A stretch of DNA of 64,000 nt from Thermomicrobiales bacterium. GTDB lineage: Bacteria > Chloroflexota > Chloroflexia > Thermomicrobiales > UBA6265. Below the pieces are notes generated by a model. It saw nothing but the letters and a program-made list of their open reading frames with translations, made no database searches and was not told where the DNA came from. Where the stretch lies: positions 7,113 to 71,112 of the forward strand of contig DATBFX010000008.1 of assembly GCA_036558305.1 (NCBI GenBank), in the 5' to 3' direction. A program made the translations under genes and the position numbers. Shown one piece after another: positions 1-64,000 of the stretch (positions are counted from its first letter, which is position 1; the number at the start of each line of letters is the position of its first letter).

Positions 1-167
1 GCTGACCGTCTATCGCGCGAAGACGACGTGAGACACGGACCGCACCGCAGCGTGTGGTAGCCGGTCGCGGTTGACGCAGGCCCCGGCGACCCCCGAACGG
101 TTGACCGGCCGCGGGGGTCGATCCGTTCGGGTGCGTCCGGGCAGCGGCTGGTGCCGGCGTACCGCGG

Positions 168-1082
168 TCACTCGTTGGGGACGTACCGACGGTACATGAC
201 CGCGCAAGCGAGGGCGCACGTTACGATCAGGGCCCCCGCGTATTGCCAGACGGCGAGGAACCCGCCGAAGTTGGTGGTGGTGCCGAAGGTCGGCTGTCCG
301 AACAGGCGGTAATCGAACCAGTGGTTCACGTCAAGCGGGCTCATCACCACGAAGTAACGCCGGTCGGCGGAGTTCACCGCCTGGGAGAGGGCGAAGGCGA
401 GCGCGGTCGCCACGCCGAAGCCGACGACCGTGACCGCTGCGGCGATACCCTTTCGACCGCTAAAGGAGGCAATGGTCAGCGCCAGCGAGCCGAGGTATGC
501 CGAAAGGAGGACCCCGGCAAGGATGAGCCGCCCCAGGTCACCCAAATGGTCCCTCATCGCGGCCAGAGGCGCGTTGTCGAGGAGTTGGCGGCCAAGCCAG
601 TAGACGACCGCTGGCACGACGGTGATCGACAGTGTCAGCACCGTCGCGGCAACCACCTTTGCCAGCAGGTAATCCAGCCGCGAAATGGCGCGCGAGAAGT
701 AGAGCGATAGCACGTTCTCGCGCCGGTCGCCGCAGAGCATCTCCGGCGCGATCGTCGCGACGAAGACAACGAGGATGCCAAAGATGACGGCCAGGAAGTC
801 CCAGTACGCCAGAACGTTCGCGCCCGGCACGAACGCCTCCACCCCCAACGGGATGACGACGGTCAGGGCGACGGCGACGTAGAGCAGGATCGGCACGACC
901 TTGGAGATCCAGCCCTTCTTGATCCCCAGCGCGCGCTTCATCGAATAGCGCGCCAGCGCCCAGAAGGCGTGGCGGCGGCCCAGCCGCGGTCCGTCGTAGT
1001 GCTGGTAGCCGCGGTCGTAGAGCTCGCCGTAGCGCGCCGGCTGGGCGGCACCCAGAGACGATGTCGATTCAGGTGCGTCCAT
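168..1082 (-). CDS. ABC-2-type transporter permease (multi-TM membrane protein)
   Basis: 304-aa ORF. Cytoplasmic N-terminus (YDRGYQHYDGPRLGRRHAFWALARY) is followed by about 6 hydrophobic segments typical of ABC-2 permeases. No partner ATPase gene is adjacent in the window. Confidence 0.6.
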   Translation of the reverse strand: MDAPESTSSLGAAQPARYGELYDRGYQHYDGPRLGRRHAFWALARYSMKRALGIKKGWISKVVPILLYVAVALTVVIPLGVEAFVPGANVLAYWDFLAVIFGILVVFVATIAPEMLCGDRRENVLSLYFSRAISRLDYLLAKVVAATVLTLSITVVPAVVYWLGRQLLDNAPLAAMRDHLGDLGRLILAGVLLSAYLGSLALTIASFSGRKGIAAAVTVVGFGVATALAFALSQAVNSADRRYFVVMSPLDVNHWFDYRLFGQPTFGTTTNFGGFLAVWQYAGALIVTCALACAVMYRRYVPNE

Positions 1083-1288
1083 CGGTCGTTGCTTCGGTGC
1101 TGCCTCCGCCGAGGTCGCGATTTCGTGGGTTCCCGGCTGACTGGACGTCGAAGGGCGCTTCGTTCTTTGGGACGTAGCCTATACCGTCGGTCGTATTCCT
1201 CCCAAGTGTGCTGGGATACCGTGTCGTGCTTGACGAGCGTTGGAAGGACTCCTAAGCTGCCGACCGAGTCCAGGGAAGGAGCAAGCCG

Positions 1289-2431
1289 ATGGTTGTCGCC
1301 GTGGAGTCCAAACCGGAGACATCGGACGAGAAAGGGGCGCGTTTGCGCTGCATCGACACCGACGTGCACAACGATCTGCCGAGTTACGGGGAGTTGCGGC
1401 CGTTTTTGGCGCGAGCGTGGCACGAGTGGTTGGAGGATGGGGGGCCGGGAGTTGCCGGCCGGTACTACGCGAATATGGGATCGGGGAGGATGGACGATGC
1501 GGTGCGGGAGGAAGACGACCTCTGCGCGGGCGATCCCGATTGGGTGATCCAGCAGTTGATGACGCGTTATCGGATCGATCTCGGGGTCTTGACGGGGAGT
1601 ATCATTGGGCTGGGGATTCAGCACAACGCGCGGTTCTGGGCGGCGGTGGCCAGCGCATACAACGATTGGACGCTGGCGACGTGGGTGCGGCCGTACGACT
1701 GTTTCAAGGGGTCGATCCTGGTGACGCCGCAACTGCCGGAGGCGGCGGCGGCGGAGATCCGGCGTTTGGGAGACGACCCGGGGATGGTGCAGGTGCTGAT
1801 GCCGAGTGCGGCGCGGGTGCCGTACGGGCAGGAGTTCTACTGGCCGATCTACGAGGCGGCGGTGGAACACGACCTACCGGTGGCGATCCACGTCGGGGCG
1901 GAGGGGACCGGCGTCGCCAACGCGCCGACGGGGGTTGGGTATCCCTCGACGTATCTCGAATTCCACACCGACCATTCGCTGACGATGATGGCGCACTGCG
2001 TCAGTCTGGTCGCCGACGGGGCATTCTCGGCGTTCCCGATGCTGAAGTTCGCGTTCATCGAGGGGGGCGTCTGCTGGGCGCCGCACGTGATGGGGAGGAT
2101 GGATCGCGCCTATCCGCGGTTCAAGGCGGAGGTGCCGTACCTGGAGCGGTTGCCGAGCGAAGAGATCCTGGCCCATTGCTACTTCAGCACGCAGCCGATC
2201 GAGGAACCGGAGGACGGGCGCGACCTGTTGCGGATGCTCGATATGCTGCGGGCTGAGCGGACGGTCGTCTTTGCCAGCGACTATCCGCATTGGGACTTCG
2301 ACAATCCGCTCGCGGCGTTCAACTTCATCCCGGCGGAGCGGCGGGAATTGAAGCGGCGAATCTTCGTCGAGAACGCGCTCGATCTGTACGGGCCGCGGTT
2401 GCTGGCGCCAAACGGAGCCGGTAGCCGGTAG
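1289..2431 (+). CDS. Amidohydrolase-2 family metal-dependent hydrolase/decarboxylase (TIM barrel)
   Basis: ATG at 1289 lies 7 nt after GGGAAGGAG. Motifs CIDTDVHN, AIHVG and ASDYPHWDFDNP are typical of PF04909-like enzymes. The stop TAG (2429-2431) lies inside the CCGGTAG heptamer repeat. Confidence 0.8.
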   Translation: MVVAVESKPETSDEKGARLRCIDTDVHNDLPSYGELRPFLARAWHEWLEDGGPGVAGRYYANMGSGRMDDAVREEDDLCAGDPDWVIQQLMTRYRIDLGVLTGSIIGLGIQHNARFWAAVASAYNDWTLATWVRPYDCFKGSILVTPQLPEAAAAEIRRLGDDPGMVQVLMPSAARVPYGQEFYWPIYEAAVEHDLPVAIHVGAEGTGVANAPTGVGYPSTYLEFHTDHSLTMMAHCVSLVADGAFSAFPMLKFAFIEGGVCWAPHVMGRMDRAYPRFKAEVPYLERLPSEEILAHCYFSTQPIEEPEDGRDLLRMLDMLRAERTVVFASDYPHWDFDNPLAAFNFIPAERRELKRRIFVENALDLYGPRLLAPNGAGSR

Positions 2432-2445
2432 CCGGTAGCCGGTAG
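2418..2445. repeat. Tandem heptamer repeat (CCGGTAG)x4, solo arm of the heptamer-hairpin element family
   Basis: Four perfect CCGGTAG units read directly. TAGs at 2422, 2429, 2436 and 2443 cover all three forward frames. Confidence 0.85.
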
Positions 2446-2453
2446 CAGAACAG

Positions 2454-3551
2454 ATGGCTGGTCAGATCGAAGCCAAAAGCGAAGTTGGTCGAAATTCGAC
2501 GCGGTTGCGGGCGGTCGACGCCGATCTGCATCATCGGGTCGGGGATTGGGGCGAGATCGCGCCGTTCGTGCCGGCGGGATTGCGGCACCGATTCACGCGA
2601 AAGGGCGGTCCGCCGCTGGCGCGGCACGGGTTTCGGGTGATTGGACCAGGGCCGGGTGTTGGGGAGGCAACGAATCCGGCGTCTGTGCGGGAGGCGTACC
2701 TGGAGCCGCGCGGCGTCGATGTTGCCATTTTGACCGGCAACATCTTCAGCCTGGGGGTGCAGCCGAACGCGGACCTGGCGGGGGCGCTGGCGCGCGGAGT
2801 CAACGCGTGGACGCTGGCGACGTGGGTGCGGCCGTTCGATTGCTTCAAGGGGTCGATCCTGGTGGCGCCGCAGGATCCGATGCAGGCGGTGGCGGAGATC
2901 GACCGGCTCGGGCAGGAGCCGGGGATGGTCCAGGTGTTGATGGGGAGCGCGAGCGAGGTGCCGCTCGGGCGGCGGGCGTATCACCCGATCTACGAGGCGT
3001 GCGTGCGGCACGGCTTGCCGCTGGCGCTGCACGCCGGCGGGGAGGGGGCGGGGATGTCGCCGCCGGCGACGGCGGTCGGGCACCCGGCGACGGCGTTCGG
3101 GTGGTACGGGGCGTTGCCGCAGAGTTACATGGCGCACGTGATGAGTTTGGTGACGGAGGGGGTGTTCGCGCGGTTTCCGGCGTTGAAGGTGGTGCTGTAC
3201 GAGGGGGGCGTGTGCTGGTTGCCGCACGTGATGTGGCGGTTCGACAAAAACTGGAAGGCGCAGCGATCGGAAACGCCGTGGGTGACGGAGCGGCCGAGCG
3301 CCTACATCCGTCGCCACGTCTTTTCAACGACATATCCCCTGGAGATGCTGCCCGATCCGGCCGCGTTGCAGCGGGTGCTGGAGATGGTCGAGGCCGAGCG
3401 CACGCTGCTGTTCTCGAGCGGGTATCCGGACTGGGATTTCGGCGATCCGTTCGCGATGGTAGACGAGTTGCCGGAGGAGCTGCGGTCGCGGGTGATGGTC
3501 GAGAACGCCCTAACCGTCTACGGGGAGCGGCTGCTCGCTCCCAATCGGTGA
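2454..3551 (+). CDS. Amidohydrolase-2 family protein, tandem paralog of 1289-2431
   Basis: 365 aa and colinear with the upstream gene (NAWTLATWVRPFDCFKGSILVAPQ vs NDWTLATWVRPYDCFKGSILVTPQ; SGYPDWDFGDP vs SDYPHWDFDNP). Confidence 0.8.
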   Translation: MAGQIEAKSEVGRNSTRLRAVDADLHHRVGDWGEIAPFVPAGLRHRFTRKGGPPLARHGFRVIGPGPGVGEATNPASVREAYLEPRGVDVAILTGNIFSLGVQPNADLAGALARGVNAWTLATWVRPFDCFKGSILVAPQDPMQAVAEIDRLGQEPGMVQVLMGSASEVPLGRRAYHPIYEACVRHGLPLALHAGGEGAGMSPPATAVGHPATAFGWYGALPQSYMAHVMSLVTEGVFARFPALKVVLYEGGVCWLPHVMWRFDKNWKAQRSETPWVTERPSAYIRRHVFSTTYPLEMLPDPAALQRVLEMVEAERTLLFSSGYPDWDFGDPFAMVDELPEELRSRVMVENALTVYGERLLAPNR

Positions 3552-3563
3552 GGGTTTCCGGGC

Positions 3564-3917
3564 ATGGCGAGGCACGTGGTGGGGCGCGTCGAGGAGATTC
3601 CGCCGGGAGGGCGGAAGATCGTGCGGTTGGAGGGGCGGGAAGTCGGGATCTTCAACCTGGGCGGGCGTTTCTACGCGCTGAAGAATTCGTGTCCGCACCA
3701 GGCGGCGCGGGTCTGTCTCGGGAAGATCGTGGGGACTGCTTTGGCGTCCGAGGTGTACGAATTCCGGTATGGCCGGGAAGGACGGATCCTGCGATGTCCG
3801 TGGCACGAGTGGGAGTACGACATCGCGACCGGCGAGGCGGTGTTCGACCAGTGCGTGCGGCTCAAGACGTACCCGACGGAGGTCTGTGGCGAGGAAATCG
3901 TCGTCACGATCGCGTGA
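3564..3917 (+). CDS. Rieske [2Fe-2S] ferredoxin-like protein
   Basis: 117 aa with the two Rieske boxes CPHQ (C-x-H) and CPWHEW (C-x-x-H). Confidence 0.85.
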   Translation: MARHVVGRVEEIPPGGRKIVRLEGREVGIFNLGGRFYALKNSCPHQAARVCLGKIVGTALASEVYEFRYGREGRILRCPWHEWEYDIATGEAVFDQCVRLKTYPTEVCGEEIVVTIA

Positions 3918-4147
3918 TGGGAATGGAGATCGCGATCCGGTATTGTGCGGAGCGTGGGTTCGAGGAACCGGCGCTGCTGTTCGCGCGGCGGCTGTTTGCC
4001 GAGTTCGACGAGGCGATCGAGTCACTGGCACTGGTGCCGGTCGAGGATGAGGACCTTGCGGTCTATCTCAACGGCCAACTCGTGCACTCCACGAGCGAAA
4101 GCGGGAGGCTGCCGAGGATCGCCAGCCTTCGCTTAGGTCAGGAGTGA
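3917..4147 (+). CDS. Rdx (SelW/SelT/SelH-like) family small protein with a degenerate redox motif
   Basis: ATG at 3917 overlaps the Rieske TGA stop (ATGA). MEIAIRYCAERGF...LVPVEDEDLAVYLNGQLVHSTSESGRLP resembles the Rdx fold signature. The CxxC/U motif reads CAER. Confidence 0.55.
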   Translation: MGMEIAIRYCAERGFEEPALLFARRLFAEFDEAIESLALVPVEDEDLAVYLNGQLVHSTSESGRLPRIASLRLGQE

Positions 4148-4804
4148 CTGTCTCTTCCCGATTGGTAGTAGGTTCGATCTCTTAGGGCAGGTTGTGGCCA
4201 TTATTGTGCGTCCAAATCGGAGCGTTCCTGGCGTGTCAGTGGCAGATGGTTCCGATGGTTCGCGAAGGCAATCTCTGGACTCGAACCACGGACTCGATCC
4301 CACGGGTTGTGCGTTGCGACATCGGTCGCCGTGGATTGCTCGGAAGTGCCGGGATTGGAAGTGTTCTGGGTGCACCATCGGGAGACCTTCTCGGTATCCC
4401 CGGTCGCCGTCCCCACGAAGAACCCCTCTCTGCGGCGTCGTGACCGAACCGGTCGCCTGATCCCGCATCAAGGTTTGCCTACCTACGCCAGAGCGGGCAA
4501 ACCTGGGAGCAAACAGGACCCGTGCGGGCAGCGGAGGCCAGGAAGATGGTGTGAACAGAACGGTGTCCTCTGTTTGGAGGACGCGGTCCGTTCCCCCACG
4601 CTATACGATGGCAGCGCGTGTGGTCGCGCGGGTGGGAGTCCATAGCGGTTGCGGGCGAGGCGAGCGAGGCGGGTGCCGGAACGGCCCACTGTCGCTCCTT
4701 GCCCGGGATCGTTTCGGACACGCCGATCCCTATTGGCGCGGGGTCCGCGCCTCGTATCAGGGCTACTCCGTGCGTTGTCCGAGGGGATGTCGAGGAGTGA
4801 CGAC

Positions 4805-5701
4805 ATGCCGGAAACATTGGATGAGAACAGCTGGAAGCTCCTGCTGGGCCGGATCAAGAGCGGCCGATGTACGCCGTTCATCGGCGCGGGTGCTTGCTAC
4901 GGTGTCCTGCCACTCGGCCGCGAGATCGCAAGAGCATGGGCGGCGGACTGGGGCTACCCGCTGAAGGACAACGAGGATCTCGCACGCGTCGCGCAGTATC
5001 GGGCCGTGATGGCGGATCCGATGACGCCGAAGGAGGAAATCTGCGAGCGTTTTGCCAAGGTTGCTCCTCCCGATTTCGACGATCCTAAGCAGGCGCATCG
5101 CGTTCTGGCCGATTTGCCATTCCCGGTCTATCTGACGAGCAACTACGACGACTTCATGATGAAGGCACTCGCGGCGCGCAAACGGAATGCGGTGCGGGAA
5201 ATCTGCCAATGGAATGATGCGCTGGAAGATACCCCATCGGTCTTCAAATCCGCGGTGGGATTCGAGCCCACCGCGGCCAATTCGGTTGTCTACCACCTGC
5301 ACGGGCACATAGACATCCCCGAGTCGCTGGTCCTGACCGAGGACGACTATCTGGACTTCATGGTGAGGGTCGCCCAGGACCCCAATCTGTTGCCAGCACG
5401 CATCCAAAAGTCGATGTCGGGCGCCTCGCTCCTCTTCGTAGGGTATCGCCTCGCCGACTGGAATTTTCGGGTCCTGTTCCGCAGTCTCGTCACGTACATG
5501 CAACTCAGTACCCAACGAGCGCACGTCTCCGTTCAACTGAAGCCTGCTGCCGACGACGTCGCGGCGGAGCGCCAGCAACAGGCCATCAACTACCTGAAGC
5601 GTTCCTTCGATCGCAGCCTGATCAACATCTATTGGGGAACGAGTCAGGAATTCGCCGCCGAGCTCCGGGAGCGATGGGATGGCTATGCCGATGCCGACTG
5701 A
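4805..5701 (+). CDS. SIR2-like domain protein (predicted NAD+-consuming effector, SIR2_2-type)
   Basis: ATG at 4805 lies 7 nt after GAGGAG (alternative ATGs at 4787 and 4649). Sirtuin-like motifs are in order: FIGAGAC (GAG NAD loop), LTSNYDD (TxNYD), VVYHLHGH (catalytic His), LFVGYRLADWNF (GYxxxD). The stop overlaps the next gene. Confidence 0.8.
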   Translation: MPETLDENSWKLLLGRIKSGRCTPFIGAGACYGVLPLGREIARAWAADWGYPLKDNEDLARVAQYRAVMADPMTPKEEICERFAKVAPPDFDDPKQAHRVLADLPFPVYLTSNYDDFMMKALAARKRNAVREICQWNDALEDTPSVFKSAVGFEPTAANSVVYHLHGHIDIPESLVLTEDDYLDFMVRVAQDPNLLPARIQKSMSGASLLFVGYRLADWNFRVLFRSLVTYMQLSTQRAHVSVQLKPAADDVAAERQQQAINYLKRSFDRSLINIYWGTSQEFAAELRERWDGYADAD

Positions 5702-8700
5702 TACCCAACCATACGTCGGGCCTCGTCCCTTTGCGGTCGAGGACAGCGAACGCTTTTTCGGGCGAAACCGCGAGGTCAACGAACTGGTTTCGCTCGTCAC
5801 GGCACACGCCGTCCTCCTCCTCCACGCGCAGTCCGGAGCGGGGAAGTCGTCGTTGCTCAACGCCGGCGCCGTCCCTCAGCTTCAGAAAGAAGGGTTCGAG
5901 GTCTTGCCGGTCGCCCGCATTCGTGGCTGGCTTCCGCCCTCTGTCAGGATCGAGGACGTCGAGAATCCATTTGTCTACGACACCATCGCAAGCTGGGCCG
6001 GCGAAAACGCCGAACCGGCAGAGTTTGCTTCCTGGAGCCTCCTGCGGGCGCTGCAGGGGCGGAAGCGCGGACAGGACGAGTTGGGTCAGGATGCTCCCCG
6101 ACTGCTCGCGTTCGATCAATTCGAGGAGTTCTTCACGCTCTATCCAGAGCACTGGCCACAGCGCGAAGGATTCTTCGAGCAGGTTGCTGAGGTTCTCCAC
6201 TGCGATCCGCTCACGCGGGTTCTCTTTTGCGCGCGCGAGGAGTGGATTGCCCAATTCGACCGCTACGCGCCGATCCTGCCCGAGAAGGTTCGCACGCGGA
6301 TGCACCTGCAGCGGCTCGGTTCGGAGAGCGCACTGGCGGCGGTTACCGAACCGCTCAGCCAGACGGCGCGCACGTACGCGCCGGGTGTGGCCGAACGTCT
6401 CGTCGGCGATCTCATCCAGGAGCGAGTGGAATCGAGCGTTGGAGAAGCGCTCGAGATCGTCGAGATAACTGGAGAGTTCGTCGAGCCGGTACAGTTGCAG
6501 GTTGTTTGCCAAAGCCTCTGGAACGCGCTTCCACCCGACACGACGCAGATCACGTTTGACCATTTGGCGCGGTATGGCGACGTCGATCGTGCGTTGACGC
6601 GGTTCTACGATGATGCGGTGGCGACCGCGGCACTTTCTGCCGGAATCGACGAAGCGCATTTGCGCCGTTGGTGTGAAGACAAGCTCATCACGGCGACGGG
6701 CACACGGGCAATTGTGCACCAGGAGCGCGACAAGACCCAGGGGATTGCCAACGAGGCGCTCGCCGTACTCGAAGCCAGGCATCTCATACGCATCGAGCGC
6801 AGGTCCGGCGCAAATTGGTATGAACTGACGCACGACCGACTGATTGAACCGATCAAAGTCGGAAATGCCGCCTGGTTCCCCTCCAATCTCACGGCCCTGC
6901 AGATTCAGGCCAAGAATTGGGATGTTCAAGGCCGGCCAAGTGGGTTGCTGTTGCGCGGCCAATTGCTGGCGGATGCGCTTGAGTGGGCAGCGTCGCATCC
7001 CGACCTCCTCTCGGAGGTCGAGCGAGCCTACGTCGAAGCGAGCCACGCGGAACGGGATCAGGAGGAACGGGAGCGCCGCGAGAAGGAGCTACGCGAGGCA
7101 TCGGAGCGGGCCGAACTCGCCGAAGCGCGCAGACGGGCCGAGGAAGCGGCGAGACTCGAAGCGGAACGGAGGAGCGTGGAGAAGACACAAGCGGCGGGGC
7201 GGCTGCGTCGTCTGCTTGTGGTTGCCGTGGTTGCTTCCCTGATCGCGATGTCGGCGGCCGGTGCGTTCTTCCACCAGAAGGACGTGGCAAGCGACGCGAA
7301 ATCGACGGCCGTTGCCGCCCAAAGCACCGCCGAAGCGCAGGCGCTGGTCGCCAATGGGGTTGCCCAATCGCGGCAATTGGTCTCGCAGGCCGTCCAACCC
7401 TTGCGCGACGGTCAGATCGACCTTGCGCTGTTGCTTGGTCTCCAAGCAAACCGCATCGACGACTCGGTGGACACGAGAAGCAGCTTGATGGCCGGGTTGG
7501 CGGCCAGTCCGCATCTGACGGGCATCCTCCACGATGCGCCCGATTCGGTGAAGACGGTGGCGGTCAGTCCGAATGGGGCGACGCTGGCCGCCGGCAGTTG
7601 CGGAGAACGCGCCGAACAAGGGCAGGGTTGTGCGGAGGGTGCGATCCAGCTCTGGGATGCGGAGACGGGGGTGCCGCGAGAACCGGCGCTGCTCGGACAC
7701 GGGGATTGGATCTCGGGCCTGGCATACAGCCCCGACGGCGGCAGACTCGTCTCAAGCAGTTGGGACGGCACCATCATGTTGTGGGATGTCAGCTCCGGCA
7801 AGGCCCTCGGACAGTCGGCAGCGGTGCACCGTGATCGCGTGACGAGTGTTGCATTCAGTCCCGACGGAAACACCATCGCCTCCGGCGGACTCGACAAACG
7901 GGTCATCCTCTGGGATGCCGAGACGCTCCAGCTCACGTACGATCTTCCCGACGACCGATTCGGTGTATCCAGCGTTGCCTTCGATCCCAGCGGCAAACGC
8001 CTCGCCGCCGGCAACCTGGACGGGACCGTGACTCTTTGGAATCTGGAGGAGTCTCCTCCGAGCGGGGTGTCGCTGGACGGCGATGGCGTGTCCATCCGCA
8101 GCCTCGCATTCAGTCCGGACGGTCGGACCCTTGCAACCGGCGGGGATTCCAAGGTGATCCGTCTGTGGAATGTCGAGACGCGGGAGGAAGTCGGCAAACC
8201 CCTCGATGGACACACCGCCCCGGTGTTCGGTGTTGCTTTCAGCTCGGATGGGAAGACGCTTGCGTCGAGCAGTCTGGACAAGACGATCTACCTCTGGGAT
8301 GTCGTCAGGCACGAGCGGATCGATCCGGCCCTGATCGGTCACCAAGAAGGCGTTAGCTCGGTCGCGTTTGCCTCCGACGGGGTGAGACTGGTCTCCGGAG
8401 GATTCGACGGCGAGGTCATGCTCTGGGATGTGGGGCGGAATGTGCCGCTCGGGCGTCGATTGACCGGTCACACCGACGACGTGTACTCGGTCGCCGTCAG
8501 CCCCGACGGGAAGATGGCGGCCTCCGGAAGCTGGGACAAGACGATTATCCTCTGGGATCTGGAGACCGGGAAGGCGATCGGCGAACCACTCATCGGACAC
8601 CACGGCGAGGTGTACGGCGTGGCGTTCAGCCCGGACGGGAAGATGTTGGCCTCGGGAAGCGCGGACAAGACGGTGATCCTGTGGGACGTGGCGAGCCGCA

Positions 8701-9455
8701 CGGCACTCGGCCCGCCGCTCGCGGGGCACGCGGATTGGGTCGACACCGTGGCGTTCAGCCCGGACGGGAAGATGTTGGCCTCGGGGAGCAGGGACAAGAC
8801 GGTGATCCTGTGGGACGTGGCGAGCCACACAGCGATCGGCCCGCCGCTGACAGGACCCGGCGACCGGGTGACCAGTGTCGCCTTTAGCCCGGACGGACTG
8901 GTGCTCGCCGCCGGCAGTCGCGATCAGACCATCCGACTTTGGGATGCCCGATCTCGCGAACCGATCGGCTCCCCGCTGGTGGGTCACACCGACTGGGTCA
9001 ATAGCGTTGCCTTCAGCACCGACGGGAAGCTCCTCGCTTCGGGAGGCCGCGACTCGACGATTCGGCTGTGGGATGTCTCGAGCCGGCAACCGATCACTAG
9101 GCTCGTGGTGGCGCAGCCGAAGGAAGTGCTGAGCGTGGCGTTCAGTCCGGACGGGTCGACGCTGGCGTCCGGGATTTCGGATGGCACGATCGTGTTCTGG
9201 GGGTTGAAGGCCAAACGTCCGCTGCAACCGCCGTTGGCCGGTCACGACGATCGCGTCAACAGTGTTGCCTATAGCGCAGATGGAAGGCTGCTTGTTTCGG
9301 GCAGCGGCGACAAGACCGTCACGATGCGACAAGCGGCGATCTCGACGTGGCGAGAGCAAGCTTGCCAGATCGCCAACCGCGAGTTGACGGAAGAGGAGAG
9401 GGGTCTCTACATGGCAGGGATCGATTACGGCCCGACGTGCGATGGCCCCCGGTGA
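5679..9455 (+). CDS. STAND-type P-loop NTPase (nSTAND/NACHT-like) with coiled coil, one TM helix and 14 WD40 repeats
   Basis: ATG at 5679 lies 8 nt after GGGAG and overlaps the SIR2 gene by 23 nt. The N-terminus PYVGPRPFAVEDSERFFGRNREV...LLLHAQSGAGKSSLLNAG holds Walker A. LLAFDQFEE is Walker B-like. A charged coiled coil spans about nt 7040-7200 and the hydrophobic helix LLVVAVVASLIAMSAAGAFF spans nt 7210-7272. Fourteen GH..V.SVAFSPDG..LASGS.D.T..LWD units run from about nt 7500 to 9330. Confidence 0.85.
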   Translation: MAMPMPTDTQPYVGPRPFAVEDSERFFGRNREVNELVSLVTAHAVLLLHAQSGAGKSSLLNAGAVPQLQKEGFEVLPVARIRGWLPPSVRIEDVENPFVYDTIASWAGENAEPAEFASWSLLRALQGRKRGQDELGQDAPRLLAFDQFEEFFTLYPEHWPQREGFFEQVAEVLHCDPLTRVLFCAREEWIAQFDRYAPILPEKVRTRMHLQRLGSESALAAVTEPLSQTARTYAPGVAERLVGDLIQERVESSVGEALEIVEITGEFVEPVQLQVVCQSLWNALPPDTTQITFDHLARYGDVDRALTRFYDDAVATAALSAGIDEAHLRRWCEDKLITATGTRAIVHQERDKTQGIANEALAVLEARHLIRIERRSGANWYELTHDRLIEPIKVGNAAWFPSNLTALQIQAKNWDVQGRPSGLLLRGQLLADALEWAASHPDLLSEVERAYVEASHAERDQEERERREKELREASERAELAEARRRAEEAARLEAERRSVEKTQAAGRLRRLLVVAVVASLIAMSAAGAFFHQKDVASDAKSTAVAAQSTAEAQALVANGVAQSRQLVSQAVQPLRDGQIDLALLLGLQANRIDDSVDTRSSLMAGLAASPHLTGILHDAPDSVKTVAVSPNGATLAAGSCGERAEQGQGCAEGAIQLWDAETGVPREPALLGHGDWISGLAYSPDGGRLVSSSWDGTIMLWDVSSGKALGQSAAVHRDRVTSVAFSPDGNTIASGGLDKRVILWDAETLQLTYDLPDDRFGVSSVAFDPSGKRLAAGNLDGTVTLWNLEESPPSGVSLDGDGVSIRSLAFSPDGRTLATGGDSKVIRLWNVETREEVGKPLDGHTAPVFGVAFSSDGKTLASSSLDKTIYLWDVVRHERIDPALIGHQEGVSSVAFASDGVRLVSGGFDGEVMLWDVGRNVPLGRRLTGHTDDVYSVAVSPDGKMAASGSWDKTIILWDLETGKAIGEPLIGHHGEVYGVAFSPDGKMLASGSADKTVILWDVASRTALGPPLAGHADWVDTVAFSPDGKMLASGSRDKTVILWDVASHTAIGPPLTGPGDRVTSVAFSPDGLVLAAGSRDQTIRLWDARSREPIGSPLVGHTDWVNSVAFSTDGKLLASGGRDSTIRLWDVSSRQPITRLVVAQPKEVLSVAFSPDGSTLASGISDGTIVFWGLKAKRPLQPPLAGHDDRVNSVAYSADGRLLVSGSGDKTVTMRQAAISTWREQACQIANRELTEEERGLYMAGIDYGPTCDGPR
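8619..8847 (+). repeat. Near-identical 129-nt tandem units inside the WD40 region (blades 9 and 10)
   Basis: GTGGCGTTCAGCCCGGACGGGAAGATGTTGGCCTCGGG.AGC..GGACAAGACGGTGATCCTGTGGGACGTGGCGAGCC.CAC occurs at 8619 and again at 8748. Only a few substitutions differ over about 100 nt. Confidence 0.75.
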
Positions 9456-9525
9456 GACGGAGGTGAACACGTTCTGACCGCCACCCCGTCGTCTGCAATG
9501 CCCATGTGCGCGGAAGGAGTTGACA

Positions 9526-10041
9526 ATGCGCAGGATCGGAGTCGGTATCGGCATCGTCGCGATGACGCTGGCTGCCCTCGTGGCGCCGGATCGAGCAACC
9601 GTGCTCAACGCCGCGTCACCTCCCCCGGAGAATGAGCTGGAGCTCGTGACGCTCGTCAGTTGGTTTCAATATGACGCCGACGCGGATGCCCTTGCCCTCG
9701 GTCCGATCGCCGCCGACGGCGAATTCGTGGCTCGCGCGGGAGGGGAGGGAGTTGACGTGAAGGTCGGCAAAGCCGACTTCGATCTCGAAGACGATCACGC
9801 AACGATCCTTCTCGGGGCGAACGAGTTCGAGGGCTACCCGGTTTCGGATGCGGATGCGAATTCGTTCTGGCGGTGGTACTACTTCAACGACGACGAAAAT
9901 AGTCGTCCCGGCACCCTCGTGATCCAGGTGCGCGCGACCAAGGGACCGTACCGAGGTCGCGAAGGGACCGCGACGTTTGTATCCAGAGGGCGAGAATCAG
10001 ACGCGAGTGGCATCCTGGCGATTCTCCTACGACCCGCCTGA
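9526..10041 (+). CDS. Hypothetical secreted or membrane-anchored protein
   Basis: ATG at 9526 follows GGAAGGAG. The N-terminus MRRIGVGIGIVAMTLAALVAP looks like a signal peptide. No recognisable family. Same strand as the STAND gene, 70 nt downstream. Confidence 0.55.
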   Translation: MRRIGVGIGIVAMTLAALVAPDRATVLNAASPPPENELELVTLVSWFQYDADADALALGPIAADGEFVARAGGEGVDVKVGKADFDLEDDHATILLGANEFEGYPVSDADANSFWRWYYFNDDENSRPGTLVIQVRATKGPYRGREGTATFVSRGRESDASGILAILLRPA

Positions 10042-10647
10042 GAATATCAACAAGAGAATCGGCTTTTGAGAGCCGCCGTCCCGGCGATTTTTCGCGCTGA
10101 GGTGCCCCTTTGGCTGTTGAGGGAGGCATTGAGGGCAGGCGGCGCCTGAGTAGATGCTGGGAGGTTTGCGCTGGCGGTGGCCTCCTAACCCCTGTCCCCC
10201 TTTCCCCGGCGGTCGGGAGAAGGGGGTGCAGCGTGCCGCCATCCGAGGCGCGTTGTCCCCAGCACCCACTTAGCCCGGCTTATTCACGGGCGACGCTCGT
10301 CGCCAGATCGTCATTCCGAGCGAAGGCGAGGAATCTCCCGGAGCGCAGCGGAGGCGCCGCATGGCCGGCGTGTTGCCTCTGGCGGAGTGAGATTTCCTTC
10401 GGCAGGCTCAGGACAGGCTCTCGGCGTCGCTCGAAATAACGGGGGTTGTCGGCACCCAGGAAGAATCGGGGGTAGTCGATCCGAGCGCAACGCTTGTTGC
10501 CGCCGGCGCGCCGCAGATACCGGCTGAGCCAGACGAACCTTCGGGACTTCACTGAGTGGGAATGACGGCGGCACCGACCGGTGCCGCCGTCAGACCGTCG
10601 GGTGGTCGGCGCGGGGTGCGATCCGTTCGCGCCTTGTCCCAGACCGG
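10042..10647. repeat. ORF-poor patchwork of fragments of at least three intergenic repeat families
   Basis: 10186-10232 resembles the 41400-41446 element (CGGTCGGGAGA.GGGGG). 10307-10357 resembles 54338-54385 (ATCGTCATTCCGAGC...GAGGAATCTCCCGGAGCG.AGCGGAGGCG). 10389-10420 (TTCGGCAGGCTCAGGACAGG) is a further repeat-like module. Confidence 0.55.
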
Positions 10648-11676
10648 TTAGGCTTGATCGACGATCACGACCGTAACCTCGGAAAGGCCGCCACCCGGTG
10701 GAGGATTGAAGACGGTCACCTGCAACTCGCTCGGCGCCGTCAAATCCGACGGGATGAGGGTGGCAACGAGTTTGGTCGAGTTGACGAAAGTCGTGACCCG
10801 ATTCGTGCCGTTGATCCTGACTTCCGACTTCTGGACGAAGTCCCGGCCGTGGACGTCGAGCGAAATCTGGCCGCTGCCGACCTTCATCTTGGGCGGTTCG
10901 ATGCCGGTGACGACCGGTGCCGGATTCGTCAGTTTGTCGCCGCGGGCTTCCGGTTTGTCCGTTTTGAAGAGGTCGTCGAAGAGTTCGGCCAGTTTGTCGG
11001 TTGCCTGTTTGGCGAACATCCCGACGAGACCCGCAACGGCGGTAATACCGAACGTACTGACGTCTTGACCGGTTGCCCCTGCCGAGAGGAGTCCACCCCG
11101 GATCACGAAATAGAAGATGGTCGCCAGCACGGACCCGATGAACGGGCGCAGGATATACCACCAGTTCCAACTCGACGAAGCGCGCCGGTTTCCGACGAAG
11201 TCGGCGAACGAGGTGGCCGCGTGGATGAAACTCCCTAAGGCACCAACCGTCGCGACGAGGAGGATCAGGCGCATTTCGAGGTCGACGTTCAAATGGAGGA
11301 ATCCAAAGAGGGTAGTCTTGGTCTCTGTCGTGGGTTGGCCCGTCCGTGGCCAGAGTTTATAGACGACGTAGATCAGGGCAAGCGGCAGGACGAGGAAGTA
11401 TGCGCCGAGCAGAGTTCTGCCGAGCCACTTGAGCGGCGGTGCCGGGGTGATCGATGGCGTCACCGCCGGCGGCGTGGTCGTGGGCGCCGTGGTGGTCGTC
11501 GTCGTCGCGGTCGGTGGTGCCGTCGTTGTCAGCGGCGGTCGCGTGGTCGTGGGTGGCGCGGTGGTCGTCGTCACTGCCGTTGGCAACGGCGGTGCCGTTG
11601 TTAGCGGCGGTGGCGTGGTGGTCGTTACCGCTGGCAGACCTGGTTCGGGGGGAATCGTCGTGGTCCCGTTGGACAT
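10648..11676 (-). CDS. Membrane protein: Pro/Thr-rich N-terminus, about 4 TM helices, C-terminal IPT/TIG-like Ig domain
   Basis: ATG at 11676 lies 9 nt after GGAGG. About 85 aa are P/T-rich, followed by hydrophobic helices (LLGAYFLVLPLALIYVV, LILLVATVGALGSFIHA, ILRPFIGSVLATIFYFVI, FGITAVAGLVGMF). The C-terminus VTGIEPPKMKVGSGQISLDVHGRDF...LQVTVFNPPPGGGLS resembles IPT/TIG. Confidence 0.65.
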   Translation of the reverse strand: MSNGTTTIPPEPGLPAVTTTTPPPLTTAPPLPTAVTTTTAPPTTTRPPLTTTAPPTATTTTTTAPTTTPPAVTPSITPAPPLKWLGRTLLGAYFLVLPLALIYVVYKLWPRTGQPTTETKTTLFGFLHLNVDLEMRLILLVATVGALGSFIHAATSFADFVGNRRASSSWNWWYILRPFIGSVLATIFYFVIRGGLLSAGATGQDVSTFGITAVAGLVGMFAKQATDKLAELFDDLFKTDKPEARGDKLTNPAPVVTGIEPPKMKVGSGQISLDVHGRDFVQKSEVRINGTNRVTTFVNSTKLVATLIPSDLTAPSELQVTVFNPPPGGGLSEVTVVIVDQA

Positions 11677-12296
11677 CGTTCTCATCCTCCAATCGCCGAT
11701 CAAGCTGGCAGAAGATGATCCTTTGCTGCGTTCGACTACGGGTTCTCGGCAGAGTTGTTCAAAGATCGCGAGCGAGCGCCGCGCATCTCGGGAAGTGAGT
11801 ACGGTCTGCGCCCGTGAGCAGACGGCTTGGGCCGAGACGTCGGGCTTGTTGGATCGATCGCTTGACAAAACCGACACCAACGCGCTCGCGCTCGTTGGGC
11901 TCGTAATCCAGCCTCAAGCTTAGGTGACGGCGTTTGAGAGCGCGTCGTGAAAAATATGGACACTTACCAAATGTTTGCGACGAAATGGACAGAACTGCCG
12001 CTTGCAGATGCAACCGTCATCCTGTCGGCGCCGACGCCCTGGGCGATCCGAATCGGTCTGGTGCATCGGCGTTGGCGAAAACTCGCGTCACACCGATGGC
12101 GGCAGCCCCATACCGCGCCGCGGCGATCCTGCCGAGCGTTGTGCCCAGCAATCGGGATGCGCTGCGACCAAGGCGGGTAGGTCCCCGCGATAGCATGGTG
12201 GGCTGTCACCGTTCATTCGAGAAAGGCGGGCCAAATGGGCGATGTTGTGCAGGGCCAAGGGGCACTCTGGAATGTTCGTGCTGCTTAAGATGCAAT

Positions 12297-13391
12297 TTAG
12301 AACCGGGCGCCCCGCAGCCAGCGCCAGGTGGCGGCGAATGGGTCCTGGCCGGTGGCGCGGCGTTGGGCGAGGGCGTCGACGACGAGAACCTGGACCGTGG
12401 CGGCGAGGGGGATGCCGAGGAGGGCGCCGATCGGGCCGAAGAGCTTCGTGCCGGCCAGCACCGCGACGAAAACCGTCAGGGGCGACAGCCCGATCTCGCG
12501 CTGAGTGAGTCGTGGCACAACCGCGGCATCGATCAGTCCCTGACGCAGCAAGATGAACGCGACAACCAACAGCGCCCGCTGCCAGGAGATCGTCAGGGCC
12601 AGGAAGACGGCGGGAACGCCGCCGATCCACGGGCCGATGATGGGGATCGGTTCGGTGATGGCGGCAAGGAGACCGAGCAACGGCCAGTAGGGGAGGTGCA
12701 GGAGGGCGTAGGCGACGAGGGTGACCGCGCCCGCGATCGGTCCGAGGAGGAGGCGACTGCGCAGCCAACCGCCGATGACGCGCTCGACGTTGTCCCAGAG
12801 GCGTTCGAAGCGATCGCGTTGGGGATGAGGCAGAGCGTCGAGCACCAGTCGCCGCAGCAGGTCCTTTTCCGCCAGGTAGTAATAGGCCATGACGAGACAG
12901 GCCAGGGCGCCGACGAGGACTTCGAGACCGCGAACCGCGGTGCCGACCGTCCGCCCGTGCGATTTCGGAGGGGTTTGGATCGCGGTAATGATCCGGTCGA
13001 GACCGCGGCGGCCGGGCCCGCGCAGGACGGCGTGAGGGCTGGTCGCCCAGGCGGTCTCGGTGACGCGCAGGCGGGCCGGTTCTTCGGTGCGAAAGCGGTC
13101 GAATTCCCGCCCCGCCGCCGGGGCAACCAGCAGGACGGGGATGATCACGGCGACGACGAGGGCGAGTTCGAGCGAGAGCACCGCCAGGCGCCGCGGGATG
13201 TGCCGGCGCTCCAACGAACGCACCGGTCGCTCGATGACGGTGGCATAGAGCAGGGCGAGGAGCGCCAGCACCACGACCATCCGAATCTCGAACAGGAGAT
13301 AGGCGACGGCGAGCGCGGTGAAGAGCCCGACGGGTGTCAGGAGTCGCGACGGGCCGCGGTCGCGGTCGGGATGATCGGGCGGGACGTCCAT
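12297..13391 (-). CDS. AI-2E family (PerM/UPF0118) transporter
   Basis: Multi-TM protein with the conserved IPIIGPWIGGVPAVFLAL block. Start taken at MDVPP (ATG 13391); the alternative upstream start is 13439. Confidence 0.8.
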   Translation of the reverse strand: MDVPPDHPDRDRGPSRLLTPVGLFTALAVAYLLFEIRMVVVLALLALLYATVIERPVRSLERRHIPRRLAVLSLELALVVAVIIPVLLVAPAAGREFDRFRTEEPARLRVTETAWATSPHAVLRGPGRRGLDRIITAIQTPPKSHGRTVGTAVRGLEVLVGALACLVMAYYYLAEKDLLRRLVLDALPHPQRDRFERLWDNVERVIGGWLRSRLLLGPIAGAVTLVAYALLHLPYWPLLGLLAAITEPIPIIGPWIGGVPAVFLALTISWQRALLVVAFILLRQGLIDAAVVPRLTQREIGLSPLTVFVAVLAGTKLFGPIGALLGIPLAATVQVLVVDALAQRRATGQDPFAATWRWLRGARF

Positions 13392-13664
13392 CAGGGCAGT
13401 TCTGAGCGGGTGGAGTCGATGCCGGCACGGGCCGGTCAATGTGACGGGGAGTGTACGCGATCGCTCCGGGTACTCCGGCAGATCAGCGGGCGACCGCGGG
13501 CGGCGAACGGAATGTCGTTGTTTTTAACGACGTGGCTCGTGTTGCCCAGGTCACCGGGAGCCCCTAGGATCGAACGCGGTCGCACCGCGGTGTCGACGCG
13601 GACCGACCGAGTTAAGGGGTTCGCGCATTCCCGGAGTCCAGAGCTCAAAGGGGGCAGCACTGTC

Positions 13665-14690
13665 ATGGCGATCAACTACGGAGCCCTGCGGGGGAAATTC
13701 GATCGAGCCAAGCGAGAGGATGGCGAAGGGACGCCGCACCTCCAGATCCGGGTGCTCGCCGACGGCACGCCGTGGCGGGTGGCGGTCAACGTCGAGTCGC
13801 AGGACGGGTCGGAGGTCGTTTACTGGGTGGTCAACCCGATCACGAACCACCCGATCCTGAACGCGATCGCGGGTGTGCCGGCGGGATTCAAGACCGTGCA
13901 GCGGGACGGGGCCCACGCGCTCGATTTCGTCAAGGCGCCGCTGTTCACGTTCCGGGCCGGTCTGATGTTGCCTCCCTCCGGGAGCGCCAATGCCGACGAT
14001 TTGCAAGACCTGTTGCTCGTTCACCTGGAGCAACTCAAGACCGCGGGCGGGGACCTGATCGCGTTCGGCGCGAAGTTCGACAGTAACCGGCACCTGCCGA
14101 TCGATCAGGAGTTCGGGAACCTCACCGGCCTGAACGGGGTCCACGACATCCACTGCAACCAGGGGAACCCGAAGGCCGGCGGCCACGCGGGCGACAACGG
14201 CACGTTCCACGACGGCGGGTTGTTGCTGGCGTTCCCCGACCGGACCGTCGGGCTGTTTCTCGCGTTCCAGTCGCAGCAGGTGCCGACCGATCAGCAGGGC
14301 AATCCGGCAGCCGGCAGCAGAGCCATTCGCGACCTGATCACCAAGCCCGACGACGACACGCCAAAGGATGGCGTGGTCTATCTTGAGCGCGCGCTGATCA
14401 ACCCCGTGGGGGCCGACCCCGGTCACGAAACGGTCGTCCTCGGCAACCTCTTGACGAGCGACGTCGATCTCACCGGCTGGAAACTGCAAGACACCAACGG
14501 CCGGGCGTCGCCGCTGACCGGAACCATCGCGGCGGGCGCGTCCCTGGTCGTCGAGTTGGACGGAAGCGGTGTCCAACTCGGGAACAAGCGGGGCAACCTG
14601 CTCTTGCTCGACAACCAGGGCAAGCAGGTGGATGCGGTGACGTACACCAGCGAGGAAGCCAAGGTCGAGGATCGCTACGTGAGATTTTGA
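13665..14690 (+). CDS. DUF2278 (YukJ-like) domain fused to a C-terminal lamin-tail domain (LTD)
   Basis: ATG at 13665 follows AAAGGGGG. The N-terminal 250 aa are YukJ-like (YGALRGK...HLQIRV...VHDIHCNQGNP). The C-terminus ETVVLGNLLTSDVDLTGWKLQD...GNLLLLDNQGKQVDAVTY matches the LTD pattern. No signal peptide. Confidence 0.65.
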   Translation: MAINYGALRGKFDRAKREDGEGTPHLQIRVLADGTPWRVAVNVESQDGSEVVYWVVNPITNHPILNAIAGVPAGFKTVQRDGAHALDFVKAPLFTFRAGLMLPPSGSANADDLQDLLLVHLEQLKTAGGDLIAFGAKFDSNRHLPIDQEFGNLTGLNGVHDIHCNQGNPKAGGHAGDNGTFHDGGLLLAFPDRTVGLFLAFQSQQVPTDQQGNPAAGSRAIRDLITKPDDDTPKDGVVYLERALINPVGADPGHETVVLGNLLTSDVDLTGWKLQDTNGRASPLTGTIAAGASLVVELDGSGVQLGNKRGNLLLLDNQGKQVDAVTYTSEEAKVEDRYVRF

Positions 14691-14697
14691 GGAGTCG

Positions 14698-15795
14698 TCA
14701 GTCGGCGGCAGCCGCTTCTTCGGCCGCCTCGTCAAGGCAAATCTCGCGGCCGAGTTCGGCCGAGCGGTAGATGGCGTCGAGGAGGCGGGTGCGGTCGAGC
14801 CCTTCCTCCCCGCTCGGGCTCATCGGGACGCCGTCGACGACCGCATCGACGAAGCGGGTGATGACCTGGAGGTGCTCGGGCTGCGGTTCGTAGCGGGGGG
14901 TGACCTCGGTGGGGGTACCGGCGAAGTCGCCGAAGAGGCGGAGGGTGCCGGTTTTGGCGTAGTCCTTGACGCGGATTTCGGCGCCGCCGGCGTCGCCCAT
15001 GAGGGCGATGCCGTACTCGTCGGTGACCCCCGAATGGGCGGCCCAACTGGTTTCGAGTTGGATGGCGGCGCCGTCCGCCGTGCGCAGGAACGCGGTGGCG
15101 AGGTCTTCGACTTCGTAGACGTCCGATTGGACGGTGAAGCGACCGTCCATCCAGTTGCCTTTGCCCTGGGGCCCGAGTTTGGCGTAGGTCGAACCGGTGA
15201 CGGTGATCACCTTGGGATTGCCCATCAGGTAGAGGGCCATGTCGAGGACGTGGACGCCGAGGTCGACCAGCGGACCACCGCCGGCGAGTTCCTTGCGGGT
15301 GAACCAGCTCCCGAGACCGGGGATACCGGCCCGGCGCATCCAGAAGGCTTTGGCGTAGTAGATGTCGCCGAGACCGCCGGACAGGATGTGCCGGTGGAGC
15401 AGATTCATCTCGGCTTTGTAGCGCTTGCTGAAAAAGACGCCGAGGACCTTCCCGGCGTCGCGGGCGGCGCGGACGATCTCCTCGCCCTCGGCGGCGTTGC
15501 GGGCGATCGGTTTTTCGAGGAGGACGTGCTTGCCGGCCTGGAGAGCGGCGAGCGCCACCTCGTGGTGGAGGTAATTGGGTACGCCGACGCTGACGGCGTC
15601 GATGTCCGAACGCTCGACGAGCTCGCGGTAGTCGTGGAAGAGGTTGAGGATGTTGTGTTTGCGGGCGATCCGGAGGCAGCGCTCGGTGTCGAGACCGGCG
15701 AGGGCGACGATCCTGGCGCGCGGTTCCTGTGCCCAGGAGTCGGCGTGAAACTGGCCGATACCGCAACCGATGATCCCGACCCGAAGCGGCTCCAT
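14698..15795 (-). CDS. Gfo/Idh/MocA family NAD(P)-dependent oxidoreductase
   Basis: N-terminal Rossmann motif RVGIIGCGIGQ and the EKP motif (LLEKPIA). Alternative start at 15849. Confidence 0.85.
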   Translation of the reverse strand: MEPLRVGIIGCGIGQFHADSWAQEPRARIVALAGLDTERCLRIARKHNILNLFHDYRELVERSDIDAVSVGVPNYLHHEVALAALQAGKHVLLEKPIARNAAEGEEIVRAARDAGKVLGVFFSKRYKAEMNLLHRHILSGGLGDIYYAKAFWMRRAGIPGLGSWFTRKELAGGGPLVDLGVHVLDMALYLMGNPKVITVTGSTYAKLGPQGKGNWMDGRFTVQSDVYEVEDLATAFLRTADGAAIQLETSWAAHSGVTDEYGIALMGDAGGAEIRVKDYAKTGTLRLFGDFAGTPTEVTPRYEPQPEHLQVITRFVDAVVDGVPMSPSGEEGLDRTRLLDAIYRSAELGREICLDEAAEEAAAAD

Positions 15796-15953
15796 GCGGA
15801 ACAGAACTCCTTTCCCTTCGTCGACAGCCTCGAGCAACCGGGCGGGCAAGCCAGGACCGAGGGGTCGTGTGTGCGGGATCGCGCCCGAATCCGAGACGGA
15901 ATCTTCTCACGAAATGGGAGCGCGGGGGCAGTCGCCCGCGAACACTTCGTGTG

Positions 15954-16871
15954 TCAGGCCGGCGGGTCGAACCAGATCGGGTTGGTCCAGGCTTTGCGGG
16001 CCGCGTCGTCGCGCACGAGGACGCGGAGGTAGTCGTCTCGCCAATTGCGCAGATCGAACTCCGCTTCGGTTATGCCTTGCTCGCCGCGCATGGAATACCT
16101 GGCGGGACCGCCGATGACAAAGATGCGGTTGGCGGGAGAGCAACTGACCCAGAGGCGTTCGCCGGGGACGACGACGAGGTCGTGGATGGCGGGACCGGTG
16201 CTGGAGTAGAAGTCGCCCTGCTTGAGCGCGGCCAGGATCGCCTCGGGCGTCAACTCCTCCGACTTGACCACGACCCAGCCGCCGAGGCGATCGCGCGTGT
16301 CGAGAACGAAATGGGCGTCGTCGGTGGCGAAGCCGAAAACGCGTTTGCCGCGGGCCAGCATGAGATCGAGCATGTAGACGCTTTCGGCGGCGTCGTTGTC
16401 GTCGGCGGCACTGGCGTTGTAGAGCTCAAGACCGTGGACCCCGTCGAGGGCCAACATGTCACCCTCGGTCATGCCGAACCAGTTGGGATGGGCGGCGATG
16501 ACGAGGGCGCCGGTGTCGAGGGCACGACGAGCCAGTTCGGGCCCAGTTTCTTCCTCCTTCGGCGGGGCAAAGTCGGGCGGCAGACCGACGCCGACGAGGT
16601 GCCAGCCGTTGCCGAGTTCCATCGCATCGTCGGGGGGATGGAGTTCGGCGCCGAGGATGGTGGTGAAGGCGGCGGAGCGGTAAGGGGTGGTGTCGGTGAT
16701 CGGCCACTCGTACTCGGGCAGGAAGTGGTCGGTGAGGGCGAGAAAGTCGTAGCCCGCCGCCTCGTAGTAACGGCAGACCTCCTCCGGCGAACGGCGACCG
16801 TCCGACCGCGTCGAGTGGGTGTGGAGGTTACCGCGCCAGAAGCGGCCGGGTTTCGAGAAGGGCGTCTCCAT
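15954..16871 (-). CDS. PHP-domain / CehA-McbA family metallohydrolase
   Basis: GNLHTHSTRSDG and LALTDH motifs. Alternative start at 16919. Confidence 0.75.
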   Translation of the reverse strand: METPFSKPGRFWRGNLHTHSTRSDGRRSPEEVCRYYEAAGYDFLALTDHFLPEYEWPITDTTPYRSAAFTTILGAELHPPDDAMELGNGWHLVGVGLPPDFAPPKEEETGPELARRALDTGALVIAAHPNWFGMTEGDMLALDGVHGLELYNASAADDNDAAESVYMLDLMLARGKRVFGFATDDAHFVLDTRDRLGGWVVVKSEELTPEAILAALKQGDFYSSTGPAIHDLVVVPGERLWVSCSPANRIFVIGGPARYSMRGEQGITEAEFDLRNWRDDYLRVLVRDDAARKAWTNPIWFDPPA

Positions 16872-16997
16872 CGTCTCCTCACATGGGCGCACACGCACGG
16901 CGAGACCGGCGTAAGCCATAATCGGCGGGGCGGATGACGTCGTTCTGCGGAGCTTACGGCAAGGCCGGACGGTGCGCTATGGGGGGGGGCCGACACC

Positions 16998-17927
16998 TCA
17001 AAGCACCGACTTCAGGAATGCAACGGTGCGTTCGACGCCGGCGATGCCCGGCAGATAGGGGTCTTCGTTTTCGATGCTGGCGACATCGTCGTAGCCGACG
17101 TCATTCAGGGCGACGAAGAACTCACGCCACCAGCGGGCGTCGTGGCCGTAGCCGGGCGTGCAGAAGTACCAGGGACGGTCCCGGAAATCGATGTCGGGCC
17201 GGCTGTCGATGACGCCGGCGAGCGCCTGGTTGTGCCGGTGCCGCGCGACGTCCTTGATGTGGACATGGAAGACCGCTGGGCCGAGCGCCCGGATGCAGGC
17301 CGGAATGTCCATGCCCTGCCACATCAAGTGGCTCGGATCGAAGTTCGCCCCGATCGCGTCGCCGACCGCCAGGCGCAGGCGGAGGAGCGTCGGCACGTTG
17401 TGGATGAGGTTGACGGCGTGCAATTCGAGGCAGATTTTGGTCACGCCCTGCGTCGCGCCGTAGGCGGCCAGGTCGGTCCAGAGCGCGATCGCCTCGTCCC
17501 ACTGCCGGCGGACGGTGTCGAGCAACTCCGGCGGCCAGTTGTAGGTGATCCAGTTGGGGCCGCCCGCCCCTGCCACGTCTCCCGGCGTTCCCGACTGCGC
17601 GACGATCCGCTCGACGCCGAGGAGACCGGCGAGCCGCATGGTCTTCTTCGTGAGCTCGGCCTGGGCGGCGCCGATCCGTGGATGGAGGAGATAGGCGCTG
17701 ATGTTGAGGGCGGTGAGGCGGAGTCCGTGGCCGTCGAGTTTCTGTTGCAGTTCCCGACGGGCGCCGGCATCGGCGAGTAGTTGGTCGACGTCGAGGAAGG
17801 GATGGGAGCACTGCCCGCCGGTTGAAAGCTCGATCCTCGTGATGCCGAGGGACGAAGCACGGCGCAGCGTCTCGTCCAGGTCTCCCAGCCCCGCCGATTC
17901 GGCGAACAGCCCGATCTCCATCAACAA
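16998..17927 (-). CDS. Sugar phosphate isomerase/epimerase (xylose isomerase-like TIM barrel)
   Basis: 309 aa with the typical AP-endonuclease-2/TIM pattern (ICLELHAVNLI, HVHIKD). Confidence 0.8.
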   Translation of the reverse strand: MLMEIGLFAESAGLGDLDETLRRASSLGITRIELSTGGQCSHPFLDVDQLLADAGARRELQQKLDGHGLRLTALNISAYLLHPRIGAAQAELTKKTMRLAGLLGVERIVAQSGTPGDVAGAGGPNWITYNWPPELLDTVRRQWDEAIALWTDLAAYGATQGVTKICLELHAVNLIHNVPTLLRLRLAVGDAIGANFDPSHLMWQGMDIPACIRALGPAVFHVHIKDVARHRHNQALAGVIDSRPDIDFRDRPWYFCTPGYGHDARWWREFFVALNDVGYDDVASIENEDPYLPGIAGVERTVAFLKSVL

Positions 17928-18089
17928 TCCCTCCCGAGCGTGTCCGGTGCCGGTTGTTACGGCGCAGAAATCGCGGCACGCTACCAGCGGCCTTTTGCCT
18001 CGTCAAGACCGCTTGTCCCGTGGAAACCGGCATCCTATGATGCGGCACTCGCACGCGACATGCGCCGGATTCGCCATTGGAGGGGGGAA

Positions 18090-19304
18090 ATGAGCGATAC
18101 CGTGGACGGCAAGATTGCCGGGCAAGAAGCGGCCGCGTCTCGACTCAGGGACGAGTTTGCCGAGTTGCGGATCGTCGACGTTCAGGCGCTAACCTTTCGC
18201 TACCCATCGCGGGTCGGGGTCGACGAAGAAGGCCACGCCCATCCGGCGCCCGAGCACGAGGCGCTCAAGACGGTGACCAGGGTCCGCACGAGCGCCGGCG
18301 TCGACGGCTATTGCTTCGGCGGCTCGGCCGAGACGGCCGCGGTGGCCACCCGCCTGATCCGCGGCATGAATCCCCTCGACCGCGAGGCGATCTGGTACCG
18401 GCTCTTGCGGGTGCAGCGCCTCGAACGGCGCACCCTCGCCGACCACAACCTGGCCGCGGTCGACGGCGCGCTCTGGGACTTCGCCGGTCGACTCGTCGGG
18501 TTGCCGGTCCACATGCTCCTCGGCGGTGCCCGCGATCGGGTCCCGGCCTATGCCAGCACGATGTGCGGCGACGACATCCCCGGTGGGCTCGATTCGCCCG
18601 CGGCCTACGCGGACTTCGCCCAGGCCTGCAAGGAGCGCGGCTACACGGCCTTTAAGATGCACGGCTGGATGCCGCCGTACGGGGCAGATGTGGCGCGCGA
18701 TATCGCTGCCTGCCGGGCGGTGCGCGAACGCGTCGGCCCGGAGATGCGGTTGATGCTCGACGCCCACCACGACTACTCGCGGCAGGAAGCGCTGACCCTT
18801 GGCCGCGCCCTCGAGGAGCTCGGGTTCTACTGGTTCGAGGAGCCGATGAACGAGCACAGCACCTCGTCCTACGTCTGGTTGACCGAGCAACTCGACATCC
18901 CGATCGTCGGACCCGAGACGGCGGCGGGGCAGATGTTCACGCGGGCGGAGTGGATCGTGCGAGGTGCCGCCGATATCTCGCGCGTCGGCGTCTTCGACCT
19001 CGGAGGGATCACGCCGGCGATGAAGGCGGTCCACCTCTGCCAGGCTTTCGGCGTCCGCGCCGAGGTCCACGGTACGGGCGCGGCCAACCTCCATGTCCTC
19101 GGAGCAATGGCGACCCTGGGCGAATACTACGAGCGGGGGCTGCTCCACCCGCACCTCGACTACGAGGCGCAGACACCCTGGCTCGCCGAACCGATCGACC
19201 CGCTCGTCGCCGACGGTTGCGTCCCGATCCCGCGTCGCCCCGGTCTGGGCGAAGCGATCGACTGGGATTTCATTCGGGACCATGCGGTCACGCCTTGGCA
19301 GTGA
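18090..19304 (+). CDS. Enolase-superfamily enzyme (mandelate racemase/muconate lactonizing family, probable sugar-acid dehydratase)
   Basis: ATG at 18090. Motifs GYTAFKMHGW, LMLDAHHDY, FYWFEEP and the acidic metal ligands are typical of MR/MLE. Confidence 0.8.
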   Translation: MSDTVDGKIAGQEAAASRLRDEFAELRIVDVQALTFRYPSRVGVDEEGHAHPAPEHEALKTVTRVRTSAGVDGYCFGGSAETAAVATRLIRGMNPLDREAIWYRLLRVQRLERRTLADHNLAAVDGALWDFAGRLVGLPVHMLLGGARDRVPAYASTMCGDDIPGGLDSPAAYADFAQACKERGYTAFKMHGWMPPYGADVARDIAACRAVRERVGPEMRLMLDAHHDYSRQEALTLGRALEELGFYWFEEPMNEHSTSSYVWLTEQLDIPIVGPETAAGQMFTRAEWIVRGAADISRVGVFDLGGITPAMKAVHLCQAFGVRAEVHGTGAANLHVLGAMATLGEYYERGLLHPHLDYEAQTPWLAEPIDPLVADGCVPIPRRPGLGEAIDWDFIRDHAVTPWQ

Positions 19305-19378
19305 TGGGTCAAGTGCAGGTCACGGTGCCCTGTCGGCCAGAAGGGCGAGTTGCAAGAGAAATGGCCCTCGCGACTGTT

Positions 19379-19467
19379 GTAGGGGCGGACCGCCGTGTCC
19401 GCCCTGCCACGAATGCGCTCACCGAGGAGGGCGGACAGCGCCCAGAGGGCACCCGGTCCGCCCCTAC
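19379..19467. repeat. 89-bp palindromic intergenic repeat, copy 1 (GTAGGGGCGGACC...GGTCCGCCCCTAC)
   Basis: 13-bp perfect terminal inverted repeat plus the inner pair GTCCGCCCT/AGGGCGGAC. Nearly identical copies lie at 36665-36752 and, inverted, at 58372-58460. Confidence 0.85.
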
Positions 19468-19482
19468 GCACGTCGTTGCACA

Positions 19483-20568
19483 TCAGACCGGATCGCGGGG
19501 GATGAGTACCACCCGGCTCAGGGCGCACGAAACGGTCTGGCCGGAGCGGTCGAGGAGTTCGAGGCGGCGGCTGCCGCCGACGTTGATGCGGAGCGGATGA
19601 CCGTCGAGGCGACCCTCGACGGAGACGGTGCCGGCGGTCAGGGTCGACCGGACGACCTCGACCGAGACGCGATTGGGCGCCGGGTCGGCGTGGTCGGCGA
19701 TGAGGTCGATGTCGTCGGCGTCGATGCAGGCCCAGACGGCCTGACCGGGACGCAGGAGCCCGCTCGACGACTCGGCCAGCAGCCGTGTCGAGCCGCCCTC
19801 GAGGCAGACCGCGATCGGGTCGACGGGGCGGTCGACGAAGGCGGGCAGCACCGTCTTCGTGCCGACGAAGGTCGCGGCGAAGAGGCTTGCCGGCCGGCGA
19901 AACACCTCGATCGGATCCCCTTGCTGGACCACGTCGCCCTCGTTCATCAGGACGAGGTCGGTGGCGGCCGACAGGGCCTCCGACTGGTCGTGCGTGACGA
20001 GGAGCGTCGTGCAGCCGGTGGCACGTTGGATGTCGGTGATCTCGGCGAGGAGTTCGAGGCGGAGTTTGGCGTCGAGTGCGCTCAGCGGTTCATCGAGTAA
20101 CAGCAAATCCGGTCGGGGCGCCAGGGCGCGCGCGATGACCACGCGTTGCGCCTGACCGCCGGAGAGTTGGTTGTACCGCCGCTGCTCCATCCCTTCGAGG
20201 CGGACCAGCCGCAGGATTTCCCGGATGCGCTCATCGATCGCGGCGGACTTCGACCAGCCACGCAGTTTCAGACCCCAGGCGATGTTCTGGTGCACCGTCA
20301 TGTGGGGAAACATCGAGGGCCGCTGGAACACCATGCCGAGATTGCGTCGGAACGGCTGGAGACGCGTCACGTCCCGGTCGCCGATGAAGACCCGGCCGCC
20401 GTCCGGGGTCAGCAAACCCGCGATGCAACGCAACAGCGTCGTCTTGCCGCAGCCGGAAGGCCCGAGGATCGCCGTCAGCGATCCGTCGGCGATCGTGAGG
20501 TCGACCCGCTTCAGGGCGGTGACGGCCGCGTACCGCTTTTCGAGTTCGCGGACCTGGACCGTTGCCAT
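19483..20568 (-). CDS. ABC importer ATP-binding protein (PotA/MalK/FbpC-like)
   Basis: Walker A GPSGCGKTT, signature LSGGQAQR and Walker B LLLLDEP, with a C-terminal regulatory/TOBE-like domain. Start at MATVQV (ATG 20568). Confidence 0.9.
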   Translation of the reverse strand: MATVQVRELEKRYAAVTALKRVDLTIADGSLTAILGPSGCGKTTLLRCIAGLLTPDGGRVFIGDRDVTRLQPFRRNLGMVFQRPSMFPHMTVHQNIAWGLKLRGWSKSAAIDERIREILRLVRLEGMEQRRYNQLSGGQAQRVVIARALAPRPDLLLLDEPLSALDAKLRLELLAEITDIQRATGCTTLLVTHDQSEALSAATDLVLMNEGDVVQQGDPIEVFRRPASLFAATFVGTKTVLPAFVDRPVDPIAVCLEGGSTRLLAESSSGLLRPGQAVWACIDADDIDLIADHADPAPNRVSVEVVRSTLTAGTVSVEGRLDGHPLRINVGGSRRLELLDRSGQTVSCALSRVVLIPRDPV

Positions 20569-20583
20569 TGTCGCAATCCCAAC

Positions 20584-20680
20584 CCGGTAGCCGGTAGCCG
20601 ATAGAAGAGACGGACAGTCGGGCAGACGGACAGACGGACGACGGATCACTCAGTCCTCGCTATCGGCTACCGGCTACCGG
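20584..20680. repeat. Heptamer-stem hairpin element: 21-bp perfect inverted repeat (CCGGTAG CCGGTAG CCGATAG) around a 55-nt loop with degenerate ACGGACAG repeats
   Basis: Left arm 20584-20604 and right arm 20660-20680 are exact reverse complements. The element fills the gap between the permease stop (20682) and the ATPase start (20568) inside one operon. Confidence 0.85.
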
Positions 20681-20681
20681 C

Positions 20682-21479
20682 TCACACGAAGAGACCGCGG
20701 AATTGGCGGCGGAACACCCAGTAAAGGATCTGGACGATGGTGATGACGACCACTTCGATCGAGAGGACCATGACCGCCACGCCGGGGGTGAAGCCGACCT
20801 TGTCGATCTCCCGGTAGATGAAGAGCGCCGCCGTCGGTTGCTTGGAACCGAGGATGAAGGCCGGGGTGAACGACATCGCGGCAGCGGTGAAGGCGATCAT
20901 CGCCGCCGTGACCAGACCGGGACCGATCAGCGGCAGCGTGATGCGGAAGAAGGCGTGGAGGGGCGAAGCGCCCATCACCAGCGCCGCCTCCTCGTAGACC
21001 GGGTCGGCCGTCGCCAGCGACGCCTGCAGTGCGCGAACGACGAGGGGCACCGCGGCCATCGAGGTTCCGAGCAAGACGATCGGGAAAGTGCCGCGCCAGT
21101 GCGGAAAGTAGATGATGACGAAGATACCGATGGCCAGGACGTAGGTGACCACCGGGAATATGGTCGGCACGAAAATCACCACGGAGAGGAGACTGCGACC
21201 CTTGAACCGCCGGCGCTCGATGGCGTAGGCGGCCGGCAGGCAGACGACGAGGAGGATGGCCGTGGTGCAGGCGCCGAGGAGGAGACTGAAGCGGATCGCC
21301 AAAAAGTAGCTCGGCCAGATGACCGAATGGAAACCGATCAGGTTGAAATGGTGCGGAGGGAAAACGATGTCGGTGGTGAAGGAACCCAGCGCGACCTGGA
21401 TCACCGGCCAGATCAGCAGCATCCCCAACAGCAGCGCGACGCCGTTGAGGCCGATCATCGTCCCGCGGGAGAGTTTCAC
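20682..21479 (-). CDS. ABC importer permease (binding-protein-dependent inner-membrane component)
   Basis: 265 aa with 6 TM segments and an EAA-like loop (YEEAALVMGASPLHAFFRITLP). Confidence 0.85.
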   Translation of the reverse strand: MKLSRGTMIGLNGVALLLGMLLIWPVIQVALGSFTTDIVFPPHHFNLIGFHSVIWPSYFLAIRFSLLLGACTTAILLVVCLPAAYAIERRRFKGRSLLSVVIFVPTIFPVVTYVLAIGIFVIIYFPHWRGTFPIVLLGTSMAAVPLVVRALQASLATADPVYEEAALVMGASPLHAFFRITLPLIGPGLVTAAMIAFTAAAMSFTPAFILGSKQPTAALFIYREIDKVGFTPGVAVMVLSIEVVVITIVQILYWVFRRQFRGLFV

Positions 21480-21482
21480 GGC

Positions 21483-22460
21483 TCAGTTCTCCTGGGTCCG
21501 CAGGTAGACGTACATCAAGAGCGCACTGATCCCGGTCAGGACAACGCCGAGCGCCGAAGCCATCGGGTAATTGAAGAACGGTTTGACCTCGCGCTGGATT
21601 TTGGTCACCAGCCAGTCGTTGCTGGGGCCGACGAGGATCAGCGGTACCGTGTACGCGCCGACTGCCGCCGAGACGTTGAGTAACAGCGCGCCCATGATGC
21701 CGCGTTTCGCCAGCGGCACGGTGACCCGGCAGAAGGTCCGCAAGCCGGTGGCGCCCATCGTTTGCGCCGCTTCCTCGTAGACGACGTCGACCCCGGCGAT
21801 GGCGCCGCGGATCAGCAGCACCGAGAGGGTCGGGACCGACATGAAGACGAGTGCCGCGATCGGCGTCCGCGTCAGTTGCAGGGGATGGTCGACGATGTGG
21901 AGACCGGTCAGGAGCCAGTTAACCGGGCCCTGGGGTGTCAGCGCATAGGCGATGGCGTAGAGCGTGAAGACCTCGCCGAAAATCGGCAGGAGGAACGAGA
22001 GTTCGATGAAGGGCCGGCCGAAGGCGTTGTAGCGCGCCAGGTAGTAGGCGATCGGCAGCGCCAGGGTGATCGAGACCGCCGAGGTCAGGAGGGCGACGCC
22101 GACCGTCCAGGCCAGACTGTGGAGGTATTCGGTCTCGGTGAAGACGCGACGAAAGTTGAGGAAGGTGAAGTCGCGCTGGGTGAGCCAGACGACGCCCTTG
22201 TAGAGCCGGCGGGAGTAGAAGGCGAAGGCGAGCTGGTACGCCACCGGGACGGCGAAGACGAGGCCCATGTAGACGAGGAGGGGCAGCAAGAGGAGCAGCG
22301 TCGGCCCGTGCGCCCGGCGCCAATCGTCCACCCGCGCGGCCAGACCGATCGGCCGGGGGAGCGCGCGCTCCCCCGGCGGGGTCAACTCAAGTTCGGTGGG
22401 CGAGAGTCCGCTAGCCACCTTTAACGATCCGCGTGTACGCCCGCGAGATCGCCTCGGCAT
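21483..22460 (-). CDS. ABC importer permease
   Basis: EAA-like loop YEEAAQTMGATGLRTFCRVTVP. The start is uncertain (22460, or GTG at 22418 overlapping the SBP stop). Confidence 0.8.
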   Translation of the reverse strand: MPRRSRGRTRGSLKVASGLSPTELELTPPGERALPRPIGLAARVDDWRRAHGPTLLLLLPLLVYMGLVFAVPVAYQLAFAFYSRRLYKGVVWLTQRDFTFLNFRRVFTETEYLHSLAWTVGVALLTSAVSITLALPIAYYLARYNAFGRPFIELSFLLPIFGEVFTLYAIAYALTPQGPVNWLLTGLHIVDHPLQLTRTPIAALVFMSVPTLSVLLIRGAIAGVDVVYEEAAQTMGATGLRTFCRVTVPLAKRGIMGALLLNVSAAVGAYTVPLILVGPSNDWLVTKIQREVKPFFNYPMASALGVVLTGISALLMYVYLRTQEN

Positions 22461-23740
22461 TCGGGGTGTACCAGCCCCAGTTGACGGTCAGGAGGTAGTC
22501 GCTAGGATTCTGGAGGTAGTAGGGCTTGGCCCAGTCCGGCGCCAGGTCGCGGTGTTTCTGGGCGACGCCACCGCAGTAGACGAGGAGGTACTTGTCCTCG
22601 GGGACGTTCCAGCGGTTGACCGCCTCCGAGGTCGGCGTGTCCTTGTACCACCCGACGTGCTGGAACTCGGTGTCGATGAACCAGTTGATCAGGATGCGGG
22701 CGGCCACCGGGTGGGCGGCGCCGGCCACCGGCGTCAGCGTTTCCCGGTCGGCGACGATCCCGGAGACCGGGTAGAAGGGAGCGAGGAGGTCGTCGCGCTT
22801 GTTCCAGTCGATCGCCAGGAGCTCGCGGGTGTAGGTGCCCCAGGTCCCGCCCCACCAGGCGTCGCCCGACTGCAACGCCAGGCGCATCGTCGGGTCGTTG
22901 CCGATGTCGCCGTATTTGTAAATCTGCCCTTCGATGTTGTCTTTCCACCATTGGAGACCGGCTTCCCACGTTTCGATTTTCCACAGGTCGTCTGGGAGGT
23001 TGCCGGGGACGAGGCCCTGCTTGACGAGCGAATTGAGCAGACCGAGGAAGACGAAGTGGCCGCGGGAGTCGTTGTCGAGGGAGTAGACGATCCCCTTCTT
23101 GGCCATCTCCGGGCGTGCCAGGTCGGTCCAGTCCTTGTAGGCGCTGGCGTCGACCTTGTCTTTGCGGAGCAACGCCTGGAGCCACTCGTAGCCCTGGTAG
23201 ACGACGCCGTAGAGTCCAGGGCCGTTGCTGTCGGTTTCGCCCTGGAACTTGTAGGCGTCTTCGACGTCGGCAAGATTGGTGAGCAGGGGTTGGTACTGCT
23301 CCTGGTCGACCGGCTCGCCCCAGTCCAGTGCCAGGATCTGGGCGAAGGTCTCCTCCTCCTTGTCGATGACGTCGAGGCCGAGTTCGCGGATGTGCCGCCC
23401 CGCCAGGGGCAATTCCTGGATGTACTGGTTGATGTCACCCTGGTCGTAGGTCAGCTTCACCGGCACGCCGTAGAGGTTCTTGGTGTGCTCGGCGAATTTG
23501 TCGACGAAGACCGTTTCGCGCAGACCGGAGAAACCCCAGGTGTGGATGTTGAGCGTGGCGCCCTCTTTCGTGAGCGCCTCCCCGACCTTGGCCGGATCGC
23601 TGAGGTCGGGGTCGCCTGTTTGGCGGACAACCGCCGGCGCGGCGAAAGCCGACCGCTTCGAACCGGCGACGATGGCGGCCGCGCCAACACCGCCGGCAAC
23701 CCGAAGAACGTCCCTGCGGGAAAACGTGCCGTCGCCCATG
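22411..23740 (-). CDS. ABC importer substrate-binding protein with a Tat-type signal peptide
   Basis: ATG at 23740 follows AAGGAG. The N-terminus SRRDVLRVAGGVGAAAIVAGS is Tat-like. The rest of the long 924-aa ORF upstream is Arg/Pro-rich noise. Confidence 0.8.
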
Positions 23741-23978
23741 CTGCCCTCCTTGTGTGGATTGCGGATGACGCTCGACTCGCTGGAACAGGATCTCGGTTTG
23801 ATTATTCTAGCGAGTTCGGCGGTGCCGTCAATGAAGGGAAATTGATTTCTGACGAGAAAGAATCGGCATCGTCGTGGCGTCGGTCTCGCGTGCTGAGGTT
23901 TGCCCAGGTATTTCCCCGCTCTGGGACCATCACAGACGCGACGGGGCCGCCAGGGAAACGATGTCGTGTGCGCGACCG

Positions 23979-24899
23979 CTACCGGGCAAAGGCGGAAAAC
24001 GGGTTCGTTCGCATCAACTGGTCGATGGTGGCGTCGTCCACGCCGGCGGCGCTCAGTTTGGGGAGAAAGACCTCGCTCAGGTAGGTGAAGGGGCGGGGGG
24101 TGCCGCCGCCGGGTTGGGCCGGGTCGTACCAGCCGCGATCCTGGCTGAGGAGCAATCGATCGCCGTACCCCGCGTCGAGGGCGCGTTGGACGAGCGCGAC
24201 GAAGGCGGCGTCGGTGCCGGGTTCGCCGATGCCGTCGTATTCGAGCCAGGCGCCGCGACCGGCCGCGGCGCGATGGAGGGCGAAATCGGGTTCGGCGTGG
24301 GCGTGGATCCAGACGAAGCGGGCGGTCGAGCCGCCGGCGGCCTCGATCACGTCGAGTTGAGCGAGGGCGCCCTTGCCGCGGATGGTGTGGCTGCCGACGG
24401 CGGCGCCGGTCGCAGCGCTCGCCGCGGCTGCCGCGCGCAAGACCTTGGTCTCGGCGGTCGTCAGTCCGTCGTCGCTCGCGCCGACCTTGACCCACCCGGC
24501 CTGGACGCCGGTGTCCGCGATCTCGCCGGTCAACTCGCGAACCATCCAGTCGCGCAGGAATGTTTCGTCGGCGGCGTGGACCCAGGGTGGTATCCACGGC
24601 TCTCGGTAGACGCCGGTGGGGGCGACGAGCGGAAAGTCGGCGGCAACGGAGACGGCGCGGAGGACGTCGGCGCGGCGGCCGACGCCGCCGGTGCTCGGCT
24701 CGACGATCGCGGCGACGCCGGCCCGGCGGGCGCGGTCGAGTTCGGGCGCCATCAGGGCGACGACGTCGGCGGCGTCCGCCTCGCCGTAACCGGGTTGGTC
24801 CCAGGTGCGGAGATCGACGAAGACGTGCTCGTGCGGCAGGATCGCACCCGAAAGGTCTTCCGGACGCCTGGGGCCGAGGGTCGTGATCAGGTGGGGCAC
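23979..24899 (-). CDS. Phosphotriesterase-family (PTE-like lactonase/amidohydrolase) protein
   Basis: The N-terminal ILPHEHVFVDL (HxH metal site) and overall length fit PF02126. Confidence 0.8.
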   Translation of the reverse strand: MPHLITTLGPRRPEDLSGAILPHEHVFVDLRTWDQPGYGEADAADVVALMAPELDRARRAGVAAIVEPSTGGVGRRADVLRAVSVAADFPLVAPTGVYREPWIPPWVHAADETFLRDWMVRELTGEIADTGVQAGWVKVGASDDGLTTAETKVLRAAAAASAATGAAVGSHTIRGKGALAQLDVIEAAGGSTARFVWIHAHAEPDFALHRAAAGRGAWLEYDGIGEPGTDAAFVALVQRALDAGYGDRLLLSQDRGWYDPAQPGGGTPRPFTYLSEVFLPKLSAAGVDDATIDQLMRTNPFSAFAR

Positions 24900-24923
24900 G
24901 CGGTTCGCCTCCTCCGGCCCGTC

Positions 24924-25544
24924 CTAGTCCGGTGATCGTTTTCCTTCTGTGATCGCCCCGTCGAAGTCTTTGGCGGCCCGTTCGGATGGCAAGCGCGGGC
25001 GCTCGAGGCGCCAGAGGTCGGGCGGCAGTGAGGCGTTGTAGGCGGCGATTTTGGCGTCGATCTCGCGTGCCCGCGCCAGGTATTGCCGTCGTGCCGCATC
25101 GCACTCGGCGTCGGGGGCGCGGCGGGGCAAGGCGCGTGGGGCAACTGCGGTTGGCGTACGCGAACGACCGAAGAGGGCGCGCCACCAGGAGCGAGACGGC
25201 GTGACGATCGGGTTCGCATCGGGGGGCTCTGGGGGCGTGGTAAGGCGATCGGCAGCTTGCTTGCGCAGGGTTGCCAGGTCGTCGAGGACGGCACGGATCT
25301 CCTTGTCGAGCTCGATCCAGGCCGGTGCGTAGCCGGCGCTCTTGAGGAGGCCGTGGCCGACGTCGACTTCGCCGGTGAGCGGATTGGCGTCGAACCGCAA
25401 CGGTTTGCCGCGGGCGGGGAGGTTGTCGAACTCGCCGCGCTCGCGGGCTTCGTCGATCGCCTTGTCGAGCCAGGAGTCCCAGTCCTGGAAGCGAAGCGGG
25501 CGCCGGCGCGCGAGATGGATGTCGTCGTGATCGTCTATCGTCAT
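24924..25544 (-). CDS. DUF1992 (DnaJC28-like) domain protein
   Basis: WLDKAIDEARERGEFDNLPARGKPL is the DUF1992 signature as I recall it. Confidence 0.6.
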   Translation of the reverse strand: MTIDDHDDIHLARRRPLRFQDWDSWLDKAIDEARERGEFDNLPARGKPLRFDANPLTGEVDVGHGLLKSAGYAPAWIELDKEIRAVLDDLATLRKQAADRLTTPPEPPDANPIVTPSRSWWRALFGRSRTPTAVAPRALPRRAPDAECDAARRQYLARAREIDAKIAAYNASLPPDLWRLERPRLPSERAAKDFDGAITEGKRSPD

Positions 25545-25767
25545 GGGCCGTTCACTCTTTTGGCGAGACGAGAGAAGCAGAATGAGCTCGGGTCGGATCG
25601 AGCCGGGTCAGTATGCGGGATTTCCCCGTGCGATGCCGGCTTCGCCGGTCCTTTCCGATGCCATATCAATGATTCTGTATTGGCATGTCGTCTGCATTAG
25701 CTGAGGCGGGTCACAACGGAGGAGCTATCAGCGTGGGGCTTCGACCGGTCAACGAAAGGGAAACGAC

Positions 25768-26580
25768 ATGGACCGCACCGTACAACAGTGGCAGATTCCC
25801 GAGGGGACGGACGTCGTCGGCGCCGACGGCGACAAGGTCGGAAAAGTCATCGCCGCGGAACCGTCGTACATCGTCGTCGAGAAGGGTTTCTTCTTCCCGA
25901 CGGACTACTACATCCCGATGAGCGCGATCAGCAACTTCGACGGCGACAAGGTGTACCTGAGCGTGACGAAGGACCAGGCACTCAACCAGGGGTGGGACCA
26001 GCAGTTGTCCTCGACCGATTACGATGCGAGCACCCGCACCTACGCGACGGGCGCCGGGATGACGACGCCGGTGACTGCCGAAGGCGACCGGCTCGCCGGT
26101 GTGACCCCGACCGGACTCGCCGACGAGGTGGATGCCGGCGCCACGGACGCCACCTTGCGCGATCAGGCGACGGACGCCGGTCAAATGCAAGGCACCAAGA
26201 CGATGCGCGTGCCGGTGCACGAGGAAGAACTGACCGCGACGAAGCGGCCGGTCGAGGCGGGGACCGTCCGCGTCAACAAGGACGTCGTGGCGGAAGAGCG
26301 GACGATGGACGTTCCGGTCACCGAGGAGCACCTGGTGGTGAACCGGCGCGTGGTCGACCGGGACGCGCCCGCCGATGCGTCGGCGTTCAAGGAGGACACG
26401 ATCGAGGTTCCGCTGATGGCCGAGGAGGTCGACGTCCAGAAGCGGAACCGGGTCGTCGAGGAGGTCGAAATCGGCAAGGAGGCGGTGCAAAAGACCCAGC
26501 GTGTCGCCGACACGGTGCGCCGCGAAGAGGTGCACGTCGACGATAGTGCGGCCGGCACCTCGACCGAGGCAACTTCCTAA
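25768..26580 (+). CDS. PRC-barrel plus YsnF/AvaK (DUF2382) general-stress protein
   Basis: The N-terminus VVGADGDKVGKV...YYIPMSAI is PRC-like. The C-terminal repeated blocks VPVHEEELTATKRPVEAGTVRV and EVPLMAEEVDVQKR are the DUF2382 pattern. Confidence 0.75.
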   Translation: MDRTVQQWQIPEGTDVVGADGDKVGKVIAAEPSYIVVEKGFFFPTDYYIPMSAISNFDGDKVYLSVTKDQALNQGWDQQLSSTDYDASTRTYATGAGMTTPVTAEGDRLAGVTPTGLADEVDAGATDATLRDQATDAGQMQGTKTMRVPVHEEELTATKRPVEAGTVRVNKDVVAEERTMDVPVTEEHLVVNRRVVDRDAPADASAFKEDTIEVPLMAEEVDVQKRNRVVEEVEIGKEAVQKTQRVADTVRREEVHVDDSAAGTSTEATS

Positions 26581-26672
26581 CGGTCATCGGCGGGCATTCG
26601 CTGATAGGACTACCGCCTCATCGCGTCACGAGCCGGCAGCGTTCAGGCGCCGGCGAAGAAAAGGAGGCACCG

Positions 26673-26879
26673 ATGAGCGATCAAACGCGCGACCGGATCG
26701 AAGGATCGGCCGACGAGATCAAGGGCCGAGGCAAATCGGCCTGGGGCGAAATCACCGACGACGACCAGAAACGCGCGGAAGGCCAGGCCGACCAGGCGAA
26801 GGGCGGGTTCAAGAAAGACATGGCCGACGCCAAGGACAAGGTCGACGACGCGGTCAAGAAGGTGACGGGGAACTGGTAA
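26673..26879 (+). CDS. CsbD-family stress protein
   Basis: 68 aa. AAGGAGG lies 5 nt upstream. KGRGKSAWGEITDDD...AEGQADQAKG is typical of CsbD. Confidence 0.85.
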   Translation: MSDQTRDRIEGSADEIKGRGKSAWGEITDDDQKRAEGQADQAKGGFKKDMADAKDKVDDAVKKVTGNW

Positions 26880-26913
26880 CCCCGCCGCTCGCGAAGCCAT
26901 CCGATGAAAGAGG

Positions 26914-26948
26914 CGGCGGGGCGGCCATCGGCCGCCCCGCCGTTCTGC
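26914..26948 (+). terminator. Putative intrinsic terminator after the CsbD gene
   Basis: Perfect 13-bp GC stem CGGCGGGGCGGCC / GGCCGCCCCGCCG with a 3-nt loop, followed by TTCTGCGT (weak U tract). Confidence 0.45.
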
Positions 26949-27241
26949 GTGGATGCCGATCACGGGTGACGGAAGGAGGCAGTGATGGGGTGGCAAGAGA
27001 TGACAGTCCGCTCGCACGAGTCGATCGATCACGTCCATCCGACCGACGCGGGGTTGATGGAGCCGAACGGCGAGCAGGTGCCGGCGACCGGCGTGATGGG
27101 TGACGAGACGTTGGTGCGGATCACGGGGGAGGGGCAGGCACCGTATCCCGGCGCGCCACCGTACCCCGAGCGCCGAGGAAGAGGGGCACGCCCCGGCCCC
27201 ACGCGTTGGACGGACAAGATTCGCGTCGCCTGAGTGGGAAC

Positions 27242-28663
27242 CTATCGGGGAACCGAAGCGACCGGGGCGGTGACGGCACCGCCGACTGGGGGAGTTTCGG
27301 CGTCGGATCGGGCTGCCGTAGGCGCAGCGCGTTGGGGAGCAAGAAGGGGGACGGTCCCGACGAAGATCGCGCCGCCTTCGGGGCGATTTGCCGCCGTGAG
27401 GTCACCGCCGTGGGCCAGCAAGATGCGCCTGGCGACCGTCAGGCCCAGCCCGGCACCGCCGGTGCGGCGGTTGCGCGAGGTCTCGCCGCGGAAGAGCGGG
27501 GTAAAAAGGTGTGGCAGATCGTGCGGCGGGATACCGGGTCCGCTGTCGGCGACGGAGAAACGAACGCCGTCGGGGTCGGCGGCGCAACTCGCCACGACCC
27601 TGCCGCCATTCGGGGTGTGGCGAAACGCGTTGTCGAGGAGGTTTTCGATCGCGCGCGTCAGCAGGTGAGGGTCGCCGTCGATCAGGCACGGTTGAGTTGG
27701 GGCGTCGATCAAGACCGCGAGTTCCTTGGCTTCGGCACGCGGTCGGGCGGCCTCGACGAGCCGCCGCAGCAGGGCCGAAAGATCGAGCGGCTCGCGGCGG
27801 GGCGCCAGGTCCAGGTAATCGAGCCGGGTGAAGTCGAACAGGTCGCTGACCAGGCGTTCCAACGCCGCGGTCTTGTCCTGGGCGACCGCGACGTAACGCG
27901 CCTGCTTCTCCGGGGTATCGGCCAGACCCTTCGCAAATCCTTCGAGGTAGCCGCGCAGGGAGAAGAGGGGCGTGCGGAGATCGTGGACGATGGCAGCGAT
28001 GAAGAGGCGACGTTCTTGTTCCATCGTCGCTTGCTGCTGAAGGGAGGTCCGCAAGGCGTCGCTCATCGCGGCGAAGGCCGTGTTGACCTCGGCGACTTCG
28101 CGGACGCGCGACGAGGGGAGGGCGACGTCGAGGTCGCCGGCGGCGATTTGGCGGGCGGCATGACTGGTGGCGGCAAGCGGCCCGACGACGGTGCGGCCGA
28201 AGAACCAGCCGACGCCGCCCAGCGTCAGCGCCAGTGTCGTCAAACCGACGAGGGGAACGATCCAGTTGTGGACCGCCGCGGGAGGACCGAAATCGGCGTC
28301 GGCGTAGACGTAGGCGGTCGCCGTCCGGGACGGATCGGCGTCGGCGATCTCGATGCGTCGCACGATGCGGGTGCCGTGCTCGCCGGCAAGCGGGTCGGCG
28401 GTGCTGCGAAAAAGCTCCTGCCCATTTTCGCTCAAGACGAAGGCGAGGCCGTCGGCCGAGAGGTCGCGCGCCGTTGCGGCCTGCCAGGCGGGATCGTGCC
28501 AGCTCGCCGCGTCGTCGCGGAGGCGCCGGGCGGCCGCCTCGGTGGCGTCTTGCGGGGGTGATCCCAGGAGGTGAAAGGCGACGGTGCCCGTGACGAGGAA
28601 CGGGACGGCGAGCACAACCGCGAGCGCCAGCACCAACCACCGCCGCAAGGGAAGCACGCTCAT
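27242..28663 (-). CDS. Sensor histidine kinase (2 TM, HAMP, HisKA, HATPase_c)
   Basis: ATG at 28663 overlaps the regulator stop (ATGA). H-box AAIVHDLRTPL, N-box LLDNAFRHTP and G-boxes DSGPGI and GGAGLGL. Confidence 0.85.
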   Translation of the reverse strand: MSVLPLRRWLVLALAVVLAVPFLVTGTVAFHLLGSPPQDATEAAARRLRDDAASWHDPAWQAATARDLSADGLAFVLSENGQELFRSTADPLAGEHGTRIVRRIEIADADPSRTATAYVYADADFGPPAAVHNWIVPLVGLTTLALTLGGVGWFFGRTVVGPLAATSHAARQIAAGDLDVALPSSRVREVAEVNTAFAAMSDALRTSLQQQATMEQERRLFIAAIVHDLRTPLFSLRGYLEGFAKGLADTPEKQARYVAVAQDKTAALERLVSDLFDFTRLDYLDLAPRREPLDLSALLRRLVEAARPRAEAKELAVLIDAPTQPCLIDGDPHLLTRAIENLLDNAFRHTPNGGRVVASCAADPDGVRFSVADSGPGIPPHDLPHLFTPLFRGETSRNRRTGGAGLGLTVARRILLAHGGDLTAANRPEGGAIFVGTVPLLAPQRAAPTAARSDAETPPVGGAVTAPVASVPR

Positions 28664-29406
28664 CGCCCCGGCTCCCCCTCGAAGCGATACCCGACGCCCC
28701 AGACCGTGACGATGTATTTGGGGTGGGCGGGGTCCTCCTCGATCTTCTCGCGCAGGCGTCCGATGTGGACGGTGAGCGTGTGGCGGTCGCCGTAGGCACC
28801 CCAGAACCGCTCGTAGAGCTGCTCGCGGGTGAAGACCTGGCGCGGGTTCTCGGCGAAGAGGTGCAGCAACTCGAACTCGCGCGCGGTGAAGGGGACGGGT
28901 TCGCCATCGACCCGGACCTCGTGGGCGCGGACGTCGATGGCGAGACGGCCAAAGTCGAGGACCGCCGGCGGCGGTTGGTCGCCGCGGCGGGTGCGGCGGA
29001 GCACGGCCTTGATCCGGGCGACGACTTCGCCGGGTGTGGCGGACTTGACGATGTAGTCGTCGGCGCCGAGGCCGAGACCGCGGATCTTGTCGCTGTCTTC
29101 CTGTTTGGCGCTGAGGAAAAGGACCGGCACGTCGCCCAGCTCGCGGATGCGGCGGACGACTTCGAAGCCGGATTGGCCGGGCATCATCACGTCGAGAAGG
29201 ACGACGTCGATCTGATTGTGCCGCAGGAGGTCGAGGGCGGTTGGCCCGTCGAGGGCGGTCATCACCGCGTAGTTCTCGGCCTCCAGGAAGTCCCGCATGA
29301 GGTCGACGATGTCTTCCTGGTCGTCGACGACCAGTACCGTTGTTTGGGAATCCACGACGTCTGCTGCCCCATGATTCGGCACCGGCACCGGTCCGACCCT
29401 TTGCAT
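28660..29406 (-). CDS. OmpR/PhoB-family response regulator
   Basis: Receiver domain (VLVVDDQ, DVVLLDVMMPG, SAK) plus a winged-helix C-terminus (LTAREFELL...VWGVGYRF). The start may be internal. Confidence 0.9.
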   Translation of the reverse strand: MQRVGPVPVPNHGAADVVDSQTTVLVVDDQEDIVDLMRDFLEAENYAVMTALDGPTALDLLRHNQIDVVLLDVMMPGQSGFEVVRRIRELGDVPVLFLSAKQEDSDKIRGLGLGADDYIVKSATPGEVVARIKAVLRRTRRGDQPPPAVLDFGRLAIDVRAHEVRVDGEPVPFTAREFELLHLFAENPRQVFTREQLYERFWGAYGDRHTLTVHIGRLREKIEEDPAHPKYIVTVWGVGYRFEGEPGR

Positions 29407-29588
29407 TATTGACCACGCGTTTCGTCATTTCCAGCCCCGAAGGACCGTCGGACAAAGCCGAAACGCGCTGTTGAGGGATTGTTGAGAAATGCCGATACCG
29501 GGGTTTGATCTCGCGATCGGAGGATTGGTGGAGGCGACGGCAGGCGTCGCCACCGACCAGACGACCGTCGAGCGAGGGAGGCGACGCG

Positions 29589-30023
29589 ATGACCGAAATC
29601 GGTGCCACATCCGCACCCGGCCTGAACCGGCCGGGTCTGTTGACGGCGATGAAGGTGGCGTCGTCGCTCTTCGCGGCGCTGGTCTTGCTGCAAGCGATCA
29701 TCGCCGGGCGCGGCTGGTTCAAGGACTTCGACCTGATCAAGACCCACGGCCAGATCGGCAGTTTTGTGTTGTTGGTCGCGATCGTCCAGGCGGTTCTGGC
29801 ATTCATGGTCTTCGGGTCGAGGAGCCGTCTGGCGCTCGTCGGCGCCGTTCTGGTGGTACTGACGGCCATCCAGCTAAGTCTCGGCTACTCGAGCAGAGAC
29901 AGTTCGACCGCGGCCTCGCTGCACATCCCGAACGGCGTCCTCATCTTCGGGATCGCGACGGCGTTTGCGTCGTCCGTTTTGCGGGTCGGCGGAGCGGCTG
30001 ACGAACGAGCCGGTAGCCGGTAG
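29589..30023 (+). CDS. Small 4-TM membrane protein, unknown function
   Basis: ATG at 29589 lies 8 nt after GGGAGG. Four hydrophobic helices. The stop TAG (30021-30023) lies inside the heptamer repeat. Confidence 0.5.
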   Translation: MTEIGATSAPGLNRPGLLTAMKVASSLFAALVLLQAIIAGRGWFKDFDLIKTHGQIGSFVLLVAIVQAVLAFMVFGSRSRLALVGAVLVVLTAIQLSLGYSSRDSSTAASLHIPNGVLIFGIATAFASSVLRVGGAADERAGSR

Positions 30024-30030
30024 CCGATAG
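30010..30030. repeat. Solo copy of the 21-mer CCGGTAGCCGGTAGCCGATAG
   Basis: Identical to the left arm at 20584-20604. Followed by a GC hairpin at 30037-30059. Confidence 0.85.
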
Positions 30031-30094
30031 TCACGAGGGACGCGGGGCCGCGTCGTCCCGCTTGGATGTTCTGAACGATCACAAGGAGTCAACG

Positions 30095-30976
30095 ATGAAA
30101 TTGGGATTGCAACTCGTCGATTTTGCGGCGCCGGGAGGCACGAGGCAACTGGCGTGCGCATTGGCGGACACCGCGAAGATGGCCGAGGCCGTCGGTATCG
30201 AGACGATTGGGGTGGCCGACCACGTCTGGCAGCACCCGTTTATGGGCGGGGCGGAACGTGAGGAATTGGAGGCGTATTCGGTCCTGTCTTTTCTTGCCGC
30301 CCAGACCGATCGGATCGGGTTGCTGGCGCTGGCGACGCCGGCGACGTTCCGGGCACCGGGCCTCCTCGCGAAGACGGTGACGACGCTGGACGTGCTCTCG
30401 GGCGGCCGAGCGTGGCTCGGGATCGGTGCCGGACACTACGAGGACGAGGCGGCGGGGCTCGGTCTCTTCTTCCCGCCGGTGGCGGAGCGGTTCGAGTACC
30501 TGGAGGAGACGATCCGGTACTGCCTGCGGATGTGGGAGGGCGAGCGGGGCGACGAGCAACCCTTCGCCGGAGAGTACGTCCAGGCGAGGCGGTTGCTGAA
30601 CTCGCCGCAGAGTCTGACGCGGCCGCATCCCCCGCTCCTGATCGCCGGCGACGGCGAGCGCAAGACGCTCCGGTTGGTCGCCCGGTACGGCGACGCCTGC
30701 AACCTCGCCCCGATGCCCGAGCTGCCGCACAAACTCGACGTTCTGCGGCGGCATTGCGAGGCGGAGGGGCGCGACTACGACGCGATCGAGAAGACGTGCT
30801 CCTGGATCTTCAACCTCGGCGAGAACGGCGAGAAAACCGGCGAACTCCTGGAGAAGCTCGACTGGTTCGCCGGTCTCGGTATCCAGACGGTCTACGGCCG
30901 GGTCGAGCCGGCGTTCGATCTCGCCACGCTGGAGCGACTCGGGCGCGACGTCGTGCCGGCGATCGCCGCACTCTGA
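30095..30976 (+). CDS. LLM-class (luciferase-like) F420/flavin-dependent oxidoreductase
   Basis: ATG at 30095 follows AAGGAG. MKLGLQL..., GRAWLGIGAG and the overall length are typical of bacterial luciferase-like monooxygenases. Confidence 0.8.
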   Translation: MKLGLQLVDFAAPGGTRQLACALADTAKMAEAVGIETIGVADHVWQHPFMGGAEREELEAYSVLSFLAAQTDRIGLLALATPATFRAPGLLAKTVTTLDVLSGGRAWLGIGAGHYEDEAAGLGLFFPPVAERFEYLEETIRYCLRMWEGERGDEQPFAGEYVQARRLLNSPQSLTRPHPPLLIAGDGERKTLRLVARYGDACNLAPMPELPHKLDVLRRHCEAEGRDYDAIEKTCSWIFNLGENGEKTGELLEKLDWFAGLGIQTVYGRVEPAFDLATLERLGRDVVPAIAAL

Positions 30977-30988
30977 AAGAGACACGAG

Positions 30989-31939
30989 ATGCAAACCTTG
31001 ACCATGGACACACCCGTGCCATCGCCGGCATCGGCCGACTTCGCGATCGTCACGCGCGATCTGACCAAGCGGTACGGTGATCGCATCGTCGCGGTCGATC
31101 GGCTCACGCTGCGCGTACGTCGGGGCGAAATCTACGGTTTTGTCGGTCCGAACGGTGCGGGGAAAACGACGACGCTGCGGATGCTGGTCGGGCTGATCCG
31201 GCCGACCTCGGGCGAGGTGACGGTCCTGGGCGCCGCACCCGGGACACCGGACGAACTGGGCAGGACCGGATCGATGATCGAGACACCGGCCTTCTACCCG
31301 TTCCTCTCGGGTCGAGACAACCTGCGCGTCCTGGCCCGCTATGCCGGCATTGAGGAAGACCGGATCGCGCCGGTGTTGGAGGAGGTCGATCTGGCGGGGC
31401 GGGCCGGAGACAAGTTCTCGACCTATTCGCTCGGGATGAAGCAGCGGTTGGGCGTGGCCGCGGCATTGCTCAAGGACCCGGAACTGCTGATCCTCGACGA
31501 GCCGACGAACGGGCTCGATCCCGGCGGGATGGCGGAGATGCGTGCGCTGATCCGCGGTCTGAGCCGGGGTGGCCGGACGGTTCTCCTCTCCAGCCACCTG
31601 ATGAACGAAGTCGAGCAGATTTGCGACCGTGTCGGCGTCATTCGCGGCGGCCGGCTCGTCGCCGAGGGGACGGTCGACCAGTTGCGGGCGCGGGAGACGC
31701 TCCGCATCCGTGCCGCGCCGCTCGACGAGGCGCAGCGCGTCGTCGCGTCGATCAACGGCGTCGAGCGGGTCGACGTCGTCGACGGCGCGTTGCGGATCGC
31801 GACCGACCCGGCCCGCGCTCCCGCGATCAACCGTGCCCTCGTCGGCGCTGGGTTGGCCGTCTGCGAGCTGGTCGCGGAACGGGCCTCGCTCGAAGACGTT
31901 TTCCTGGAACTGACCCAGGACGAAAGGAGCCACCAGTGA
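30989..31939 (+). CDS. ABC-2-type exporter ATP-binding protein
   Basis: Walker A GPNGAGKTT, signature YSLGMKQRL and Walker B LLILDEP. Confidence 0.9.
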   Translation: MQTLTMDTPVPSPASADFAIVTRDLTKRYGDRIVAVDRLTLRVRRGEIYGFVGPNGAGKTTTLRMLVGLIRPTSGEVTVLGAAPGTPDELGRTGSMIETPAFYPFLSGRDNLRVLARYAGIEEDRIAPVLEEVDLAGRAGDKFSTYSLGMKQRLGVAAALLKDPELLILDEPTNGLDPGGMAEMRALIRGLSRGGRTVLLSSHLMNEVEQICDRVGVIRGGRLVAEGTVDQLRARETLRIRAAPLDEAQRVVASINGVERVDVVDGALRIATDPARAPAINRALVGAGLAVCELVAERASLEDVFLELTQDERSHQ

Positions 31940-32769
31940 TCGGCAGTCTTTCCGCCGAACTCTTGATCCTGCGAAAGCGAACCGCGACCTGGGTCCTGCT
32001 CGCGATCTAGGTGACGCTCGCCACGATGTTCGCCGACGTCGTCCCTTACCTTCGCTACCACAACGCGCTCGGCACGGGCCGGCCGCAATCGCTGACGCCG
32101 CTCCTGCCGGAGGGTCTGGTCGGCAACTTGACCGGCGGTTTCCCGTTCTTTGGCGGGGCGATCGTCCTCATCCTCGGCGTGCTCACGCTCGGCAGCGATT
32201 ACGGTTGGGGGACGCTGAAAACGCTCTTTACCCAGCGGCCGGGCCGGCTGCACGTCTTCGCCGCCAAACTGCTGGCGCTGGCGATCGCGCTGGTTCCGTT
32301 CGTCCTGCTCGTCTTCGTCATCGGCGGGGTCGCCAGCTATCTCGTCGCACAGCGAGAAAACGCGGCGGTTGATTGGCCGTCCCTCTCGCTCGTGATCCGG
32401 GGGTTCGCGGCCAGCTGGTTCCTCCTCGCCGTTTGGGCGGCGCTCGGCGTGCTCCTCGCCGTGGTGACGCGCGGTACCGCGCTGGCGATCGGGATCGGGA
32501 TCCTCTGGGCACTCGTCGTCGAAGGTCTGGTCAGCGCCCTGTTCGACGAGACGAGTCTGCTCCGTCCGCTGATCAAACTCTTCCTGCGCGCCAACGGCTA
32601 TTCGTTGGTACAGGGCCTCGGCGGTGCGCTCGACGCCTCGGACAACGGTCCCGGTTCGTTTTCCGGTCCTTTTGTCGACGGGGCGCAGGCCGCGCTGGTG
32701 CTCGGCGCCTACCTGATCGGGTTCGTCGCGTTATCCGCGTCGATCCTGCGGCGGCGCGACGTTGCCTGA
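31936..32769 (+). pseudogene. ABC-2 transporter permease interrupted by an in-frame TAG at 32008-32010 (or restarting at GTG 32011)
   Basis: GTG at 31936 overlaps the ATPase stop (GTGA) and encodes VIGSLSAELLILRKRTATWVLLAI. TAG follows, then the same frame continues VTLATMFADVV... through 6 TM segments to 32769. Confidence 0.6.
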
Positions 32770-32903
32770 TGAGGGAACGGGCGGTGACCGATGGCATGCG
32801 CTCTGCTTGTCGAAAGGCAACGTGCTCGACCGATGGGCCGCGGTTTGGCGACTCGCTGCCGGTACGGCCACCGTCCCGAACGAGCAACGCCAGGAGGGGA
32901 ACG

Positions 32904-33191
32904 ATGCTCTTCTCTTGCCAGTTCACCTGGTTTCCAGGTACGACGCGAGAAGCGGTCGCGCGGCGGGTGGTGCAGCAGCACGACGCCGGGCTGAACCATC
33001 CGGAGCGGATCAAGGGTTGGTACAACCTGGCCGGCGGCGGGGCCGGATTCCTCCTCGTCGACTACGACGATCCACGCGAGTTGTCCGCCTTTCTGCAACC
33101 GTACATGGACCTGATGAGCTGGGACGTCCGCGCCGTGACGCAGAACGATTATGCCGCGCGCATCGAGGAGCTACGGCGGGTCGGCAAGTAG
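32904..33191 (+). CDS. DUF3303-like small protein
   Basis: ATG at 32904 follows AGGAGGGG. 95 aa. The family call rests on memory of DUF3303 topology and on similarity in size and pattern to 51650-51946. Confidence 0.5.
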   Translation: MLFSCQFTWFPGTTREAVARRVVQQHDAGLNHPERIKGWYNLAGGGAGFLLVDYDDPRELSAFLQPYMDLMSWDVRAVTQNDYAARIEELRRVGK

Positions 33192-33236
33192 CGGGCAGTG
33201 GTTGCTGCCACGACCCCAACGGATAGGAGGGACGCG

Positions 33237-33392
33237 ATGGCGACGATGACCGATCCGGTGTGCGGGATGCAAGTCGACAGCAGCCAGGCGCCGGCGCAGA
33301 GCCAGTACCAGGGGCAGATCTACTACTTCTGCTCGGTCGAATGCAAGCAGAAGTTCGAGGCGAATCCGAAGAAGTTCGTCAAGGCGGCCTGA
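33237..33392 (+). CDS. YHS/TRASH-domain metal-binding small protein
   Basis: AGGAGG RBS. DPVCGMQVD...YYFCSVECKQKFEANP is the YHS signature. Confidence 0.8.
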   Translation: MATMTDPVCGMQVDSSQAPAQSQYQGQIYYFCSVECKQKFEANPKKFVKAA

Positions 33393-33656
33393 GCGTCGCC
33401 ACACGAACCCATACGACGGGAAGGGGTCCTTCACGCCGCGGAGGATCCCTGCGCCATGTCCAAAATCGGTGGGCGAATCGGATCCTTTGGGCTTCGGCGG
33501 GTGATCGGTTTCGGGGCGGCGCCGGGACATTGGTCCCCGGCTCGGGGCGGGTACTTCGGGCTATTCGTTCGACGCGCGGTCCTCCCTACTATTGGGGCAG
33601 AAGGGTTACCGACGCGTAGCCCGCTCGCGTCATGACCGCGTGCTGCCGAGAGGACG

Positions 33657-35420
33657 ATGACGCCCCGCCGAATCCGGACGTTGCCGGCTCAACCGGCTCG
33701 GGTCAGGTCGCGCGCCGCGCGGGCGCTGCTCGCCGCCGATGCGGCCCGTTCGCTCGTGGCGAACGGACCCGACGGGTTGCTCGTCCTCACCGAAGAGGGT
33801 GCGGTCGCCTTCGCGAATCGGTCGGCCGGGGCGCTGGTCGGTCGCGTCGGTGAACCGCTGATTGGGCAACGCATCGACGACCTCCTGCCACCGGCGGCGC
33901 GGGGTACGTGGCGATCGCGGCCGACCGCCGGAGACCGCGAGATCGATCCCGTGGTGCCGCCGACGATCCGTGTTCCGCTGCCGGGCGGCGGCGAACGGAT
34001 CGTCGAGGCGGTGACGGAGGACCGCACCGGCGACGCCGCCATCCAGGGCATGGTCGTCCATCTGCGGGACGCCACGGCGCGGACGGGCCGGGTCGCCAAA
34101 CTGGCAACACTGGCGTACCTGGACTCGGTGACTCGCCTCCCCAACCGGACGCGTTTCCTCGATCTGACGGCGCGGGCACTCTTCGAAGCGGCGAAGGTCA
34201 AGAGCACCGTTGCCGTCTTGATGGTCGACCTCGACCGATTCAAGCAGGTCAACGACGCGCTGGGGCATGCGGCCGGCGACCGGTTGCTAGCGGAGGTCGG
34301 CAAGCGTCTGCGCGGTGCACTGCGGTCGCAAGACGTCGTCGGCCGCCTCGGCGGGGACGAATTCGCGTGCCTGCTGGTCGGGCCGACGAGTCTGCGCGAT
34401 GCGGTCACGCTGGCCGAGCGGATGATGACGGCGCTCTCGGCGCCGATCGAGATCGGCGGGCACCCGGTGGCGCCGGGCGCGAGCGTCGGGGTCGCCTGCC
34501 TGCCGGCGGTGGGAAGCAGCGTCGACGACATCCTGGCCGCGGCCGATGCCGCACTCTACGAGGCCAAGCGACGGGGGCGCGGTCGCGTCGCCTGTTTCGA
34601 AGAGCGGTTGGAGCGCGATGTCCACGCCCGGGCGGTGCTGGAAGGTGAGCTGCGGCGGGGGATCGTCGCCGAGGAATTCGTGCTGGAGTTCCAGCCGCTC
34701 GTCCACCTCACCACCGGGAATGTCAGCCAGGCAGAGGCGCTCGTCCGGTGGGAGCACCCGTCGCGCGGTCTGTTGCGACCCGACGCCTTCGTCCCCCTGG
34801 CGGAGGAAGCCGGTCTGGTGCTGCCGTTGGGACGGTGGGTGTTGCACGAGGCGTGCCGGCAAGCCGCATCGTGGTGCGGTGCCGGCAGTCGTTCGGGTGC
34901 GGCGGTCAGCGTGAACGTCTCGAGTGTCCAACTGCGCGATCCGGGGCTGGTCCGTGAGGTGATCGGGGCGCTGCACGGCAGCGGGCTGCACCCGCGGCAG
35001 TTGACGCTGGAACTGACCGAGAGTACGGCACTCGACGACCTCGACGGGACGATCGCGGCGATGCAGCGATTGCAGGTGCTGGGTGTGCGGTTTGCGCTCG
35101 ACGACTTCGGCACCGGTCACTCGTCGCTCGGGTATCTGCACCGGTTGCCGGTCGACGAAGTCAAGATCGACCGCTCGTTCGTGGCGAGCCTGGCGACGAA
35201 CCGGGTGGCATCCGCCGTCGTGCAGGCGGTGGTGACGGTGGCAACCGCGGTCGGCGTGGGCGTGGTCGCCGAGGGGATCGAATCGCTCGGTCAGTTGCGG
35301 GCGGTGCGGGACCTCGGGTGCGACGTCGGTCAGGGGTACTACCTCGGACGCCCGCGCGACACGACGGGCTTTCTCCAGTTCCTCGGCGCGGACGGGATGG
35401 CGGCGCTATGCCGAATCTGA
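33657..35420 (+). CDS. PAS-GGDEF-EAL signalling protein (c-di-GMP turnover)
   Basis: RLGGDEFACLL (GGDEF), QAEALVRWEHP (EAL), DDFGTGHSSL and the KIDRSF motifs. Confidence 0.9.
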   Translation: MTPRRIRTLPAQPARVRSRAARALLAADAARSLVANGPDGLLVLTEEGAVAFANRSAGALVGRVGEPLIGQRIDDLLPPAARGTWRSRPTAGDREIDPVVPPTIRVPLPGGGERIVEAVTEDRTGDAAIQGMVVHLRDATARTGRVAKLATLAYLDSVTRLPNRTRFLDLTARALFEAAKVKSTVAVLMVDLDRFKQVNDALGHAAGDRLLAEVGKRLRGALRSQDVVGRLGGDEFACLLVGPTSLRDAVTLAERMMTALSAPIEIGGHPVAPGASVGVACLPAVGSSVDDILAAADAALYEAKRRGRGRVACFEERLERDVHARAVLEGELRRGIVAEEFVLEFQPLVHLTTGNVSQAEALVRWEHPSRGLLRPDAFVPLAEEAGLVLPLGRWVLHEACRQAASWCGAGSRSGAAVSVNVSSVQLRDPGLVREVIGALHGSGLHPRQLTLELTESTALDDLDGTIAAMQRLQVLGVRFALDDFGTGHSSLGYLHRLPVDEVKIDRSFVASLATNRVASAVVQAVVTVATAVGVGVVAEGIESLGQLRAVRDLGCDVGQGYYLGRPRDTTGFLQFLGADGMAALCRI

Positions 35421-36611
35421 CGCGAGTCGTCCATACACCGGGAACGGATCAGGTCCGAGCAGCGGCAGCGCGTAGTCGCGGAAGGCGTCCGTGATTGAGC
35501 GTCCGTCCTCGCCGATGAACGCGGCGGGAAACGGTCGGATGCGATTCGCGACCCGGTCGAGCGGCACGGAGCCGATCTCGCAGCGGTATGGAGAATCCCC
35601 GATGCGGACGAGCGTGGTCATGACGTCGGAGATGCCGCGTGCCGCGAGATCGGCGGCGGCACGACCCGCACGCTCGGCTTCGTCGAGGTCGCATGGGGAG
35701 GCGAGGGCGATCGCCATCCGGGCGGCGGTGCCGGGGCGCTCGAAGCGGGCGCGGAGACCGAGCCGCCCGGTGACGAGACGGGTCAGGGTGACCGCGGGTT
35801 GGGTGTGGTACGGGTGACCGAAGGGGTCGACGTAGTCCGGTTCGTCGCCGCCCAGATGGCGGCCGGCGGCGTCGCGCAGGGTCTCGGGGACGACGGCAAC
35901 GGTCCAACCGCGCGCCCGAACCTGCGCCGCGATCTCCGCGAGGATGGCATCGGCGTCGAGCGGCGGGCGCTCCGGAAGATAGAGGAGCGGCAGGAGATCG
36001 CGTTCGTCCGCGGCGAAGCCGAGCGCGCAGGCGGCGGGGACCCACCCGGCGTCGCGGCCCATCACGTCGACGAATTTGACCGGGTAGAGCTGGGGCGAGG
36101 CGAGGGTGTCGTAGGTCGCATCGCGGACGGCGTGGGCCAGGAAGCGGGCAAGCGACGGGTAGCCGGGGCAGTGGTCGGTTTCCGGCAGGTCGTTGTCGAT
36201 CGTCTTCGGGACGGCGACGACCGCGAGCTCGTATCCAGCGGAAACGGCAGATTGGTGGAGGCGGTGCGCGGTATCGGCGGAATCGTTGCCGCCGATGTAG
36301 ACCAACGCGCGCACCGAGTGGCGGCGCAAGAGGTCGAGCGCGAGGTCGAGTTCCTCTTCGCGGAGTTTGCGGCGACCGGTGCCGAGCGCGGCGGACGGTG
36401 TGCGGCGAAGGCGATCGAGGAGCTCACGCGGTTGGGATCCAAGATCGATGAATCGCTCGGTGAGGAGACCGTCGATCCCATTGCGCATCCCGCGCACGCG
36501 CCCGAATCGCCCCGAGGCGAGGGCACCGTCGACGACACCGACCAAGCTCGCGTTGATGACGGCCGTCGCACCGCCGGATTGGCCGACGAGAAGGGTGTTC
36601 GGTGCGGGCAT
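35406..36611 (-). CDS. 6-phosphofructokinase family protein (possibly PPi-dependent)
   Basis: ATG at 36611. GQSGGATAVINASL, IGGNDS and PKTIDNDL motifs. Confidence 0.85.
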   Translation of the reverse strand: MPAPNTLLVGQSGGATAVINASLVGVVDGALASGRFGRVRGMRNGIDGLLTERFIDLGSQPRELLDRLRRTPSAALGTGRRKLREEELDLALDLLRRHSVRALVYIGGNDSADTAHRLHQSAVSAGYELAVVAVPKTIDNDLPETDHCPGYPSLARFLAHAVRDATYDTLASPQLYPVKFVDVMGRDAGWVPAACALGFAADERDLLPLLYLPERPPLDADAILAEIAAQVRARGWTVAVVPETLRDAAGRHLGGDEPDYVDPFGHPYHTQPAVTLTRLVTGRLGLRARFERPGTAARMAIALASPCDLDEAERAGRAAADLAARGISDVMTTLVRIGDSPYRCEIGSVPLDRVANRIRPFPAAFIGEDGRSITDAFRDYALPLLGPDPFPVYGRLASDSA

Positions 36612-36664
36612 CGGTTGGTCCTGAATCGATCGCGTGTCCAAAATCCTGGCGTCACGAGGGCATT

Positions 36665-36752
36665 GTAGGGGCGGTTCGCCGTGTCCGCCCTCGTGCATGA
36701 GCACAATCGGGGAGGGCGGACAGCGCCCAGAGGGCACCCGGTCCGCCCCTAC
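36665..36752. repeat. 88-bp palindromic intergenic repeat, copy 2
   Basis: Same termini and core as 19379-19467. Confidence 0.85.
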
Positions 36753-36793
36753 AGAATGATCCGTCCGAACTCCTTAAGCTCCGATCCGTCGGT

Positions 36794-39409
36794 TCAGCGC
36801 TGGATCTGGCGCTTGATGGTCGGGTCGGTGATGGCGGTGTCGCCGGCGAGCAGGAAGGCTTTGCTGAGGATGATGGTGAGCATGCCGTCGCCTTCGAAGG
36901 GGAGGAGGAGACCTTGGGCGGGATCTTTGGCGGAAGCGCCGCGGCTGGGGACGATGCAGAGGTACTGGTTGTTCGGTTCCATCAGGACGTTGCCGCTGCC
37001 GAGGTGGATCTTGTAGGTGCGGAGGTCGCCGCGGACGACGAGGAACTTGTCGGCGAGGGAACACCGTGACGCGATCTTGAGGCGCGGAAGGAGGCGCTCG
37101 AGGACGACGCGGCGGGTCCGTGCCGATGTGCTCAGGTCACCGAAGGCGAAACTGTTCCAGTAATCGCCGTACCGATCGGCGCCGCGGTCGGCCCAGGTTG
37201 GATCGTTCCCGACGCTGGAGACCGCGACGAAGAGATCGACGTCGCGCATCACCTCCGAGAAGACGACCGTGGGGATGTCGGTCAACGGAGCCGGCTGTCC
37301 CCGACGATCGATGCGCCGAAAGCGGACTTGATCGGTGCTGACATAGAGGGAGACGCCGGCCCGAGAGAGCGCCGCGTCGGATTCGGGTGCCCCTTCGACC
37401 CAAAACTCGACCATCAAGGTCGCTTCGGGCAGCATCAACGTCGGGTTGTTGGCGCCGTCCCAGGCGCCTTGTAGGCGGTATGCCCAACCGCGTGACTGGC
37501 AGAGGGCATGAAGCTGGTGTTGGCGGAGGATGTGTCCGGCGAACCGGTTCGAGTAGGTTTCGGTGGCCAACTCGGCATCGGTCAAGACGTAGACCTCGCG
37601 ATGGGCCTGTTTGAATGGCTGGGTGACCGCGTGACGGTCGAGCCAGTCTTGCCACGCCTCGACGGTCGTTGCGTCCGCGTCGATCGAGTGCCAGAGGCGA
37701 ACGCGCGTCTCGTCGGTGATCTCGCCCAGCGGGCGGTCGTCCACGGCGACGATGCTGCCGTCGTGCCAGGCTCCCAGCGCCCTGTAGTCGCCGGTGCGAA
37801 ATTGCCAGATCAGCCGGCGGGAAAACCACGAGAGGAGCGGGTGATCCAGATAGCGCTGTCGCCAGTCGGCCAGCGACCAGGTCCGCTCCGTCAAGAGGAA
37901 CCGTTCGATGCGGTCGCGTTGCGCAGGGAGCATCTTCCGGACGTCGTCGACCAGTCGCTTCAACGCCTTGAGTTCGTCCGGGTGGAGACGCTTGATGTCA
38001 GACGGCTCCGACTTACGGGGTTTGCCGTCTGGTCCGTACCACTCGACGTCGACCTGCTGGCTGCCGACCACGACGATGTCGGCGGCGTAGTCGCCGAACC
38101 GGACGCGGCGGCGACCGTCGACGAGGTCGAAGGTGGGGACGGCGAGGTCGTCGAGGTCGTCGCGGGTCATCCCTTCGCGGTGGGCGGCGGCTTCGAGGGC
38201 GGCGTCGATCTGAGACAAGGCGGAGGGTTGCTTGACCCGCTGCCGGAGGCGTTGCAGTTGGGCGACGCCGTGCAGCCCCGGCATCGCGCCGAGGGCATAG
38301 ACGCAGGCGTTACCGGCTTTCGTCGAACGCGCGCCGATGTTGGGGATCTTCTTGAAGCACGCCTCGGCGGCGTCGCCGACGGTCGAGGCGGTGAGGGGAT
38401 CGTCGTAAAGTACGCAGCACCAGGCGAGTCCCTTGAGGAGATTGCCGTTGCGCTCGCCGACGATCGAGGTCGGCATGACGTCGCCCGTGATGTAGACGCG
38501 AGACGATGGCAATGTGGCAGTGTCTGGCACGGGTCGAGCGGGTGCGTGCATGAAGGCCAGGCACGCCGTCAGGATTTGTCGACTCCGTTCACGGCCGATC
38601 GCGTCGATCCGTTCGGCGGCGCGTTTCAACCAGGGTTTCGTCGGTTTGGAGCCGTTCGCGGTAGCGGCGTAGCGAAGCAGGTCGTGCCAGGCCGCACGGT
38701 CGGTGTCGTCCAACGTCGCAAATGCCTCGCACGCGGCGTAACCCCAATCGTCATCGGGTTCGAAAGGATCCGCTTCGGGTTGGGGACCGGCCAGCATCGA
38801 AACGACCAGCGCCAGGGCTTTTCGTTCGTCGGCATAGACTGCCGAGGCGTGACCGGCGATCTGCAGACGCTGGAGCCCGGCGCGGATTGCCGGCGGCAGA
38901 CCGTTGTCGGTCACCCAGCGCTCGATGCTCTTGACGATGCTGAGAAGTGGGACCCAACTTCGCCAGGTTGAGTTGCTTGCCGCGAGAAGCGCCAACATCT
39001 GCCGCAGGTCGGCCTCCTCAAAGGGTAGCCGGTGGCGGCAAAGTTGCGGGATGAGCGCCCTGAGGGCGTAAAGATCGTGCCCATGCACGTGCGCCTCGAG
39101 GAGCCTTATCAACCGGTCCACGGCCAAGACGACCGTGGCGGCCTGCAAAGAAGGATCGGTGGCGAGCAGAGCGCACCCGGCAGGTGTGTCGGCGGGGCGA
39201 ATCTGCCACGGATAGTGCTGCCCGGAGACGGCGACGGCTTCGAGGTAGTCGGCGAGCAGGAGACGTGGTTGGCCATCCCGATTTCCTGCCGGCGACGCGG
39301 ATTCGGACCTGCCCAGGACCGACGTCACCACGTCCGCGAGTGCCACCGAACACCTCCCAGTCTGGACTCCAATGGAAGACATCGTCTCGACATTTGCCGC
39401 CGACGTCAC
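36794..39409 (-). CDS. Large DUF4132-domain protein (MolR/YehI-like)
   Basis: 871 aa. The C-terminal block VVRGDLRTYKIHLGSGNVLMEPNNQYLCIVP is the DUF4132 signature as I recall it. The N-terminal two thirds appear helical-repeat-like. Confidence 0.65.
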   Translation of the reverse strand: MTSAANVETMSSIGVQTGRCSVALADVVTSVLGRSESASPAGNRDGQPRLLLADYLEAVAVSGQHYPWQIRPADTPAGCALLATDPSLQAATVVLAVDRLIRLLEAHVHGHDLYALRALIPQLCRHRLPFEEADLRQMLALLAASNSTWRSWVPLLSIVKSIERWVTDNGLPPAIRAGLQRLQIAGHASAVYADERKALALVVSMLAGPQPEADPFEPDDDWGYAACEAFATLDDTDRAAWHDLLRYAATANGSKPTKPWLKRAAERIDAIGRERSRQILTACLAFMHAPARPVPDTATLPSSRVYITGDVMPTSIVGERNGNLLKGLAWCCVLYDDPLTASTVGDAAEACFKKIPNIGARSTKAGNACVYALGAMPGLHGVAQLQRLRQRVKQPSALSQIDAALEAAAHREGMTRDDLDDLAVPTFDLVDGRRRVRFGDYAADIVVVGSQQVDVEWYGPDGKPRKSEPSDIKRLHPDELKALKRLVDDVRKMLPAQRDRIERFLLTERTWSLADWRQRYLDHPLLSWFSRRLIWQFRTGDYRALGAWHDGSIVAVDDRPLGEITDETRVRLWHSIDADATTVEAWQDWLDRHAVTQPFKQAHREVYVLTDAELATETYSNRFAGHILRQHQLHALCQSRGWAYRLQGAWDGANNPTLMLPEATLMVEFWVEGAPESDAALSRAGVSLYVSTDQVRFRRIDRRGQPAPLTDIPTVVFSEVMRDVDLFVAVSSVGNDPTWADRGADRYGDYWNSFAFGDLSTSARTRRVVLERLLPRLKIASRCSLADKFLVVRGDLRTYKIHLGSGNVLMEPNNQYLCIVPSRGASAKDPAQGLLLPFEGDGMLTIILSKAFLLAGDTAITDPTIKRQIQR

Positions 39410-39427
39410 GCGCGCCTGTACCCGCGC

Positions 39428-39823
39428 CTAGCCACCGACGAGTGGGACGAGTTTGAGGAAACTCACCCTGGCGTCGTAGCGAAGCTCGATCTCTTCGTCT
39501 AAATCGTCGAGTTGCCGGTCGTCGACCAGAATGAGGAATCCGTTGGCCCGAAAACCCCTCAGCGCCCGCTTGTACTGCTCCTCCCAATCGATCTTCCGCT
39601 GCTGGCGGAGGCGGAACCCCCCTTGTGTCCGCTCCGCCCCCTCGGGTTGGACGAGACCTCGGAAGTACTCGGATTGGCGGGCGTTGTACTCGGCGACCTC
39701 CTGGTAGATGCGGGCGCGGATGAGTTCGCGGACGCTCACCCGCTCGTTGAGGAATTCGAGGGGAAATTCGTTCAGGGTGGTGCCGGTCGCGGTTTCGTCG
39801 GCGACGGTGATGAGGGTAGCCAC
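39428..39823 (-). CDS. Small hypothetical protein ending in Gly-Gly (possible beta-grasp/ubiquitin-like)
   Basis: GTG at 39823 lies 7 nt after AGGAGG. 131 aa. The C-terminus ...VSFLKLVPLVGG is followed directly by TAG. It ends 18 nt upstream of the DUF4132 gene. Confidence 0.5.
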   Translation of the reverse strand: MATLITVADETATGTTLNEFPLEFLNERVSVRELIRARIYQEVAEYNARQSEYFRGLVQPEGAERTQGGFRLRQQRKIDWEEQYKRALRGFRANGFLILVDDRQLDDLDEEIELRYDARVSFLKLVPLVGG

Positions 39824-40019
39824 CGAGTTGCCTCCTTTGTCCGAGGTCGATGATCGCGGTTTGTTGCCGAGCCCGGAATGCCCCAACGGTCGGGTTTCGG
39901 TCGGTACGAATAGATCATACGTTCTTTTTGCGGGCCGCGCAAGCCGAGCGAACCGCAATCCGTTTGCGGGGCCCGGCGGGCGCGTGCAAGCTCGGTTGTG
40001 CGCCGCGCCCTCTTGACCG

Positions 40020-41441
40020 ATGATGCGTGCCCCAACGAGTTCCCTCGCGTCCGCGACTGATCGCAATGTCGGAGGATGGGCCGTGGCGGCGAGCCGGCGG
40101 CAGGTAGCGGATCAACGCTCGAGAATTGGCGCGGAATCTCGCGGCGAATTGAGTGCCGCCGCCCGGCAGCGAGGTTTGATCGTTCTGCTGGCGGCGACCT
40201 TTCTGACCTGGGGCGGCTTCTTCGTCGTCGTGCCGTTGATCGCCGTCCATTACGTCGACGGCCTGGGGTGGGCGGCGAGCTCGATCGGTCTCGTCCTGGC
40301 GGTGCGGCAGTTTACCCAGCAGGGGACGACGACGCTGAGCGGGGCGCTGGCCGACAGGCTGGGGGCGAAGGGGTTGATCTGCGCCGGGATGTTCGTCCGC
40401 GCGCTCGGGTTTGCCATCATGGCGCGCGCCGATACCTTCCCGATCCTGATGCTCTCGGCGATCGTCGCGGCGCTCGGCGGCGGGTTGTTCGAGTCGCCCA
40501 AGGCGGCGGCGATCGCGACCCTGACGGACGAAAGCAACCGGCGCCGCTTCTACTCGCTGGCCGGCGTGGTCGCCGGTCTCGGGGTGGCGATCGGGACCCA
40601 AGTCGGGGCGCTGCTGATCAGGCAAGACTTCGCGACCGTCTCGCTCGCCGGTGCCGTCGTGTTCTTCGTCACCTTCCTCCTGGTATTGATCTTCTTACCG
40701 GCGGTCCGGGTCGCCACGGAGTCGCACGGTGTGTTTCAAGGGTTTGCGCGGGTCTCACGCGACACGCTGTTCGCCGCCTATGTCTGCCTCTTGATGGGTT
40801 ACTGGTTCATGTCGACCCAGTTCAACCTGTCGCTGACGTTGACGGCGGCAGCGGTGGCCGGAACGGACACGGCCGTCGCCTGGGTTTGGGGAGTCAATTC
40901 GGCCGCCACGGTGCTGCTGGGTTATCCGCTGCCGCGTCTGGTCGAGCACCGCATCTCGGCCTACCCGATGCTCGTCGTGGGAGTCGTCGTGACGGCACTC
41001 GGCATGGGGCTCGTCGGCGCGGCCTCGAACGTGCCGGTACTCCTTGCATGCGTTTTTATCATCTCGCTCGGATCGGTCCTGGTTCGGCCGGGAGAGCAGA
41101 CGGTGACGGCGGGGCTGGCGGCACCGGCCGCCCGCGGATCGTACTTCGGGGTCGCTGCACTCAGCCTGGCGATCGGCGGCGGTCTCGGCAACTACACCGG
41201 CGGGTTGATCTACGACTACGGCGAACGCTCCAACATGCCCGCGCTACCATGGTTGGTCTTTGGCGGGATTGGACTGATTGCCGCGGCGGGGTTGTGGCGA
41301 TTGGGGGCGAAGATCGATCGTCGGGAGGGTGTGGGCGTGGAAGTCGGCCCTCACCCCCGGCCCCTCACCCTTCCGAGGGAGAGGGGAGACGACGCGGCGC
41401 GCTCCCCCTCGCCCGCGGTCGGGAGAGGGGGCAGGGGGTGA
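40020..41441 (+). CDS. MFS transporter
   Basis: 12 TM-like segments and an MFS loop (GALADRLGAKG). The start is uncertain. The last ~30 codons run into a palindromic repeat. Confidence 0.8.
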   Translation: MMRAPTSSLASATDRNVGGWAVAASRRQVADQRSRIGAESRGELSAAARQRGLIVLLAATFLTWGGFFVVVPLIAVHYVDGLGWAASSIGLVLAVRQFTQQGTTTLSGALADRLGAKGLICAGMFVRALGFAIMARADTFPILMLSAIVAALGGGLFESPKAAAIATLTDESNRRRFYSLAGVVAGLGVAIGTQVGALLIRQDFATVSLAGAVVFFVTFLLVLIFLPAVRVATESHGVFQGFARVSRDTLFAAYVCLLMGYWFMSTQFNLSLTLTAAAVAGTDTAVAWVWGVNSAATVLLGYPLPRLVEHRISAYPMLVVGVVVTALGMGLVGAASNVPVLLACVFIISLGSVLVRPGEQTVTAGLAAPAARGSYFGVAALSLAIGGGLGNYTGGLIYDYGERSNMPALPWLVFGGIGLIAAAGLWRLGAKIDRREGVGVEVGPHPRPLTLPRERGDDAARSPSPAVGRGGRG

Positions 41442-41446
41442 GGGCC
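41346..41446. repeat. About 100-bp G/C-rich palindromic element (GGCCCTCACCCCCGGCCCCTC ... GAGGGGGCAGGGGGTGAGGGCC)
   Basis: Nested inverted repeats read directly. The element lies between convergent genes and contains the MFS stop codon. A related half-copy lies at 10186-10232. Confidence 0.7.
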
Positions 41447-41451
41447 GGTCG

Positions 41452-44094
41452 TTAGTGCTCCCGCACTTTCTCGTGCCCGTGCAGCGGCGTGTGGAGGTGC
41501 GCCACCCCCTGCTGATGCAGACGCCCGTGGAGCCGGCTGTGCGCCGCTTCGAGCGTCGCCCTCAATTGCTTGAACCGTTGCGCCTCCGGACGCGGTGCGA
41601 TCGTGTCGACGTAGGCGATGGCGCCCTCGATCTGTTCGAGGACGGCGACCGCGTCGGGTTGGCAGAAGATGGGGGCGTCGCCGACGAGGAGTTGGACGGC
41701 GCTGGTGTGGGCGGCGACGTCGCCTTCTCTGCCACGGAGACTGCCGCGAACGCGGAGGGCGATCCAGGACGATGCCGACACGCGCACCGAAGCGCCGCCC
41801 GTCGTCGAGAGCGTGCCACCGACATCGCGTTGTTCGGCGACGAGCCCGCCGACGACGACCTCGACCTGGTCGATCGGTACCCGCACCGATTCGACCGTCC
41901 AGGTGACGTCGACCGTTCCGCCGGACGCGGGGAGATCGATCCGGCTGCCGGCCGGTTGCCCGTTGACGGCGAATTCGACGAGCGGTCCCACGGTGACGAA
42001 GGTGTTGCCGGCGCGCACGGCGTCCGTCCAGTTGCCGTAGTCGAAGGCGCGTTCGCCGAGGTGGGCGTAGGTGCGGACCCCGCCCAGGAGGGACGAGGCC
42101 GACATCTTGTCGGAGCCGCCGACGACCGGGAGGTGGTAGCCGAGGTTGAGGAAGCGGTACCAATCGACCAGACCGTACGGGCCGATCTGGTTTTGGTGGG
42201 GGTTGAAGGTCATCATCTCGATGGCGTGGATCAGACCGAGGACGACGTCGGCGGCGCGTTCGCACTGCGGATTCGGGGCGTGGGGCATGACGACGAGGCC
42301 GCCCTGGTCGATGCAGCGCGTCGCCCATTCGGCCATCGTCACCTCCTGGGGATCGCCGAGGGCGGACTCGTCGGGACCGCCGGTGCAGAGCGGGGTGATC
42401 ATCGCGCCGGAATAACCGAGGAGCGAGATGTGGCCGAGGACCTGCATCCGGTTCTCGCTGCCGACGCGGACGAGGAACTCGCCGTCGCCGCCGAAGTCGC
42501 GGGCGCCGAGGGTGGTGCGACCGTCGAAGTCGCCCACGTTGGTGAACAACTCGCCCCACTGGCTGGCGAGCAGATTGACGACATTAACCCCCTCGGCCGC
42601 GCCTTCGAGGAGGGCGGTCTGGGGACTGAGGAAGTGGACGTGGGTGTCGGCCGTCACCCAGCCGCGCTCGCGCCACGGCAGGCGCCGTTCCAGCGCGAAC
42701 GTCAAGTTCTCGGTGTCGGGCTTCACCTCGGCGACCGTGCGAATCGGTGCGATCTCGTAGCCGCGGGTGATCTCGACGAAGACGCGACCGAGCGGGAGGT
42801 CGGCGACGCATTCGCCGGGGATGTAGCAGTACTGGTTGCGGTCGTTGACGAACTCGCCGTAGTTGTCCTCGAACCAGTACGGATTGACCTTGCGATGGTA
42901 GCCGCGCGGCGGCAGGTACTCGCCGTGTTCGCCGTGGAGATGCAGGCGGACGGCGACGGGTTGTTTCGTGGCCGCGTCGATCACCCGCAACCGGACCGGC
43001 CGGTCGGTAGCGGCAATCGGCTCCAGGCGCAACGCGGCCGCGGCGCCGGCACCGTTCGTCGGCAGAGCCGCCGCAAGAGCGGCATCGTCACCGGTGGCGA
43101 CGTGGAGCGTGCCCTGGGGATGGCCCGCGTATTCGACGACGACGGCATCGGTCGATGGGGTCGGCTGCACGTCGGGATCGGGACCGAGCCAGCGGGTTTC
43201 GTCGTAGTCGAGCACCGCGCGGGCCGAGATGACGGTGCCGAGATCGAGCCCGATTGCCGGCGATTGGTCGTCGGCGTCGAGCTCGTCCAGGTTGTTCAGG
43301 GTCACGCCGGCGGGCAGCGACAGTTTCAGCTTTTGGCGAACGCGCCCTTGCAGGGGGTGGTCGACGAGGGAGGTGAGGGAGATGCCGTAGACCACCGATC
43401 GCTCCGCGCGGGGCCGAAGAATCAGGGCGCGGATCGCCTTCTCAGGCGCCGGATTGGGCAAAGCGTAGAGCCAGAGGTTCTCGTCCCGGTCGCGCCCGGA
43501 GTCGACACGGGTTTCCCCTTCGCCGTACGGCGTGCGTGCCTTGCGGTCGAGGCGACGGTCGTCGGTGGCGGAGTTCCAGACGTGCGGACCGAGCGCCGGT
43601 ACCGCCGCGAAGGGGCTGGCGCCCCAGACGATGTGTCGCTGTTGGATGGCGAACCGGCGTTGCACCGGCGTGACGTGCTGGCTGCCGTCGTCGTAGACGA
43701 GCACGTAATCGGCGACGTGTGCCCCGAGGTCGTTGGCCGCGAAGACCTCGACCCGCGGTGGCAAAGGAACCTGCCCGAAGTCCGGCAGCGTGGGCTGGGG
43801 AAGATCTTCGACGGCGTGAAGAAAGACGGCGTACGTTGCCGTCGTCGGTTCGATCTCGATCCGGACCTCGTTGGCCGCTTCCTCCGCGGCGAGGAGGATC
43901 ACGTTGGACCGATCCCGTTCGCCCAGCGAGAACGGGATCCCTCGGTACGACGTGTCGCCGAACGCCCGCTCGACGCTCCAATCGGCGGCACGACCGTCGA
44001 TCGGTCGCAACCCGCCGTCGAGCCGAGCCCGATCGGCGTTGAAGACACTCGTAAGGGCAAGCGGTGTGAAGTGGGGAGATGGCGGAATCAGCAT
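41452..44094 (-). CDS. Large hypothetical protein with a central CehA/McbA (PHP-like) metallohydrolase domain
   Basis: 880 aa. WVTADTHVHFLSP, GHISLLGY, VVMPHAPNP and VVGGSDKMS resemble CehA/PHP metal-binding motifs. The N-terminal ~450 aa are unassigned. Confidence 0.65.
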   Translation of the reverse strand: MLIPPSPHFTPLALTSVFNADRARLDGGLRPIDGRAADWSVERAFGDTSYRGIPFSLGERDRSNVILLAAEEAANEVRIEIEPTTATYAVFLHAVEDLPQPTLPDFGQVPLPPRVEVFAANDLGAHVADYVLVYDDGSQHVTPVQRRFAIQQRHIVWGASPFAAVPALGPHVWNSATDDRRLDRKARTPYGEGETRVDSGRDRDENLWLYALPNPAPEKAIRALILRPRAERSVVYGISLTSLVDHPLQGRVRQKLKLSLPAGVTLNNLDELDADDQSPAIGLDLGTVISARAVLDYDETRWLGPDPDVQPTPSTDAVVVEYAGHPQGTLHVATGDDAALAAALPTNGAGAAAALRLEPIAATDRPVRLRVIDAATKQPVAVRLHLHGEHGEYLPPRGYHRKVNPYWFEDNYGEFVNDRNQYCYIPGECVADLPLGRVFVEITRGYEIAPIRTVAEVKPDTENLTFALERRLPWRERGWVTADTHVHFLSPQTALLEGAAEGVNVVNLLASQWGELFTNVGDFDGRTTLGARDFGGDGEFLVRVGSENRMQVLGHISLLGYSGAMITPLCTGGPDESALGDPQEVTMAEWATRCIDQGGLVVMPHAPNPQCERAADVVLGLIHAIEMMTFNPHQNQIGPYGLVDWYRFLNLGYHLPVVGGSDKMSASSLLGGVRTYAHLGERAFDYGNWTDAVRAGNTFVTVGPLVEFAVNGQPAGSRIDLPASGGTVDVTWTVESVRVPIDQVEVVVGGLVAEQRDVGGTLSTTGGASVRVSASSWIALRVRGSLRGREGDVAAHTSAVQLLVGDAPIFCQPDAVAVLEQIEGAIAYVDTIAPRPEAQRFKQLRATLEAAHSRLHGRLHQQGVAHLHTPLHGHEKVREH

Positions 44095-44363
44095 CCTCGA
44101 CCTCCTGCCGACAAGGTGTCGAACCTGCTACGGCGTCGGTGAGCGGACGGCAACGGGGACCCTCCGAAATCCGAAAGGTGCACGGTAAACATATCAAGAT
44201 TATGCGGAAGACGCATCGATGTGCGCGGGAGCCTCAGGGGCAGGCAGTCGCATATCATTTAAGATCAGGTCGATTTGGACGCCATGGGCGGTGCGCCCGA
44301 GATCCGCGAGCCATGGGATGAGCTCATCGCGGTGGTGCGCGTTGAGCGGGAGGAGACTGTCGG

Positions 44364-45620
44364 ATGCATCGTGCGCGTTCGTTGGCGCCGGCCGTGGTGG
44401 CGCTGGTAGTAGTCTGGTCGTCGTTGCCGGGTGTGGCGACCACCAGGGCGGTGCCGGCACGCCAAGACGAGATACCGCTCGATTTAGCGGCGCTCGCCAT
44501 CTATCCCCAGGACATGGGCACGGACGGTTACGTCCTGATCGATGGCCAGGCCTGCCTGACCGCGACGGCCTGCGCCAATCCGGTCTTCTTCGGTGCGGAG
44601 ACGAAGGACTCGCTCACGGCGCAAGGTCTGAACCGCGCCTATGCCCTCGCGCTTGGGCAGTTCGGGTCGGGCGAGAACCCGTCGGTAGTGCGCACGATGG
44701 CGTCGACGATCGCCGAATACAAGAACCCCGGCGGGGCGGGGCAGGGCTTGAAGACCTTTCTTTCCTGGCTGGCCGACCCGGCTTCGGAAGTGCCGGTATC
44801 AGACGACATCGGCAGCGGCGCCCAGATGTTCGACATCCACGGCCCGCTGCCCGGTGACCCGAATGCGACGGGTGTGGTGGGACTGCGTTTTCGCGTCGGT
44901 TCGATCGTGGCCGGGATCGAGATTCGCGATTACACCGGCAAGGCGCCCTCCCACGCCTCGGTCGAAAAGTTGGCGAAGAAGGTAGAGTCGCGGATCAAGG
45001 CGGAGCAGGACGAACCCGAGTTGGGGGCGCTCGTCGTTCACCACCGCTCCTTCGGGCACGACTACTATGTCCATCGGTCCGGCGTCACGGTTCGCACCTA
45101 TCAACAGAGCGACGATGAGTTCGCGTCGGATAGCGCGGAGTTTCGCGATGCCGCGGTTCAGGACGTGTTTTTGAGCCGTCAGACCCTGGCCACCGGTCGA
45201 GACGGAAAGTCGATCGACGTCCTGCTCGCCGTGACACTCTATCGCCTATCGAGCGCAACCCAGGCGTCGGCCTATTTGAACAACGTTTCGACCGCGTTCG
45301 CGGAGGAGCGGGAGAGGATCGGCGCACCGACCCAAGAACCGGAAGACCCGCCGTCCGTCGGCGACGAATCGGTCTGGTTCCTGAACGTCTACACCGACGC
45401 TTACCAGGCGATGGGGTTCGTTCGCTCAGGCAACATCGTTGCCCGGATCATTTGGCAACGCTCCCACGAAGCGAAAGCGAGTGAGGTGGAGAAACTACTC
45501 ACGTCCGCCGAGCGGGAGCTGCTGCCCGGCGCCGCGTATTCCGCGCAATCACAGGTCGATTGCATCGAGAATCGTGGCTGTCCGGGTCTGACCAAACTTT
45601 CGTCGCGACTCTTGCCGTGA
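44364..45620 (+). CDS. Hypothetical secreted protein, paralog of 50373-51623
   Basis: ATG at 44364 lies 8 nt after GGGAGGAG, with a signal-peptide-like N-terminus. Shared blocks with the paralog are listed in the findings. Confidence 0.6.
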   Translation: MHRARSLAPAVVALVVVWSSLPGVATTRAVPARQDEIPLDLAALAIYPQDMGTDGYVLIDGQACLTATACANPVFFGAETKDSLTAQGLNRAYALALGQFGSGENPSVVRTMASTIAEYKNPGGAGQGLKTFLSWLADPASEVPVSDDIGSGAQMFDIHGPLPGDPNATGVVGLRFRVGSIVAGIEIRDYTGKAPSHASVEKLAKKVESRIKAEQDEPELGALVVHHRSFGHDYYVHRSGVTVRTYQQSDDEFASDSAEFRDAAVQDVFLSRQTLATGRDGKSIDVLLAVTLYRLSSATQASAYLNNVSTAFAEERERIGAPTQEPEDPPSVGDESVWFLNVYTDAYQAMGFVRSGNIVARIIWQRSHEAKASEVEKLLTSAERELLPGAAYSAQSQVDCIENRGCPGLTKLSSRLLP

Positions 45621-45645
45621 GCGTGGCCGGGAAGGGGAGAGAAGG

Positions 45646-46596
45646 ATGAGTGCCGGGCGATTTGAGCTGCCGATCGACTCCGGTGTGGTCGCCCGCTACG
45701 TCGGGATCGCGACCTTCATGCGGGCGCCGCGCATCGATGACCTGGCGCGGGTCGACGTCGGCCTGATCGGCGTCCCGTTCGATCTCGGTCTGGCCTATCG
45801 ACCTGGCGCCCGCCACGGTCCGGCCGCGGTTCGCGAAGCGTCGCGCCTGATCAGGCGGATCAACCCGACGACCGGCGTTTTCCCGTTCGAGTTGTGCCAG
45901 GTTGCCGACGTCGGCGACGTGGTGACGCACCCGCTGGACCTCCTGGCCGGTATCGACGCCATTGCGGCCCACACCCGCACTCTGCGCGAGCACGACGTGC
46001 GTCCGGTGGCGATGGGCGGCGACCATGCGATCACGCTGCCGATCCTGCGGGGGCTGTTCGACGGCACGCCGTTCGGGCTCGTCCAGATCGACTCCCACGC
46101 CGATACGCTCGACGAGTTCTACGGGACGAAGATCAACCACGCCACGTCGTTCCGGCGGGCGACCGAGGAGGGATTGATCGATCCGCGGCGCGTCGTCCAG
46201 GTCGGCTTGCGGGGGACCCAGTGGAGCCGCAACGACATCGCGTTCTCACTCGACGCCGGGATGCGGTGCATCGCCTACGACGAGTACGAGGCGATCGGCC
46301 GCGCCAACGTGATCGCGGAGATCAAGCGCGTCGTCGGCGACGGGCCGACCTACGTCAGTTTCGACGTCGACGGACTCGACCCGGTCTACGCGCCGGGGAC
46401 AGCGGTGCCGGAACCGGGCGGACTTTCGATGCGCGACGCGCAGATGATCCTGCGCGCTCTGACCGGACTCGACATCGTCGGCGGCGACGTGGTGGAGGTG
46501 TCACCGCCGCTCGATCCCACCGGCATCACCGCCATCCACGCCGCCAACCTGATGTTCGAGATTCTGTGCCTGGTCGCCACGGCAAAGGCGGGGTGA
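45646..46596 (+). CDS. speB: Agmatinase / ureohydrolase family protein
   Basis: GGDHAITLPILR, DSHADT and SFDVDGLDP are the arginase-family Mn-binding motifs. Confidence 0.8.
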   Translation: MSAGRFELPIDSGVVARYVGIATFMRAPRIDDLARVDVGLIGVPFDLGLAYRPGARHGPAAVREASRLIRRINPTTGVFPFELCQVADVGDVVTHPLDLLAGIDAIAAHTRTLREHDVRPVAMGGDHAITLPILRGLFDGTPFGLVQIDSHADTLDEFYGTKINHATSFRRATEEGLIDPRRVVQVGLRGTQWSRNDIAFSLDAGMRCIAYDEYEAIGRANVIAEIKRVVGDGPTYVSFDVDGLDPVYAPGTAVPEPGGLSMRDAQMILRALTGLDIVGGDVVEVSPPLDPTGITAIHAANLMFEILCLVATAKAG

Positions 46597-46612
46597 TCGC
46601 CCCTCGAACCGA

Positions 46613-46695
46613 GAGAGATCCTTCGCTGGCGCTCAGGATGTTCGGTTGGGTACACCCCTCTCCATGAACACCCTGAGCGCAGCGAAGGACCTCTC
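46613..46695. repeat. Imperfect palindromic intergenic element (GAGAGATCCTTCGCTGGCGCTCAGG ... CCTGAGCGCAGCGAAGGACCTCTC)
   Basis: Arms of about 24 bp with 2 indel/mismatch positions, and a loop of about 34 nt. Confidence 0.7.
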
Positions 46696-46909
46696 TTCGT
46701 ATCTGAAGTTTGCGCGTCGATTGTCGTTCCGGCCATGACCTCCACAACGCCAGCCGGTATGGGCATGGTCCCGCGCGCACCGATCGCGCGGTTACCAATC
46801 GCCTGTCCCGCCGGCGAACTGCCCCCCAGAAGGCTTTACGTTCACGCGAACCGGTGTGCTATAGTACGGATGGTCGCCCCGTACGTACACCTACCGAGAG
46901 GGAGTAAGC

Positions 46910-47698
46910 ATGAGCGCGACGCTGGCACCGCCGACCCTGAAGACCGGCCGTTTCGTCTGGCGCGACCTGCAGACGAGCGACCCGGAGCGGGCGAAGGCTT
47001 TCTACACCGAGCTCTTTGGTTGGACCGTCAAACCGATGGGGATGGGCGACTTCACGTACGACATGCTGGCGAACGGCGGCAAGGAATTCGGCGGCATCGT
47101 CCCGCTCGATCCGGCGAGCGGCGCGCCGTCGCACTGGGTCTCCTACGTCCACGTGCCGAGCGTCGACGAGTCGGTCGACGCGGCCGGCCGGTTGGGCGGT
47201 ACGGTCTATCTGTCGCCGACCGACATTCCGGGTGTCGGGCGTTTCGCGATCGTCGCCGATCCGCAGGGGGCCGTCGTCTCGCCGTTTACGTCCGCCGACG
47301 AGTCGGACGATTGGCCGACGGAGATGTCGATGCCGCCGGTGGGCGACGTGACGTGGAACGAGCTCATCACCGCCGACGTCGAAGGCGCCAAGCGTTTCTA
47401 CGGCGACGTCATCGGTTGGCAATTCGAAGCCTCTGACATGCCGGGTCCGGTGCAGTACCACATCCTCAAGCAGGGCGATCGGTGGTACGGTGGCTTGATG
47501 CAAAAACCCGACGAGGTGCCCGTTTCCCTCTGGGTGATCTACTATCACGTCGCCGACCTCGACCAGACCCTGACCGAAATCGCTCGCCTCGGCGGTCAAC
47601 CTGCCGGCGAGGTCATCGAGGTCCCGAACATCGGCCGTGTCAGTTGGGCGACCGATCCCACGGGCGCCCTCTTCGCGCTGCACGAGGCGCCGAAGTAG
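46910..47698 (+). CDS. Two-domain VOC (glyoxalase/bleomycin-resistance/dioxygenase) family protein
   Basis: RBS GAGAGGGAG. The VOC module is duplicated (FVWRDLQTSDPERAKAFYTELFGW and TWNELITADVEGAKRFYGDVIGW). Confidence 0.8.
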   Translation: MSATLAPPTLKTGRFVWRDLQTSDPERAKAFYTELFGWTVKPMGMGDFTYDMLANGGKEFGGIVPLDPASGAPSHWVSYVHVPSVDESVDAAGRLGGTVYLSPTDIPGVGRFAIVADPQGAVVSPFTSADESDDWPTEMSMPPVGDVTWNELITADVEGAKRFYGDVIGWQFEASDMPGPVQYHILKQGDRWYGGLMQKPDEVPVSLWVIYYHVADLDQTLTEIARLGGQPAGEVIEVPNIGRVSWATDPTGALFALHEAPK

Positions 47699-48033
47699 GG
47701 AACGGCCGGCCGCGACGATCGGGTGCGTTCGTCGCGACGTGATCCAGATCGCTCCCGATTTCGTGTTACTGGTGACGAACCGACGCGGGTCGGTCGTCGC
47801 CCCCTCCTCCACGCCGGACCGGTCGTTCAGCCCGACCGGTCCGTGCCCCCCTTCCGCCTGCCGGCATGGAAGGTGGACGCTGGACCGCGGGGCACCGCTT
47901 AGGCCCCTCGTGTCCCGCCGCTTGCAGATTCTTCGACCGAGAAGACGGTCGTAGGGGCGGCCCGCCTCGCCGGTCGATGAGGGCTGTGTCCGCGCATCGA
48001 AGGAATTGCTTGTCTGGGCGGCCGGCGTCTGAC

Positions 48034-49710
48034 CTAGACCAAGCCGAGCACCTTCCGCTGGTTGGGCATGACCCCGACCGGTACCTCGATCAGGGTCGGT
48101 TCGTCGGCTTTGATCGCCTCGCGCAGTTGCAGGCGCAGCTCGGCCGGGGTCTCGGCCCGGCGATCGGCGACGCCGAAGGCCTTGGCAAGCAACCCATAGT
48201 CGGGGTTGAGCAGGTCCGAGGCGATGATGCGGCCGTCGTACTCCTGATCCTGGATGCGGCGGACGTTGCCGTAGGCGTTGTCGTTGAAGACGACGGCGAT
48301 CAGGCGGATGTCGTGCTGAACGAGCGTCGAAAGCTCGTTGAGGGTGAAGCCGAACCCGCCGTCGCCGTTGATGGAGACGACCGGGACGTCGGGTTTGCCG
48401 ACCTTGGCGCCCATCGCGGTCGTGAATCCGTAGCCGAGGGTGCCCTGGTAGCCGGAAGTCAGGAAGGTATTCGGCAGGTACACGGGCATGCCGAGGAACG
48501 ACCAGTAACCGACCTGGGTCGATTCGTTGACGATGATCCCTTCATCCGGGACTTCCACCCGGATCGCCAGCCCGAAGTCGGCCTGCGGGTGTACCGAGTT
48601 GATCCGCTCCTCGGCCGCCTGCTTGAACGCCGTTAACTCGTGCTCGCGCGACGGCCGGCGGCGGTTGTACCGACCCACTCGGTCGGCGAGCGCGGCCAGG
48701 CCGGCTTTGGCGTCGGCCTCGATCCCGACCGCGACGGGATGATTTCGGCCGATCTCCGCCGGGTCGATGTCGAGTTGGATCAGGGTCTGGTGCGAACCGA
48801 TTTTCCGCGTCGAACCGAGGATGTCGGTGAAGCGGGAACCGACGATCAGGACGACGTCGGCGCCCGGCAGATACTCGATCTCGGCGAACGTGCCGTGTGC
48901 CAGGTAATGGCGGTCGGAGATGGCGCCCTTGCCGTTGCGCGAGACGATGACCGGCGCTTGCAGCGCCTCCGCGAGCGCAAGCAGTTCCTCACCGGCGTCG
49001 GCCCGCTGGATGCCGCCCCCCGCGAAGATCAACGGGTTTGTCGCTTCGCCGAGGAGGTGGGCGGCGCGGTCGATCCGATCGGGGTCGCCGGCGAAGCGTT
49101 CGCGCGGACCGGCAGCCGGCGGCAGCACAACGTCCGCCTCGGCGAAGAGGGTGTCCGGCGGGATCTCGACCTCGACCGGTCGCGAGCGACCGGTGCGGAG
49201 CTGGCAGAATGCCTCGCGGACCGTGGTTGGAATGTCTCCCGGTGTCGTCGCCCGCGCCGCGTGCTTCGTGACGGAGCGGATCATCCCGATCTGGTTCGGG
49301 ATCTCGTGCAGCACCCCCGTGTCGCGGTCGATCAGGTCGGACCGGATCTGACCCGTCAGGCAGAGGACCGGCGAGTTGCACGAGTACGCCGTGGCGAGCC
49401 CCGCCGCCGCGTTGAGCAATCCGGGACCGGGGACGATGCAGCAAACGCCCTCACGTCCAGTGACCCGCGCGTAACCGTCGGCCATGTAGGCGGTCGCCTG
49501 TTCGTGGCGAGTATGGACGACGCGGATTGCGTCGCGCGCGTCGTAGAGCGCGTGAAAGAAGCCGTCGAGTTGGATACCCGGTAGACCGAAGATGGTGTCG
49601 ACACCGTGCTGCTTGAGGCTCTCGACCAGTGCTTGCCCCCCGGTTGACCGATGGGATTCGCCGGTTGGGGTGCCGACTGCTGTCTGGGTCAGGGCTGCGG
49701 TTTCAACCAC
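48034..49710 (-). CDS. Thiamine-diphosphate-dependent enzyme (acetolactate synthase large-subunit-like)
   Basis: 558 aa with the TPP-binding motif GDGGFGFTLNELSTL...NDNAYG and an N-terminal Pyr domain. Confidence 0.85.
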   Translation of the reverse strand: MVETAALTQTAVGTPTGESHRSTGGQALVESLKQHGVDTIFGLPGIQLDGFFHALYDARDAIRVVHTRHEQATAYMADGYARVTGREGVCCIVPGPGLLNAAAGLATAYSCNSPVLCLTGQIRSDLIDRDTGVLHEIPNQIGMIRSVTKHAARATTPGDIPTTVREAFCQLRTGRSRPVEVEIPPDTLFAEADVVLPPAAGPRERFAGDPDRIDRAAHLLGEATNPLIFAGGGIQRADAGEELLALAEALQAPVIVSRNGKGAISDRHYLAHGTFAEIEYLPGADVVLIVGSRFTDILGSTRKIGSHQTLIQLDIDPAEIGRNHPVAVGIEADAKAGLAALADRVGRYNRRRPSREHELTAFKQAAEERINSVHPQADFGLAIRVEVPDEGIIVNESTQVGYWSFLGMPVYLPNTFLTSGYQGTLGYGFTTAMGAKVGKPDVPVVSINGDGGFGFTLNELSTLVQHDIRLIAVVFNDNAYGNVRRIQDQEYDGRIIASDLLNPDYGLLAKAFGVADRRAETPAELRLQLREAIKADEPTLIEVPVGVMPNQRKVLGLV

Positions 49711-49844
49711 GCGTCTTGTCCCTTCGATTGAACCGTCTGGAGGCGGCCATTGCCGCCGGCGTCTATTGTAGAGGCGCGTGGCGTTGGGGTAGAGTGGAAA
49801 GCAGGTTGCGTTCGGGAAGTCTTACAACGGGGAGCATCATCGAG

Positions 49845-50264
49845 ATGGCGATTGACCTTTCTTCCGACTTCGGCGGCCGCGTCGCCAATCGGTTGCGCGA
49901 CGAACAGATCGTCTGGCTGACGACGACGAGTGCGGATGGGATGCCACAACCGAATCCGGTCTGGTTCCTGTGGAACGGCGAGCAGGTACTGATCTTTTCC
50001 CAACCGAACCAGGCCAAGCTGCGCAACATTCGGCGCACCCCGCGCGTCTCGTTGAACTTCAACAGCAGCGACCAGGGCGGAGACATCGCCGTCATCACCG
50101 GCAGCGCCGTCTTCGATCCCGGCGGGCCGACCGACGCCGAACGGTCCGACTACCAGGTGAAGTACGCCGAGGGGATCAAATCGATCGGGCTGACGCCGGA
50201 GTCGATGTTGCAGACCTATTCGGAGTTGATTCGGGTGACGCCGGAGAAACTGCGCGGCTTCTGA
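49845..50264 (+). CDS. PPOX-class (pyridoxamine 5'-phosphate oxidase-like) probable F420-dependent enzyme
   Basis: ATG at 49845. 139 aa. VWLTTTSADGMPQPNPVWF...RRTPRVSL is typical of the split-barrel family. Confidence 0.7.
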   Translation: MAIDLSSDFGGRVANRLRDEQIVWLTTTSADGMPQPNPVWFLWNGEQVLIFSQPNQAKLRNIRRTPRVSLNFNSSDQGGDIAVITGSAVFDPGGPTDAERSDYQVKYAEGIKSIGLTPESMLQTYSELIRVTPEKLRGF

Positions 50265-50372
50265 GCCCGCCCGGCGACGACCGGCGTCTGGCGCGGTCCG
50301 TGCACCCCGGTGCATGCTTGCGCGAGCGAACACCGAGTAGACGCACGGAGACAACTGGAAAGGACGCGCCGG

Positions 50373-51623
50373 ATGCTCAGCCGTCTTCGTCTCATCGCCT
50401 GCCTCATCGTCGCGTTATCCGCGGTGATGCCGGCCGCGCTCGGCGCGAGCGCCCAGTCCGCCTCACCCGTCGCGTCGCCCGCCGCGGGCGTGGCCCCGCT
50501 GGACGTCGCGGCGATGGCGCTGACACCGGACGACCTGGCCGACAACGGGTTCGCCGATTTCCTGGTGGCGGACGGACGCACGCAGACCCTCGATGACCGC
50601 GTCGCCGAGCAGGCGGCCGGTGGCGGCGACCCCGCGCAGATCCGGACATTGCTGACGGGTCTCGGTTGGATTCGCGGCTACCGGAGCCGGCTCGCCCACC
50701 CGATCGCGGCGGGGAACGAGGACTTCGATGCGTTGGTGTCGAGCGGCATCGTCCAGTTCGCCGATCCCGACGGGTCCGAAGCCGGCTGGGGCTTGATCTC
50801 GCAATTGGACACCGGGGCCGGCGAGGGCACGCCAACGGCCAGCCCGCGGACGCTCGGCGACCGCTCGCGGTTGATCGACCTGGGCGCCGTCTCGCTCGAC
50901 GACGGCAAGATGCACGCGGGTTTCCGGCTCGTCTTTCAACGCGGCGCGCTCGTCGGCGATCTGATCGTCTTCGCCGCTCCCGATCAGACCTTGACCGTCT
51001 CGGACGTGCAGGGACTCGGCGAGCGGCAATTGGAGCGGATGGAGCGGGTACTCGCCGACGGTGGGCCGGGGCTGAGTGTGACGGTCCTCCGTTGGCGGGG
51101 GTCCAGTTTCGACGATCCCGACGTCGACAACTACCTCAAACTCGACGGCAAGCTGTTCATGGGTCTGGGCGACACGGACCAGGACACCGCCATCGCGACC
51201 GAGACCTACCGCGACGCGACCGACTGGTACCGCTACGAGGCGGCGCTGTCCGACTCGACGTTTCAATACACGAGCGTGACAAGGTTCCCATCTGCCTCGC
51301 TGGCCGGAGAATGGGTCCGAACGGCCTTCGACCGTACCGACAAAAACCGACCGACCGATTCGACACTGGAGCAGGTGTCCGACGTGCCGTCCTTCGGCGA
51401 CGAATCGGTCGTCTTGAGGGTGACGACGCCGGTCGAAGGCGGCGAAGCCAGCGGGTATGCCGTCTTCGTCGGCATCGGCGACGAAGCGTTCAGTCTGGCG
51501 ATCATCTCGCTGAACGGCCTGGACGTCGCCGACATCACGGCGATGGCCGCCGCGCAAGTCGGCTGTTTCGAGGCCGGGAATTGTGCGGAGGCGGCACCGC
51601 TGCCGGCCTGGGTGAACGCGTAA
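50373..51623 (+). CDS. Hypothetical secreted protein, paralog of 44364-45620
   Basis: Signal-peptide-like MLSRLRLIACLIVALSAVMPAALGASA. Alternative start at 50310. Confidence 0.6.
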   Translation: MLSRLRLIACLIVALSAVMPAALGASAQSASPVASPAAGVAPLDVAAMALTPDDLADNGFADFLVADGRTQTLDDRVAEQAAGGGDPAQIRTLLTGLGWIRGYRSRLAHPIAAGNEDFDALVSSGIVQFADPDGSEAGWGLISQLDTGAGEGTPTASPRTLGDRSRLIDLGAVSLDDGKMHAGFRLVFQRGALVGDLIVFAAPDQTLTVSDVQGLGERQLERMERVLADGGPGLSVTVLRWRGSSFDDPDVDNYLKLDGKLFMGLGDTDQDTAIATETYRDATDWYRYEAALSDSTFQYTSVTRFPSASLAGEWVRTAFDRTDKNRPTDSTLEQVSDVPSFGDESVVLRVTTPVEGGEASGYAVFVGIGDEAFSLAIISLNGLDVADITAMAAAQVGCFEAGNCAEAAPLPAWVNA

Positions 51624-51649
51624 CCGCCGATCGAAAGAGGGGCCTGTCG

Positions 51650-51946
51650 ATGTTGTTCATGGTCGTCGAGCGCTTCGCACCCGGTCGGGCGACGGAGATC
51701 TACCGCGTCGCGCGTGAGCGGGGCCGGATGCTGCCGGACGGGCTCGTCTACGTCGATTCCTGGGTCTCGGCGGCGCTCGACGTCTGCTTCCAACTCATGG
51801 AATGCGAGGATCCGGTCCAGTTTCAAGAGTGGGTCGCGCGCTGGGGCGACCTGGCGGAGATCGAGATCGTGCCGGTATCGCCGTCGTCGGAGACATCGGC
51901 CCTGATGGCGCGACTGGCGAGCAATGCCCCTGCGACGACGGACTGA
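51650..51946 (+). CDS. DUF3303-like small protein
   Basis: ATG at 51650. 98 aa (MLFMVVERFAPGRATEIYRVARERGRMLPDGLVYVDSWV...). Confidence 0.5.
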   Translation: MLFMVVERFAPGRATEIYRVARERGRMLPDGLVYVDSWVSAALDVCFQLMECEDPVQFQEWVARWGDLAEIEIVPVSPSSETSALMARLASNAPATTD

Positions 51947-51978
51947 CCGCTCGCTGAGGTCGGCCCGGTGACGAGTTC

Positions 51979-54108
51979 CTAGGCGGCGAGGGACTGAACG
52001 GTGAGCGGCACGCGAATCGTGAACGCGGCGCCGCCGGAGGGAGACGCGCCGACCGCGATCGTGCCGCCGTGGGCGGCGATCAGTTCGTGGCAGATGTAGA
52101 GTCCGAGACCCAGGCCGGAAACCTGGCTTGTCGCCGCGCTTCGCGTCCGGTAGAACGCGGCGAAGACGCGCTGCCGGTCGTCCGCCGGTATACCCGGACC
52201 ATCGTCCGCAACCGTCAGGATGGCTTCCCCGGTTCGGGCATCGATCCCGATCGAGACGGAGATCGTGCCGCCCCGTGGACTGTATTTGATGGCGTTGCCG
52301 ACGAGGTTGTCGACGACCTGCTGGAGTCGGTCCGCATCCCAATCGCCGACGACCGCCGCGAGATCCGGTTGGAGGCGAATGAGGTGGTCGGTGGAGGCGG
52401 CGCGCACCTGCACCACGTCGCGGGCGACCGCGACGAGATCGGTGGGGGCGCGGCGGATGTCGAGCGAGCCGGCGCGGAGACGAGACACGTCGAGGAGATC
52501 GTCGACGAGGCGCGTCAACCGATCGACGTGCCCCGCCAATGACTGCAGCCGCCGTACGTGCTTGTCGTGCCCGCCCTCGCGGTCCAGTTCCTTGGCCACC
52601 AGTTGGACGAACCCGCGGATCGGCGTCAGCGGCGATCGCAACTCGTGGGAGACGACCGAGACGAATTCGTCCTTCATCCGGCTGGCCTGCTTGAGCGCGC
52701 CGATGTCCCGGAAAACCGCGACGACGGCGACGATCGTGCCGTCGGGTTCGCGCACCGGCGCGGCGCTTGCCAGGACCGGCACGTCCGTACCGTCGGGATG
52801 CCGGGCCACGAGCTCGACGCCGACCGCGACTTCGCCGGAGGTCAGGGCGGTCGCGATCGGCGATTCGTCCGGCGGACAGGCTTCCCCGGAGGGGCGGTAC
52901 ATCCGCCGGCCCAAGTCCGGGTCGCCGAGCGGTCCGAACAGGGAGACGGCCGCATCGTTGGCGGCGACGATCTTGCCGTCCGGGGCCGCGGCCAGGACCA
53001 CCGCCTCCGGAAGCGCGGCGATGACCAGTTCGAGCCGGCGCTGCTCCTCCTGGGCCCGTTTGAGGAGGGTCTCGCGGGCGTCGACCACCGTCGCCGTCTC
53101 GACGATGGCCGCGACCTGGCGTGCCAGCGCCTTGAGTTTGGCGACGTCGGTGGCCGTGAAGCGATGCGGCACCAGCAGACCGATCATGACCACGCCGAGG
53201 AGTTTGTCGTCCGAGCCCAGGATCGGCGCGCCGAGGAGCGCCCGGATGTTGCTTTCTCGCAATCGTTCGACCTCGAACCGCGGATCGGCGAGCACGTCGT
53301 CGACGACAACCGGCCGGCGGGCGACGGCGACGAGATCGCCCAACCGGTCGACGATCGAGGGAGCCGGCGGGCGGCCTTGCCCATCCGCCCCGAATCCGTA
53401 GCTGGCGACAAGTTGCAGATCGGGGGGGATGCCGGCGGAGACGAGGAGTGCGCCGGCGTGCGCGCGATGGATACCGACGAGGGCGCGGACGACCCCCTCG
53501 AAAAGCTGGCGACGACCGGCCTCGTCGCCCGGTTCTTGCGAGGCGGCGACCGTCTCCAAGGAAGCGAGTGCGGTTGCCGCGGAGCGCGCCGCCAGGGCCG
53601 CCCGCCGGTCTTCGACGCTCTGACGCTTGATGCGCTCGATGAGCCAGATCAGGACTGCCCCGCTCGCCAGGGTGGCGCCGAACCCGATCGCCTCTGCCGC
53701 GTCGCGGGGTGCGTCGACGTGCGTCCGATCGCCGACGAAGAGGAGGTCGAGCGCGATCGAGGCGAGAACGAGCGCCGTAACCCCGCCCACCCAGTCCGCC
53801 AGGAACGACGAGAACGCCACGGCCAGCAGGAGCACGACCCCCGGCGTCGTCACCGGCAGGGTCGGTGCGAGCAATCCCATCACCAGCGCCGGCACGAGGA
53901 CGGAGGAGATGCCGACGACCATCCGCCACGGCTGATCGGCCACGAAGGATGCCGACAGGCGCCACCGCCATCGCGGGCGAGCCGCGTAGAGGCGAGCGAG
54001 GTCGAATTGTCCCCGTAGCCGGTCGAGAGCAGCCAGCGGATGGAAGGCCCGGGCGCGGGCGTAGCGTCCGGCCGTCGGGCGGAATATCGCGGCCACGCGA
54101 TCCTCCAT
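51979..54108 (-). CDS. Orphan sensor histidine kinase (membrane DUF4118-like N-terminus, GAF, PAS, HisKA, HATPase_c)
   Basis: H-box VVSHELRSPLTPI, N-box VVDNLVGNAIKYSP and G-boxes DDGPGI and GLGLGL. The start is uncertain (ATG 54108 or TTG 54201). No adjacent response regulator. Confidence 0.8.
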   Translation of the reverse strand: MEDRVAAIFRPTAGRYARARAFHPLAALDRLRGQFDLARLYAARPRWRWRLSASFVADQPWRMVVGISSVLVPALVMGLLAPTLPVTTPGVVLLLAVAFSSFLADWVGGVTALVLASIALDLLFVGDRTHVDAPRDAAEAIGFGATLASGAVLIWLIERIKRQSVEDRRAALAARSAATALASLETVAASQEPGDEAGRRQLFEGVVRALVGIHRAHAGALLVSAGIPPDLQLVASYGFGADGQGRPPAPSIVDRLGDLVAVARRPVVVDDVLADPRFEVERLRESNIRALLGAPILGSDDKLLGVVMIGLLVPHRFTATDVAKLKALARQVAAIVETATVVDARETLLKRAQEEQRRLELVIAALPEAVVLAAAPDGKIVAANDAAVSLFGPLGDPDLGRRMYRPSGEACPPDESPIATALTSGEVAVGVELVARHPDGTDVPVLASAAPVREPDGTIVAVVAVFRDIGALKQASRMKDEFVSVVSHELRSPLTPIRGFVQLVAKELDREGGHDKHVRRLQSLAGHVDRLTRLVDDLLDVSRLRAGSLDIRRAPTDLVAVARDVVQVRAASTDHLIRLQPDLAAVVGDWDADRLQQVVDNLVGNAIKYSPRGGTISVSIGIDARTGEAILTVADDGPGIPADDRQRVFAAFYRTRSAATSQVSGLGLGLYICHELIAAHGGTIAVGASPSGGAAFTIRVPLTVQSLAA

Positions 54109-54330
54109 GCGGAGCGCGGCGTTGGCGGACACCGAAACGCGGTCGGCGGAGCCGGTCGGCGGGGAGACTGGACAACGCCGGAACGATATACGTACACCCA
54201 AAGCGTTGTCAAGGAGTCACCGCATCGGGCGGCGGTCGCGTTCAATCAGCAAATAAGAACCGATGAACTCTCGGATGATAGGAATCCGGGTTAATACCGT
54301 TGCCCGTATTGTCTTCTGAACTCGCCATAA

Positions 54331-54456
54331 CCACCCCATCGTCATTCCGAGCCTGTCGAGGAATCTCCCGGAGCGAAGCGGAGGCGTCATCAAGGTGGCG
54401 CGCTGCCGCTGGCGGAAAGAGATTCCTCGGCTTCGCTCGGAATGACGATAGGGTGG
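54331..54456. repeat. 126-bp palindromic element (CCACCC.ATCGTCATTCCGAGC...GAGGAATCTC arms)
   Basis: Left arm 54331-54367 and right arm 54419-54456 are reverse complements except for a short central patch. A half-copy lies at 10307-10357. Confidence 0.75.
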
Positions 54457-54491
54457 TCGGAGGCGTCGGCCGCGGACGTGAACAGTCCTGG

Positions 54492-55724
54492 CTAACGGCG
54501 ACCGGCTTCCAGCAATTCACCCCTGGCGATCTCGCCGAGGATGCGGATGCCGGGTTCGATCTGCTCGTCGCGGGCGAAGGAGTAGGAGAGCCGCACCTGA
54601 TTCTTGCCGCCCCCGTCGACGTAGCAGGTGGCGCCCGGCAGATACTCAATCCCGCGCTCCTTCGCCTGCGGGAGCATGCGGGCTGCGTCGATGCCTTCCG
54701 GTAGCGTCAGCCAGATGAAAAAGCCGCCGTCGGGTGTCGTCCAGGTCGTGCCTTCCGGCATGTGTTTCGCCAACGCCGCGATCATCAGATCGCGCCGCCG
54801 GTGGTAGACCTCCTTCAGGTTCGCGATGTGCGCGTCGAGGTTGTCGGGGATCCAGGCGGCCGCGACGTGGGAGCCGAAGATGTTTGTTCCCCCGTCCACC
54901 TTGAGAACGGACATCCGGCGGACGATCTCTTCGGACGCGACCAACCAACCGATCCGCATGCCGGCGCCCATGATCTTCGAGAGGGTGCCGAGGTACATCG
55001 TCGAGCCGCTGTCGTCGAGGGTGTAGATCGGCGGGATGCGCTCCCCGGCGTAGCGCAGGTCGTGGTAGGCGTCGTCCTCCAGGATCAGCGTCCCGTACTC
55101 CTGGGCCAGTTCGACCAGGCGCTGGCGTCGTTCCAGCGTCGTCGAGATCCCGCTGGGATTCTGGAAATTGGAGATCACGTAGGTGAACTTCGGCGTGACC
55201 CCGTCGCCCTTGAGGCGGGCCAATTCCCGCTCGAGCGCGTCGGTGTCGGTGCCCTGGTCGTCGAGCGGGACGGCGACGGCCTTGCCGCCGACGTTCTTCA
55301 AGGCGTAGAGGAATCCCATCCAGGTCGGCGACTCGACGATCACCGTGTCGTCCCAGTCGACCAGCAGATCGAGCGCCAATTGGACGGCTTGCGAACCGCC
55401 GGAGGTGATCAGGACGTTGTCGGGACCGGCGACGATGCCCTGATCCCGCCGCAGCTTCGCGAGGAGGGTATCGACCAGACACGGGGCGCCGGTCGTCTTG
55501 CCGTACTGCAACGCCCATTCGCCGTCGGCTTCGAGGGCGCGGGCCGTCGCCGCGGCCACGCTCTCTTTCGGCAGCGTGCCGGGATCGGGGAAACCGTAGC
55601 TGAACGAGATCAGGTTGGCCGACTGGCGGGGATCGCCGATGCGCGGGCTCGGCAGGTCGCGCGCCCGCCGCGAGTAGAGCGCCTGGAGGTTCGATTGCGG
55701 TCGTGCAACGGTCGTCTCGGTCAT
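54492..55724 (-). CDS. PLP-dependent aminotransferase (class I/II, AAT-like)
   Basis: ATG at 55724. 410 aa. The fold-type I pattern includes SKIMGAGMRIGW (Lys-PLP region). Confidence 0.85.
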   Translation of the reverse strand: MTETTVARPQSNLQALYSRRARDLPSPRIGDPRQSANLISFSYGFPDPGTLPKESVAAATARALEADGEWALQYGKTTGAPCLVDTLLAKLRRDQGIVAGPDNVLITSGGSQAVQLALDLLVDWDDTVIVESPTWMGFLYALKNVGGKAVAVPLDDQGTDTDALERELARLKGDGVTPKFTYVISNFQNPSGISTTLERRQRLVELAQEYGTLILEDDAYHDLRYAGERIPPIYTLDDSGSTMYLGTLSKIMGAGMRIGWLVASEEIVRRMSVLKVDGGTNIFGSHVAAAWIPDNLDAHIANLKEVYHRRRDLMIAALAKHMPEGTTWTTPDGGFFIWLTLPEGIDAARMLPQAKERGIEYLPGATCYVDGGGKNQVRLSYSFARDEQIEPGIRILGEIARGELLEAGRR

Positions 55725-55953
55725 CGGCGTGTTTGCTCCTCGGCGGCGCCCCAGGCGCGCGAATCGGGTCGACAAGGGCCGATTGTACGGGCGCCCGGCC
55801 GCCTCGGGCAACGGGCGGCCAAAACGGATCGTCGCGCGATTGTGCGGCGACCACAGCGGCCGGGCGCGCGGTCGATGGTAGAATCGCCCGAGGGCTTCCC
55901 CAATTGGTACCCCAAGATCGTTTTCGGATGGAAGATTCAGGAGTTTCGTCACG

Positions 55954-56994
55954 GTGAGCGACGCGCCAGTCATTTCCCCCAACGGTACCGAACCGTCAAT
56001 CGACCTCTACGACATCACGATCATCGGCGCCGGTCCGACCGGTCTCTTCGCGGCCTTCTACGCGGGCATGCGCCAGGCGCGGACGCTGATCCTCGATTCG
56101 CTGGAAGAACCGGGCGGCGCGCTGACCGCGATCTATCCGGAGAAGTACATCTACGACGTCGCCGGTTTCCCCAAGGTGCTCGCCAAGGACTTCGTCGAGC
56201 AGATGGTGATCCAGGCGATGCGGGATCAACCGACCGTCAGTCTGAACGAAGAGGTGCTCGGTCTCGAGGCGTTGCCGGACGGACTTCTCAAACTGACGAC
56301 GAGTCGCGGCGAGCGCTACAGCAAGACGGTGATCGTCTGCGCCGGGGTCGGCGCCTTCGAACCGAAGCGGCTCGACGCGCCCGGTGTCAAGGAACTCGAA
56401 GGCCGCGGTGTCCACTACTTCGCGAAGCGGGTCGAGGATTTCCGCGACAAGGACGTCGTCATCGTCGGCGGCGGGGATTCGGCGGTCGATTGGGCCGTCA
56501 CCCTCGAACCGATCGCCCGCCACGTCACGGTGATCCACCGCTCCAAGTTCCGCGCCCACGAAGCGACGGTCAAGGAATTGGAAGAGTCCCGCGTCGAGTT
56601 GCGCTATCCGGGGTGCGAAGTGATCGAAGCGCACGCCCACGAAGACGGGCGGCTCTACGCGGTGACCTACAAGAATGGTGAGGGCGAGCAGTTCCGCATC
56701 CCCGCCGACGAGTTGATCGTCGCGATTGGGTTCGTCGCGGATCTCGGTCCGCTCAAGACCTGGGGATTCGAACTCCACCGCAACCAGATCGTCGTCGACA
56801 AGATCACGATGGGCACCAATATCCCCGGCGTCTTCGCCGCCGGCGACATCGCCTGGTACCCGGCCAAATTCAAACTGATCGCGACCGGGGCCGCCGAAGC
56901 GGTCACCGCCGTCAATCACGCGGTCACCTTCATCGACCCGAAGGCGCGGCTCGATCCCGGTCACTCGACCAACATCATGGCGGCGCGGACGTGA
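55954..56994 (+). CDS. Ferredoxin-NADP+ reductase, thioredoxin-reductase-like type (YumC-like)
   Basis: GTG start. IIGAGPTGLFAAFYAGMR (FAD), VIVGGGDSAVDWA (NADPH) and the C-terminal GHST tail are typical. Confidence 0.85.
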   Translation: MSDAPVISPNGTEPSIDLYDITIIGAGPTGLFAAFYAGMRQARTLILDSLEEPGGALTAIYPEKYIYDVAGFPKVLAKDFVEQMVIQAMRDQPTVSLNEEVLGLEALPDGLLKLTTSRGERYSKTVIVCAGVGAFEPKRLDAPGVKELEGRGVHYFAKRVEDFRDKDVVIVGGGDSAVDWAVTLEPIARHVTVIHRSKFRAHEATVKELEESRVELRYPGCEVIEAHAHEDGRLYAVTYKNGEGEQFRIPADELIVAIGFVADLGPLKTWGFELHRNQIVVDKITMGTNIPGVFAAGDIAWYPAKFKLIATGAAEAVTAVNHAVTFIDPKARLDPGHSTNIMAART

Positions 56995-57101
56995 GTCGTC
57001 AGTCGTCAGTCGTTAGCAGAGACGGACAGACGGACAGACGGACAGACGGACAGACGGACAGACGGACAAGAGACGTTCTAACGACTAACGACTGACGACT
57101 C
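56993..57101. repeat. Heptamer-stem hairpin element: 24-bp stem (GTCGTCA-type heptamers, 1 mismatch) around a 61-nt loop of about six ACGGACAG octamers
   Basis: Left arm 56993-57016 is GAGTCGTCAGTCGTCAGTCGTTAG. Right arm 57078-57101 is CTAACGACTAACGACTGACGACTC. The loop holds 5 perfect and 1 imperfect ACGGACAG units. The element starts at the FNR stop codon. Confidence 0.85.
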
Positions 57102-57142
57102 AGATAGAGCGTGCGCTCCGGCGCCGTTCGCACCAGGATGGG

Positions 57143-58375
57143 ATGCCGCCGGTGACGGTCGAAACACTCCCTGCACCGCCGGATTGCTCCCGCGTTCGTG
57201 TGAGCACAGCCGCGTCGGGACTGACCGGTCTGCTCGTCTTGATGTTCGGCGCGTTCATCGGCCTCGGTCTCATGGACGGCGCCGGTGGCGTGCTCTGGGC
57301 CGACGTCATCGACGCGTTCGGTGTCTCCAAGGGCGTTTTCGGGCTGCTCAGCGGATTCGGCCTCGCCGTCTCGTTCCCGATCTTGCTCTTCGGCGGCCGT
57401 CTCACCGAGCGGTTCGACAAGCGGTCGCTGCTCGCCGTTTCGTTCCTCGGGATGGGTGTCGCCTGTCTCGGTCTCCTGACCGGCGCGGGCGGAATCGTCG
57501 TCTTCGCGGTCAGCCTGACCCTCCGCGCCTCCAGCATCACGCTCCTCGACCTCTCGAACAATGCGCTGGCGATGGACTACGAGCAGGCGACGGACCGGCG
57601 CATCATGAGTCCGCTCCACGCCGGATTCAGCGGCGGCACGATGCTCGGGGCCGGCATCGTCTGGGTTGCGCTGGCAGCCGGCGGCGGTTTCGGCGTCGTC
57701 TACCTCGGTCTGGCGATCGTCTTTGTGCTGGCCGTGGCCGGAACCGTGCAGGTCCGTCGCACCCTCCGTCTACCCTACCTCCGATCAACCGAGCGCGAGG
57801 CGCCGGCGGTGGCCCTGTCGCTGCTGCGCCGGCGCGACGTTCGCTGGTTCGCCGCGATCACGGGGCTGGCGTTCGGCGGCGAGGCGCTGATCTCGCAGTG
57901 GGCGGGTATTTACTTGCGTGACGAACGCGGTTTCTCGGCGCGGATTGGTGTCTTCGCGATCGCCGCGTATGGCCTTGCCATGTTCGTCGGGCGCCTTTCA
58001 AACGGGCCGCTCATCGCGCGCCTTGGCGACCGGGGGGCCATCCTCGTGCAAGGCGGAACCACTCTCCTCGGGGGCGTTCTGATCGCATCCGGCGGCCCGG
58101 CTGCCATCGCGGTTCTTGGCTGCGGAATCGCGGGGCTCGGTCTTGCCGGCACCGGCCCGACCGCCCTCAGTATGGCGGGCGCGGCGGTGCCAAGCGCCAC
58201 CGGGGCGGCGTCGGGCGCGACACTGGCGGGCGGTTATCTCGGATTTGCCGGCGCGCCGGCACTGGCGGGGATCGTGGCGTCGCTCTTCTCGGCGCGCGTC
58301 GTGATGGGTGGCGTGGCGTTGGCCGGGTTGCTGGTTGTGGTGATGGCACTGCGCGTGCCGGAACCGAAGGCGTAG
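57143..58375 (+). CDS. MFS transporter
   Basis: 410 aa with about 12 hydrophobic segments. The stop TAG (58373-58375) lies within the palindromic repeat terminus. Confidence 0.75.
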   Translation: MPPVTVETLPAPPDCSRVRVSTAASGLTGLLVLMFGAFIGLGLMDGAGGVLWADVIDAFGVSKGVFGLLSGFGLAVSFPILLFGGRLTERFDKRSLLAVSFLGMGVACLGLLTGAGGIVVFAVSLTLRASSITLLDLSNNALAMDYEQATDRRIMSPLHAGFSGGTMLGAGIVWVALAAGGGFGVVYLGLAIVFVLAVAGTVQVRRTLRLPYLRSTEREAPAVALSLLRRRDVRWFAAITGLAFGGEALISQWAGIYLRDERGFSARIGVFAIAAYGLAMFVGRLSNGPLIARLGDRGAILVQGGTTLLGGVLIASGGPAAIAVLGCGIAGLGLAGTGPTALSMAGAAVPSATGAASGATLAGGYLGFAGAPALAGIVASLFSARVVMGGVALAGLLVVVMALRVPEPKA

Positions 58376-58460
58376 GGGCGGACCGGGTGCCCTCTGGGCG
58401 CTGTCCGCCCTCGTTCGTGAGCGCATTCGTGGCAGGGCGGACACGGCGGTCCGCCCCTAC
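58372..58460. repeat. 89-bp palindromic intergenic repeat, copy 3 (core inverted relative to copies 1 and 2)
   Basis: GTAGGGGCGGACC...GGTCCGCCCCTAC. Both terminal TAG/CTA triplets serve as stop codons of the flanking convergent genes. Confidence 0.85.
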
Positions 58461-59233
58461 GAGTTCATCGCCTCGATCCGATAGATCACACCGGGTCCGC
58501 CCAAATACATGCCGCCGTCGACGTTTACGCAGAGACCGCCGGCGTAGACCAGCGGGGCGACGACTTCGTCGGGCGAAATCCCTTCGGCAAGGCTGATTGG
58601 GGTGTGACCGTGCACCAATCGGCGGGCACCGAAATGACGGAGGAATGCGGCGGCGCGCTCGGTGCCCCCGAGCGAGGAGTCGTCGAAGGCGCGACGATCG
58701 GAGAATTGCTCCACGAGCCGGTCCCACGCCCTCGGATCGCCTGCTTCGAGGACGCGGGCGAGGGAGGTGTTGACTTCGTCGACGTCGTCGCCGTATGCCG
58801 CGTAGAACGTCGTGTCGGCGTGCACGAGAAGGTGGTCGCCGGCGGTGGCCATCGCGGGACGAGACAGCAGCCAATCCGCGTGCCGTGGGACCAGACCCTT
58901 GAGATCGGCCATCACGCCGCCGTTGCGTCGCCAGTTGGCCAGGAACTCGCCACCGAACCGGCGCGCCGCGACGAGCAGCAGATCGTGGTTGCCGAGGAGC
59001 GCCTCGACGCGACCGCCGGCGGATGCGGCTTCGCGCTGCAACCACATCGCCAGGTCGATTGAACCGAGACCGTGTGGCCCGCGGTCGGTGAAATCGCCGC
59101 TGAACCAGAGCGTGGCGGTGCCGCCGGTCCAGGTCAGGGCTTCCGAGATCAAACCGGCTCGCCGAAGCAGGGCGACGGTCCGATCGAGGCTGCCGTGAAC
59201 GTCGCCGACGACGAACGTGGGTGCGTCAGCCAT
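58457..59233 (-). CDS. Metallophosphoesterase (PPP-family Ser/Thr phosphatase / diadenosine tetraphosphatase-like)
   Basis: VVGDVHG, GDFTDRG, GNHD and HGH motifs occur in order. Confidence 0.8.
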   Translation of the reverse strand: MADAPTFVVGDVHGSLDRTVALLRRAGLISEALTWTGGTATLWFSGDFTDRGPHGLGSIDLAMWLQREAASAGGRVEALLGNHDLLLVAARRFGGEFLANWRRNGGVMADLKGLVPRHADWLLSRPAMATAGDHLLVHADTTFYAAYGDDVDEVNTSLARVLEAGDPRAWDRLVEQFSDRRAFDDSSLGGTERAAAFLRHFGARRLVHGHTPISLAEGISPDEVVAPLVYAGGLCVNVDGGMYLGGPGVIYRIEAMNS

Positions 59234-59267
59234 CGCGAAGTACCCGCCGGTCGCGGGCGGCGCCCAC

Positions 59268-60209
59268 CTACTCGATCTCGATCTGTTCGACCGCGTCGCG
59301 GCCGACGTGCAGCCAACGCTCGTCGGTTTCGTCCGGCACGGAGCAGCCGTTGGCCAGGATGAACTTGCGGCCGGCGGTCTGGGCGACCGCGTCGCGTGCC
59401 TCTTCGACGATCTTCTCTTCGGGACCGTTCGAGAGCGCGCCGAATTCGTGCCAGCCGCCCATCAGGCACTTGCTGGTCAGACCGCGCGCTTCGCGCAGAC
59501 TGGGGCCGGCCAGCCGGTCGGACCAATTCAGCACCTGCACCGGGTAGTCGAGGACGAGGTCGAACATCAGATCCTTGTCGCCGTGGATGTGGAGCGTGTT
59601 CAACCACCCGTTGGCCGCCCCTTGGAGCGCGATCAGGTCGTAGGGCCGCCCGAACTCCCGGTATTGCTCTTCGGTCATCACCGCGCGGGTGCATCCTTGC
59701 AGTGCCAGAAAGACGCCGTCGGCGCCTGCCTCGATCACGTCGGCGATGTGGGCGCGGAGGTTTTCGGCGATCACGCTCAGCGCCTCGTGGACCACGGTCG
59801 GCGACTCCTGGGCGTGGGCGAAGAAGCGCTCGCGGTCGACCGCGAAGTAGAGCGCCTCGCAGAGCGGACTAAAGACCGTGACGATGATCGGGGTGTCGTA
59901 GCCGAGTTCGTCGCGGAGGAGTTGGACGCATTCGCCGCGTTGCTGGAAGAAGCGGGAGCGGCCCGCGTCGATCGGTTCGATCAGACGCCAGTCGTTCGGT
60001 TGCTGGATCGACTTCCGCCCGAAGGGGTAGGGGATGTCCGGCATCACCTTGAGGATGTCGAGGTCGAACGTCTCGTCGAAAAAGCGGAGCGAGGCCTCGG
60101 CCATTTTCCGGCCCGAACCCTCGGGTTTGAAATGGTGCCAAAAGCAGACGGGCAAGCGGTCGACCGGTTCGCCCCGCACGGCCGCCATCACCCGTTCGGT
60201 GCGCGTCAT
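59268..60209 (-). CDS. Uroporphyrinogen decarboxylase (URO-D) family protein (MtaA/CmuA-like)
   Basis: MTRTERVMAAVRGEPVDRLP is a typical URO-D-like start, with the TIM-barrel pattern following. Alternative start at 60272. Confidence 0.7.
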   Translation of the reverse strand: MTRTERVMAAVRGEPVDRLPVCFWHHFKPEGSGRKMAEASLRFFDETFDLDILKVMPDIPYPFGRKSIQQPNDWRLIEPIDAGRSRFFQQRGECVQLLRDELGYDTPIIVTVFSPLCEALYFAVDRERFFAHAQESPTVVHEALSVIAENLRAHIADVIEAGADGVFLALQGCTRAVMTEEQYREFGRPYDLIALQGAANGWLNTLHIHGDKDLMFDLVLDYPVQVLNWSDRLAGPSLREARGLTSKCLMGGWHEFGALSNGPEEKIVEEARDAVAQTAGRKFILANGCSVPDETDERWLHVGRDAVEQIEIE

Positions 60210-60406
60210 CTCTTCGAATCGAAACGTGGAACCCGCGGAGGCCGTGGCGCGGCTGGTCGACCGGGCGGACATGGCAACGCTCCTTTGTCAGACGCAAACG
60301 TCGATCCCGCGCAACGCGGTCCCAGTTCGGAGGCGGATCAGGGAGGAAAAACCTGCTCGCACGAAGGCCAATCCTATCACAGGGGGCCGCGCGTCCGGCC
60401 GCCGAC

Positions 60407-61726
60407 TCACTCAGAAGCCACCGCCAATTCGTCCCGCGCCGATTCGCGGGCCAGCCCATTGGTCGAAGGCTCCTCCCGCTGCCCGGCCAGGTGGGGCAGC
60501 CGTGGAAAGACGGTGGCGATCCAGACGATGGAGAAGGCATAACCGATCACGCCGAGACCGAAGGCGGCGCCGAAGCCCCCACCGGGGCGGTCCTGGATGG
60601 CGCCGCTCGCCGCGGCGGCAGCGAACGAGGCGGCGCTCCAGAGCATCGCGTAGAGACCGCTGAACGGGGTTCTGAGGTCGGCGGGGACACGGTCCATCGC
60701 CTCCGTGATGAAGGTCGCTTCGGTGCCGTCGGCGACGGCGTAGTAGACGAAGAGCAAGCCGACGACGGCGACGACGCCGACACCGCTGAAGCAGAGCAAG
60801 ACGGCCGTGGCCGCGATCCCCCGGAAAATCGCGATCGTCCGCAGGTTGCCCAGGCGGAGCGCGATACCCGGCAGGAAGAGGGCACCGACGCCGCCGGCGA
60901 GCGCCAAACCCGCCATGACCGTGCCGATCACGCCCGTCGAGAAACCGAGCCGCTCTTCGAAGAAGACCGACAGGAAGGGGCGAATCGAGTTGTGGCCGAC
61001 CGCCATCCCCGCCTCGGGCATCGCCAGGAGCACGAGCAAGGGCCACGCGGAGCGCGCGCGTTCGCCGTGGACACCGACCGGTCGCGTCGAAACCCGTCGG
61101 ATCGGGCGCGGCACGGCGGCACCGGGCATCGCGCCGTAGGCGACGATCTGGGCGCAGTCGAGGATCGCCACCGTGAGCATCGTCGCCGCCAGAGCACGCG
61201 CTTCGGTGACGCCGAAAAACGACTGGAGAGAGGCCGGAACCCAACCGCCGAGCCCGCCACCGAGCGCCATGCCGCCCGTGACCAGCGAGAACTTGAGGGC
61301 GAACACGTGGGCGCGGCGCGAGGCCGGTGTGGTGGCGGCCAGCAACGGATCGCCGAGAATCCAGAACATGGTGCTCACCATGCCCGACAGGAGGGTGCCG
61401 AGCAGGGTGAGCGCGAACGCGCCCGCGGGTGCGGCGAGGATGACGACCTGCCCGAGCGCGCCGAGGAGCGCACCGGTCATCAGCAGCAGGCGGGTGTGGC
61501 CGCGCGCGCCGAGCCAGGTGACCGGCACGCCGAAGACGAAGAGCGAGATCGACGCTCCGCCGACCAACCAGCCGATGTCCCCGGAGTCGAATCCCCTGGC
61601 TTTGGCGAAGAGCGGAAAGGCGACCGCGAACATCAGGAAGCGGACGGCGTAGAGGACGCCGCCGGTCAGGAAGCGGCGTCCGGCCGGACCGGTGGCTCGC
61701 CAGGTCTCGCGATAGTCGCCGAGCAC
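60407..61726 (-). CDS. MFS transporter
   Basis: 439 aa with about 12 hydrophobic segments. Confidence 0.75.
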   Translation of the reverse strand: MLGDYRETWRATGPAGRRFLTGGVLYAVRFLMFAVAFPLFAKARGFDSGDIGWLVGGASISLFVFGVPVTWLGARGHTRLLLMTGALLGALGQVVILAAPAGAFALTLLGTLLSGMVSTMFWILGDPLLAATTPASRRAHVFALKFSLVTGGMALGGGLGGWVPASLQSFFGVTEARALAATMLTVAILDCAQIVAYGAMPGAAVPRPIRRVSTRPVGVHGERARSAWPLLVLLAMPEAGMAVGHNSIRPFLSVFFEERLGFSTGVIGTVMAGLALAGGVGALFLPGIALRLGNLRTIAIFRGIAATAVLLCFSGVGVVAVVGLLFVYYAVADGTEATFITEAMDRVPADLRTPFSGLYAMLWSAASFAAAAASGAIQDRPGGGFGAAFGLGVIGYAFSIVWIATVFPRLPHLAGQREEPSTNGLARESARDELAVASE

Positions 61727-61757
61727 GCCGCCTCCCGGCGCCGTCGGGCCGGTTGGC

Positions 61758-62792
61758 TCAGACGGCCGACAGGGTCAAGCCCATGCGATCGCGAACGCGC
61801 GTCATCGTCCGCTCGGCGTGGGTGCGGGCGCGGACCGCGCCGTCCGCGAGCATGCCGATCGCGACCTCCGGATGCGCTTCCAGTTCGGCCAGCTTGGTCT
61901 GGATCGGTTGCAGCTTGTCGACCAGGAGGTCGGTCAGGTCCTGCTTGAAGGCGCCGTAGCCGCGACCGGCGAAGCGTTCTTCGACGGCAGGAATCGGCTC
62001 GTCGCTGAAGAGCGAGTAGATCGTCAGCAGATTCGTTAGGGCCGGTTTGTCCGGTCCGGCGACCACGTCGCTGCCGGAGTCGGTAACCGCCCTCCTGATC
62101 TTCCGCGCGATCGCGTCGGCGTCGTCGGTCAAGGCGATGTAGTTCGCGGTCGTCGAGGCGCTCTTGCTCATCTTCTTCGTGGGATCGTCGAGCGCCATGA
62201 TCCGCGCCCCCTCGGGTTTGATGTCGGGTTGCGGCACGACGAAGGTCTCGCCGTAGCGCGAGTTGAACCGCTGGGCGACGTCGCGCGCGAGTTCGACGTG
62301 CTGCCGCTGGTCGTCGCCGACCGGCACCAGATCGGTGTCGTAGAGCAGGATGTCCGCGGCCTGGAGGACGGGGTAGTCGAAAAGCGCCGCGGAGACCGCC
62401 TCGTCCTGCCCGCCCGCCTTGTCCTTGAACTGCGTCATCCGCCGCAGCTCGCCGAACTGCGTGACCGAGTTCAACAGCCAGCAGAGTTCGGCGTGTTCGA
62501 CGACGTCGGACTGGAGAAACAGGATCGACTGCGCGGGATCGATCCCGGAGGCCAGCAGCGTGTTGGCCATCGTGATCGTGTTGTCGACGAGCGAATCGCG
62601 GGTCGTCGGCAAGGTCAACGCGTGCAGATTGACGATGCAGAAGACGTTGTCGTACTGCTGCTGCTGCGTCACCCAATTGCGGATCGCACCCAGGTAGTTG
62701 CCGATGTGACTCGTGCCCGATGGTTGAATCCCAGAGAAGACCCGTTTTCGCCGTGGTTTTCCCAACGGTGCCGTGTCCACCTGATCCGACAT
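61758..62792 (-). CDS. trpS: Tryptophan--tRNA ligase
   Basis: Class I signatures PSGTSHIGNY (HIGH-like) and KMSKS, plus the GDDQRQH block. Alternative start at 62816. Confidence 0.9.
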   Translation of the reverse strand: MSDQVDTAPLGKPRRKRVFSGIQPSGTSHIGNYLGAIRNWVTQQQQYDNVFCIVNLHALTLPTTRDSLVDNTITMANTLLASGIDPAQSILFLQSDVVEHAELCWLLNSVTQFGELRRMTQFKDKAGGQDEAVSAALFDYPVLQAADILLYDTDLVPVGDDQRQHVELARDVAQRFNSRYGETFVVPQPDIKPEGARIMALDDPTKKMSKSASTTANYIALTDDADAIARKIRRAVTDSGSDVVAGPDKPALTNLLTIYSLFSDEPIPAVEERFAGRGYGAFKQDLTDLLVDKLQPIQTKLAELEAHPEVAIGMLADGAVRARTHAERTMTRVRDRMGLTLSAV

Positions 62793-62960
62793 TGCCCTCG
62801 AAATCCTTCCGGCCAAACGAAGCGACAGAGGTCCAATTGGTCGATTATATCCGGGGAGAAGCGTGACGCGGGCGCGGCGGCCGACCGGCCGGATTCGGTC
62901 CGGCGCGATCGGCGATGGGTCGCTTGGATGGAACGCGGTGGGGTGCGAACGCCGGTGAGG

Positions 62961-63311
62961 TTAGTCGTCTTCGCCCGGCTCGGGCACGCAGTCGTCGGGG
63001 GGCAACCAGCGCTTCCCGAATTCGCGCATGCTTTCGATGACAGGCAGAAGGGCGTGACCCTTGTCGGTCAACGAGTATTCGACGCGGGGGGGAACTTCGG
63101 CGAAACAGTGGCGCTCGATCACCTGCGCCTCTTCGAGCCGTTTCAGCCGCTCGGACAGCGTTTTCGGACTGATGCCGATCAGCGAGCGTTCCAACTCGCT
63201 GAAGCGCCGGTGACCGTCGGCCAGATCCCGGACGATCAGCGGGGTCCACTTGTTGCCAATGATCTGGGCCGTGCGCGCGACGGGACAGCCGAGACTTTCG
63301 GTGGTTTCCAT
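62961..63311 (-). CDS. HxlR-family winged-helix transcriptional regulator
   Basis: CPVARTAQIIGNKWTPLIVRDL...RFSELERSLIGISPKTLSERLKRLEE is the HxlR signature. The longer alternative start is 63434. Confidence 0.8.
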   Translation of the reverse strand: METTESLGCPVARTAQIIGNKWTPLIVRDLADGHRRFSELERSLIGISPKTLSERLKRLEEAQVIERHCFAEVPPRVEYSLTDKGHALLPVIESMREFGKRWLPPDDCVPEPGEDD

Positions 63312-63848
63312 GAGCAGCGCCTCACGCGAGCGCCGTTCACCGTGAGGGTGAGCGCTCAGATCGGCGACGGATGGTAGGGCAACCCGACTCACCATAACTT
63401 TCCGAATGATACCAGCCGGCAAACGCTCTATCAAGCCGAGCGAAACCGCGATGGCATCGGCATTTTGGGGAAAACGAACCGCCGTCGGAAGATTCGAAGC
63501 CCCTGACGATCATCGCCGTACTCTTGGACGGACGAGACCGGGACGTGACGCGTCTGGCCCGTCCACCGGAACGACGGCGCTGGACAAACCGACAACCGTG
63601 GACGACCATGCGTGCGGGTGCCGGAGCCGACCGATTGCCCGCACGTTCGCTCGCGCGGCGACGCTCGCCCATCCGACGCACCCAGTCCGGGCGCCATGGC
63701 GTTTCTCCTGCCGAGTCGAGAAGCAGGCAATTGCGGTCGACCTCACCGCATCTGCGACGAGGAGGACGACGCCCGGCGCGAGGACCTGCTTAGCGAGGTG
63801 CCCGCGACCGCGCGGCGGTCGGCTGCGACGGCGCGATTGGAGGGAGCG

Positions 63849-64000
63849 ATGGACCCCAAACAACTGCTTGCACAGGCCCGCGACGTGATGACCGTCCGGC
63901 AGGTTTTCGGCGAGGCGATCGAACGGGACGGGGCGACCGTCATCCCCGTGGCAAAGGTGATGGGCGGCGGGGGAGGTGGCGAGGGCGGCCAGGGCGGCGG
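63849..64000 (+). CDS. GerW/YtfJ-family (sporulation/germination-associated) protein, 5' fragment running off the window
   Basis: ATG at 63849 follows GGGAG. VFGEAIERDGATVIPVAKVMGGGGGGEGG matches the YtfJ/GerW N-terminal pattern. Confidence 0.55.
   Translation, partial: MDPKQLLAQARDVMTVRQVFGEAIERDGATVIPVAKVMGGGGGGEGGQGG

What the first reader, a model, noticed from the sequence alone, without database searches (positions are those of the whole stretch)
4805..9455. Overlapping SIR2-like gene + STAND NTPase/14-blade WD40 gene: candidate split, Avs-like NAD-depletion immune module
Seen in sequence: a 298-aa protein carries the ordered sirtuin-type motifs GAG (FIGAGAC), TxNYD (LTSNYDD), LHGH and GYxxxD. 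Its TGA (5699-5701) lies 23 nt inside the next ORF, which has its own GGGAG RBS. That ORF opens with PYVGPRPF..D..FFGR.REV...(hydrophobic)..SGAGKSSLLNAG plus a LLAFDQFEE Walker B. I recognise this N-terminal pattern from the novel STAND (nSTAND1-like) NTPases usually fused to WD40/TPR sensors. Fourteen WD40 blades (two 7-blade propellers) follow. Established knowledge: SIR2 domains are NADase effectors in Thoeris ThsA, DSR1/2, SIR2-HerA, SPARSA and in the fused SIR2-STAND Avs5. STAND NTPases with repeat sensors are the core of Avs/NLR-like antiviral systems. Inference: here effector and sensor/switch sit on separate, translationally coupled polypeptides instead of one chain, and the sensor is WD40 rather than TPR-like. 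That arrangement is not a named defence system that I know of.
Basis: partly seen in the sequence, partly recalled or inferred. Interest (0 to 1): 0.85.

Follow-up and report, generated by a model that had tools for sequence, protein, structure and literature searches.

The report
SIR2 NADase paired with membrane-spanning STAND receptor
A small NAD-destroying enzyme gene overlaps a gene for a large switch protein that appears to cross the membrane and carry its WD40 sensor outside the cytoplasm; this looks like an undescribed "outside-in" relative of bacterial NLR-like immune receptors, and it is conserved in hundreds of bacteria and archaea.

Summary
A 298-aa SIR2_2 protein (4805-5701) overlaps a 1258-aa nSTAND1 NTPase with 14 WD40 repeats (5679-9455).

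The pair is a conserved unit. In all 79 of 80 related loci with downstream sequence, from more than 15 bacterial phyla and methanogenic archaea, SIR2 is followed directly by a close nSTAND1 homologue. The STAND start usually lies inside the SIR2 gene.

The SIR2 resembles only defence NADases (ThsA, KomC, DSR2) and keeps the catalytic Asn and His.

This helix is conserved in about 85% of relatives and obeys the positive-inside rule (60 of 62). In sister proteins it is followed by PASTA, CHASE2, lysozyme, laminin-G or FGE-sulfatase domains. So the sensor is predicted to lie outside the cytoplasm, unlike Avs.

A 3-4-TM/TIG gene nearby (10648-11463, minus strand) belongs to a family that recurs next to such modules.

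Effector swaps and fusions (TIR, trypsin, CHAT, DUF4062) support a death or immunity effector role. No link to defence islands, phages or plasmids was found, and no paper describing the pair was found.

Verdict: new variant of a known kind. The function is inferred, not shown.

The parts
4792..4797 (+). GAGGAG ribosome-binding site, 7 nt upstream of the SIR2 start codon
   Evidence: Read directly from the sequence.
4805..5701 (+). SIR2_2-type gene, 298 aa, predicted NADase effector. GAG motif at residues 27-29, N113-Y-D115, H164-x-H166, G213-Y.
   Evidence: Pfam PF13289, E 2.5e-25. PADLOC hit to the ThsA SIR2 part, 2.9e-20. Profile against PDB sequences: SeThsA 2.4e-18, then KomC, ThsA, DSR2. 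The top 26 Foldseek hits are all ThsA, KomC or DSR2. N113, H164 and H166 are invariant in 20 homologues. The full signature is kept in 82 of 92 family members.
5679..5701 (+). Overlap between the end of SIR2 and the start of the STAND gene: 23 nt from ATG 5679, 17 nt from 5685, 11 nt from 5691. GGGAG lies at 5667-5671.
   Evidence: In 78 related pairs the conserved PYVGPRPF motif starts a median of about 13 nt after the SIR2 stop. The mode is 7 nt (26 loci), the same as in the window. The STAND start codon therefore lies inside SIR2 in most pairs.
5679..9455 (+). STAND gene, 1258 aa: nSTAND1 NTPase, coiled coil, TM helix, then 14 WD40 repeats
5709..6878 (+). nSTAND1 NTPase module, residues 11-400: nucleotide-binding domain, helical domain and winged helix. 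Walker A SGAGKSS is at residues 52-58 (nt 5832-5852). Walker B LLAFDQFEE is at residues 142-150 (nt 6102-6128).
   Evidence: Pfam PF20703, E 8e-36. AlphaFold2 model with mean pLDDT 91.5. Foldseek hits to ORC/Cdc6, archaeal ATPases 2qen and 2fna, MalT, CED-4 and Apaf-1. G53, K56, D146, Q147 and E149 are invariant in 120 homologues.
7014..7202 (+). Long charged helix or coiled-coil stalk, residues 446-508
   Evidence: The AF2 model gives one continuous helix from residue 446 to 540. The sequence is rich in E, R and A.
7203..7271 (+). Predicted transmembrane helix, residues 509-531 (LRRLLVVAVVASLIAMSAAGAFF), oriented N-in/C-out
   Evidence: Kyte-Doolittle 2.43 over 19 residues. An equivalent segment is present in about 62 of 72 paired homologues and in 71 of 100 database homologues of at least 450 aa. 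K/R count is 5.7 upstream against 2.9 downstream; 60 of 62 have more upstream; Wilcoxon 5e-11. In sister proteins the segment is followed by PASTA, CHASE2, lysozyme, Laminin_G_3, FGE-sulfatase or InlB B-repeat domains.
7479..9332 (+). Fourteen WD40 repeats (two propellers), residues 601-1218, predicted to lie outside the cytoplasm. This is the variable sensor. 129-bp DNA repeats lie at 8490-8896.
   Evidence: Pfam WD40, E 8.7e-137. 43-aa repeat register. Tandem DNA repeats about 80% identical. The sensor type differs in 16 of 60 nearest-neighbour NTPase pairs.
10648..11463 (-). Candidate third component: a membrane protein with 3-4 TM segments and a C-terminal IPT/TIG domain. The start may lie further upstream, at ATG 11676 or 11685. 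It is convergent with the STAND gene and lies 1.2 kb downstream of it.
   Evidence: It is homologous (tblastn E down to 6e-28) to a roughly 200-aa membrane protein encoded directly beside the pair in 9 of 80 loci, upstream in 8 and downstream in L053. A weaker tenth match lies in L057, 2.2 kb downstream of the pair. Reverse look-ups: L095 has SIR2 + nSTAND1-TM-WD40 + this protein in one operon, and L094 has SIR2_2 + this protein with TIG. TIG hit. Membership in the system is inferred, not shown.

Best explanation
This is a two-gene, possibly three-gene, 'outside-in' NAD-depletion switch.

SHOWN by sequence and comparison:
- A SIR2 protein of the defence-NADase type and an nSTAND1 NTPase are encoded as a strictly conserved, overlapping gene pair. 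They evolve together as one constant unit.
- The region C-terminal to the NTPase is swapped freely between relatives.

PREDICTED from hydropathy, charge bias, the domain repertoire and an AF2 model:
- The STAND protein sits in the cytoplasmic membrane.
- Its NTPase is inside the cell.
- A coiled-coil stalk runs into one transmembrane helix.
- The two WD40 propellers face the periplasm or cell surface.

INFERRED by analogy with Apaf-1, NLR and Avs proteins, and with ThsA, DSR2, Avs5 and SIR2-HerA:
- A ligand binds the outside propellers.
- This releases the NTPase for nucleotide-dependent oligomerisation on the inner face of the membrane.
- The oligomer recruits or clusters the SIR2 partner and switches on NAD+ hydrolysis.
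- The cell then stops growing or dies.

The trigger is unknown. It is most likely an attack at the level of the envelope: a phage at or crossing the envelope, cell-wall damage, or a competing or non-kin cell.

The nearby 3-4-TM/TIG protein may act as a membrane partner or a second, holin-like effector. This last point is speculative.
For: Pairing and coupling:
- All 79 of 80 fetched loci with downstream sequence have SIR2 followed by nSTAND1 on the same strand. The remaining one, L071, ends at the contig edge.
- The overlap is a family trait.
- SIR2 and NTPase identities co-vary: Mantel r 0.67, 0 of 999 permutations reach it.
- nSTAND1-SIR2 fusion proteins exist, for example P0250, P0269, P0335 and P0388.

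NADase character:
- Only ThsA, KomC and DSR2 are hit by profile and by fold.
- The catalytic N113 and H166 are invariant.

Effector role:
- The same family is fused to Trypsin_2, TIR_2 or CHAT.
- A close NTPase relative carries a fused N-terminal TIR (P0152).
- A DUF4062 (TIR-like NADase) gene precedes an nSTAND1-coiled-coil-TM-WD40 gene in L085.

Topology:
- The hydrophobic helix is conserved.
- The positive-inside rule holds in 60 of 62.
- TM-bearing relatives carry PASTA, CHASE2, GH24 lysozyme, Laminin_G_3, FGE-sulfatase, InlB B-repeat, CBM96 or M4-peptidase domains after the helix. TM-less relatives carry patatin or S24 peptidase.
- SIR2 is confirmed upstream of the PASTA, CHASE2 and lysozyme variants.
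- The AF2 model (pLDDT 91.5) shows one continuous helix from 446 to 540.

Conflict-system style:
- The distribution is patchy, spanning more than 15 phyla plus archaea at 50-60% identity.
- Several copies per genome carry unrelated sensors.
Against: - No experiment supports any step. NADase activity, membrane topology, SIR2-STAND contact and the trigger are all inferred.
- Neighbouring genes are mostly housekeeping. No real enrichment of defence or mobile-element genes was seen in 149 neighbours of 21 loci or in five annotated contexts.
- The family is absent from phage genomes and IMG/VR contigs, and nearly absent from plasmids.
- The SIR2 model has only modest confidence (pLDDT 63).
- No adaptor (EAD) or other docking element between SIR2 and STAND was identified.
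- TPR and WD40 repeats outside the cytoplasm are less usual than inside it.
- One TM-bearing clade (L037-type) has a weak FHIPEP-like hit after the helix. That domain is normally cytoplasmic.
Confidence: 0.55

Rival explanations
1. Cytoplasmic Avs-like antiviral sensor. The WD40 propellers bind a phage protein inside the cell, the STAND oligomerises and the SIR2 depletes NAD+. The hydrophobic segment would be only a membrane tether or a buried helix.
For: - SIR2 plus STAND plus a repeat sensor is the logic of Avs5 (literature found).
- Some relatives lack the hydrophobic segment and carry TPR repeats, for example L023, L045, L077 and Nonomuraea L093.
Against: - The segment is strongly hydrophobic over 19-26 residues and is conserved in about 85% of paired homologues.
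- There is a charge bias across the segment.
- After the helix the relatives carry PASTA, CHASE2, lysozyme or CBM domains, which work outside the cytoplasm.
- No Avs model in PADLOC matches.
Confidence: 0.1
2. Non-immune envelope or environment signalling receptor. This would be a membrane STAND that senses a cell-wall or environmental cue, much like PASTA, WD40 or FGE-sulfatase receptor Ser/Thr kinases. It would use the SIR2 as a regulatory protein deacylase, an ADP-ribosyltransferase or an NAD-level modulator, for example for dormancy or development.
For: - The C-terminal repertoire (PASTA, CHASE2, TPR, WD40, FGE-sulfatase) is that of bacterial receptor kinases (literature found).
- Neighbours are housekeeping genes, with lipid A genes (LpxB, LpxD) recurring.
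- There is no link to mobile elements.
- Some loci add a receiver-domain protein upstream.
Against: - The SIR2 is closest to suicide NADases, not to deacylase sirtuins.
- It is fused or swapped with TIR, trypsin, CHAT, patatin and DUF4062, which are death or immunity effectors.
- The distribution is patchy and looks like horizontal transfer.
- Sensors are shuffled between relatives.
Confidence: 0.2
3. Self/non-self (kin) recognition or programmed cell death in filamentous or aggregating microbes, analogous to the fungal HET-E/NWD WD40 NLRs. Surface-exposed propellers would read the surface of neighbouring cells.
For: - The WD40 repeats are highly regular, with 129-bp DNA repeats about 80% identical.
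- The family is enriched in Anaerolineae, Acidobacteriota and other taxa with complex lifestyles.
- nSTAND1 was defined in conflict systems of multicellular prokaryotes (PMC8195603).
Against: - There is no evidence of allelic hypervariability.
- The family also occurs in many taxa not known to be multicellular, and in methanogens.
- Many members have non-WD40 sensors.
Confidence: 0.15

Closest known systems
Avs5 / AVAST type 5 (SIR2-STAND antiviral protein, e.g. EfAvs5)
   Same: A SIR2 NADase effector is combined with a STAND NTPase and a C-terminal sensor. The expected logic is that oligomerisation activates NAD+ hydrolysis.
   Different: Avs5 is one cytoplasmic polypeptide with SIR2 fused at the N terminus and a helical SAMD9-like sensor. 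Here the SIR2 is a separate, overlapping gene and the NTPase belongs to the nSTAND1 clade. No Avs model in PADLOC matches. A transmembrane helix places the WD40 sensor outside the cytoplasm.
nSTAND1 conflict systems of Kaur, Burroughs, Iyer and Aravind (eLife 2021, PMC8195603) and the DGR-diversified nSTAND1/NACHT-CLec sensors (PNAS 2024, PMC10907252)
   Same: The NTPase family is the same (Pfam PF20703). The C-terminal sensors are variable (WD40, TPR, FGE-sulfatase). The effector set is the same (TIR, trypsin, caspase/CHAT). The PNAS paper already predicts that some STAND sensors are periplasmic.
   Different: Those descriptions couple effectors through fused domains or EAD adaptor pairs. Neither paper describes a SIR2 partner for nSTAND1: the eLife paper names SIR2 once, in a different system, and the PNAS paper does not mention it. 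The constant SIR2 + nSTAND1 + TM core with an overlapping gene pair is not described there. No EAD was detected here.
Thoeris ThsA, DSR2 and Kongming KomC (defence SIR2 NADases)
   Same: These are the closest relatives of the SIR2 protein by sequence profile and by fold. The catalytic Asn and His are conserved.
   Different: There is no SLOG domain and no ThsB partner. There is no DSR2-type C-terminal sensor and no KomA/KomB. The predicted activator is a membrane STAND NTPase.
Apaf-1 / CED-4 apoptosome and bacterial Apaf-1-like STANDs
   Same: An NBD-helical-winged-helix NTPase is followed by two WD40 propellers that act as the ligand sensor.
   Different: Similarity is at the fold level only (Foldseek E about 2e-4, TM about 0.26). 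Apaf-1 is soluble and recruits a caspase through CARD. Here there is a TM helix before the propellers and a separately encoded SIR2.
Receptor-type Hanks Ser/Thr kinases (PknB, PrkC, StkP and similar)
   Same: The topology is the same: a cytoplasmic enzymatic or switch module, a juxtamembrane segment, one TM helix and an outside sensor. The outside domain repertoire is the same, for example PASTA (literature found).
   Different: The cytoplasmic module is a STAND NTPase plus a trans-encoded NADase, not a kinase. The resemblance is in how it works, not in family membership.

Membership tests
SIR2_2 / defence-type SIR2 NADases (ThsA, DSR2, KomC clade) | Significant match to the SIR2_2 family model | tested here: met
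   PF13289, E 2.5e-25, 89.7 bits against a cut-off of 24.5. PADLOC ThsA SIR2 part, 2.9e-20.
SIR2_2 / defence-type SIR2 NADases (ThsA, DSR2, KomC clade) | Rossmann GAG motif and catalytic Asn and His conserved | tested here: met
   G27, G29, N113, D115, H164 and H166 are invariant in 20 homologues. They align with the ttNYD and hlHGh motifs of SeThsA. The signature is kept in 82 of 92 family members.
SIR2_2 / defence-type SIR2 NADases (ThsA, DSR2, KomC clade) | Fold closest to solved defence NADases rather than to deacylase sirtuins | tested here: met
   The top 26 Foldseek PDB hits are all ThsA, KomC or DSR2 (E 1e-11 to 5e-6). The model has only modest confidence (pLDDT 63).
SIR2_2 / defence-type SIR2 NADases (ThsA, DSR2, KomC clade) | NAD+ hydrolase activity on activation | not testable with these tools
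   Needs biochemistry.
STAND NTPases, nSTAND1 clade | Match to the nSTAND1 model above the curated cut-off | tested here: met
   PF20703, E 8e-36, 124.9 bits against 27.1, residues 11-390.
STAND NTPases, nSTAND1 clade | Walker A and Walker B motifs, and an NBD + helical + winged-helix architecture | tested here: met
   SGAGKSS and LLAFDQFEE are present. G53, K56, D146, Q147 and E149 are invariant in 120 homologues. AF2 model has pLDDT 91.5. Foldseek hits ORC/Cdc6, 2qen, 2fna, MalT, CED-4 and Apaf-1. No solved structure is related by sequence.
STAND NTPases, nSTAND1 clade | C-terminal repeat or ligand-binding region that varies between relatives | tested here: met
   The window has 14 WD40 repeats. 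Relatives carry TPR, WD40, FGE-sulfatase, PASTA, CHASE2 and other domains.
Avs / AVAST antiviral STANDs (including Avs5) | Effector domain fused at the N terminus of the same polypeptide | tested here: not met
   The STAND protein begins with the nSTAND1 motif at residue 11. SIR2 is a separate ORF in a different reading frame.
Avs / AVAST antiviral STANDs (including Avs5) | Match to Avs family models | tested here: not met
   PADLOC gives no Avs hit for the full protein or for residues 1-620. The only hits are HEAT-ARM_XIII through the WD40 repeats and PbeC at E 0.037.
Avs / AVAST antiviral STANDs (including Avs5) | Soluble cytoplasmic sensor that binds phage proteins | tested here: not met
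   A predicted TM helix places the sensor outside the cytoplasm. This is a prediction, not a measurement.
Avs / AVAST antiviral STANDs (including Avs5) | Association with defence islands or mobile elements | tested here: not met
   149 neighbours of 21 loci gave only generic radical-SAM and kinase look-alike hits in PADLOC. There is no phage or IMG/VR hit, and there are only 3 remote plasmid hits. The sample is small and made of environmental MAGs.
Avs / AVAST antiviral STANDs (including Avs5) | Protection against phage | not testable with these tools
   Needs heterologous expression and phage challenge.
Thoeris (ThsA + ThsB) | ThsA has a C-terminal SLOG/STALD ligand-binding domain, and a TIR ThsB partner lies nearby | tested here: not met
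   The protein is 298 aa and is SIR2 only. The ThsA profile is matched over positions 16-237 of 478. No TIR gene lies among the window neighbours.
EAD-coupled NTPase conflict systems (Kaur et al. 2020/2021) | Matching effector-associated domains (EADs) on the effector and on the NTPase | tested here: inconclusive
   No extra Pfam domain was found on either protein. Both are essentially all catalytic module. A short docking element cannot be excluded.

The most novel reading that the evidence does not exclude
This may be a widespread, undescribed class of transmembrane NLR-like receptors in bacteria and archaea. A STAND NTPase would read a signal OUTSIDE the cytoplasm through interchangeable surface or periplasmic domains (WD40, PASTA, CHASE2, lectin-like, lysozyme). 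It would then kill or arrest the cell from inside, through a separately encoded SIR2 NADase, sometimes together with a holin-like membrane protein of 3-4 TM segments. It would combine surface pattern recognition and STAND oligomerisation in a single protein. In eukaryotes these two functions are split between surface receptors and intracellular NLRs.
Probability: 0.4. Interest if true: 0.85.

Novelty: new variant of a known kind. Interest (0 to 1): 0.72.

Why it matters
All characterised bacterial STAND immune sensors (Avs, bNACHT) and all eukaryotic NLRs detect their ligands inside the cell. A conserved family in which the STAND switch spans the membrane and carries exchangeable outside domains would extend NLR-type immunity, or cell-death control, to threats sensed at the envelope.

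It would also give a second example, besides fused Avs5, of SIR2 NADase control by a STAND scaffold.

The family is large: 1,697 clusters at 50% identity with E up to 1e-30, and 411 loci among 185,579 species genomes. It is absent from the PADLOC models tested and mostly lives in poorly studied soil and sediment phyla and methanogens. It is therefore a concrete, testable candidate system.

A cultured actinomycete, Nonomuraea gerenzanensis, carries a relative of the pair (L093). Its STAND protein is a TM-less TPR form.

Tried and rejected
- Rfam search of 3900-10300 and of the whole window found no RNA family.
- The promoter and terminator scan of 3900-10300 gave counts no higher than in shuffled sequence.
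- A profile of the NTPase against PDB sequences found nothing significant.
- Phage genomes, IMG/VR contigs and plasmids were searched for the SIR2 family. Phages and IMG/VR gave no match; plasmids gave three remote matches. The idea of a phage- or plasmid-borne module is therefore rejected.
- The PADLOC scan of 149 neighbouring ORFs gave 'pVip' and 'PD-T4-6' counts. The Pfam scan of the same set shows 5 Radical_SAM and 3 Pkinase proteins. I read the PADLOC hits as generic look-alikes, not as defence genes.
- A programmed frameshift producing a SIR2-STAND fusion was considered. The phase between the SIR2 stop and the STAND motif is not fixed across loci (mostly +1, but about 15 loci are +2), and every locus offers a start codon. 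Ordinary translational coupling is the simpler reading.
- A complex prediction of SIR2 with the NTPase was not possible.
- The 171-aa ORF at 9520-10041 has no family hit and no counterpart in other loci. I do not count it as part of the system.
- The taxonomic origin of the window was not determined. No rRNA or other Rfam-family RNA was found, and the identical contigs are anonymous JGI metagenome contigs.

Full report
**1. Observation**

The window carries two overlapping ORFs on the plus strand at the stated coordinates.
- ORF 1 runs from ATG 4805 to TGA 5699-5701 and is 298 aa. A GAGGAG lies 7 nt upstream.
- ORF 2 runs from ATG 5679 to 9455 and is 1258 aa. GGGAG lies at 5667-5671.
- The overlap is 23 nt. 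In-frame ATGs at 5685 (the start used by public gene calls on identical metagenome contigs) and at 5691 would give 17 or 11 nt.

- ORF 1 is a Pfam SIR2_2 protein (E 2.5e-25).
- Residues 11-390 of ORF 2 match nSTAND1 (E 8e-36).
- The C-terminal half matches WD40 (E 8.7e-137, 13 stretches). By direct reading it has 14 repeats with a 43-aa period, residues 601-1218.

**2. The pair is a conserved unit**

The SIR2 protein belongs to a large, tightly conserved family of stand-alone proteins of about 298 aa.
- 2,839 clusters at 90% identity match with E up to 1e-3, and the best are 55-60% identical across phyla.
- Mean column identity is 67% in a 20-sequence alignment.
- 1,697 clusters at 50% identity match with E up to 1e-30.
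- A scan of 185,579 species-representative genomes found 411 loci.

The 80 fetched loci come from these groups:
- Acidobacteriota, Chloroflexota, Planctomycetota, Verrucomicrobiota and Pseudomonadota;
- Desulfobacterota, Bacteroidota, Actinomycetota, Thermotogota, Caldiserica and KSB1;
- the archaea Methanoperedens and Methanosarcinales.

In all 79 loci with downstream sequence, the SIR2 gene is followed directly, on the same strand, by a close homologue of the window's NTPase. phmmer E-values are mostly 1e-90 to 1e-136 over 420 residues, and weaker where the gene is truncated or split. The one exception ends at the contig edge.

The conserved N-terminal motif PYVGPRPF starts a median of about 13 nt after the SIR2 stop. 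The mode is 7 nt (26 loci), which is also the value in the window. In most loci the STAND start codon therefore lies inside the SIR2 gene, so overlap and translational coupling are traits of the family.

SIR2 and NTPase divergence are correlated (Mantel r 0.67, 0 of 999 permutations reach it). By contrast, 16 of 60 nearest-neighbour NTPases carry unrelated C-terminal regions. Several genomes hold two copies with unrelated sensors. The picture is a constant SIR2 + NTPase core with a variable sensor.

**3. What the SIR2 is**

By sequence profile, the only solved relatives are SeThsA (2.4e-18), KomC, BcThsA and DSR2.

The AF2 model has only modest confidence (pLDDT 63, pTM 0.62). Even so, its top 26 Foldseek hits in the PDB are all ThsA, KomC or DSR2.

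The residues that align with the catalytic Asn and His of these NADases are N113 and H166. Both are invariant. The full signature is kept in 82 of 92 family members.

The protein has no SLOG domain and no other extra domain.

Members of the same SIR2 family occur in fusions with several partners:
- Trypsin_2 (P0251, P0253), TIR_2 (P0319) and CHAT (L080);
- the C terminus of nSTAND1 proteins (P0250, P0269, P0335, P0388).

Other effectors also take the SIR2 position:
- A close NTPase relative has an N-terminal fused TIR (P0152).
- In L085, a DUF4062 (TIR-like NADase) gene sits in front of an nSTAND1-coiled-coil-TM-WD40 gene in the same layout.

These swaps and Rosetta-stone fusions are the strongest comparative argument for two points. 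The SIR2 is the effector of the STAND protein, and it belongs to the death/immunity effector repertoire.

**4.

Between the NTPase and the WD40 repeats lies a long charged helix. It is followed by LRRLLVVAVVASLIAMSAAGAFF (residues 509-531, Kyte-Doolittle 2.43).

The AF2 model of residues 1-545 (120-sequence alignment, mean pLDDT 91.5) shows an NBD-helical-winged-helix module. After it, one uninterrupted helix runs from residue 446 to 540.

An equivalent single hydrophobic segment occurs just after the NTPase in two samples:
- about 62 of 72 SIR2-paired homologues;
- 71 of 100 database homologues of at least 450 aa.

The 15 residues upstream of the segment hold on average 5.7 Lys/Arg, against 2.9 downstream. 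In 60 of 62 proteins there are more upstream (Wilcoxon 5e-11). This is the positive-inside signature of an N-in/C-out anchor.

The nature of the domains after the helix is decisive:
- PASTA x3 (P0211);
- CHASE2 (P0224);
- GH24 lysozyme (P0212);
- Laminin_G_3 (P0166);
- FGE-sulfatase (P0168);
- InlB B-repeat (P0215);
- WD40-PDZ (P0140);
- CBM96 (L020);
- thermolysin C-domain (L050).

Relatives without the helix carry patatin or S24 peptidase instead.

An upstream SIR2 gene with an 8-nt overlap was confirmed for the PASTA, CHASE2 and lysozyme variants.

I conclude, as a prediction, that the window's two WD40 propellers face the periplasm or cell surface. The topology is that of receptor Ser/Thr kinases, not that of Avs proteins.

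**5. A possible third gene**

A membrane protein of about 200 aa with 3-4 TM segments is encoded directly beside the pair in 9 of the 80 loci: upstream of SIR2 in 8 and downstream of the STAND gene in L053. A weaker tenth match lies in L057, 2.2 kb downstream of the pair.

The window has a homologue (tblastn E down to 6e-28) at 10648-11463 on the minus strand. It is fused to an IPT/TIG domain, and it lies 1.2 kb beyond the STAND stop, convergent with it.

Reverse look-ups of this small family (437 clusters) gave four contexts:
- L095 has SIR2 + nSTAND1-TM-WD40 + this protein in one operon.
- L094 has a SIR2_2 gene followed by this protein with TIG.
- L096 could not be evaluated because the gene lies at the contig end.
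- In Massilia (L097), the gene overlaps an Amidase_2/PG_binding_1 gene, an arrangement like a holin-endolysin pair.

The SIR2 proteins in L094 and L095 belong to other SIR2_2 subfamilies. The link therefore seems to be with SIR2_2 modules in general.

I list the gene as a candidate component. Its role, as membrane partner or holin-like co-effector, is speculative.

Other subsets of loci carry a TM + receiver-domain protein or another multi-TM protein upstream.

**6. Context**

In the window the module sits between amidohydrolase, Rieske and Rdx genes on one side and genes for secreted-type proteins on the other.

In five annotated contexts and in 149 neighbouring ORFs of 21 loci, the neighbours are mainly housekeeping genes such as LpxB, LpxD, glycine cleavage and SHMT.

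The PADLOC 'pVip' and 'PD-T4-6' counts correspond to generic radical-SAM enzymes and kinases.

No homologue was found in 50,697 phage genomes or in IMG/VR. Only three remote matches were found in plasmid records.

The classic guilt-by-association evidence for defence is therefore missing. This is weak negative evidence, because the genomes are environmental MAGs.

**7. Mechanism**

Shown:
- The SIR2 and STAND genes are coupled and inherited together.
- The SIR2 has the sequence character of a defence NADase.
- The STAND protein has intact NTPase motifs.
- Sensors are shuffled between relatives.

Predicted:
- The topology is N-in/C-out.

Inferred by analogy:
- A ligand binds outside the cytoplasm.
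- The NTPase oligomerises at the inner face of the membrane.
- The oligomer clusters and activates SIR2.
- NAD+ collapses and the cell arrests or dies.

In 12 loci with two tandem SIR2 copies, the first copy always keeps the catalytic signature. The copy next to the STAND gene has lost N113, H166 or G29 in 8 of 12. This fits a model in which SIR2-SIR2 contacts matter and a dead copy can serve as an adaptor.

The nature of the trigger is open: phage at the envelope, wall damage, competitors or non-kin cells.

**8. Comparison with known systems and novelty**

The closest named system in logic is Avs5, a fused cytoplasmic SIR2-STAND. The NTPase family, nSTAND1, was defined by Kaur et al. 2021 (PMC8195603).
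- That paper mentions SIR2 only once, in a different system.
- Kaur et al. 2020 does not mention SIR2 at all.
- The 2026 Nature survey of 589 STAND clades scores defence by fused effectors or defence neighbours. It does not mention SIR2 or this pair.
- The PNAS 2024 paper on DGR-diversified nSTAND1/NACHT-CLec sensors does predict periplasmic sensors for some targets, but it has no SIR2.

PADLOC v2 has no model for the STAND partner. Within the searchable literature I found no description of the SIR2 + TM-nSTAND1 module.

I therefore rate it a new variant of a known kind (STAND + NADase conflict systems), not a new category. The library lacks many subscription papers, so prior description cannot be excluded.

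**9. Verdict**

It is a split SIR2-STAND module, but it is not Avs-like in where it senses.
- Confidence that the pair is one functional unit with SIR2 as the effector is high, about 0.85.
- Confidence that the sensor is extracytoplasmic is about 0.75.
- Confidence that the output is NAD+ depletion is about 0.6.
- Confidence that the biological role is antiviral is no more than about 0.35.
- Overall interest is 0.72.

Noticed in passing
window 10648-11463 (-), possibly starting at 11676 or 11685: This gene encodes a membrane protein with 3-4 TM segments and a C-terminal IPT/TIG domain. It is homologous to a small family encoded directly beside SIR2-nSTAND1 pairs in 9 of 80 loci, with a weaker match 2.2 kb away in a tenth. 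The family also sits next to SIR2_2 genes in L094 and L095. It may be a third component of the system.
   Followed up: yes
L097 7001-8820 (Massilia sp.): A member of the same membrane-protein family overlaps by 4 nt an Amidase_2 + PG_binding_1 gene. The arrangement resembles a holin-endolysin cassette and hints that the family may be holin-like.
   Followed up: no
window 9520-10041 (+): A 171-aa ORF with a hydrophobic, signal-peptide-like N terminus lies between the STAND gene and the 3-4-TM/TIG gene. It is present in the same-species contigs. It has no Pfam hit and no counterpart in other loci.
   Followed up: partly
window 4148-4804: About 650 nt upstream of SIR2 carry no called gene. No Rfam family and no sigma-70-like promoter match were found there.
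   Followed up: partly
window 8490-8896: 129-bp tandem DNA repeats, about 80% identical, encode WD40 blades 8 to 11, which are nearly identical. This suggests recent repeat duplication or homogenisation, as in the WD40 repeats of fungal NWD/HET-E proteins.
   Followed up: partly
L031, L034, L047, L050, L052, L055, L059, L062, L067, L070, L072, L078 (two tandem SIR2 genes before the STAND gene): The first SIR2 copy always keeps the catalytic signature GGNYDHHGGYD. The copy adjacent to the STAND gene has lost N113, H166 or G29 in 8 of 12 loci. It may be a pseudo-enzyme acting as an adaptor.
   Followed up: partly
L085/L086 1-3233 (-): A DUF4062 (TIR-like NADase) gene overlaps by 4 nt an nSTAND1-coiled-coil-TM-WD40 gene, 7 kb from a SIR2-nSTAND1-TPR pair in the same genome. 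The layout is the same with a different NADase.
   Followed up: partly
P0250, P0269, P0335, P0388; P0251, P0253; P0319; L080 7983-9593: Fusion proteins involving this SIR2 family: nSTAND1-linker-SIR2 (about 1000 aa), Trypsin_2-SIR2, TIR_2-SIR2 and SIR2-CHAT.
   Followed up: partly
L093 (Nonomuraea gerenzanensis NZ_LT559118.1, 854037-856563): A cultured actinomycete carries a relative of the pair. The SIR2 is 41% identical, and a 545-aa nSTAND1-TPR without a TM helix follows after a 10-nt gap. An NB-ARC/TPR-like gene lies upstream on the opposite strand. The record has no annotation for this stretch.
   Followed up: partly
L002, L006, L042, L046, L087, L088 (upstream of SIR2): A protein of about 215 aa, with one N-terminal TM segment and a receiver (Response_reg) domain, is encoded immediately upstream of SIR2 in a subset of loci. 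Another multi-TM protein takes this position in L003, L054 and L056.
   Followed up: partly
L037, L046, L063, L087 (STAND C-terminal regions of about 1150 aa): A conserved long C-terminal region follows the TM helix. It has only a weak FHIPEP-like hit and TPR-like repeats. Its nature and location are unclear, and it does not fit the 'outside domain' pattern neatly.
   Followed up: no
neighbours of 21 related loci (alignment A4): Macro-domain proteins (ADP-ribose binding or hydrolysis) occur among the neighbours in 2 cases. Lipid A genes (LpxB, LpxD) recur next to several Acidobacteriota loci.
   Followed up: no
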